A stretch of DNA of 38,191 nt from Bacteroidota bacterium (lineage in GTDB: Bacteria > Bacteroidota > Bacteroidia > Bacteroidales > JAUZOH01). This document shows, piece by piece, positions 1-38,191 of this stretch (its first letter is position 1; every line of letters begins with the position of its first letter). The position numbers were made by a program, and so were the translations under genes. The stretch covers positions 1-38,191 of the forward strand of contig JAUZOH010000002.1 in assembly GCA_030706565.1 (NCBI GenBank), in the 5' to 3' direction. The notes beneath the pieces were generated by a model. It did not search any database and was not told the DNA's origin. It was given only the letters and a program-made list of their open reading frames with translations.

Positions 1-105
1 AAAGGGGTGATATCCCTGGTAAAAGGGATGTCGGTAACGGGTCATTATTTTGTTCATCCGGGTGAAATCATTACTGAGCAATATCCCAATAACCGGAACA
101 CATAG
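1..105 (+). pseudogene. nuoI: Upstream part of the nuoI reading frame (NuoI N-terminal region), closed by an in-frame TAG at 103-105
   Basis: Frame 1 reads KGVISLVKGMSVTGHYFVHPGEIITEQYPNNRNT*. It is the same frame as the ATG at 109. The 'QYP' here and 'RFKG' after the stop match the conserved YP...R(F/Y)RG segment that precedes the first Fe-S motif of NuoI. Confidence 0.5.
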
Positions 106-108
106 AAA

Positions 109-444
109 ATGTTCGACCGTTTTAAAGGTGAGGTGATCATGGTTCACAATGAGAATAATGAACATCACTGTACGGGTTGTGGTATTTGTGCTATGAATTG
201 TCCCAATGGTTCAATAGAAGTAATTTCAAAAACTATTGAAGTTGATGGCAAGAAGAAAAAAGTTATAGACAAGCATATTTATCATCATGGAATGTGCACG
301 TTCTGCGGTTTGTGTATTAAAACATGCCCGCAACATGCTTTGGCATTTGCACAGACTTTTGAAAATTCGGTTTATGACCGTTCCAGATTAAATAAAATTC
401 TTAACCATCCGGGTTCATCCCTGATTAAAGAAAAAGAAGCCTGA
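109..444 (+). CDS. nuoI: NADH-quinone oxidoreductase subunit I, 2x[4Fe-4S] ferredoxin core (as an independent ORF it lacks the normal N-terminal segment)
   Basis: Two CxxCxxCxxxCP motifs (CTGCGICAMNCP, CTFCGLCIKTCP). It sits directly upstream of nuoJ with a 2-nt gap. Confidence 0.85.
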   Translation: MFDRFKGEVIMVHNENNEHHCTGCGICAMNCPNGSIEVISKTIEVDGKKKKVIDKHIYHHGMCTFCGLCIKTCPQHALAFAQTFENSVYDRSRLNKILNHPGSSLIKEKEA

Positions 445-446
445 TT

Positions 447-947
447 ATGAATGAATTTATGTTTTTACTGCTGGCCGCTATCATTTTGGTTTTTTCTGTA
501 CTTACAGTTACCAGCAGGCGGATATTAAGGGCAGCCACTTATTTACTTTTCGTTTTAATTGCTACTGCCGGTTTATATGTTTTGCTGAATTATTTTTTCC
601 TTGCTGCCGTCCAGATTCTGGTTTATGCAGGTGGCGTAGTAGTGTTGATCATTTTCTCTATTTTGCTTACCAGCCATATTGAACAGAAATTTGAACAGCC
701 CAGCCCTAAAAAGGTTGCATTATCTGCATTTGCTTCCATGTTTGGTGCTGTTATATGCCTGGTGGCCATCCTGAATCATCCTTTTGCAGTAATCACTTCT
801 CCGGAAGCTGATACTAGCGTCAGGGCTATTGGTCTCAGTATGCTGAATACAGGAAATAATGGTTATGCATTGCCTTTTGAGGTAATCAGTATTTTACTTT
901 TGGCTGCCATGATTGCTGCCATTATTATTGCTAAAAAACGTAAATAA
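447..947 (+). CDS. nuoJ: NADH-quinone oxidoreductase subunit J
   Basis: 166-aa polytopic membrane protein lying between nuoI and nuoK. Size and hydrophobic profile are typical of NuoJ. Confidence 0.85.
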   Translation: MNEFMFLLLAAIILVFSVLTVTSRRILRAATYLLFVLIATAGLYVLLNYFFLAAVQILVYAGGVVVLIIFSILLTSHIEQKFEQPSPKKVALSAFASMFGAVICLVAILNHPFAVITSPEADTSVRAIGLSMLNTGNNGYALPFEVISILLLAAMIAAIIIAKKRK

Positions 948-953
948 AAGATT

Positions 954-1268
954 ATGAATACTATACCGTTATCTTACTTTCTTGTTGTAAGCACAATTAT
1001 GTTTTTTGTGGGCATCTATGGCTTTATGGTTCGTAGAAACCTCATTACCATGCTGATGTCGGTAGAGTTGATATTAAACTCTATAAACATTAATTTTGTG
1101 GCTTTTAACCGTTATTTGTTTGCCGGCAAAACAGAAGGGATGTTTTATTCCATGTTTATCATTGCCATTGCTGCTGCTGAAGCTGCTGTTGCTATTGCAA
1201 TTATTATCAATATTTACAGGCATTTTCATAATATTGATGTCGAAAATGTTGATGAATTGAAGTTTTAA
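954..1268 (+). CDS. nuoK: NADH-quinone oxidoreductase subunit K
   Basis: 104 aa with three TM helices and conserved membrane glutamates (MSVELILNS..., AAAEAAV). Operon position fits. Confidence 0.9.
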   Translation: MNTIPLSYFLVVSTIMFFVGIYGFMVRRNLITMLMSVELILNSININFVAFNRYLFAGKTEGMFYSMFIIAIAAAEAAVAIAIIINIYRHFHNIDVENVDELKF

Positions 1269-1338
1269 ATGTATCAACTCAATCTATATAGCAAGTTAAT
1301 AGTCAATAATCAATTATCATTTGAAAATTATTTAGGCC

Positions 1339-3255
1339 ATGTCATTTAGTTACACTGTTCTGATTTTATTGATTCCTTTGTTCTTCTTTATTTTCCTTGG
1401 TCTTTTTGGAAATAAAATGAAACCCTTGGTTTCGGGAATTCTGGGTACAATCGGATTATTCATTTCGGCTGCTCTTTCTTATTTTACTGCTTATGAGTAT
1501 TTTTTCGTTTCCGGAAAAGTAGGCGGTGTTTATGAAAAACTGACCGCATTCAATACACTTTGGCTCAAGTTTACGGATAATTTACACATCGACTTGGGCG
1601 TTTTACTTGATCCCATCTCGGTCATGATGCTGGTGGTCATTACCACGGTTTCATTGATGGTTCATATCTATAGTTTGGGCTATATGAACGGGGAAAGAGG
1701 TTTCCAACGTTTCTATTCTTTCCTTTCCTTGTTTAGCTTTTCAATGTTGGGCCTGGTAGTCGCTACCAATATTTTCCAGATGTATATTTTCTGGGAGTTG
1801 GTGGGTGTTTCGTCATACCTGCTGATCGGCTTTTACTACGAAAAGCAATCGGCAATTGCTGCTTCAAAGAAAGCTTTCATTGTCACCCGTTTTGCTGATT
1901 TGGGATTTCTGATCGGTATTTTGCTCTTATCCTTTATGACAGGGACATTTGACTTTAAATTGTTGACTGATGTTCACGGTGCTGCCATTGCCAAAGGCGG
2001 TTCTATTGCCTTTATGGGAATGTCGGTGATGACCTGGTCAATGCTTCTGATATTTATGGGTGGTGCCGGTAAATCGGCCATGTTCCCGTTGCACATTTGG
2101 TTGCCTGATGCTATGGAAGGCCCCACGCCTGTTTCAGCATTGATTCATGCTGCCACCATGGTTGTTGCCGGTGTTTTTCTTGTAGCCAGGTTATTTCCTA
2201 TTTTTGCTATTTCTGCTCCTCAGGCATTGACAATAGTTGCTTACATTGGAGGGTTCACCTCGTTGTTTGCAGCCGTAATCGCCTGTACTCAGATCGATAT
2301 TAAACGTGTACTGGCCTTCTCTACCATATCTCAGATCGGTTACATGATGCTGGCTCTTGGTGTTGCAGGATATACTGCTGAGACGTCACTAGGATTCAGT
2401 GCTTCCATGTTTCACCTTTTCACACACGCAATGTTTAAAGCATTGTTGTTCTTAGGCGCTGGTTCTATTATTCATTCGGTACACAGCAACAATATGACGG
2501 ATATGGGCGGTCTCAGAAAGTACATGCCTGTTACCCACATTACCTTCCTTATTGCCTGTCTGGCAATTTCAGGTATACCTCCGTTTGCCGGTTTCTTCAG
2601 TAAGGATGAAATCCTGGCTGCTGCTTTCCACAGCAATAAATTGTTGTTTGCCGTTGATTATTTTGTCGCCGGCCTTACAGCTTTCTATATGTTCAGGCTT
2701 TATTACAATGTTTTCTGGGGAACTGACCGGAATTACGAACATACTCCGCACGAATCCCCATTTACAATGACCATACCTCTGATGTTCCTGGCTTTGGCTT
2801 CTGTGGTTACGGGATTTATTCCTTTTGGTAAGTTTGTTACATACAATGGAGTAGTTGAAGAAAGCGTTTTCCACTGGAATATTGCAATTCCTTCAATTTT
2901 GATTGCTTTGGCAGGTATTATCATTGGCAGGGTCTTTTATCGCACGGAGACAAATTTTGCTGATCGTTTTGCAACTATCTTTAAGGGGCTCTACAAATCA
3001 GCTTACCATAAGTTCTATATGGATGAAGTTTATCTCTTTGTTACAAAGAAGATCATCTTTAATTGCATTTCCAGGCCTATTGCATGGTTTGACCGTCATG
3101 TTGTTGATGGTGCCATGAATGGGATATCATATATAACCAATAGTGTTTCAGTCAGGATTAAAGGTTTCCAGAGCGGTTACCTGCAGCAATATGCCTTTAC
3201 TTTCGTGGTTGGCGCTGTAGCACTATTTCTTGCAATATTGTATTTTGCTTTTTAA
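1339..3255 (+). CDS. nuoL: NADH-quinone oxidoreductase subunit L (antiporter-like)
   Basis: 638 aa, Mrp/ND5-type. Motifs WELVGVSSYLLIGF, KSAMFPLHIWLPDAMEGPTPVSALIHAATMV. Confidence 0.95.
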   Translation: MSFSYTVLILLIPLFFFIFLGLFGNKMKPLVSGILGTIGLFISAALSYFTAYEYFFVSGKVGGVYEKLTAFNTLWLKFTDNLHIDLGVLLDPISVMMLVVITTVSLMVHIYSLGYMNGERGFQRFYSFLSLFSFSMLGLVVATNIFQMYIFWELVGVSSYLLIGFYYEKQSAIAASKKAFIVTRFADLGFLIGILLLSFMTGTFDFKLLTDVHGAAIAKGGSIAFMGMSVMTWSMLLIFMGGAGKSAMFPLHIWLPDAMEGPTPVSALIHAATMVVAGVFLVARLFPIFAISAPQALTIVAYIGGFTSLFAAVIACTQIDIKRVLAFSTISQIGYMMLALGVAGYTAETSLGFSASMFHLFTHAMFKALLFLGAGSIIHSVHSNNMTDMGGLRKYMPVTHITFLIACLAISGIPPFAGFFSKDEILAAAFHSNKLLFAVDYFVAGLTAFYMFRLYYNVFWGTDRNYEHTPHESPFTMTIPLMFLALASVVTGFIPFGKFVTYNGVVEESVFHWNIAIPSILIALAGIIIGRVFYRTETNFADRFATIFKGLYKSAYHKFYMDEVYLFVTKKIIFNCISRPIAWFDRHVVDGAMNGISYITNSVSVRIKGFQSGYLQQYAFTFVVGAVALFLAILYFAF

Positions 3256-3270
3256 AAATTTGAATTTGTT

Positions 3271-4773
3271 ATGGATATTTTAACCCTATTTGTTGTAATC
3301 CCGGTTATCACTATTATCGGAATGATGTTGTGCAGAGACAATAAGTATGTTCGTGTTGTTGCTGCAATAGGTATGAGTGCGCAGCTGATTAATGCCGGTG
3401 TTCTTGTTTATTCTTATTTGGCTTTAAGAAAAGCCGGTTATATGGCTGAAATGTTATTTAAAAAGACCATAGTTTGGTATCCTTCATTGCATATTCAATA
3501 TAGCATAGGCGTTGATGGAATTTCAGTAGCAATGATTGCTTTGACTTCTATTGTTATCTTTTGCGGAATATTCACTTCCTGGAAGATGAGCGATTTGCCC
3601 AAAGAATTTTTTGTCACGCTTATTTTATTGGCAACTGGTGTTTTCGGATTTTTTATTTCCATCGATCTTTTCACCATGTTCCTGTTTTATGAGTTGGCAG
3701 TGATCCCGATGTACCTGCTTATTGGTATATGGGGTACAGGGCCTAAGGAATATGCAGCAATGAAACTTACCCTGATGCTGATGGGTGGTTCAGCGCTGAT
3801 CCTGGTTGGTCTTTTGGGTATTTATTATAATTCCGGTACTCCGGGGCACCTTACTTTCAATATTCTTGAAATTTCAAAACATCATATACCTATAGTTATT
3901 CAGAGATTCTTCTTTCCGATAACCTTTATAGGTTTTGGAGTACTGGGCGCTTTATTCCCATTCCACACGTGGAGTCCTGATGGTCATGCTTCTGCACCTA
4001 CTGCAGTTTCAATGCTTCATGCAGGTGTACTGATGAAACTTGGAGGATATGGTATATTCAGGGTGGCTATCTACTTAATGCCTGATGCAGCTCAGCAGTT
4101 GTCCTGGATTTTCATCATACTTACATCAATCAGCGTACTTTATGGAGCTTTGGGTGCTATAATGCAGAAAGACCTTAAGTATATCAATGCATATTCTTCA
4201 GTGAGCCATTGTGGTATGGTTATTTTCGCCTTGTTGATGATGAATAAAATTGCAATGGACGGAGCTATCTTACAGATGATTTCTCATGGTATTATGACAG
4301 CCCTCTTCTTTGCCTTAATCGGTATGATTTATGGCCGTACACATACCAGAATGATCAATGAAATGAGCGGTTTGATGAAGATCATTCCTTTCCTTGCCGT
4401 TGCTTATGTAATTGCAGGTCTGGCTTCGTTGGGTTTGCCCGGTTTCAGTGGTTTTGTTGCTGAAATGACTATTTTCACGGGGGCATTTCAACATCCCGAT
4501 ATGTTTCACAGGGTAGCAACTATTATTGCTGCTTCATCAATTGTGGTAACTGCAGTATATATTCTCCGGGTGATTGGAATATTTCTCCTGGGAGAAGTGA
4601 ATAATAAAAAATTCTGGAGTCTGTCGGATGCGGAATGGTACGAAAAAGTTACCATCATCACCATGGTTGTTGCCATTGCTGGAATCGGTATTGCACCTCT
4701 CTGGCTTTCGGACATGATTTCTCACAGTTTGACTCCAATTATACACAGAATATTGTCAATTAACTTACTGTAA
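3271..4773 (+). CDS. nuoM: NADH-quinone oxidoreductase subunit M (antiporter-like)
   Basis: 500 aa, ND4-type. Motifs FYELAVIPMYLLIGIWG, FPFHTWSPDGHASAPTAVSMLHAGVLMKLG. Confidence 0.95.
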   Translation: MDILTLFVVIPVITIIGMMLCRDNKYVRVVAAIGMSAQLINAGVLVYSYLALRKAGYMAEMLFKKTIVWYPSLHIQYSIGVDGISVAMIALTSIVIFCGIFTSWKMSDLPKEFFVTLILLATGVFGFFISIDLFTMFLFYELAVIPMYLLIGIWGTGPKEYAAMKLTLMLMGGSALILVGLLGIYYNSGTPGHLTFNILEISKHHIPIVIQRFFFPITFIGFGVLGALFPFHTWSPDGHASAPTAVSMLHAGVLMKLGGYGIFRVAIYLMPDAAQQLSWIFIILTSISVLYGALGAIMQKDLKYINAYSSVSHCGMVIFALLMMNKIAMDGAILQMISHGIMTALFFALIGMIYGRTHTRMINEMSGLMKIIPFLAVAYVIAGLASLGLPGFSGFVAEMTIFTGAFQHPDMFHRVATIIAASSIVVTAVYILRVIGIFLLGEVNNKKFWSLSDAEWYEKVTIITMVVAIAGIGIAPLWLSDMISHSLTPIIHRILSINLL

Positions 4774-4781
4774 AAAATACT

Positions 4782-6203
4782 ATGAATTTTGGACAAATGA
4801 TTCTTATGCGCAATGAATTGCTACTGGTTTTGGTGCTGTTGATTTTACTTGTAGCAGAAATATTTACTCCCGAAAATAAAAAAAGCCGTATAATCAATTA
4901 TAGCTTGGTGTTATTGTTTTTGGTCACAGGGGTTGGTTTCCTGCCTGCCCATACCGGACAATTGTTTGGAGGTATGTATCAGAGTTCCAGTTTGACCATA
5001 CTGATGAAAAATATCCTGAATATCGGTACATTTATTGTATTCCTGCAGGCCGCCGCATGGTTAAAGAAGGAAGAAAATCAGGACAGAATCAGTGAATTTT
5101 TTATATTGATGTTGTCCACCCTGATTGGTATGGATTACATGATTTCTTCCGGCGATTTTCTGATGCTGTATCTTGGTTTGGAACTGGCTACTATTCCAAT
5201 GGCCGCTCTTGTTGCTTATGACAGATATAAAAACCGCAGCGCTGAAGCTGGTGTGAAATTTATCATGCTTGCTGCTTTATCCTCCGGTATTTTACTTTGG
5301 GGTATATCCATGATTTACGGTACAACCGGTTCATTTTATTTTAATCAGATTGCTGCTACTTATACAGGTTCTCCTTTACAGGTTCTGGCTTTTGTGTTTT
5401 TCTTTGCCGGTATGGCTTTCAAAATTTCACTGGTTCCCTTTCATTTATGGACAGCCGACGTTTATGAAGGTGCTCCTGTTGCTGTCACTTCCTATTTATC
5501 GGTAATATCAAAAGGAGCCTCAGTTTTCATCCTTTCCATAGTTCTGTTTACTGTATTCCATTCTATCGCAATTCAATGGCAAAATGCACTTTTGGTTATT
5601 GCTGTTCTTACCATGACTATCGGTAACCTTTTTGCAATGAGGCAAACCAACCTGAAAAGGTTTATGGCTTTTTCCTCAATCTCCCAGGCAGGTTTTATTC
5701 TGGTTGGCCTGATTAGTGGAACTGTTCTGAGTATGACTTCAGTTGTTTATTTTGTTTTGGTTTATATATTCTCCAATCTTGGTGTATTTGGTGTTATTTC
5801 GGTTATTTCGAACAAGACGGGCAAAGAAAAAATGGACGATTACAACGGTTTATACCGTACTAACCCCATGCTTAGCCTGCTAATGCTGCTTGCTTTGTTC
5901 TCTTTGGCCGGTATTCCGCCTATTGCCGGTTTCTTTAGTAAATTTTTCCTCTTTACAGCTGCTGCCGAAAAAGGACATTTTATTTTGATTATCATTGCCG
6001 TACTCAATACAATCATCTCTTTATACTATTATTTACTTATTGTTAAAGCAATGTTTATCAATAAAAGCGAGACTCCGATTGCTTCTTTCAAAACCGATAC
6101 ATTAAGCAGGATTGGCTTGGTTTTATGTATGATTGGTATTATGGTTTCGGGTTTTGCAAGTGTTATTTTCGAATATATCCGTACTGTAAGCTTTGGAATG
6201 TAA
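4782..6203 (+). CDS. nuoN: NADH-quinone oxidoreductase subunit N (antiporter-like)
   Basis: 473 aa, ND2-type. Motifs GLELATIPM, VPFHLWTADVYEGAPVAVTSYLSVISKGA. Confidence 0.95.
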   Translation: MNFGQMILMRNELLLVLVLLILLVAEIFTPENKKSRIINYSLVLLFLVTGVGFLPAHTGQLFGGMYQSSSLTILMKNILNIGTFIVFLQAAAWLKKEENQDRISEFFILMLSTLIGMDYMISSGDFLMLYLGLELATIPMAALVAYDRYKNRSAEAGVKFIMLAALSSGILLWGISMIYGTTGSFYFNQIAATYTGSPLQVLAFVFFFAGMAFKISLVPFHLWTADVYEGAPVAVTSYLSVISKGASVFILSIVLFTVFHSIAIQWQNALLVIAVLTMTIGNLFAMRQTNLKRFMAFSSISQAGFILVGLISGTVLSMTSVVYFVLVYIFSNLGVFGVISVISNKTGKEKMDDYNGLYRTNPMLSLLMLLALFSLAGIPPIAGFFSKFFLFTAAAEKGHFILIIIAVLNTIISLYYYLLIVKAMFINKSETPIASFKTDTLSRIGLVLCMIGIMVSGFASVIFEYIRTVSFGM

Positions 6204-6242
6204 ATGTTTCGTGCTGAAACTTGATAATAAAATTATAAGATT

Positions 6243-6563
6243 ATGTCTCTAAATACCACAAAACATATTGTTGAAGAAATAAACGGTGTTCGTTGCAGCA
6301 TTGTTGAACCTGGATGTTCAAAGGAAAGGGCTGATTTTCTTACAACCTTGCTTCAATTCAATAAATATGAAGTTAAAACTGAAGAAAAAGCCCAGGAAGG
6401 TGCTGTTTCTGTATATAAAGTCGGAGTGACGGATGTTACCTTTAATGCTGTTCTGAAAGTATATGAAAAGTCATTAAAAAGGGAAGACGGGCATGTTGTA
6501 ACGCCTGCATACTGGGATCAGAAGACTGAACAAACGAATATCCCTTATTGGCTTGTAAAATAA
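6243..6563 (+). CDS. Hypothetical soluble 106-aa protein, last gene of the nuo transcription unit
   Basis: Clean ORF 39 nt after nuoN on the same strand, followed by a hairpin terminator. It has no TM segment and no family I recognise. Confidence 0.55.
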   Translation: MSLNTTKHIVEEINGVRCSIVEPGCSKERADFLTTLLQFNKYEVKTEEKAQEGAVSVYKVGVTDVTFNAVLKVYEKSLKREDGHVVTPAYWDQKTEQTNIPYWLVK

Positions 6564-6580
6564 TTTATTGAAAAAATATA

Positions 6581-6626
6581 AAAAACCGGGAAATTAATTC
6601 TTACAGAATAATCTTCCGGTTTTTTT
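6581..6626. terminator. Bidirectional intrinsic terminator between convergent genes
   Basis: aaaaaccgg (6581-6589) pairs with ccggttttt (6616-6624), with imperfect extra pairing in between. A-run and T-run flanks allow it to act on either strand. Confidence 0.6.
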
Positions 6627-6634
6627 ATGCCGTT

Positions 6635-7801
6635 TTATTTGGAAATAGGCTGAGCGTATGCCAGCACATCTTTTCCGTATATTTCTTTCCCGCAGAGGAT
6701 AATCAGTCTCTCCAGAACATTCCTGAATTCCCTGATATTACCTGTCCAGTTGATTTTTTGAAGTTCGGCAATGGCATCGGGATTTATTGCTTTTTTAGTC
6801 ATCCCGTATTCGGCGCAGATTTCATTCAGAAAATGATCCGCCAGGATTGGAATATCTTCAATTCTTTCGTTTAAGGTAGGAACATCAATGAGGATAACGC
6901 TAAGCCGGTGGTAAAGATCTTCGCGGAAATTGTGGTTTTCAATTTCTGTTTTAAGGTCTTTGTTGGTGGCTGCAACTATCCTGACGTCAACGTCAATATC
7001 TTTATCGCTGCCCACGCGGGATATCTTGTTCTCCTGCAAAGCCCGAAGAACTTTGGCCTGGGCAGAAAGGCTCATATCCCCGATTTCATCCAGGAAAAGT
7101 GTGCCTCCGTTGGCCTGTTCGAATTTGCCGATGCGTTGTTTAATGGCTGAAGTAAAGGCTCCTTTCTCGTGTCCAAAAAGTTCACTTTCAATTAATTCAG
7201 AAGGAATGGCTGCGCAGTTGACTTCAACAAAGGGCTGATTTGCCCTGTGGCTCTTTTCGTGCAGCCAGCGGGCAACCAATTCTTTGCCTGTGCCGTTTTT
7301 GCCGGTAATCAGAACTCTGGCATCGGTTGGCGCCACACGGTCAATAAGTTCCTTTACTTTATTGATGGCTTCCGAATTCCCCACAATTTCAAAAGTTTTG
7401 TTGACCTTGCGTTTCAGTACTTTTGTTTCGCTCAACAGCTGGGTTTTATCCATCCCGTTGCGGATAGTGATCAACAGACGGTTCAGGTCCAACGGCTTTT
7501 CAATGAAATCGAAAGCTCCTTTTTTGATACATTCAACTGCCGTATCTATATTGCCGTGGCCAGAAATCATGATCACCGTCGTTTCCCGGTCACTTTCCAT
7601 GATTTTATCGAGCACTTCAATTCCGTCCATCTTGTCCATTTTGATGTCGCAAAGCACAACATCGTAACTGTTTTTGTTGAAGATATCTAAACCTTCCACC
7701 CCGTCGCAAGCTATATCAACCAGGTAATGTTCGTATTCAAGGACTTCTTTCAAAGTGTTCCGGATACTTTTTTCGTCATCAATTACTAATATGCTAGCCA
7801 T
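6635..7801 (-). CDS. Sigma-54-dependent response regulator (receiver + AAA+ activator domain, no C-terminal HTH)
   Basis: Receiver motifs ILVIDDE, CDIKMDKMDG, DFIEKP. Walker A GKNGTGKE, Walker B LFLDEIGD, sigma-54 contact loop ESELFGHEKGAFTSA. The protein ends about 20 aa after NIREFRNVLERL. Confidence 0.9.
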   Translation of the reverse strand: MASILVIDDEKSIRNTLKEVLEYEHYLVDIACDGVEGLDIFNKNSYDVVLCDIKMDKMDGIEVLDKIMESDRETTVIMISGHGNIDTAVECIKKGAFDFIEKPLDLNRLLITIRNGMDKTQLLSETKVLKRKVNKTFEIVGNSEAINKVKELIDRVAPTDARVLITGKNGTGKELVARWLHEKSHRANQPFVEVNCAAIPSELIESELFGHEKGAFTSAIKQRIGKFEQANGGTLFLDEIGDMSLSAQAKVLRALQENKISRVGSDKDIDVDVRIVAATNKDLKTEIENHNFREDLYHRLSVILIDVPTLNERIEDIPILADHFLNEICAEYGMTKKAINPDAIAELQKINWTGNIREFRNVLERLIILCGKEIYGKDVLAYAQPISK

Positions 7802-7864
7802 TTCAATAATTTATACAATAAAACTATTCCTTATATAACAAGGCTAAAATTAAAAATGTTCATG

Positions 7865-7872
7865 CAAAGTTA
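7865..7872 (-). promoter_or_regulatory. Candidate Bacteroidetes -7 promoter box (TAACTTTG on minus strand) for the response regulator gene
   Basis: Matches the TAnnTTTG consensus, 64 nt upstream of the ATG at 7801. Confidence 0.35.
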
Positions 7873-7919
7873 TAAACAAACCCTGTCAGAAGCAACTGCA
7901 AAATAAATCAACCTGATCT

Positions 7920-9077
7920 TTACCAGCCCAGTTTTTCTTTGATGGCTTTTGACAATTCGCGGGCAATTAATTCATGTTGGGCTTCATCCGGATGGTTTCC
8001 ACAGCCGGAATTAAGTTTGTTGGTCAAGATAACCTGATATACTTTGCTGTCGTTCTTTTCAGCATTCATCGTATGAACGATTGTGCTCAGGCATTTCTTC
8101 TGAAACTGGAGAAGGGCATCATCACTCATGGGACTAGTCAGGCAGAAAATTGCTGCATGAGGATATTTTGCCCTGATGGACAGGATGAATTCGACATATT
8201 TTGAGCAGAATACGGACGAATCGATAATCCCGTCGTTTTGTCCCAGACAGATGGTGACTAAGTCCGGGATATAGCTGGAGAAATCCCATTTAGCCGAAGA
8301 GGGATTTTCAAGGAAAGTCCTGTCGTAAACATCGGGCATAGTGACGGGCATGTTGCAGCAGCTGTGTACCAGTCCGATTCCCGACCAGGAAGTAAGCTGC
8401 CATTGGGCATTGAGCTTGCGGGCAGTAACGGCTCCGTACGACATATACGCCTTGTTGGTGATATTCCAGTTGTCACCGGTGCCTTGTTCGCATAATCCGG
8501 CAATCATTTTGGCACCACAGGTGATTGAATTTCCATAGCACTCAATCTTTCTCACCTGTTTTTGGGCCATTGGCAAAAGCCTTTTACATCTGAATCCTTT
8601 AAATTCGAGCCATCCTATAGCTGCTTCCGTATCTTTGCATATCAGGATGGTGTGGGTTTTATTCGCCAAACCTTCGGCAACCCTCATGATTCCATTTTCT
8701 ACTTTTATCCTTTTTGCGGGGCCATTGTCGACTACCACTTCAATGTAATTGTGGTTATTTGGATCGGATAGTTCTATGTCACACAAAGTACCGGTAAATT
8801 TTGCCTGAATATATACCCCGGGTGATGAAAACCGGGGACAGGCTTTATTACTGAAATCTATTCTTCCTGTATATTGGATATTAGAATTATTAGCAGGAAT
8901 AAGAGGATAAGTGATTGAGCCCTTGGGTTTACCTGCAGATTTACCCTGTTGGCTGATTTGCGATTGAGCCGAAATTGTTTGTAGTAATATGATTAAAGTT
9001 ATGCCAATTGACTTAAGGTATCCTGAACAAATTAAATTTCTCATGGTTATAAATTTTAAATTAAGGTTAAAATTCAA
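7920..9077 (-). CDS. Secreted SGNH/GDSL-family esterase with an N-terminal beta-sandwich, carbohydrate esterase family 2-like (the start is more likely the ATG at 9044)
   Basis: SGNH blocks: YGNSITCG (nucleophile Ser), GQNDG, NHPDEAQH. Signal peptide MRNLICSGYLKSIGITLIILLQTISAQS begins at the internal Met (9044). Confidence 0.7.
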   Translation of the reverse strand: MNFNLNLKFITMRNLICSGYLKSIGITLIILLQTISAQSQISQQGKSAGKPKGSITYPLIPANNSNIQYTGRIDFSNKACPRFSSPGVYIQAKFTGTLCDIELSDPNNHNYIEVVVDNGPAKRIKVENGIMRVAEGLANKTHTILICKDTEAAIGWLEFKGFRCKRLLPMAQKQVRKIECYGNSITCGAKMIAGLCEQGTGDNWNITNKAYMSYGAVTARKLNAQWQLTSWSGIGLVHSCCNMPVTMPDVYDRTFLENPSSAKWDFSSYIPDLVTICLGQNDGIIDSSVFCSKYVEFILSIRAKYPHAAIFCLTSPMSDDALLQFQKKCLSTIVHTMNAEKNDSKVYQVILTNKLNSGCGNHPDEAQHELIARELSKAIKEKLGW

Positions 9078-9210
9078 AAAATTAAAGTTATTAAATATTT
9101 TGCACGTTTTTGTTTTTTGATAGAGACAAAGGGCTTCATCTTTAAGGCAATTAACTGGATTTTAGAAGAAGATCATATCAAAATAAGTAAGGAAAAAATA
9201 ATAAATTTTT

Positions 9211-9226
9211 ACTTGTATTTACAAGT
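9211..9226. promoter_or_regulatory. Perfect 7-2-7 palindrome ACTTGTA-TT-TACAAGT, candidate operator
   Basis: Exact inverted repeat read in the sequence, 10 nt upstream of the candidate -7 box of the dehydrogenase operon. Confidence 0.4.
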
Positions 9227-9235
9227 TGAATAATG

Positions 9236-9243
9236 TACATTTG
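9236..9243 (+). promoter_or_regulatory. Candidate -7 promoter box TACATTTG for the E2-E3-E1 operon
   Basis: Matches TAnnTTTG, 50 nt upstream of the ATG at 9293. Confidence 0.4.
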
Positions 9244-9292
9244 GCCGGAATTATTTTGGCAAGGAAGATCTTAAAAATTTAAACTAAAATAT

Positions 9293-10624
9293 ATGGCAAT
9301 ACCTGTAATTATGCCCCGGCAGGGACAATCAGTTGAGACTTGCGTCATTACCCAGTGGAATAAGCAGGTTGGTGATGAAGTAAAAAAAGGCGATGTGCTT
9401 TTTTCTTATGAAACCGATAAGGCATCTTTTGAGGAGGAAGCTAAAGCCGACGGCCAATTATTGGCAATCTTTTATAATGAAGGAGATGAAGTTCCTGTAC
9501 TGACCAATGTGGCAGTATTAGGTAAGGCAGGCGAAAATATTGAAGAATTTCGTGCTGGTAAAAGTACCGCAGCTCCTGTTGCTGAAGAGCAAAAACCAGC
9601 CGCTCATGTGGCTGAACCTGCAAGTCAGTCAGCTCCGGTGACAGAAAGTGTAGAAGCTGAACCTTTAACCGGTGAAATAAAAATATCTCCCCGTGCCAAA
9701 CATTTGGCAGAAAAGCTTGGAGTTCCGGTTTCAAAATTGCAGGGCAGCGGCCCTGAAGGCAGGGTGATCGAACATGATGTCGAGGCTTATGCAAAATCCG
9801 GGGCCCTGATGACCCCTCTTGCTGCTGAGATGGCTGCCGATAAAAACCTTCAGCCGGGTGCAGCTTCCGGTTTAGGCGGCAGAACATTGAGTTTCGACCT
9901 TGTCGAAACAGCCAATATTTATTCCGAAGATTCCGAGGTGAAGAAGTTAAGCAATATGCGTAAGATCATTGCCAAGGCCATGTACGAATCTATTCAGAAT
10001 TCCGCACAGCTTACCCACCACATGGGCGCAGATGTCAGGAAGCTTCTTGATTTCCGTAAAAAAGTCAAGGCTGCCATGGATAAAGGCAGTACAGACAACA
10101 TCACGCTTAACGATATGGTTTGTTATGCTGTGATCAAAGCATTGAAGAAAAATCCTGAAGCCAATGCTCATTTTCTGGGCGACAGCATTCGTACATTCAA
10201 TAAAGTCCACCTGGGAATTGCCGTTGATACGCCACGTGGTTTAATGGTTCCTGTTGTACGGAATGCCGATGACCTGTCACTCAAAGGACTGTCTTCACAA
10301 CTTAAGGCCTTGGCCGAAAGTTGCAAGAAAGGCAATGTCAATCCTGAGTTGCTTGCCAGCACCGCAGCTTCATTTACAGTATCCAATTTAGGTAACTATG
10401 GCGTTGAATTGTTTACTCCTATCATCAATTTACCGCAGGTGGCTATTTTAGGGGTCAACACAATTGTCAACCGTCCGGCGGATTTAGGAAACGGAGTCTT
10501 TGGTTTTGTTCCTTACATGGGACTTTCGCTTACTTACGATCATCGTGCTATTGATGGCGGTCCTGCTACTCTTTTCCTTAGGGAAATTAAGATGCAGATC
10601 GAGAACTGGAATGAAACTTTGTAA
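9293..10624 (+). CDS. Dihydrolipoamide acyltransferase (E2) of a 2-oxoacid dehydrogenase complex
   Basis: Lipoyl domain with ETDKASFE, an Ala/Pro linker, E3-binding domain ISPRAKHLAEKLGV...GSGPEGRV, and catalytic DHRAIDGG. Confidence 0.92.
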   Translation: MAIPVIMPRQGQSVETCVITQWNKQVGDEVKKGDVLFSYETDKASFEEEAKADGQLLAIFYNEGDEVPVLTNVAVLGKAGENIEEFRAGKSTAAPVAEEQKPAAHVAEPASQSAPVTESVEAEPLTGEIKISPRAKHLAEKLGVPVSKLQGSGPEGRVIEHDVEAYAKSGALMTPLAAEMAADKNLQPGAASGLGGRTLSFDLVETANIYSEDSEVKKLSNMRKIIAKAMYESIQNSAQLTHHMGADVRKLLDFRKKVKAAMDKGSTDNITLNDMVCYAVIKALKKNPEANAHFLGDSIRTFNKVHLGIAVDTPRGLMVPVVRNADDLSLKGLSSQLKALAESCKKGNVNPELLASTAASFTVSNLGNYGVELFTPIINLPQVAILGVNTIVNRPADLGNGVFGFVPYMGLSLTYDHRAIDGGPATLFLREIKMQIENWNETL

Positions 10625-10651
10625 TTAAGTAAAATATAAACTTATAACTGA

Positions 10652-12010
10652 ATGTTTGATTTAGCGATAATAGGAGCAGGGCCTGCCGGATATGTGGCTG
10701 CAGAGCGCGCCGGACAAAAAGGGCTGAGTGTGGTCCTTTTTGATAAAAACAAATTAGGCGGTGTTTGCTTAAACGAAGGATGTATTCCTACAAAAACCTT
10801 GTTATATACTGCAAAACTGTATGATCATGCCAGGGAAGGCGAGAAGTATGGAATAAGTTGCAAGGAAGTAAGTTTTGATTTTGCCAAGATCATGCAGCGC
10901 AAGAACAAGGTGGTAAAACGCCTGGTTGCCGGTGTTGGCGCCGCCATGAAGAAATATAACGTGGAAGTGGTTTTCGCACCTGCTACAATTCAGGGTAAAT
11001 CATCTGACGGCAGTATTAATATCACTGCCGGCGAACAAAATTATTCCTGCAAAAATCTTCTGATTGCCACCGGTTCGGAAACTTTTATTCCGCCTATCAA
11101 AGGGCTGAACAGGGATGAAATACTCACCAACCGCGAAATTCTCGAGCTGGATGCTGTTCCTCAGACTCTTACGATTATTGGAGGAGGTGTCATCGGAATG
11201 GAGTTCGCCAGTTTCTTCAGCAGCATGGGATGTAAAGTATCGGTGGTTGAAATGATGCCGGAAATCCTGCCGGGAATAGACAGCGAAATGAGCGTGCTTC
11301 TTCGTCAGGGATATGCTAAAAAAGGCGTTTCTTTCTATCTTGGTTCAAAAGTGACTGAAATCAAAGGAAATGAGGTCTTTTTCGAGAAAGACGGAAAGAC
11401 ACAAAGCATTACCGGAGAAAAATTGCTGATGAGCGTTGGCCGCAGGGCGGTTACCAAAGGATTTGGACTGGAAAATCTTGGCGTTGAGCTCAACCGGGGT
11501 GGAATAAAGATTGACAATCATTGCCAGACCAATATCCCCAATGTTTATGCAGCTGGAGATGTCACCGGTTTTTCATTGTTGGCTCATACGGCCAGCAGGG
11601 AAGGTGAAGTGGTGGTGAACAATATTTGTGGCCAGGCCGATACCATGCGTTACGATGCTGTGCCGGCTGTGGTTTACACCAATCCGGAGATTTCGAGTGT
11701 GGGGCTGACGGAGGAACAGGCAAAACAAAAGAATATTAAATATAAAATAAGGACATTGCCGATGGCTTTTGCAGGTCGTTTTCTTGCCGAGAATGAAGGC
11801 GTCAATGGCTTTGCAAAAGTGCTGGTAGGAGAGAAATATGGAGAAATATTGGGGGTACATATTATTGGCAATCCAAGTTCAGAACTCATTTACGGAGCTG
11901 CCATGATGATTGAGGCCCAACTAAGGGTGAAAGATGTGTCCCAGGTAATATTCCCCCATCCTACAGTATCCGAGATACTTAAAGAGACCATGTTTGCTTT
12001 TAATGAATAG
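10652..12010 (+). CDS. lpdA: Dihydrolipoyl dehydrogenase (E3)
   Basis: FAD motif IIGAGPAGY, redox disulfide [16 protein letters not shown] motif [12 protein letters not shown]-terminal HPT..E interface motif. Confidence 0.95.
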
Positions 12011-12048
12011 TTTTACTGAAATTACGTAGAAAAAATAATTTTTACATT

Positions 12049-14517
12049 ATGCCTAAAATTCAATTTGTAGATCCTTTAAAAACCAGGGAAAAAGGTGAAA
12101 TAACCTTTGGAACTATTCCGGTTTGCCAGTACAATAAAAGTATTGAGGATGAAAAGAATAACTTTTCAACAGAAGATTTTATAAGAATTTATCATGATAT
12201 GTCGGTGATCCGGGAATTTGAAACCATGATCAACCAGATCAAGATTGCCGGCGAATACAATGGTGTTAAATATACCCATCCGGGTCCTGCCCACTTATCC
12301 ATCGGACAGGAAGCCTCAGCTGTAGGTATGGCCTACAATCTAACCGTTGATGATTATATTTTCGGTTCCCACCGTAGCCATGGAGAAATTTTGGCTAAAG
12401 GCTTATCCGCTATTCATCAATTGTCCGATAACCGCCTGATGGAAATCATGTCGGGTTTCTTTGGAGGAAATGCCCTTCACGTTGTTGAGAAAGAACATAA
12501 AGGGACAGTAAAAGAACTGGCCATTAAGTTTTTGTTATATGGTACCTTATCGGAGATTTTTGCCCGTGAAAATGGATTCAATAAAGGTTTGGGCGGGTCA
12601 ATGCATGCCTTTTTCACTCCGTTTGGCGTTTATCCCAATAATGCCATTGTTGGTGGTTCTGCGGATATTTCTACAGGTGCTGCTTTGTATAAAAAAGTAA
12701 ACAGAAAGCCGGGTATCGTAGTGGCCAATATCGGAGATGCTTCACTGGGTTGCGGCCCTGTTTGGGAAGCAATGGCTTTTGCCACGATGGATCAGTTTAC
12801 CAAACTCTGGGATGGAGAATACCGCGGTGGTTTGCCAATCATCTTCAATTTCATGAACAACCAGTACGGGATGGGCGGACAGACCCGTGGTGAAACTATG
12901 GGATATGATATGCTTGCACGTTTTGGTGCCGGTGTAAATCCTGAAATGATGCATTCTGAAAGGGTTGATGGTTATAATCCCTTAGCCGTTATTGATGCCT
13001 TCAAACGTAAAAAGAAGATTCTTGAAGAAAAACATGGCCCGGTTTTAATGGATACCATCACATACCGCGTTAGCGGGCATTCACCTTCCGACGCTTCATC
13101 CTACCGTACCAAGGAAGAAATTGAAGCATGGCAAAATGCTGATTCTATCATTGATTTTGGAAATAATCTGGCTGAGGCTGATGTTGCATCTGCTGCCCAG
13201 TTAGACGAAATCAGGGCAGAAATAAAAGAACAATTGACCCGGACCTTGAAATTGGCCATCAATGATGAAATTTCTCCAAGGCTGAACCTGGATAAGAACC
13301 CTGAAGCTATTGGGGATATGATGTTTTCAAATGGTTCGGTTGATAAAATGGAAAGCCGTGAACCGGAAGTATTGATGCCTCTTAGTGAAAATCCAAGGGT
13401 TAAGGCCATCAAAAATAAGGAGCGTTTTGCTTTCGACAAGGATGGAAAACCATTTTCTAAGGTTAAAACTTTCCAGCTGAGAGATGGTATTTTTGAAGCT
13501 ATTATTGACCGGTTTTATAAGGATCCTACTCTGGTTGCTTATGGAGAGGAAAACCGCGACTGGGGCGGTGCATTTGCTGTATATCGCGGGATGACCGAAG
13601 CTCTTCCTTATCATCGTTTGTTTAATTCGCCTATTTCAGAAGGTGCCATAGTTGGAACAGCCATAGGTTATGGAATGGCAGGTGGAAGGGCTATTGCCGA
13701 AATCATGTATTGCGATTTTCTGGGCCGTTGCGGTGATGAAGTATTCAATCAGCTTCCTAAATGGCAGGCCATGAGCGGTAATGTAATTAAAATGCCTGTA
13801 GTTATCCGTGTTTCTGTAGGTTCAAAATATGGAGCCCAGCATTCGCAGGATTGGTCTTCGTTGGTGGCACACATTCCCGGACTTAAAGTTGTGTTCCCCG
13901 TTACTCCTTACGACGCAAAAGGTCTGATGAATTCGGCATTACAGGGTACCGATCCGGTTATTTTCTTTGAAAGCCAGAGGATTTACGACATAGGTGAAAT
14001 GTTCCATAAGGAAGGTGTTCCCGAAGGATATTATGAAATTCCAATAGGTGAACCTGATGTTAAACGTGAAGGTAAGGATATCACCATACTTACGATTGGT
14101 TCTACTTTGTATACGGCTTTAAAAGCTGCCGATATTCTCAAAGAGAAATATGGTATGGAAGCCGAAATTATTGATGCCCGTAGTCTGGTTCCGTTTAACT
14201 ATGATTTGGTTATTGAATCGGTTAAAAAGACAGGAAAAATATTGTTGGCCAGTGATGCCACCACGCGCGGTTCCTATTTGAATGACCTTGCTGCAAATAT
14301 TACAGAATTGGCATTTGATGAACTGGATGCTCCTGTAGTGGTTTTGGGTTCAAGGAATTGGATAACCCCTGCTCACGAAATGGAAAAATATTTCTTCCCG
14401 CAGCCTGATACCATTATCGATGCAATTCATGAGAAAATCATTCCTTTAAAAGGACATACGGCAAAAAATAATTTTACCAGGAATGAGCATTTGAGACGCA
14501 GCCGTATGGGAGTTTAA
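12049..14517 (+). CDS. 2-oxoacid dehydrogenase E1 component, fused alpha/beta subunits (TPP-dependent); substrate unassigned
   Basis: N-half has E1-alpha features (SIGQEA, GSHRSHG, TPP motif IGDASLG...[13 protein letters not shown]). C-half has E1-beta/transketolase-like features ([29 protein letters not shown]). The two halves are joined by a roughly 100-aa linker. Confidence 0.9.
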
Positions 14518-14546
14518 GATGATAATAAGATTGATTAGTTGGTTTT

Positions 14547-14582
14547 AAAAAAAAATGGCGGGTTTTGCCCGCCATTTTTTTA
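14547..14582. terminator. Bidirectional intrinsic terminator
   Basis: tggcggg (14556-14562) pairs with cccgcca (14568-14574), flanked by an A9 run and a T7 run. It lies between convergent genes. Confidence 0.85.
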
Positions 14583-14615
14583 AACACATTTGAAATAATT
14601 ATTATTGGCTAAAGA

Positions 14616-15218
14616 TTAATTTTCAATATATTTTTTGATTTTTTTGTCACCCATCCATACAATTTCATTGGTTTCCAAATCGGTCATTTCCAGATCTATC
14701 TGGTAATAAACCACTTTCTGGTTATTGTATGTATCAACGATAGAATTGATGGTGCCTTGCATAATATAATCTGCACCCAACTCACGTCCCCATTTTTTTA
14801 TGGTTTCTGCTGATGAAAATTGTTGCTGATTGGCTCTTTCAGTCCTTAATTCTTCGCGTTTATCACCAGCCTGAACCAATCTGACAGAGCCATTGCGGAT
14901 TATCGCTTTTTCAATGTCTTTGATGAATGTCTCAGCATCAATGTGCTCATAGCTTTTGTTTTTAACCAGTCCTACAACTATCACCGGCCTTGTACCATTG
15001 TGCCTTTGTTCGAACATGGGCAGCCATTTTTCACCCAAAACCTGATCGGTTAAGGCATCTGCCGACATCCGGGAGTCGCTGTCGTTCCACCTTCCGCTTA
15101 AGTCTATTTGCTCATCGGTATTGACCCTTTGAACCGTATGCCGTGGACTTGTGGAATAGCAGGAAGTCAATAAAAATGCCAGGGCAAAAACTATTGAAGT
15201 ATTTAGTATTTTTTTCAT
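14616..15218 (-). CDS. Lipoprotein, LpoB-like (penicillin-binding protein activator family)
   Basis: Lipobox FLLTSC. RPVIVVGLVKNKSYEHIDAETF and GADYIMQGTINS resemble LpoB-family signatures as I recall them. Confidence 0.6.
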   Translation of the reverse strand: MKKILNTSIVFALAFLLTSCYSTSPRHTVQRVNTDEQIDLSGRWNDSDSRMSADALTDQVLGEKWLPMFEQRHNGTRPVIVVGLVKNKSYEHIDAETFIKDIEKAIIRNGSVRLVQAGDKREELRTERANQQQFSSAETIKKWGRELGADYIMQGTINSIVDTYNNQKVVYYQIDLEMTDLETNEIVWMGDKKIKKYIEN

Positions 15219-15264
15219 GATTCAAAAAATAAGGTATCTATTTTAACATAGCAATAATTGTACC

Positions 15265-15301
15265 AAAAAGGGGAAATTGCTTGCAATTTCCCCTTTTTTT
15301 T
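15265..15301. terminator. Intrinsic terminator after the nucleotide-sugar operon
   Basis: ggggaaattgc (15270-15280) pairs with gcaatttcccc (15283-15293), flanked by A and T runs. Confidence 0.8.
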
Positions 15302-15317
15302 AAAGTATTTTTTAAGC

Positions 15318-17060
15318 TTAGCTGATTTTTAAATCTGCAATAATATTTTTGATTCTTTCAGCGAGCAGGTCATCAACTTTTTGAAAATCATCTTTGTTGG
15401 CCAGCTTTTCTTTTACACTGAAATAAAATTTGATTTTAGGCTCTGTTCCTGAAGGCCTGATGGAAATCTTTGAACCATCTTTCAGGAAAAATTGAAGCAC
15501 ATTGGAGACAGGTAATGTGATATCGTTGGGTGTGCTTAATTTCCCATAAGATAAGTGTTTCAGGTAATCATTGATCAGCATTACTTCAGAATTATTGATG
15601 AAAGAAGGAGGATTATTCCTGAACCTTTCCATCATCTTTTGGATTTCTTCCGCTCCGCTTTTACCCTGGCGCACAATAGAAATAAGAGATTCTTTGTAAA
15701 ATCCATATTCCACATAAATATCAACCAAAACATCCCAGAGTGTTTTCCCATTTTCTCTGGCCCAGGCAGCTGTTTCAGCAACCAAGGCACAGGTCATTAC
15801 GGCATCTTTATCCCTGACAAAATCGGCTGCCAAAAATCCATAACTTTCTTCTCCTCCGCCAATAAAATCTTTGTTCTCTTTTTCGTTTTGCTGGATGGTA
15901 TCTGCGATATATTTGAAACCTGTCAATACGTCAAAATATTCGACCTTGTATTTTTTTGCAATATCCGCTATAAGGTCTGTAGTGACAATGGTTTTGACAA
16001 TATATTGATTGCCATTGAGAATCTTTTTGGAAGCCCTGCAGGAAATAAGGTAATTGATCAACAAGGTAGCTGTCTGGTTGCCATTCAGCAGGACAAATTG
16101 TCCGTCTTTATTTTTCACTGCCACTCCAACCCGGTCAGCATCGGGATCGCTGGCTAAAACCAGATCCGCATCCGTTTCTTTTGCTTTTTCCAAAGCCAAG
16201 TCTAATGCTGCATGTTCTTCGGGATTAGGAGATTTAACCGTGGGGAAGTTCCCGTCGGTAACATCCTGTTGAGGAACATGGATTACATTTCTGAACCCAA
16301 ACTTTTCTAAAATCTTAGGAATAAGCTTGACCCCACTGCCATGTAAAGGAGTATAAACGATTTTCAGGTCGTTGTTTTTCTTTATCAGTTCTGGAGAAAT
16401 TGACAAAGTTTTAATTTTATCTGTATAGATTTCATCAATTTCTTCACCAATAATTTCAATTTTATCTTTATTCCCATCTAACCTGACCTGATCGATATTT
16501 TTGATCTTCTTAACCTCTTCAATGATGTTCTTGTCATGAGGGGCAATAATTTGTCCCCCATCATCCCAATATACTTTATATCCGTTGTATTCCTTGGGGT
16601 TATGGGAAGCCGTAATTACAATCCCACTTTGACATTTAAGGTATCTGACCGTAAAAGAAAGTTCAGGAGTCGGACGAAGCGAATCGAACAGAAACACCTT
16701 TATACCATTGGCCGATAATATTTTTGCAGCTGTTTCGGCAAACAACTTGCTGTTATTCCGGCTATCATGGGCAATTGCAACTTTTATTTCCGGAAGTTTT
16801 GAAAACTGCTGTTTTAAATAATTGCATAATCCCTGAGTGGCCATTCCTACCGTATAAATATTCATGCGGTTTGTACCAACCCCCATGATACCGCGTAATC
16901 CACCAGTACCGAATTCCAAATCGCGATAAAACGATTCGTTTAACTCCGCGGGATTTTTTAATAGCTTTCTAACTTCCTCTTTAGTTTTTTCGTCAAAATT
17001 CCCTTCAAGCCACAGCTTTACTCTTTCATCTACTGAGCTGTTATTTTCTCCCTTTCCCAT
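15318..17060 (-). CDS. Phospho-sugar mutase (alpha-phosphoglucomutase / phosphomannomutase family, PgcA-like)
   Basis: 580 aa. Active-site loop TASHNPKEYNGYK, metal loop ASDPDADR, sugar loop GGEESYG. Confidence 0.9.
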   Translation of the reverse strand: MGKGENNSSVDERVKLWLEGNFDEKTKEEVRKLLKNPAELNESFYRDLEFGTGGLRGIMGVGTNRMNIYTVGMATQGLCNYLKQQFSKLPEIKVAIAHDSRNNSKLFAETAAKILSANGIKVFLFDSLRPTPELSFTVRYLKCQSGIVITASHNPKEYNGYKVYWDDGGQIIAPHDKNIIEEVKKIKNIDQVRLDGNKDKIEIIGEEIDEIYTDKIKTLSISPELIKKNNDLKIVYTPLHGSGVKLIPKILEKFGFRNVIHVPQQDVTDGNFPTVKSPNPEEHAALDLALEKAKETDADLVLASDPDADRVGVAVKNKDGQFVLLNGNQTATLLINYLISCRASKKILNGNQYIVKTIVTTDLIADIAKKYKVEYFDVLTGFKYIADTIQQNEKENKDFIGGGEESYGFLAADFVRDKDAVMTCALVAETAAWARENGKTLWDVLVDIYVEYGFYKESLISIVRQGKSGAEEIQKMMERFRNNPPSFINNSEVMLINDYLKHLSYGKLSTPNDITLPVSNVLQFFLKDGSKISIRPSGTEPKIKFYFSVKEKLANKDDFQKVDDLLAERIKNIIADLKIS

Positions 17061-17066
17061 AATATC

Positions 17067-17945
17067 TTATTTCGTTTCGTAACCTAAGCGTTTCATGCAA
17101 TCTTTTAAACTGTCTTTCCAATATGGAATGCCAAATCCAAAGGTGGATTTTATTTTATTTTTATTCAGTACACTGAAGGAGGGCCTTTTGACCGGTGTGG
17201 GGAAATCTTTGGTTTCTATTGGATTCACTTTGCAGCGAAGCGAAGACATTTTCATAATTTCCCATGCAAAATCATACCAACTACAAACTCCTTCATTTGA
17301 AAAATGAAAAACCCCTGGAACAAAATTACTATTTTTTTCCTCAAATGAATCAATAATTTTAAGTATTACATTAGCCAAATCGTGTGCGTATGTCGGCGTA
17401 CCTACCTGGTCAAAGACCACATTGATTTCTTTCCGTTCATGTCCCAATTTCAACATGGTTTTAACGAAGTTATTTCCATAGGGGGAATATAGCCATGAAG
17501 TACGAAGGATGAGTCCTGTCCCTGATTTTAGAACTTCCTTATCGCCATTTAATTTGGTTTGCCCGTACACAGAAGATGGATTGGTGGGATGGTCTTCACT
17601 ATAAGGAGTGCAGGATTCTCCACTGTAAACGTAGTCGGATGAAATGTGGATCAACCGGATATTTTTCTTTTTAGAAAGTTCGGCCAGATATTTTACTGCT
17701 GTATAATTGAGCAGATTAGCCATGTGTTTCTCGCTTTCTGCCTTATCTACTGCTGTAAATGCCGCACAATTAACGATATACTGTACGGGATGCCCATCCA
17801 CGAATCTTTCTAATTCTTTTGAATTTGTAATATCCAGGGTATCAACATCCGTATATATAAAATCGAATTGAGGGTAATAGGTTGATAATTCATGTATTTC
17901 GGTTCCTAATTGTCCGTTTGAACCTGTAACCAATATTTTAATCAT
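17067..17945 (-). CDS. rfbD: dTDP-4-dehydrorhamnose reductase
   Basis: 292 aa, N-terminal Rossmann ILVTGSNGQLG, YGQTK catalytic motif. ATGA overlap with rfbC. Confidence 0.9.
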   Translation of the reverse strand: MIKILVTGSNGQLGTEIHELSTYYPQFDFIYTDVDTLDITNSKELERFVDGHPVQYIVNCAAFTAVDKAESEKHMANLLNYTAVKYLAELSKKKNIRLIHISSDYVYSGESCTPYSEDHPTNPSSVYGQTKLNGDKEVLKSGTGLILRTSWLYSPYGNNFVKTMLKLGHERKEINVVFDQVGTPTYAHDLANVILKIIDSFEEKNSNFVPGVFHFSNEGVCSWYDFAWEIMKMSSLRCKVNPIETKDFPTPVKRPSFSVLNKNKIKSTFGFGIPYWKDSLKDCMKRLGYETK

Positions 17946-18505
17946 AATTGTCCATAAATAAAATTTATTTCTGCTTCATCAAAGGGAGGCAATACATTGT
18001 CTTTTGCAGCAACCAGGGGTTTTATTCCTTCAAGCCCCCAGTCAATATTTAATTTTTTGTCGCTATATAATATTCCTCTTTCTGCTTTCGGGGTATAGAG
18101 GTTATCCACTTTGTAAAAGAATACTGCTGTTGGGCTGAGCACAGAAAATCCATGGGCAAAGCCTCTGGGAATAATTAATTGTCTTTTGTTCTCAGCAGAA
18201 AGTTCAACTTTTATCCATTTTCCAAAACTGGGGGATCCTTTCCGCAAATCGACGGCCACATCAAATACACGTCCTTCCAGTATTCTCACGAGCTTTGTCT
18301 GGGAATAGGGCGCCAATTGGTAATGTAGCCCTCTGAGTACTCCGTAGCTTGATTTGGATTGATTATCCTGTACAAACTTATAATTCAATCCTTCTTCTGC
18401 TAATGCTTTCTCATTGTAACTTTCATAGAAATAACCCCTTTCATCTTCAAAGACTTTAGGCTCAATAATCAGCACATCAGGTATTTCCGTTTTTATAATC
18501 TTCAT
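17942..18505 (-). CDS. rfbC: dTDP-4-dehydrorhamnose 3,5-epimerase
   Basis: 187-aa cupin. Motifs FEDERGYF, LRGLHYQ, IPRGFAHGF. Confidence 0.93.
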   Translation of the reverse strand: MKIIKTEIPDVLIIEPKVFEDERGYFYESYNEKALAEEGLNYKFVQDNQSKSSYGVLRGLHYQLAPYSQTKLVRILEGRVFDVAVDLRKGSPSFGKWIKVELSAENKRQLIIPRGFAHGFSVLSPTAVFFYKVDNLYTPKAERGILYSDKKLNIDWGLEGIKPLVAAKDNVLPPFDEAEINFIYGQL

Positions 18506-18519
18506 AAAAGAATAATATT

Positions 18520-19401
18520 TTAAAAAGTACGTATTTTTTCATTTGCTATCTGGATCAGATATTGTCCATATTCATTTTTTTTCAAAGATTCAGCCAGTTT
18601 TAGCAGTTGCTCCTTATTGATATAGCCGTTTCTGTAAGCAATTTCTTCCAGGCAGGCGACCATTAGCCCTTGTCTTTGCTGAAGGGTGGCAATGAAGTTT
18701 GAAGCTTGCAGCAGGCTGTCGTGGGTACCTGTATCCAACCAGGCAACTCCCCGGCCCAGCAAATGTACTTTGAGTCTGCCTTCATTCAGAAACAGACGGT
18801 TCAGGTCGGTTATTTCAAGTTCTCCCCTTGGTGAGGGTTTTAATGTCTTTGCTTTGGCCACTACATCATTGCTGTAATAATATAAGCCGGTAACCGCATA
18901 ATTGGAACGTGGATTTTGTGGTTTTTCCTCAAGGCTCAGGACATTCCCCGATTCATCAAACTCAACTACTCCATAGCGCTCAGGATCATTTACATAATAT
19001 CCGAAAACAACGGCACCATCCTGTAATTTGGCAGTATTTTTCAGTACACCTCCAAAACCATGGCCATAAAAGATATTATCCCCCAAAACCAGGCAAACAT
19101 TATCTTTACCTATAAAATCTTCGCCAATCAAAAAAGCCTGAGCTAAGCCATCGGGAGAGGGTTGTATGGCATAGGAGATTTTTAATCCAAGCTGGCTGCC
19201 ATCCAGAAGCAATTCTTCATACAAATGAATTTCTTTGGGCGTTGAAATGATCAATATCTCTTTTATCCCCGACAACATCAGGTTTGACAGGGGATAATAG
19301 ATCATGGGTTTATCATAAACCGGGATGATTTGTTTGGAGATGCTTTTGGTGATAGGGTATAGCCTGGTACCAGAACCTCCGGCTAAAATGATTCCTTTCA
19401 T
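18520..19401 (-). CDS. rfbA: Glucose-1-phosphate thymidylyltransferase
   Basis: [31 protein letters not shown]...SLEEKP. Confidence 0.95.
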
Positions 19402-19405
19402 GTTG

Positions 19406-20356
19406 TTAATTGGTTTTCTGTTCTAATTTACCTTTAAAGTAGGAGATGGTTTTGATTAATCCCTCTTCCAGAGGGATTTTAGGTTCCCAGTTGTTTAGCT
19501 TTTGTTTGGCCAGGGTGATATCTGGTTTACGTTTCAACGGATCATCGGAAGGTAAAGGTTCAAAAACAATTTTTGATTTTGAATGACACAATTCTATGAT
19601 CTTTTCGGCCAGTTCTATCATGGAGTATTCGCCGGGGTTTCCAATGTTTACGGGGCCTATAAAATCCTCCCCGGTATTCATCATACGGATCATGCCTTCA
19701 ACCAGGTCGTCCACATATTGAAAGCTGCGGGTCTGATGCCCGTCCCCGTATACCGTGATGTCCTTGTCCTGTAATGCCTGCATAATGAAATTGGAAACCA
19801 CCCGGCCATCGTTGGGATGCATTCTGGGGCCATAGGTGTTGAATATCCTGATGATTTTTATCCGGACATTATTCTGGTGATGATAATTCATGAAGAGGGA
19901 TTCGGCACAGCGCTTGCCTTCATCGTAACAGGAACGTACCCCGTTGGGATTGACATTGCCCCAGTAACTTTCAACCTGCGGATGTATGGCGGGATCTCCA
20001 TAAACTTCACTGGTGGATGCCTGTAATATTTTGGCCCTGGTACGTTTGGCCAGACCCAGCATATTGATGGCTCCCATCACCGAAGTCTTGATGGTTTTTA
20101 TCGGGTTGTACTGATAATGTATTGGCGATGCGGGACATGCCAGGTTGTAGATTTCGTCAACCTCTATATAAAAGGGCATAGTGACATCATGGCGAATCAA
20201 TTCAAAATAAGGATTTTTCAACAGAGGAATAACATTGTTTTTTGAACCGGTAAAGTAGTTGTCCAGACAAATTACCTCATTGCCTTCATCCAGTAATCTT
20301 TCACATAAATGTGAACCAATAAAACCGGCACCTCCGGTGACTAATATCTTTTTCAT
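19406..20356 (-). CDS. UDP-glucuronate decarboxylase (UDP-xylose synthase), extended SDR
   Basis: [39 protein letters not shown]. The pattern is typical of UXS rather than of dTDP-glucose 4,6-dehydratase. Confidence 0.85.
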
Positions 20357-20395
20357 TTGTTTTTAAACATTATATATATGTCCTGGAAATCTTGT

Positions 20396-21733
20396 TTAAT
20401 TTTTTGCCGTGAGCGAAGGCCTTCTTCCTATGCTGTAATAGGAAAACCCGCTTTCAAGCAATTCGGCTGAATCATAAATATTCCTTCCGTCAAAGATGAC
20501 TTTTGATTTTAACAGCCTTTCCATTACTTTCAGGTTGGGAACCCTGAATTCGGGCCATTCTGTGATCACAATAAGACCATCAGCATCGATCAATGCATCA
20601 TAAGGATCGATGGCATATTCGATTTTGCTGCCTATTCTTCGCTTGCACTCATCCATGGCTACCGGATCATAAGCTTTTACACTGGCTCCTGCCCTGGTTA
20701 ATTTATCAATGATTGACAATGATGGTGCTTCCCGCATATCATCTGTCTGCGGTTTAAATGATAATCCCCAAAGTGCAAATTTTTTCCCTGCCAAGTTTTT
20801 TCCGTAATGAGAAACTATCTTGTCGAAAATGATGACCTTTTGTTTTTCGTTTACATTTTCTACTGCCTGTAAGATATTCAGGGTGAAGTTATTCTTTTTT
20901 GCGGTATTGATTAAGGCCTTTACATCCTTTGGAAAACAGGAACCTCCATAGCCTGCGCCGGGATAGATGAATTTATTTCCTATGCGGGCATCACTGCCAA
21001 TACCCAGGCGGACCATGTTGACATCAGCTCCCAGCAATTCACATAGATTGGCTATTTCGTTCATGAAACTGATTTTGGTGGCCAGCATAGAATTGGCTGT
21101 ATATTTGGTCATTTCAGCCGAAGGAATATCCATAAACAACAAGGGATGTCCGTTGAGCAGGAATGGCTTGTACAACTTGCTTAAGGTTTTTTGGGCCGTA
21201 TCCGATTCCACCCCAATTACAATACGGTCGGGTTTGAGAAAGTCATCGATGGCATTGCCTTCCTTTAAAAATTCAGGATTGGAGGCCACATCAAAGGGGA
21301 CATTCATTTTTCTCTTAGTTAACTCTGCCTGGACGGCCGCTTTAACTTTTTGGGCCGTACCAATAGGTACTGTACTTTTGGTCACAACAACCAGGTAATG
21401 GTCAAGATTTTGCCCAATTTCCCTGGCTACTCCCAGGACATATTTCAAATCGGCACTGCCGTCTTCATCGGGCGGGGTTCCTACCGCAATAAAGACTGCT
21501 TCTGCTCCAACCAAACTTTCTCCCAGGTTGGTGGTAAACGACAATCTCCCTTTTTCGACATTCCTTTTTATCATTGTATCCAGGCCAGGCTCATAAATAG
21601 GAACAATCCCTTGATGCAACTTTTCTATTTTTCCCTTATCAATATCAACGCAAGTTACATCAATTCCCGTCTCGGCAAAGCAAGTCCCCGAAACCAAACC
21701 CACATAACCTGTTCCTACAATAGATATTTTCAT
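20396..21733 (-). CDS. ugd: UDP-glucose 6-dehydrogenase
   Basis: IVGTGYVGLVSG, catalytic GYGGSCFPKD, 445 aa. Confidence 0.93.
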   Translation of the reverse strand: MKISIVGTGYVGLVSGTCFAETGIDVTCVDIDKGKIEKLHQGIVPIYEPGLDTMIKRNVEKGRLSFTTNLGESLVGAEAVFIAVGTPPDEDGSADLKYVLGVAREIGQNLDHYLVVVTKSTVPIGTAQKVKAAVQAELTKRKMNVPFDVASNPEFLKEGNAIDDFLKPDRIVIGVESDTAQKTLSKLYKPFLLNGHPLLFMDIPSAEMTKYTANSMLATKISFMNEIANLCELLGADVNMVRLGIGSDARIGNKFIYPGAGYGGSCFPKDVKALINTAKKNNFTLNILQAVENVNEKQKVIIFDKIVSHYGKNLAGKKFALWGLSFKPQTDDMREAPSLSIIDKLTRAGASVKAYDPVAMDECKRRIGSKIEYAIDPYDALIDADGLIVITEWPEFRVPNLKVMERLLKSKVIFDGRNIYDSAELLESGFSYYSIGRRPSLTAKN

Positions 21734-21793
21734 GATTTATCTGGTTTTGCATTTTTTCATTTAACAATACGACAAGTTTTTTCAATTAAGTAG

Positions 21794-21801
21794 CAAAAAT
21801 A
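21794..21801 (-). promoter_or_regulatory. Candidate -7 box (TATTTTTG on minus strand) for the ugd operon
   Basis: Matches TAnnTTTG, about 60 nt upstream of the ugd ATG at 21733. Confidence 0.35.
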
Positions 21802-22044
21802 AATCTTATACTTTAAATATGCTTTAAAAAATGAAAGATTTTAAGAAAGTTGATTTTACAACAATTAAAATTAATACATTTAATTTAAAATCCTTATTTT
21901 ATTAAACAACAGTAAATAAAATAGTTGCGATTTTATGATTTATAACATTATTCAGAATTTGCCCGGAGAGGCTTTAACTTAAAAGAAATAAAACTATTAC
22001 ATGAATATTTTTCATAACTTTAATAGTTTAAATAAAAAATAATG

Positions 22045-22052
22045 TATTTTTG
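22045..22052 (+). promoter_or_regulatory. Candidate -7 box TATTTTTG for rpsA
   Basis: Matches TAnnTTTG, 54 nt upstream of the ATG at 22106. Confidence 0.4.
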
Positions 22053-22105
22053 CACCTTGAATTAAAAAAATAATGTCTAACTTATTAATTATTAATTTAT
22101 TTTAA

Positions 22106-24067
22106 ATGGTTGAACAAGAAAATAAACCTGAAGAAGTAGTTGATGGTGCGAATGTAGCGAAAGATGCTGCTAAAATCAACAATGAAGAAGTGAAAAATGT
22201 TTCTGAGTCTGAAGAAGAAGGGGCTGAAGAAGAGCTTAATCTGGTTAAAAAACCGGTTGAAGAGGAATTCGATTGGAGTCTTTTCACAGATAAAAAAGGA
22301 ACTTCCTATCCTGCTGATGAAAAGGCAAAATTTGAAGAAATGTACGCTCAGACTTTATCCACTATTGCTGAGAATGAAGTTATTGAAGGTGCTGTTATCT
22401 CTATGAATAAAAGAGAAGTGGTGATCAATATCGGCTATAAATCTGAAGGTGTTGTTAGTCTGAATGAATTTCGTTACAATCCCGACTTGAAAGTGGGTGA
22501 CAAAGTTGAAGTCTACGTTGAAAGTCAGGAAGATAAAAAAGGTCAGCTGATCCTTTCTCACAAGAAAGCCAGAGCAATGCGTTCATGGGACAGAGTGAAC
22601 GAAGCTCTCGAAAAAGACGAAATCATCAAAGGATATATCAAATGCCGTACTAAAGGCGGTATGATCGTTGATGTATTCGGTATTGAAGCTTTCCTCCCCG
22701 GTTCACAAATTGATGTGAAACCTATCCGTGATTACGACATGTATGTTGATAAAACCATGGAATTTAAAGTGGTTAAAATCAACCATGAATTTAAAAATGT
22801 TGTTGTATCTCATAAAGCGCTTATCGAAGCTGAGCTTGAACAACAGAAGAAAGAAATTATCTCTAAACTTGAAAAAGGACAGGTTCTTGAAGGAACTGTT
22901 AAAAATATCACCTCTTACGGAGTATTTATTGACCTGGGCGGCGTAGACGGTTTGATCCATATTACCGACCTTTCCTGGGGCAGGGTAAATCATCCTGAAG
23001 AAGTGGTTCATCTGGACCAAAAACTGAACGTTGTAATTCTTGATTTTGATGATCAGAAAAAACGTATCGCTCTTGGCTTGAAACAATTGACTCCTCATCC
23101 TTGGGATTCATTGGATCCGAATTTGAAGGTGGGTGATAAAATAAAAGGTAAAGTAGTTGTTCTGGCCGATTATGGTGCATTTGTTGAAATTGCTCCCGGT
23201 GTTGAAGGACTTATCCATGTTTCTGAAATGTCATGGTCACAGCACCTGAGAAGTGCCCAGGAATTCCTGAAAGTTGGGGATGTTGTGGAGGCTGTTATCC
23301 TTACCCTCGACCGCGAAGAAAGGAAGATGTCTCTTGGCATGAAACAACTCAAACCGGATCCATGGCAGAATATCGAAGAAAAATATGCAGTGGGCAGCAA
23401 ACATACCGCTAAGGTTCGCAACTTCACCAATTTTGGTGTTTTTGTTGAAATCGAAGAAGGTATTGACGGCCTGATCCATATTTCTGATTTGTCCTGGACA
23501 AGGAAGATCAAACATCCGGCTGAATTTACTTCCATAGGTGCCGATATTGATGTAGTGGTTCTGGAAATCGATAAGGATAACCGCAGATTAAGCCTGGGCC
23601 ATAAACAACTGGAAGAAAATCCCTGGGATGTCTTTGAAACAGTATTTACCATTGATTCTGTCCATGAAGGTACCATTATTGAATTGGTTGATAAAGGCGC
23701 TATTATTGCCCTGCCTTATGGAGTTGAAGGTTTTGCTACTACTAAACATCTGGTAAAAGAAGATGGAACAACGGCAAAAGTTGACGAAAAACTCCAATTC
23801 AAGGTAATTGAGTTCAACAAATCAGCTAAACGTATCATTCTTTCCCATACCAGAACTTTCGAAGACGCTAAAAAAGCTGAAGAGATTTCTGAAAGAAAAG
23901 AAAAGGAAGCTAATATTAAGAAAGTCACCAAGAAGATTAAAAATAATATAGAAAAGACTACTCTGGGTGATATTCCTGATTTGGCTGCCTTGAAGACAGA
24001 AATGGAAGAAAACGAAAAAAAAGCTGAAGCTGAAGCAGAAAAAGATAAAAAAGATCAGGAAAAATAG
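22106..24067 (+). CDS. rpsA: 30S ribosomal protein S1 with charged N- and C-terminal extensions
   Basis: Six S1/OB repeats (e.g. GAVISMNKREVVINIGYKSEGVV, GTVKNITSYGVFIDLGGVDGLIHITD). Acidic N-terminal extension of about 50 aa and a Lys/Glu-rich tail. Confidence 0.95.
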   Translation: MVEQENKPEEVVDGANVAKDAAKINNEEVKNVSESEEEGAEEELNLVKKPVEEEFDWSLFTDKKGTSYPADEKAKFEEMYAQTLSTIAENEVIEGAVISMNKREVVINIGYKSEGVVSLNEFRYNPDLKVGDKVEVYVESQEDKKGQLILSHKKARAMRSWDRVNEALEKDEIIKGYIKCRTKGGMIVDVFGIEAFLPGSQIDVKPIRDYDMYVDKTMEFKVVKINHEFKNVVVSHKALIEAELEQQKKEIISKLEKGQVLEGTVKNITSYGVFIDLGGVDGLIHITDLSWGRVNHPEEVVHLDQKLNVVILDFDDQKKRIALGLKQLTPHPWDSLDPNLKVGDKIKGKVVVLADYGAFVEIAPGVEGLIHVSEMSWSQHLRSAQEFLKVGDVVEAVILTLDREERKMSLGMKQLKPDPWQNIEEKYAVGSKHTAKVRNFTNFGVFVEIEEGIDGLIHISDLSWTRKIKHPAEFTSIGADIDVVVLEIDKDNRRLSLGHKQLEENPWDVFETVFTIDSVHEGTIIELVDKGAIIALPYGVEGFATTKHLVKEDGTTAKVDEKLQFKVIEFNKSAKRIILSHTRTFEDAKKAEEISERKEKEANIKKVTKKIKNNIEKTTLGDIPDLAALKTEMEENEKKAEAEAEKDKKDQEK

Positions 24068-24141
24068 TATCTTTACCAGTGAAGTTAAAAAAAGTTATTT
24101 CTCGTAAATAAATTTATAATTCAAGCTTAAATTTATTTTAT

Positions 24142-24489
24142 ATGGAATTCAATATAAAAAAACTGGAAAATTATACTTTAATTCAAGTATTGGAAGAGAA
24201 ACTGGATACTCATATTGCCCCGAACTTAAAATCTGAACTGATTCTGATTTCTGGCAATGGAGAGGAGAACATCATACTGGATTTAAGTAAATGTCGTTAT
24301 TGTGATTCCTCAGGTCTGAGCGCAATTTTAGTGGCCAACAGGCTCTGCAAAAATGCGAATGGAACTTTCGTGCTCACTGGTTTAAATGATGCCGTGGAAA
24401 GGCTTATTACAATTTCGCAACTGGATACTGTTTTGAGCATTACCAACACCGTGGAAGAAGCGGTAGATATAGTTACTAAAGCTCAATAA
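24142..24489 (+). CDS. STAS-domain protein (anti-sigma-factor antagonist, SpoIIAA-like)
   Basis: 115 aa with the conserved phosphorylatable-serine context YCDSSGLSAIL. Confidence 0.8.
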   Translation: MEFNIKKLENYTLIQVLEEKLDTHIAPNLKSELILISGNGEENIILDLSKCRYCDSSGLSAILVANRLCKNANGTFVLTGLNDAVERLITISQLDTVLSITNTVEEAVDIVTKAQ

Positions 24490-24506
24490 TTTAATAAGCT
24501 GAAAAA

Positions 24507-25442
24507 TTGTCTTTTTCTGTAACAATATTGGGAAGCAGTTCTGCATTGCCTACTTCCCGGAGATTTACAAGTGCTCACCTGCTGAATGCAGATGAGCACT
24601 TTTTTTTAATTGATTGCGGCGAGGGAACTCAAATGCAATTGCGCAGGTATAATGTCCCCTTTTTGAAAATCAACCATATCTTTATCAGCCATCTGCATGG
24701 CGATCACACCTTCGGTTTAATCGGGCTGCTCTCATCTTATATCCTTCTGGAAAGGAAAAACGATTTACACATTTATGCTTACAGTGAATTAAAAAAGCTG
24801 CTCAACCCATATATCCGTTTTTACCTGAATGATATCACCTTTAAAATTATTTTTCATGACCTGGATGTCAGGAAAAACAGCGTGATCTATGAGGATAAGA
24901 TCCTTACAGTAGAAACGATACCTTTAAAGCACCGGATAGAAACCTGTGGTTTTTTATTCAGGGAAAAACAAAAGGACCTTAACATCAGGAAAGAATATGT
25001 TCAGGAATATGGCTTATCCATAAAAGATATACAAAACATTAAAAAAGGTGGGGATTTTCAGTCTGACGGGGGAGAAGTTATCCCGAATAAGATACTTACC
25101 TTTCCGCCATTTCATCCGCGTAGTTACGCATATTGCTCGGATACCGTTTTTGATGAATCGGTCATCCCTTTGGTCAGTCAGGTCGACTTGCTTTATCATG
25201 AAGCTACCTATTGCAATAAAGATCTGGCAAGAGCCAGAAAAAATTATCATTCTACTTCCTCTCAGGCAGCTACCATTGCTTCTAAAGCAGGAGTAAAGAA
25301 ACTTATCTTAGGCCACTTCTCAGCACGGTATAAAGATATCCTCCCTTTGCTGAAAGAAGCACAGGCCATTTTTCCCAATACTTCGGTGGTAAATGATGGC
25401 GATTGCTTTGATGTACCCCTGGAACGTGAAATTATCGGATAA
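24507..25442 (+). CDS. rnz: Ribonuclease Z (tRNA 3' endonuclease), TTG start
   Basis: Metallo-beta-lactamase motif HLHGDH, N-terminal ILGSSSALPT, C-terminal GHFS. The first codon at 24507 is TTG. Confidence 0.9.
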   Translation: MSFSVTILGSSSALPTSRRFTSAHLLNADEHFFLIDCGEGTQMQLRRYNVPFLKINHIFISHLHGDHTFGLIGLLSSYILLERKNDLHIYAYSELKKLLNPYIRFYLNDITFKIIFHDLDVRKNSVIYEDKILTVETIPLKHRIETCGFLFREKQKDLNIRKEYVQEYGLSIKDIQNIKKGGDFQSDGGEVIPNKILTFPPFHPRSYAYCSDTVFDESVIPLVSQVDLLYHEATYCNKDLARARKNYHSTSSQAATIASKAGVKKLILGHFSARYKDILPLLKEAQAIFPNTSVVNDGDCFDVPLEREIIG

Positions 25443-25460
25443 TTTGCATACGTTAAAATA

Positions 25461-25497
25461 GAAAACCCGAAGAATGGAGATTGCCGGGTTTTCTTTA
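25461..25497. terminator. Bidirectional intrinsic terminator between rnz and rubredoxin
   Basis: gaaaacccg (25461-25469) pairs with cgggttttc (25485-25493). Confidence 0.7.
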
Positions 25498-25501
25498 CTT
25501 T

Positions 25502-25663
25502 CTAGTCGGTGACTTCAAAATCTGATTTCTCGACTCCGCATAAGGGGCAAACCCAATCATCGGGAAGATCTTCGAAGGCTGTGCCTGGCGCAATTCCATT
25601 ATCCGTATCCCCTTCTTTGGGGTCATAAATATACCCGCAAACTTTACATTTGTATTTTTTCAT
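25502..25663 (-). CDS. Rubredoxin (53 aa; below the length cut-off of the ORF track)
   Basis: Manual reverse translation gives [53 protein letters not shown]. It carries both CxxCG and CPxCG iron-binding knuckles and the DDW motif. Confidence 0.9.
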
Positions 25664-25805
25664 AGCTGAAAATTTTAGTAATCTTTGGGTAATAAAAATA
25701 AAGAAAAGATTTGAATGAATAGAGGGAAAATTGTTTTTTTACGTAATTTAACGTTATGAATGAATTTAGAACTATTGAATTGTTAAACGATTGATTATTA
25801 ATTGA

Positions 25806-26555
25806 TTGGATATGCCGGATCTGGAAAATTTACTTTCCCTTTTTATGCCAGTAAAACTGGAGGAGCTTAACAGTGAAGTTGAATTGATGAATAGGATAGA
25901 TATGAAGTTCCTTTTTCCTATTAGCAAACTCGCTGGTTTTTTAAAACAGGTACAGCCTTTATATTATTCTTTATTAATTGATAACAGGAGGATTTTTAAT
26001 TATCAATCGATCTATTACGATACAAGTGATTTGTTTATGTATCAATGCCATCAGAAGGGAATGCTTAACCGGTTTAAAATAAGGCGCCGTAAATACCTTG
26101 ATTCACAGATTGATTATCTGGAGATCAAATTAAAAAATGATGAGGGGCGTACCATAAAAAAGCGCATTCGTTATCCAGGCGATCAGCAGAATATAGATCT
26201 GTCGGCACACCATTTCATTGCTTCCAATTCTCCTTTTAAAGCTGATCAGTTAACCCCTACCTTAGAGGTGAATTTTAAAAGGATCACTCTGGTGCATAAA
26301 TCCGTTTCTGAAAGGGTTACCCTGGATTTCAACCTTTCTTTTAAAAATAAGGATGGTGAACTGGAGGTTCCAAATTTAGTGATCGCTGAAATTAAGCGTG
26401 GCACCTCTCCTGTAAATTCTGATTTTGCAGGCATATTACAAAAAAAACATATTAAATCCTCGGAAATGAGTAAATATGCCATGGGCATTGCTTTATTATC
26501 CGAGAAAAACTTTATTAAGGATAATCCCTTATTAAATCCGATTGATGATGATTAG
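25806..26555 (+). CDS. VTC-domain protein (CYTH-like triphosphate-tunnel, polyphosphate-polymerase-like); TTG at 25806 or ATG at 25812
   Basis: 249 aa, soluble. Charged beta-strand motifs RIDMKFLF, YYDT, RFKIRRRKY, YLEIKLKN, VIAEIKRG, as in bacterial VTC-domain proteins. Confidence 0.7.
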   Translation: MDMPDLENLLSLFMPVKLEELNSEVELMNRIDMKFLFPISKLAGFLKQVQPLYYSLLIDNRRIFNYQSIYYDTSDLFMYQCHQKGMLNRFKIRRRKYLDSQIDYLEIKLKNDEGRTIKKRIRYPGDQQNIDLSAHHFIASNSPFKADQLTPTLEVNFKRITLVHKSVSERVTLDFNLSFKNKDGELEVPNLVIAEIKRGTSPVNSDFAGILQKKHIKSSEMSKYAMGIALLSEKNFIKDNPLLNPIDDD

Positions 26556-27255
26556 CCCTTTTTGTTTAGCTGATATAGGAACCGCTACCGCTTTTGGCGT
26601 GAAAATAATTGATATTGATTCTTTCCTGCGGTTGTTGGTTCATTTTGCATTTAATTTTCTGGTAATACTGGTGCTGGCTAGGGTATTGTATTATCACAAT
26701 TCCAGAAGGAAAGACTACCTGTTTAGTTATTTACTGATTTCGACCATTATTTTTCTGCTTTGCTATTTGTTGTCAAATGTCAAGCTTCAGCTTGGGTTTG
26801 CATTAGGCTTGTTTGCTGTTTTCGGAATTTTGCGGTACCGTACAGATGCCATTCCCATCAAAGAGATGACCTATCTCTTTGTAATCATTGGAATTTCCGT
26901 TATTAATGCCTTGTCCAGTGTAGAGATCAGTTATGCCGAACTTTTGTTTACCAATATACTGATCATTGGGCTGGCATGGTCAATGGAAAGAATATGGCTG
27001 TCGCGCCATGTAACCCGGAAAGTTGTGGATTATGAAAAGATAGAATTAATTAAGCCTGAAAACCGTAAATTCCTGATCCAGGATCTGGAAGAGCGTACAG
27101 GACTTCATATCAATAGAATTGAAATAGGTAAAATCGATTTTCTTAAGGAAACTGTCAGGATTTTGGTTTATTATTATGATGATGAAAACCGGGAATTCTC
27201 CGGAGCCGATGATCCCTTCAACCATTCGGTCAATAATGACGATGACGATGATTAA
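26542..27255 (+). CDS. DUF4956-like polytopic membrane protein with a cytosolic C-terminal domain and a poly-Asp tail
   Basis: About five hydrophobic helices (e.g. LGFALGLFAVFGILRYRTDAIPIKEMTYLFVIIGISVINAL), then an acidic soluble tail of about 90 aa. Its start (TTG 26542, ATG 26545 or 26548) overlaps the stop of the VTC gene. Confidence 0.7.
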   Translation: MMMISPFCLADIGTATAFGVKIIDIDSFLRLLVHFAFNFLVILVLARVLYYHNSRRKDYLFSYLLISTIIFLLCYLLSNVKLQLGFALGLFAVFGILRYRTDAIPIKEMTYLFVIIGISVINALSSVEISYAELLFTNILIIGLAWSMERIWLSRHVTRKVVDYEKIELIKPENRKFLIQDLEERTGLHINRIEIGKIDFLKETVRILVYYYDDENREFSGADDPFNHSVNNDDDDD

Positions 27256-27424
27256 TGAATTCTATCCCCGCCTGAACCGGATTGCCGACCCCAAGGCAAT
27301 ATATTGGCGGTGATGAATTAACCCGCTTGGGTCTATCCCTCTAAAAACAGTCTGTTTCAGTTATATTAATTATTAAATAACAGAAACAATTTGCCTAAAG
27401 ACTATTTTGCAATCTATAATTCAT

Positions 27425-27432
27425 TATCTTTG
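27425..27432 (+). promoter_or_regulatory. Candidate -7 box TATCTTTG for the thrS-infC-rpmI-rplT operon
   Basis: Matches TAnnTTTG, 27 nt upstream of the thrS ATG. A TTTG at 27406-27409 could serve as a -33 element. Confidence 0.4.
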
Positions 27433-27458
27433 CCTGAATTTTCATAAAAGTATTCGCG

Positions 27459-29408
27459 ATGATTAAGTTAACGTTTCCCGATAACTCTGTTAGAGAATAC
27501 AATGAAGGAGTTACGGGGATTGATATTGCCAAAAGTATCAGCAACAGTTTAGCCAAAGAAGTTTTGGCTGTATCCATAAATGGAGAAGTATGGGATGCCA
27601 TGAGGCCGATTAACACTGATGCTACGGTTAAATTATTCAAATGGGAAGATGACGAAGGCAAACATGCTTTCTGGCATACATCAGCTCATCTGATGGCCGA
27701 AGCTTTGGAAGCCCTTTATCCTGGTATCAAGTTCGGAATTGGACCTGCTATTGAAAACGGGTTTTATTATGATGTAGATCTGGGCGAAGGCAGAGTGATT
27801 ACAGATGCCGACCTGCCTAAGGTTGAAGAAAAGATGCGTGAGCTTGTCAAGCAGAATTGCGCACTTATCCGCAGAGATATCAGCAAAGAAGATGCATTGA
27901 AATATTTCACCAAAAAAGGTGATCCCTATAAGGTTGAACTTATCACCGACTTGCAGGATGGTACAATAACCCTATACGACCAGGGCAATTTTACAGATTT
28001 ATGCCGCGGGCCACATTTACCCTCCACCGGTGCGATTAAGGCCATCAAATTGCTGAGTATTGCCGGCGCTTATTGGAGAGGCGATGAAAAAAGAAAACAA
28101 CTTACCCGTATTTATGGCGTCACTTTCCCCAAGCAAAAGATGCTTGAAGATTACTTGAAATTGCTTGAGGAAGCAAAACTTCGCGATCACCGGAAATTGG
28201 GTAAAGAACTTGAATTATTTACTTTTTCCGAAAAAGTGGGTGCAGGTTTGCCTTTGTGGTTGCCTCGTGGAGCTAAAGTAAGGGAAATACTTGAAAACTT
28301 TTTAAGGAAGGTACAGGATCATTATGGTTACAAGCAGGTAATTACCCCACATATCGGACAGAAAGAATTGTATGTTACCTCTGGCCATTTTGCAAAATAT
28401 GGTGCAGATTCATTCCGGCCCATCACTACTCCGGTTGAAGGGGAAGTGTTTATGCTGAAACCCATGAATTGCCCCCACCATTGCGAAATTTATAAATGCA
28501 AACCCCGTTCGTACAGGGATTTGCCTGTACGTTTGGCTGAATTCGGAACGGTTTACCGTTACGAACAGAGCGGTGAGTTGCACGGATTGACCAGGGTAAG
28601 AGGCTTTACTCAGGATGATGCCCATCTTTTCTGCCGTCCTGACCAAATTAAAGAAGAAATTAATAATATCATTGATATTATTTTCCTTATTTTCAAGGCA
28701 TTGAAATTTAATGAATACATTGCTCAGATTTCGCTTCGCGATCCCAATGATAAAACTAAATATATTGGAAGTGACGAAAACTGGGAGAAAGCCGAACGGG
28801 CTATTATTGAAGCTTCTGAAGAAAAAGGATTGAAAACTACTGTGGAATTGGGTGAAGCGGCTTTTTACGGTCCTAAGCTCGACTTTATGGTGAAAGATGC
28901 AATTGGACGTAAATGGCAGTTGGGTACTATCCAGGTCGATTATAATTTGCCTGAACGTTTTGGCCTTGAATATATGGGCAATGACAACCAGAAACATCGC
29001 CCGATCATGATACACCGTGCACCATTTGGTTCGATGGAAAGGTTTATCGCTGTTTTGCTCGAGCATACCGCCGGGAAATTACCACTATGGCTGTCACCCG
29101 ATCAGGTGGTGATAATGCCTATCAGTGAAAAATTTAACGATTATGCCAAAAAAGTTTTATCTTTTCTAAAAAATTCCGATATTCGCACCTTCGTTGACGA
29201 TAGAAATGAAAAAATCGGCAAGAAGATTAGAGACAATGAATTGATGAAGATCCCTTATTTATTGGTTGTTGGAGAGAAGGAGGAAGTTTCCGGAACTGTT
29301 TCTGTGCGTAAACAGGGAGAAGGTGATCAGGGAAGCATGAAATTCGAGGATTTTGCAAACTTTATTCAATCAGAAGTAAAAAAACAATTAGAGATCATTA
29401 ATTACTAA
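27459..29408 (+). CDS. thrS: Threonine--tRNA ligase
   Basis: 649 aa. TGS domain at the N-terminus, editing-domain HTSAH, class II motifs ([35 protein letters not shown]), anticodon-binding C-terminus. Confidence 0.95.
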
Positions 29409-29423
29409 CTTTAAATTGTAAAA

Positions 29424-30011
29424 TTGGAGGAAAGAAAATTTAACGGCGGAAGATCACCGTTCGGTCGTAGAAGGGTGAATGAAGATCAGCCTAATTTTAA
29501 TATTAATAGTCAAATTAGGGCAAGGGAAGTTCGTTTGGTAGGGGATAATATCGTTCCCGAACCTGGTGTATTTACTTTGCAAGATGCTTTGAAGTTGGCG
29601 GATACTTTGGAGTTGGATTTGGTAGAAATATCACCCAAAGCCGAGCCTCCGGTGTGCAAAATTATTGATTATCAGAAATTTCTTTATCAGCTGAAGAAAA
29701 AGCAAAAGGAAATTAAAGCTAAAACCACGAAAGTGGTGGTAAAGGAAATTCGTTTCGGGCCGAATACCGATGAACATGATTATGATTTTAAACTGAAGCA
29801 TGCCCTGAGTTTTCTCCAGGATGGCTTTAAGGTTAAAGCTTACGTATTTTTTAAAGGCAGGACAATTTTGTACAAAGAAAAGGGTGAAATCCTTCTTTTA
29901 CGTTTTGCTCAGGATTTGCAGGAATTTGGTAAGGTTGAACAATTACCCAAACTTGAAGGAAAACGGATGTTTATGTTCATTTCACCTAAATCAGGAAAGA
30001 AGAAGAGTTAA
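29424..30011 (+). CDS. infC: Translation initiation factor IF-3, non-ATG start (TTG 29424; in-frame ATT 29415 also possible)
   Basis: [55 protein letters not shown]. There is no in-frame ATG between the upstream stop (29412) and residue ~181. Confidence 0.9.
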
Positions 30012-30030
30012 ACTATATAAATTTTACAGA

Positions 30031-30228
30031 ATGCCAAAAATGAAGACTAATTCCGGTGCAAAGAAGAGATTTGCTTTGACTGGTACAGGTAAAATTAAAA
30101 GAAAACATGCTTTCAAAAGTCATATTCTGACTAAGAAAGAAACAAAAAGAAAAAGAAATCTGACTTATTTCAGTACGGTTGATAAAGCCGATTTGAAAAA
30201 TGTAAAGGTCATGCTTTGCATGAAGTAA
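30031..30228 (+). CDS. rpmI: 50S ribosomal protein L35
   Basis: [36 protein letters not shown]..., 65 aa. The ORF-track entry 29821..30228 is an artefactual 5' extension that overlaps infC. Confidence 0.92.
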
Positions 30229-30315
30229 TTAGAGATTTCATTAGTTATTAACCGAATGGGGATGCATTAAAGAGTCTGTTGGGCAGAACGCATTACATTC
30301 TAAAATTCATTTAAA

Positions 30316-30666
30316 ATGCCAAGATCAGTTAATCACGTTGCTTCCAGAGCAAGAAGAAAGAAAGTCCTGAAACAAACCAGAGGTTATTTTGGTGCCAGGA
30401 AGAATGTGTATACCATTGCAAAAAATGCTCTTGAAAGAGGTTTAAGGTTTGCTTACAGAGACAGGAAAGATAAGAAGAGTACTTTCCGTCAAATTTGGAT
30501 CGCTAGGATCAATGCTGGTGTACGGCCTTATGGTTTATCCTATTCCGTATTTATCGGAAAAATTCATAAAGCCGGTATTACCATGAATAAAAAAGTTCTT
30601 GCCGATTTGGCTATGAATAATCCTAAGGCTTTTGAAGCCATAGTCAATAAGGTAAAGACTGTTTAA
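30316..30666 (+). CDS. rplT: 50S ribosomal protein L20
   Basis: [30 protein letters not shown]...[11 protein letters not shown], 116 aa. Confidence 0.95.
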
Positions 30667-30686
30667 GTAAACTTATTTTTTATATA

Positions 30687-30714
30687 GGGGGAAGCCATAT
30701 GCTTCCCTTTTTTG
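30687..30714 (+). terminator. Intrinsic terminator after rplT
   Basis: gggaagc pairs with gcttccc around a catat loop, followed by T6. Confidence 0.8.
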
Positions 30715-30715
30715 T

Positions 30716-30723
30716 TAGTTTTG
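30716..30723 (+). promoter_or_regulatory. Candidate -7 box TAGTTTTG for dapB
   Basis: Matches TAnnTTTG, 25 nt upstream of the ATG at 30748. Confidence 0.35.
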
Positions 30724-30747
30724 ATTATTTCTTAAAATTTAATCTCT

Positions 30748-31461
30748 ATGGAAATAGCATTAATCGGTTATGGCAAAATGGGCAAGGAAATAGAAGCTGT
30801 TTGCCGGGAAAGAAACCATCATGTGGCCCTCATTATTGATGTGAACAATCCAGCTGACCTGAATGCTGAAAACCTCAAAAATGTTGATGTAGCTATAGAG
30901 TTTACCACACCCCAGACTGCATATAACAATGTTCTCAAATGCTTCAGCGCAAATGTGCCCGTGGTTTGCGGAACTACCGGCTGGCTGGATAATTTCGACC
31001 ATATTCAGCAAATTTGCAACGAGCAGAAACAGGGCTTTTTCTATTCGTCAAATTATAGCCTGGGAGTTAATCTATTCTTCAAACTCAATAGTGAATTAGC
31101 CAGGTTGATGAATGGCTTTGACAATTATGAGGTGAGTATGACAGAGACACACCATGTGACCAAGAAAGATGCTCCGAGCGGTACTGCTATTTCGTTGGCT
31201 AATGATATTATTAAAAATTTGGACCGGAAGAAAGAATGGAAACTTGATGAAAATGGCAAAGATATAATTTCCATTCATGCCTTCAGGGAAGGAACAGTAC
31301 CCGGAATTCATACCGTGAAATATGATTCTCCGGTCGATTATATTGAAATTATCCACAGCGCAAAAAGCCGCAAAGGTTTGGCCTTTGGGGCTGTGATGGC
31401 TGCTGAATTTCTCAAGGGTAAACAGGGTATTTTCGGGATGGAAGATTTGCTTCATTTCTAA
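30748..31461 (+). CDS. dapB: 4-hydroxy-tetrahydrodipicolinate reductase
   Basis: IALIGYGKMGKEI, CGTTGW, ETHHVTKKDAPSGTA. 237 aa, the short Bacteroidetes type. Confidence 0.9.
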   Translation: MEIALIGYGKMGKEIEAVCRERNHHVALIIDVNNPADLNAENLKNVDVAIEFTTPQTAYNNVLKCFSANVPVVCGTTGWLDNFDHIQQICNEQKQGFFYSSNYSLGVNLFFKLNSELARLMNGFDNYEVSMTETHHVTKKDAPSGTAISLANDIIKNLDRKKEWKLDENGKDIISIHAFREGTVPGIHTVKYDSPVDYIEIIHSAKSRKGLAFGAVMAAEFLKGKQGIFGMEDLLHF

Positions 31462-31584
31462 ATTCAAAATAACAGTTCGCAGTGATTGCAAATACTGTCT
31501 TAATAAATAAAAAAATTGGAATTGTTTCTAAATGGCTATATCAAAATAAATAGTATTTTCGTTTTTTAAACAAACTATTTTATA

Positions 31585-32973
31585 ATGAAAATAATTCAGA
31601 GCAAATATTTTAAATTTTCAGTTGCCACATTTTTATTTTTACTCTTTGTTATATGGGATAAAAATGCTTGGCTGCTTTTGGGTATCCCTGTTATTTTTGA
31701 TTTTTATGTCAGCAAAAAAGTAAACTGGACATTCTGGAAAAAACGTGGAGTTAAGAATTCTACTTTGGTTGAATGGCTTGATGCTTTGATTTTTGCGGTG
31801 ATTGTTGTGACCTTTATCAATATTTATTTTTTCCAGAATTATAAAATTCCTACCGGTTCGATGGAAAAGTCGCTACTCATTGGCGACCATCTTTATGTCA
31901 GTAAATTGACTTATGGGCCCAAAGGCATAAATACACCCTTGTCATTCCCTTTTACCCAGCACACCATGCCATTTACCACGGGTACAAAATCTTTTCTTGA
32001 CTGGATTAAATGGCCTTATAAAAGATTAGCCGGCTTCAGGCATGTTAAGAATGATGATGTGGTGGTTTTTAATTTTCCTGAAGGGGATACCGTGGTTGTT
32101 GAGATGCAGGCCCAGAGTTACTACGGAATAACCAGGGATTTTGCCAGTCAGATTCATGATTATGACCTGCAAAACGGTTCGCCTTTAAAATCAAAAGCTG
32201 AATATCTGCAGGAAGGGCGTAAATATGTTTGGGATAATTATCATATAGTGACCCGCCCGGTTGACAAACAGGATAATTATATTAAGCGTTGTGTTGCTAT
32301 TCCGGGCGATACGCTGCGCATCATTCACGGATGGGTTTATATCAACGGACATGCCCAGAAAGTTATTCCCGGCATTCAGTACCGTTACCGGATTTCGACT
32401 AATGGGGCAGGAATTAATCCTAAAATTCTTGAAAAACTTGGAATTGCCAAGGAAGATATTATGCGTGACGATGCTTCAACTTATGAAATTCCTTTGACAA
32501 GTGTTAATGCAAATAAAATCAGGCTGTTTAATGATGTAAAATCAGTAGTTCGTATGGAAAAGACTGCCGGAGAATATAATGAAGCTGTCTTTCCCCACGA
32601 TGCTCATTTCCCCTGGAATGAATATAATTTTGGCCCTTTGTGGATTCCTAAAAAAGGGGCAACGGTTAAACTTACTCTTACAAATCTTCCTCTTTATTAC
32701 AGGATAATTTGTGTATATGAGAACAATCAGCTTGAAGTAAAGGGTAATAATATTTATATAAACGGAAAGTTAGCAAAGACTTATACCTTTAAGATGGATT
32801 ATTACTGGATGATGGGTGATAACCGTGACGATTCATTGGATTCACGTTTCTGGGGTTTTGTCCCTGAAGATCATATCGTCGGTAGTCCTAAATTTATCTG
32901 GTTGTCACTTGATAAGGATAAAAGTTTCCTGGCTAAAATCAGGTGGAACCGTTTGTTCGTTGGAGTACATTAA
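31585..32973 (+). CDS. lepB: Signal peptidase I (long Bacteroidetes type), catalytically competent
   Basis: Box B IPTGSMEKSL (Ser nucleophile), box D YIKRCVAIPGD (general-base Lys), box E GDNRDDSLDSRFWGFVP. Confidence 0.92.
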   Translation: MKIIQSKYFKFSVATFLFLLFVIWDKNAWLLLGIPVIFDFYVSKKVNWTFWKKRGVKNSTLVEWLDALIFAVIVVTFINIYFFQNYKIPTGSMEKSLLIGDHLYVSKLTYGPKGINTPLSFPFTQHTMPFTTGTKSFLDWIKWPYKRLAGFRHVKNDDVVVFNFPEGDTVVVEMQAQSYYGITRDFASQIHDYDLQNGSPLKSKAEYLQEGRKYVWDNYHIVTRPVDKQDNYIKRCVAIPGDTLRIIHGWVYINGHAQKVIPGIQYRYRISTNGAGINPKILEKLGIAKEDIMRDDASTYEIPLTSVNANKIRLFNDVKSVVRMEKTAGEYNEAVFPHDAHFPWNEYNFGPLWIPKKGATVKLTLTNLPLYYRIICVYENNQLEVKGNNIYINGKLAKTYTFKMDYYWMMGDNRDDSLDSRFWGFVPEDHIVGSPKFIWLSLDKDKSFLAKIRWNRLFVGVH

Positions 32974-34043
32974 TGGGAAAACGAAAAAATAAAGGAACTT
33001 TCACAGATTGGATAAAAGCGGTAATCATCGCTTTTATCCTTTTGTTTTTTATACACCTATTCATTTTTCAATCGTTCAGTGTAGTTAATACTGAGATGGA
33101 GAAGACTGTGTTTTCAGGTGATTACGTACTGGTAAACAAACTGGCCTGGGGTATGCGTTGTCCGGTCACCTTGCTTTCCTTCCCTTTCTTTGATGATACT
33201 CTTCCTTTTATTCACCGCTGTTCATATTCGCCCTTGATACAATTGCCTCCCTGGCGCCTGCCCGGTTATTCGCACATCAGACGTAACGATTTGGTTGCTT
33301 TTAATTATCCGGAAGATACAGATCTCCCTATAGATAAGCGGAAAAAATGTATTATGCGTTGTGTCGGGCTCCCCGGTGATGAAATAAATATCAAAAATGA
33401 GCAATTATTCGTGAATGGAGAGAAACAAAATACCCCCCGCACTGTTCAGTTCAATTATTATGTAATTCCGGCTCCTGGCAGGAAAATTAAGCCTTTGTTG
33501 AATAAGTATGAAATAAAAGAAGGCAGCCGGTTGGGAAACAAGTTTCTGCTAACCATGACCCAGGCCAAAGCCCAGAGAATCAAGCGGGATTCTCTGGTGC
33601 AGTCAGTAGAACCGGTTATTAACACCCAACCGGATATTACAGTTTATCCTCAAAATGATTTTTTCACCTGGAATATAGACAACTTCGGACCGGTTATAGT
33701 ACCCAAAGCCGGTAAGAAGCTAAAACTGACAAAGAAAAATATTGAAATTTACCGCACTGTAATAGAAGTGTATGAGAAAAATACCCTCGCCATACGGGGA
33801 AATGATTTTTACATCAACAATGATAAATGTACTTCTTATAGGGTAAAAAATAATTATTATTTTGTTTTGGACGATAATCGGGGTAATGCCAAAGATTCCC
33901 GTTACTGGGGCTTTTTACCCGAAAGCCATATTATTGGGAAGCCTGTAATGGTATGGTATTCAGTATACAAGAATAAGGCGGGTTATAGCGAATACCGGTG
34001 GAAAAGGCTTTTCAGACGTTTAAATAAAATCAAAAACCAATAG
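32973..34043 (+). CDS. Signal peptidase I paralog lacking the Ser/Lys catalytic dyad (predicted pseudo-peptidase)
   Basis: Its ATG overlaps the lepB stop (TAATG). It aligns with LepB along its length, but box B reads VVNTEMEKTV and box D reads CIMRCVGLPGD. Box E (DDNRGNAKDSRYWGFLP) is retained. Confidence 0.85.
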   Translation: MGKRKNKGTFTDWIKAVIIAFILLFFIHLFIFQSFSVVNTEMEKTVFSGDYVLVNKLAWGMRCPVTLLSFPFFDDTLPFIHRCSYSPLIQLPPWRLPGYSHIRRNDLVAFNYPEDTDLPIDKRKKCIMRCVGLPGDEINIKNEQLFVNGEKQNTPRTVQFNYYVIPAPGRKIKPLLNKYEIKEGSRLGNKFLLTMTQAKAQRIKRDSLVQSVEPVINTQPDITVYPQNDFFTWNIDNFGPVIVPKAGKKLKLTKKNIEIYRTVIEVYEKNTLAIRGNDFYINNDKCTSYRVKNNYYFVLDDNRGNAKDSRYWGFLPESHIIGKPVMVWYSVYKNKAGYSEYRWKRLFRRLNKIKNQ

Positions 34044-34048
34044 TCTGA

Positions 34049-34690
34049 TCAATGCTTCTTTTTCATAAGAAAAGTTGCCTTGGATTCTTCCCCCTTCAGC
34101 AAGCGTTGTAGATTTTTTTGATGAGTCAGGAGAAGCATGATTGCTACGCACAATGAAAAAATGACCAGCGAAGTGATCGTTGTCTTGAATACAAAGATTA
34201 CCATAATAGGGAATGAAAAACCGGCAATCATAGAACTTAACGAAACATATTTCGATAAAATCAATACAAGGATAAAAATACCCGTACAAATTAAAGTTGG
34301 ATAAGTATCTATTGCCAGTACCATGCCAAATAAAGTAGCGACTCCTTTACCTCCTCTGAAACCTGCAAAAATGGGGAAAATATGTCCAATTAATGCAGCT
34401 GTACCCAATGCCAGTTGAAAATTTGTGAATGATACAGTTTCCGGGATGGAATATGTACTAAGGAATACCAGGTTAACAGCCAGCCAACCTTTAAAAACGT
34501 CAAAAATAAGGACAGGAATCCCTGCTTTCAATCCTATTACCCTGATGGTATTGGTTGCCCCTGCATTCCCACTGCCATGTTCTCGCACATCGATGCCGTA
34601 AAAATATCTGCCGACCCATACAGAAGTAGGAATAGAACCTAATAGATAAGCACCAATAACCAAAATTATATCCAAAACGTGTATCATCAT
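34049..34690 (-). CDS. plsY: Glycerol-3-phosphate acyltransferase PlsY
   Basis: 213-aa membrane protein. Motifs YLLGSIP, GSGNAGATN, GGKGVAT. Confidence 0.92.
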   Translation of the reverse strand: MMIHVLDIILVIGAYLLGSIPTSVWVGRYFYGIDVREHGSGNAGATNTIRVIGLKAGIPVLIFDVFKGWLAVNLVFLSTYSIPETVSFTNFQLALGTAALIGHIFPIFAGFRGGKGVATLFGMVLAIDTYPTLICTGIFILVLILSKYVSLSSMIAGFSFPIMVIFVFKTTITSLVIFSLCVAIMLLLTHQKNLQRLLKGEESKATFLMKKKH

Positions 34691-34700
34691 TTAAAGATTA

Positions 34701-34747
34701 AAAACCCATATATCTGAACATTAAAAGTCGTCAAATATATGGGTTTA
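34701..34747 (-). terminator. pckA terminator hairpin (12-bp stem, 21-nt loop)
   Basis: aaacccatatat (34702-34713) pairs with atatatgggttt (34735-34746). On the minus strand the stem is followed by a T-rich tract. Confidence 0.6.
34732..34739 (-). promoter_or_regulatory. Candidate -7 box (TATATTTG on minus strand) for plsY, embedded in the pckA terminator hairpin
   Basis: Matches TAnnTTTG, 42 nt upstream of the plsY ATG at 34690. Confidence 0.35.
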
Positions 34748-34804
34748 AAATTATTTGTCAAAAGGAAAATTACATTCCCCTTGATTTACTGTAAATGCAG
34801 TTTA

Positions 34805-36439
34805 TTAGAACTTAGGACCTGCAGCAGCGGCAACTCTCTGACCTTCTTCAGAATCAGTGAATGTTTCGAAGTTCTTAACGAACTTAGCAGCAAGTGCTTT
34901 AGCAGCTTCGTCATAAGCAGCTTTGTCAGCCCATGCATTACGTGGATTCAACATTTTGTTGTCTGCAACACCGTTTACAGCTTTAGGTATCTGTAAATTG
35001 AATACTGGCAGAGTTTCGAATTCGGCTTCGTCTAAGGAACCGTCAAGAATAGCGGTGATGATAGCCCTGGTTGAAGGAATATCGATTCTATGGCCAGTGC
35101 CATAAGCACCACCAATCCAGCCGGTGTTTACTAAGTAAGCATTAGCTCCGTGTTCCTGCATCTTCTTAATCAGAACTTCAGCATATTTGGTTGGGTGAAG
35201 TAATAAGAATGCCTGACCGAAACATGAAGAGAATGTAGGAGTGGGTTCAGTAATACCTCTTTCAGTACCCGCTAATTTGGCGGTAAATCCGCTTAAGAAA
35301 TGATATTCAGTCTGATCCGGAGTAAGTTTGGAAACAGGAGGTAAAACGCCAAATGCATCAGCAGTAAGGAATATAACCTTTTTGGCATGTCCTGCTTTTG
35401 AAACAGGTTTTACAATGTGCTCAATGTGGTAAATTGGGTAAGAAACACGGGTGTTTTCAGTTTTTTTGCCGTTTGCAAAATCAACTTCTCCGGTTTTTTC
35501 ATCAAATACAACATTTTCGAGCAAAGCATCACGTTTGATGGCATTGTAGATATCAGGTTCTTTAGTTTTGTCGAGGTTGATACATTTAGCATAGCAACCC
35601 CCTTCGAAATTGAAGACACCCTGATTATCCCAGCCGTGTTCATCATCACCGATAAGGAAACGTTTTGGATCAGCTGAAAGGGTGGTTTTACCGGTTCCTG
35701 AAAGTCCGAAGAAAACTGCTGAATCGCCATCTTTGCCAACATTAGCAGAACAGTGCATTGCAGCAATTCCTTTTAAGGGGAGGAAGTAGTTCATGACAGA
35801 GAACATACCTTTTTTCATTTCACCGCCATACCAGGTTCCACCGATAACGCTCATCTTCTGGCCAAGGTTGAAAGCAACAAATACGTCACTGTTCAATCCT
35901 TCTTCTTTCCATTCTGGATTTTTGGTTTTGGATGCATTCAATGAAACAAAATCAGGAACAAAACTTTCCAATTCTTCTGCGGAAGGACGGATAAACATGT
36001 TGGTTACAAAATGTGCCTGCCAAGCTACTTCCATCACAAAACGTACCTTTAAACGGGTATCCGGATTGGCTCCACAATAACAATCAACTACATATAAATC
36101 TTTTCCTGAAAGTTCTTTGATGGCTACAGCTTTTAATTTTTCCCAAACTTCGGGAGATATAGGCTTGTTGTCATTTTTACGTTTTTCGGAGGTCCACCAA
36201 ATATTCTTTTCAGAAGAAGACTCTTTTACAATGTACTTGTCTTTGGGAGAACGACCTGTGTAAATACCAGTATCAACTGCTACTGCACCTAAATTGGTTA
36301 CAAAACCTTTTTCGTAACCTTCAAGCTTAGGATCTGTCTCATGTTTAAACAATTCATCATAAGATGGATTGTGATAAACATTCTTTACATCTTTAATTCC
36401 ATAGATTGAAAGATCTAATTCAGAGTGTTTAACGCTCAT
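34805..36439 (-). CDS. pckA: Phosphoenolpyruvate carboxykinase (ATP)
   Basis: [11 protein letters not shown] kinase-1a loop, [20 protein letters not shown]. Start placed at [15 protein letters not shown]; the 17 codons upstream in the ORF track look non-coding. Confidence 0.93.
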
Positions 36440-36487
36440 AATTTTAAATGTTTTAAAGATTGAAATTGATAGTTCAAAAAAATCCTG

Positions 36488-36495
36488 CAAATATA
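36488..36495 (-). promoter_or_regulatory. Candidate -7 box (TATATTTG on minus strand) for pckA
   Basis: Matches TAnnTTTG, 49 nt upstream of the ATG at 36439. Confidence 0.4.
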
Positions 36496-36849
36496 CAATT
36501 ATTTTTTGAAGCTATCATTGTCATACTCTATTTAGTTTTTTTTATTGTTTATCATCGAAAGGGTGATCATTTTGGGAGGTGGTTTGAATATTTTATTGGA
36601 TTTTTGGAGATTGGACTAAAATATTTGCCTTTCAATCTGGACTTTATAATATTTTATGTTTTATATGTGAAATTTGTTTCCTCATTTTGAAGAATTTTAT
36701 ATTTTCCTTATCCCATTGATTTAAATTGAAATTTTGAAAGGGAAAATAATCCGGAATATTCTAACAAATATGAATAGAAGGTTTGTGTGAATTAATCATT
36801 AAATTCGAGTAATTTTATAGTTTTTAAGGAATTAACATAATTAATTTCA

Positions 36850-38191
36850 ATGAAAATGGAAAAAATAAGTTGTTACCTTAACAGGATTATAATGGCTTTT
36901 TCCTTTTTGCTATTTCCCATTGTCTCGTCTTTTGCTCAAAATAATGAATTAACGGGATATCTGAGTGACTTGCCCTTTGGAATGCCAGCAATGACTGTTC
37001 CTGTTTTTCCGGAACGTTCTGTTAATATTATGGATTTTGGAGCTGTGGGTGACGGGCAGACTTTAAATACTGAGGCTTTTGCAAATGCTATTGATCATTG
37101 TGCTTCACTGGGGGGAGGTACTGTTATTGTACCCCCGGGATTGTGGCTTACAGGGCCTGTTTTATTCAGAAGTAATATCAATCTGCACCTTGAGAAAGGG
37201 GCCCTGGTACTGTTCAGCTGCAATCACCATGATTATCCGGTCATGAAAAATCCGGTAAATGGATCTTTTACTGTTAGGCCGCCAATTTCCGGCTATGAAC
37301 TGGAAAATATTGCCATTACGGGTGAAGGAATTCTGGATGGTTCCGGAGATACCTGGCGGCCTGTCAAAAAATCAAAAACCACTGAAGAACAATGGAAAAA
37401 GTTACTGGCTTCGGGCGGCACAGTGGATAGTAATGATATCTGGTGGCCTACCCGGGAAGCAAGAGAGGGCGAACTATACATCAATGACTTAAAAAAGAAA
37501 AATAATAAAAACCTTGCTGAAAAAGATTTCGAGCCTGCCCGTGATTTTTTGCGTCCCTACATGCTGGTTTTTTATAAATGTAAAAAAGTTTTACTGGACG
37601 GGCCGACTTTTCAAAACTCTCCCAAATTCGTGCTTTATCCTACATTTTGCGAGGATATGGTTATACGCAATATCAAGGTGTTGAACGAATGGTGGGCTCA
37701 GAATGGGGATGGGATAGACATTAACGGAGGCAAAAATATACTCGTATACAATTGCATGGTCAATGCAGGAGATGATGGGATATGCATGAAATCAAGCAAA
37801 AGCAGAAATTATGATAGTGATCCTGTTTTACAAAATGTTGTCATCTCTGGCTGCACGGTATATCATGCTCATGGAGGGTTTGTCATTGGAAGCAATATTG
37901 ATGGAGGAATTCGAAATATATCGGTTAAAAATTGTGATTTTATTTCCACTGATATCGGACTGCGGTTCAAAAGCAGCAGAGGTAAAGGCGGACTTGTTGA
38001 AAATATTTTTGTGAACAATATTTTCATGAAAGACATTGCTAATGAAGCGATATTGTTTGACACTTATTATGAAATAAAAAATCTGGCAGAACAGGAAAAA
38101 GTGGTTGAGGTTAATGAAACAACCCCCCGTTTCCGGAAATTTTATATCCGAAACATTTATTGCAATGGAGCCGAACAGGCTGTTAAAATTA
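36850..38191 (+). CDS. Secreted glycoside hydrolase family 28 (polygalacturonase / exo-pectinase-like), 3' end outside the window
   Basis: Open frame from ATG 36850 to the window end; it is absent from the ORF track because it has no stop. Signal peptide ...FPIVSSFAQ. GH28 motifs NGDGID, GDDGICMKS, AHGGFVIGS, RFKS. Confidence 0.88.
   Translation, partial: MKMEKISCYLNRIIMAFSFLLFPIVSSFAQNNELTGYLSDLPFGMPAMTVPVFPERSVNIMDFGAVGDGQTLNTEAFANAIDHCASLGGGTVIVPPGLWLTGPVLFRSNINLHLEKGALVLFSCNHHDYPVMKNPVNGSFTVRPPISGYELENIAITGEGILDGSGDTWRPVKKSKTTEEQWKKLLASGGTVDSNDIWWPTREAREGELYINDLKKKNNKNLAEKDFEPARDFLRPYMLVFYKCKKVLLDGPTFQNSPKFVLYPTFCEDMVIRNIKVLNEWWAQNGDGIDINGGKNILVYNCMVNAGDDGICMKSSKSRNYDSDPVLQNVVISGCTVYHAHGGFVIGSNIDGGIRNISVKNCDFISTDIGLRFKSSRGKGGLVENIFVNNIFMKDIANEAILFDTYYEIKNLAEQEKVVEVNETTPRFRKFYIRNIYCNGAEQAVKI

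Follow-up and report, generated by a model that had tools for sequence, protein, structure and literature searches.

In the yeast VTC complex, the polymerase that makes polyphosphate is joined to a channel in the membrane. Papers of 2025-26 still treated VTC-type polyphosphate synthesis as a eukaryotic trait and named PPK1/PPK2 for bacteria. A gene cluster VTC-DUF4956(-CotH) has been described in C. perfringens NELoc-2 (PMC2879425) and in the neighbourhood of Pel operons of Gram-positive bacteria (bioRxiv 10.1101/768473), and the link of CotH with the pair was reported in Firmicutes and Bifidobacteria (bioRxiv 10.1101/768473; PMC2879425; PMC12345266). In Streptococcus intermedius, all three cluster genes were deleted, polyphosphate not being measured in that work; deletion of the VTC gene caused no aggregation or Pel phenotype, while deletion of the membrane partner or of CotH did give a phenotype (PMC12345266). 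The streptococcal membrane partner was described by its authors as MgtC-like TM + ACT (PMC12345266). In the literature searched, no polyphosphate assay and no enzymatic or genetic evidence was found for any bacterial VTC-domain protein. A preliminary description of the locus analyzed here had stated that no bacterial VTC/DUF4956 pair was characterised; this holds for polyphosphate assays and has to be amended otherwise, since earlier work had already noted the pairing itself in NELoc-2 and in Pel loci of Gram-positive bacteria, and had deleted the cluster genes in S. intermedius. The lack of literature evidence for polyphosphate synthesis by bacterial VTC proteins and the S. intermedius VTC deletion without phenotype were both counted against the reading preferred below.

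The locus lies in a window of 38,191 nucleotides (the whole stretch of DNA analyzed, about 38 kb; contig JAUZOH010000002.1 of a Bacteroidota bacterium). It consists of two core genes alone, here called gene 1 and gene 2, located between a rubredoxin gene and thrS; reading of the ORFs confirmed both of them on the + strand. Tentatively, and with a probability that we place just under even, both genes serve a single function: they would encode a bacterial counterpart, split in two, of the eukaryotic VTC complex, and would produce polyphosphate at the inner membrane. Like the eukaryotic VTC complex (yeast Vtc4/Vtc3 or Vtc2/Vtc1), the pair comprises a tunnel-fold enzyme of the Pfam VTC family that keeps eight of nine ligands including K458, and a genetic link joins this soluble enzyme to a membrane protein with cytoplasm-facing basic loops. 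In contrast to the eukaryotic complex, the pair is without SPX domain, fused DUF202 three-helix domain and Vtc1-type partner, and its membrane protein comes from another family without relation to the eukaryotic one (DUF4956, with five helices, an alpha/beta domain and an acidic tail). The enzyme, known here from sequence and model, differs from yeast Vtc4 in carrying Phe for Y359 and Asp for T198.

Gene 1 (25812..26555, + strand) encodes a soluble VTC-domain (Vtc4-like triphosphate-tunnel) protein, as judged from its Pfam match, the database gene call and an AF2 model. Translation may start at TTG 25806 or ATG 25812 and ends at 26555; the database gene call gives a product of 247 aa. The Pfam VTC profile PF09359 matched with an E-value of 2.1e-20 (73.7 bits; gathering cut-off of 23) over profile positions 1-234 of 235, which upheld the VTC assignment made from motifs alone. 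VTC was the sole Pfam match of the 247-aa protein, and Pfam CYTH gave no match at E up to 0.1. The family is large: the gene 1 profile found 8945 representatives at 50% identity, and among the top 150 of these, all of 239-329 aa, there was no VTC-DUF4956 fusion protein. The window copy is a divergent member, its nearest non-self VTC relative being 46% identical. Its C-terminus is atypical, since the basic C-terminal helix conserved in homologues is absent. Neither the gene 1 nor the gene 2 protein matched any PADLOC model (anti-phage defence).

The tunnel domain (residues 29-231; 25896..26504, + strand) was assigned by residues invariant in an alignment of 50 close homologues. These invariant residues are R28, D30, K32, R87, K89, R91, R93, E104, K106, K116, R118, R157, R168, D172, E193, K195, S220 and K221. 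The motifs RIDMKF, RFKIRRRKY, YLEIKLK and VIAEIK, from which the tunnel fold had first been proposed, do fall on predicted beta-strands, where the invariant residues recur at a period of two in the 50 homologues. The AF2 model (pLDDT 89, nine strands) predicts a Vtc4-like beta-barrel in which 13-14 invariant Lys/Arg occupy alternating strand positions, consistent with the anticipated basic lining of the tunnel. With Foldseek, the best match of the model in the PDB was Vtc4 (3g3r; E 1.4e-12, TMq 0.66); the VTC complexes 7ytj, 8i6v and 9umg were also among the top matches, and Vtc4, Vtc3 and Vtc2 were the best fold matches overall. Weaker matches were obtained for the hydrolase YgiF (5a60; 1e-9) and for other tunnel enzymes (1e-7 or weaker). 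Direct sequence searches of the gene 1 and gene 2 proteins against PDB chains gave nothing at E up to 10, and the full VTC alignment profile yielded only weak Vtc2/Vtc4 matches that were limited to the N-terminal two thirds.

Nine triphosphate/Mn ligands of Vtc4 are listed in bioRxiv 10.1101/2023.01.27.525886, and gene 1 keeps eight of them, each invariant in the 50 homologues. Yeast K200, R264/R266 and K281 correspond to K32, R91/R93 and K106, and R361, E426, S457 and K458 to R157, E193, S220 and K221, the N-terminal half being mapped by HMM alignment and the C-terminal half by MAFFT --add alone. For the R264/R266 pair, MAFFT shifts the mapping to K89/R91 instead of R91/R93. E426, S457 and K458 were mapped with a yeast-type Vtc4 tunnel sequence rebuilt from a frameshift-containing Logan contig, and the mapping of the C-terminal half is backed by motif identity (VLEVK/IAEIK and FSKFxxG/MSKYxxG); no usable alignment with Vtc4 was obtained from a C-terminal-only VTC profile (A3). 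In the inactive Vtc2 and Vtc3, K458 is exchanged for Ile or Leu (bioRxiv 10.1101/2023.01.27.525886); in gene 1 it corresponds to K221, which lies in an SKY motif and is invariant in 50 of 50 homologues. The position of Y359 is occupied by F155, and this column holds Phe in 32 and Tyr in 18 of the 50 homologues; in yeast Vtc4, the exchange Y359F lowers polyphosphate (bioRxiv 10.1101/2023.01.27.525886). Strand 1 of gene 1 reads R28-I-D30-M-K32 (RxDxK); its Asp is invariant, and the corresponding residue of Vtc4 is Thr (T198).

The Phe in place of Y359 and the RxDxK strand, a partial hydrolase-type acidic motif, were counted against the preferred reading. Most characterised bacterial tunnel enzymes are hydrolases. 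The VTC-like protein might be such a tunnel-fold hydrolase, or a transferase, acting on another triphosphate substrate (for instance tripolyphosphate, long-chain polyphosphate, an NTP, or a lipid or sugar bearing a triphosphate); together with DUF4956 it would then take part in envelope modification or in the homeostasis of phosphate or cations. We regard this as being on the unlikely side. Recovery of YgiF (5a60) and of CYTH proteins by the fold search would fit such an activity, as would Asp30, which partially restores the acidic ExExK motif, the replacement of a Tyr needed for full Vtc4 activity by F155, and the unaffected streptococcal VTC deletion mutant. However, Pfam assigns the protein to VTC rather than to CYTH; in the fold search, Vtc4, Vtc3 and Vtc2 lead the other structures by three to five orders of magnitude in E-value; and none of the basic ligands is missing, K458, which is specific to the polymerase, among them. 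The eight-stranded basic beta-barrel tunnel is shared with the classical CYTH/triphosphate tunnel metalloenzymes (E. coli YgiF, archaeal and plant TTMs), whereas gene 1 lacks a Pfam CYTH match, carries RxDxK rather than ExExK and is nearer to Vtc4 in sequence and structure.

Gene 2 starts within the end of gene 1. Its possible starts are TTG 26542, ATG 26545 and ATG 26548, so that the overlap amounts to 8-14 nt depending on start choice, as had been proposed. The conserved version is 8 nt, because only the ATG equivalent to 26548 survives in the sister contig L083. This overlap (26548..26555, + strand) reads ATGATTAG, in which gene 2 starts at the ATG and gene 1 stops at the TAG. In related loci, the two genes as a rule overlap, or are separated, by a few nucleotides. 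The flanks were as previously assigned: the rubredoxin gene (25502-25663; E 9e-27) lies on the - strand, and thrS (27459-29408) flanks the pair beyond gene 2, with a Bacteroidetes-type -7 motif, TATCTTTG, ahead of it at 27425. The divergent intergenic region of 148 nt between rubredoxin (-) and gene 1 (+) (25664..25811) presumably holds the promoter of the pair; no canonical TAnnTTTG motif (Bacteroidetes -7) was found in these 148 nt upstream of gene 1, and a scan for sigma-70 promoters and terminators stayed at background level. Compared with the sister contig, this region showed 9 differences. The VTC gene showed 21 codon differences that were synonymous only and 3 that were non-synonymous, and the DUF4956 gene showed 20 synonymous and 7 non-synonymous ones. 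Judged against this contig, purifying selection acts on both genes.

In 73 of 80 Bacteroidota loci, the VTC gene was found directly upstream of the DUF4956 gene on the same strand; the loci were gathered through the DUF4956 alignment, and the count has little bearing on VTC genes without DUF4956. The pair is real and widespread, and the expectation that gene order would be conserved was confirmed. The refutation tests that had been named beforehand and were run computationally (profile matches, a predicted beta-barrel with invariant Lys/Arg, gene-order conservation) were all passed. It is extremely improbable that the adjacency is incidental or that the genes are decaying, i.e., that two unrelated genes overlap by chance. 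The divergence of the window copy, with 46% identity to its best non-self VTC relative and an atypical C-terminus, could be taken that way, but gene order is kept in the 73 loci, all invariant residues are intact, and synonymous changes far exceed non-synonymous ones relative to the sister contig. The gene order and this synonymous excess effectively refute incidental adjacency or decay.

The related loci often contain further genes. A DUF2490 outer-membrane barrel was present in 47 of the 80 loci and a small exported protein in 45 (family c3 in 32/80, c4 in 29/80), and operons of the order c3-c4-VTC-DUF4956-DUF2490 were seen in relatives. In B. thetaiotaomicron, BT3498-3499 are the DUF4956 and DUF2490 genes. 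CotH-like neighbours, which had been suggested for Bacteroidota, were found as ORFs 0.7-1.3 kb from DUF4956 in 13 of 80 loci, and a type IX secretion tail was present on all five CotH proteins checked. No outer-membrane or exported partner occurred in 24 of the 80 loci, and the window likewise has none: the HMMs of the DUF2490, c3 and c4 families matched nothing in it, and none of its 38 kb held a CotH-like ORF in any frame. The absence of DUF2490, c3/c4 and CotH from the window, together with the enzyme's missing basic C-terminal helix, was also counted against the preferred reading. The CotH-'polyphosphate polymerase'-DUF4956 genes of Gram-positive Pel and NELoc-2 loci comprise the same two families in the same order (bioRxiv 10.1101/768473; PMC2879425; PMC12345266). 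Unlike them, the window has neither CotH nor a Pel or glycosyltransferase neighbour within 38 kb; Bacteroidota versions carry the DUF2490 barrel and small exported proteins instead, and the checked Bacteroidota CotH proteins bear type IX secretion signals.

Gene 2 (26548..27255, + strand; 235 aa from the conserved ATG) encodes a DUF4956 inner-membrane protein. PF16316 (DUF4956) matched over its full profile with an E-value of 3e-53 (180.5 bits; cut-off of 30.6), in agreement with the preliminary description, and was matched by 35 of 35 aligned DUF4956 homologues. Identity of gene 2 to 33 more distant Bacteroidota homologues (alignment A2) was 54-62%. Five TM helices (26614..27000, + strand; residues 24-53, 57-76, 79-100, 105-126 and 130-152 in a 236-aa numbering) were derived from AF2 secondary structure, alignment A2 and the positive-inside rule, and the estimate of about five helices was accurate. 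By the positive-inside rule, the topology is N-out, C-in, and the conserved basic loops are predicted to face the cytoplasm. Within the system, conservation is highest in the membrane part of DUF4956; in alignment A2 this part holds the near-invariant block GFALGLFA.FGI.RYRT..IPIKEMTYLF, and invariant polar or charged residues lie in or at the ends of the helices (N37, K80, E107, N121, E132, N137 and E148).

The helices are followed by a beta-alpha-beta-beta domain predicted to be cytoplasmic (residues 156-211; 27010..27177, + strand; AF2 model) and by a disordered acidic tail with pLDDT below 50 that ends NNDDDDD (27181..27252, + strand). An acidic cytosolic domain of about 90 aa had been proposed. 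The cytoplasmic location and the acidity of the tail were retained (about 24 aa, with a mean of 8.1 D/E vs 0.7 K/R, a composition kept across 35 homologues), whereas the C-terminal domain of about 60 aa is of mixed charge (mean K+R 12.5, D+E 10.9) and not uniformly acidic. By predicted topology, domain and tail share the compartment of the enzyme. The alpha/beta domain is ACT- or ferredoxin-like in outline alone, its matches to ACT, NikR and KH being non-significant. The DUF4956 model had no significant fold neighbour in the PDB, and DUF202, the eukaryotic VTC channel domain, did not match gene 2 even at E up to 10. A DUF4956 pore is conjecture, because there is neither a detectable sequence relation to the DUF202 channel nor a significant fold match; this, too, was counted against the preferred reading.

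Polyphosphate might be made and kept in the cytoplasm, with DUF4956 acting only as a membrane anchor and regulator that senses a ligand or cation via its ACT-like domain and tail, and with no translocation taking place. We judge this to be unlikely. It would agree with the cytoplasmic position of the alpha/beta domain and tail of DUF4956, the lack of a pore-like fold match, and the missing outer-membrane or exported partner in the window and 24 of 80 loci; MgtC-like TM + ACT, as described for the streptococcal partner (PMC12345266), is a regulatory architecture. However, invariant intramembrane polar and charged residues in the most conserved part of DUF4956 go beyond an anchor's needs, the recurring exported proteins, outer-membrane barrel and secreted CotH kinases point outside the cytoplasm, and the MgtC relation was not detectable. 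The MgtC/YhiD family resembles DUF4956 in that a helical membrane domain precedes a small cytoplasmic alpha/beta domain, the outline proposed for the streptococcal partner. MgtC (PF02308) did not match the DUF4956 members of alignment A2 at E up to 10, and hhalign of DUF4956 vs E. coli YhiD gave a probability of 0.1%, with a shallow profile (Neff 1.96) and a single MgtC sequence; as a control, YhiD itself matched Pfam MgtC at 5e-39. The MgtC relation of DUF4956 (PMC12345266) was thus detected neither by Pfam at E up to 10 nor by shallow-profile hhalign.

The results above support domain identity, fold, conserved catalytic residues, membrane topology, gene linkage and purifying selection, whereas polymerase activity, contact of the two proteins and translocation are inferred. 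As a split counterpart of the eukaryotic complex, the pair might function as follows. First, the gene 1 product would act in the cytoplasm as a tunnel enzyme of the Vtc4 type: with Mn2+/Mg2+ it would bind ATP (or another NTP), and it would add the gamma-phosphate to a polyphosphate chain that passes through the basic beta-barrel as it grows. Second, gene 2 would be made in step with gene 1 via the 8-nt overlap, and its product, presumably in physical contact with the enzyme, would hold it at the membrane and regulate it. Third, polyphosphate would most likely cross the inner membrane by way of the gene 2 product. The small exported proteins and the DUF2490 outer-membrane barrel appear to carry the path further in many relatives, and some loci add a CotH kinase. 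A role of the product at the envelope or cell surface is suggested, because exported proteins, the DUF2490 barrel and CotH kinases recur in the loci of relatives. A rather doubtful extension would be a second bacterial polyphosphate route, in which a VTC-type polymerase docked on a DUF4956 conduit extrudes the chain during synthesis. DUF2490 would extend this route in Bacteroidota, and the chain would be delivered to the periplasm or surface, where secreted CotH kinases might use it as a scaffold or as a donor of phosphoryl groups; the conserved poly-Asp tail could imitate polyphosphate and plug the basic tunnel or dock there.

The PPK1/PPK2 polyphosphate kinases would share the product with the window pair if the polyphosphate hypothesis is right; they differ in that their folds and families are unrelated and PPKs are not membrane-coupled, and no PPK1/PPK2 was found among the ORFs scanned in the window. 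If active, the pair would be a third polyphosphate-synthesising system in bacteria and one that is membrane-tied, and direct tests would become possible for polyphosphate in ppk-less bacteria and for polyphosphate outside the cell or in its envelope. There would also be a candidate source of phosphoryl groups for the extracytoplasmic CotH kinases, and the coupling of VTC to a membrane would either be older than the eukaryotic complex or have evolved separately from it. The system is relevant to gut and oral Bacteroidota, Pel-biofilm streptococci and the necrotic-enteritis loci of C. perfringens. The window holds its minimal two-gene form, the simplest version to express and assay.

ORF reading placed the VTC-domain gene (ORF1) at 25806 (TTG) or 25812 (ATG) to 26555 and the DUF4956 membrane-protein gene (ORF2), with candidate starts at 26542, 26545 and 26548, upstream of a stop at 27255, both on the forward strand. 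These are the positions of the preliminary description, and its VTC and DUF4956 identities were correct (Pfam E 2.1e-20, end to end, and E 3e-53, respectively). The public gene call for a protein identical to ORF1 is 247 aa long and starts at the ATG. Positions 1-6882 of L083, a sister contig that came from another sequencing run, match window 20396-27255: in both, the genes follow in the order ugd, rpsA, STAS, RNase Z-like, rubredoxin, VTC, DUF4956, and over the pair the nucleotides are about 97% identical. Since the first of two candidate DUF4956 ATGs is absent from L083, which retains only the equivalent of window 26548, the ORF2 start is fixed at 26548 and the conserved overlap of the genes is 8 nt, ATGATTAG. 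Compared with L083, the VTC gene showed 24 nucleotide differences (21 codons synonymous-only, 3 non-synonymous) and the DUF4956 gene 28 (20 and 7 codons). As synonymous-only codons outnumber non-synonymous ones, both genes are real and under purifying selection.

The AlphaFold model of ORF1 (pLDDT 89, pTM 0.87) comprises nine strands. Its top Foldseek matches were Vtc4, the catalytic yeast polyphosphate polymerase (3g3r, E 1.4e-12), cryo-EM VTC complexes and Vtc2, with E. coli YgiF (1e-9) and then other tunnel enzymes (1e-7 or weaker) ranking lower; NCBIfam, CYTH and PADLOC gave no match to ORF1. In 50 homologues (36-43% identity), 29 columns were invariant. Invariant residues recur with period two on the model strands (R28/D30/K32; R87/K89/R91/R93/Y95; E104/K106/K108; T114/K116/R118; R157/T159; R168/T170/D172; E193/K195), which is the pattern expected of one barrel face. 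The triphosphate and Mn2+ ligands of Vtc4 are K200, R264, R266, K281, Y359, R361, E426, S457 and K458, of which only K458 is changed in the paralogues that are inactive, to Ile (Vtc2) or Leu (Vtc3) (bioRxiv 10.1101/2023.01.27.525886). A yeast-type Vtc4 tunnel sequence was rebuilt from a public contig and aligned to the ORF1 family. K200, K281, R361, E426, S457 and K458 corresponded to K32, K106, R157, E193, S220 and K221 of the window protein, and R264/R266 to R91/R93 by HMM, with MAFFT shifting the match by one basic pair; all these ORF1 residues are invariant in 50/50 homologues. Because ORF1 is a VTC-domain family member that retains the lysine specific to the polymerase, polyphosphate synthesis is its most economical reading. 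A different triphosphate chemistry for the VTC-like protein is rather unlikely; a hydrolase or regulatory role is kept open by Phe (F155) at the Y359 position of Vtc4 (F in 32/50 homologues, Y in 18/50), by an invariant Asp on strand 1 (D30) where Vtc4 has T198, and by a silent streptococcal VTC deletion. In that study, of S. intermedius, deletion of the membrane protein or CotH altered Pel levels and halved aggregation, whereas VTC deletion caused no such change; its authors go no further than to suggest involvement in phosphate metabolism, and polyphosphate was not measured (PMC12345266).

Conservation is far higher in the membrane partner than in the enzyme: mean column identity is 71% for the ORF2 family and 43% for the ORF1 family. 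In the ORF2 model (pLDDT 70), five helices are followed by a beta-alpha-beta-beta domain, and the chain ends in a disordered tail; the model had no significant neighbour among PDB folds, and ORF2 had no DUF202 match. Mean Lys+Arg counts in the homologues were 3.2 in loop 1 and 3.1 in loop 3, as against about 1 in the N-terminus and loops 2 and 4, from which an N-out, C-in topology is predicted, with the alpha/beta domain and acidic tail in the cytoplasm. Invariant polar residues inside the helices or at their ends (N37, K80, E107, N121, E132, N137, E148) adjoin a glycine-rich helix and the cytoplasmic-face block RYRT..IPIKEMTYLF. A relationship to MgtC was considered, and similarity was not detectable between family members and Pfam MgtC or by hhalign with E. 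coli YhiD. The conserved poly-Asp tail of ORF2 (NNDDDDD; window 27181-27252) is acidic in 35/35 homologues and could mimic polyphosphate, entering the basic tunnel. Unusually, ORF1 also terminates in DDD (window 26544-26552); it differs from its own homologues in lacking their basic C-terminal helix (K.N.FK.KLL.L.KI) and ends NPIDDD.

Scanning one genome per species with a DUF4956 alignment yielded 80 loci, 79 from Bacteroidota and one on a contig labelled archaeal. The VTC gene lies directly upstream on the same strand in 73/80 loci and, in a further locus, 1.6 kb upstream; of the other six, two are truncated and four truly lack VTC. The VTC-DUF4956 pair is certainly a functional unit. In the four loci with no VTC nearby (L008, L024, L054, L058), two of which adjoin a LytTR response regulator, DUF4956 stands by itself; therefore it can occur alone or as a paralogue. 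The archaeal-labelled contig ('Methanobacteriota archaeon', L055, PBNL01000005.1) carries a pair with 61% identity to Bacteroidota proteins and is probably bacterial DNA that was binned wrongly, not an archaeal case. In two MAG contigs (L018:2556-3316, L030:7160-7887) the VTC gene is broken into two overlapping ORFs; it is a pseudogene with a frameshift, or else the assembly is in error there.

A DUF2490 outer-membrane barrel (Pfam E 1e-15) occurs in 47/80 loci, directly downstream of the pair in 43 of these, and directly upstream stand a small lipoprotein (c3) in 32/80 and a 137-aa secreted protein (c4) in 29/80. The resulting c3-c4-VTC-DUF4956-DUF2490 operons are tightly packed, as in loci L001 (5726-9400), L002, L007, L025, L026, L041 and L045, and no description of this arrangement was found in the searched literature. 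DUF2490 is listed there as a putative porin whose function is unknown; in B. thetaiotaomicron, DUF4956 and DUF2490 are neighbours (BT3498-99) and are reported to be expressed as a single unit. The pair stands alone in 24/80 loci, as in the window, where HMMs of DUF2490, c3, c4 and CotH found no member. What the window holds is the minimal version of a VTC-system variant that is widespread and uncharacterised.

A tally of Pfam domains in 134 immediate outer neighbours was headed by CotH kinase, Lamin-tail and type IX secretion sorting domains, a result upheld on individual proteins. An HMM built from these proteins detected CotH-like ORFs in 13/80 loci, 0.7-1.3 kb from DUF4956. The CotH-kinase proteins next to the operon at L029:4586-6805, L052:4482-6722, L013:248-3688, L027:3654-7607 and L045:9388-13509 are large, with Lamin-tail domains and a C-terminal type IX sorting domain. 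In streptococci, clostridia and bifidobacteria, cotH, 'poly-phosphate polymerase', DUF4956 and DUF4832 are accessory genes contiguous with Pel operons (Whitfield and colleagues, bioRxiv 10.1101/768473), and C. perfringens NELoc-2 has two VTC-plus-membrane-protein pairs adjoining CotH (PMC2879425). The CotH-VTC-DUF4956 link, already known for the Pel loci of Gram-positive bacteria, is extended here to Bacteroidota. Recent papers still give VTC as the eukaryotic and PPK as the prokaryotic enzyme. The claim that no bacterial VTC/DUF4956 pair had been characterised held insofar as no characterised bacterial VTC-domain protein was found in the searched literature, which misses most subscription journals, but the pairing itself had already been published for Gram-positive loci. 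New here are the residue-level case that the bacterial VTC protein may be catalytically competent, the envelope operon that includes DUF2490 in Bacteroidota, and the CotH link in that phylum (type IX signal on the proteins checked).

In two distant phyla the membrane protein recurs alongside exported proteins, an outer-membrane barrel and secreted kinases. Coupling of the pair to the envelope is favoured, because these partners combine with the very strong conservation of the membrane protein and the cytoplasmic position of its conserved face. That polyphosphate stays cytoplasmic, with DUF4956 as an anchor or regulator, is quite unlikely. The two-gene finding of the preliminary description was real, and its possible split, membrane-coupled polymerase, in which a tunnel enzyme would carry out synthesis and a separate membrane partner would export the product, is reasonable but unproven; we regard it as a plausible, still tentative reading, with export less certain than synthesis.

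The pair is flanked by a divergent rubredoxin gene (E 9e-27) and by thrS-infC-rplT, with a Bacteroidetes -7 motif, TATCTTTG, at 27425 before thrS; its GC content (36.8%) is near the window's 39.2%. The window pair lies 4 kb from a reverse-strand sugar-nucleotide block upstream (15318-21733; phosphoglucomutase, rmlD, rmlC, rmlA, rmlB-like dehydratase, UDP-glucose dehydrogenase). The Gram-positive pair adjoins exopolysaccharide loci, but here neither a glycosyltransferase nor an export gene was observed. Apart from the pair, the window genes are housekeeping (2-oxoacid dehydrogenase complex, dTDP-rhamnose and UDP-glucose dehydrogenase genes, rpsA, thrS, infC), along with ORFs of respiratory-chain size. 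Positions 24142-25663, 5' of the pair, encode a single-domain STAS protein of the anti-sigma-antagonist type, an RNase Z-like metallo-beta-lactamase with a TTG start and, on the strand opposite to the pair, the 53-aa rubredoxin, a layout also present in L083.
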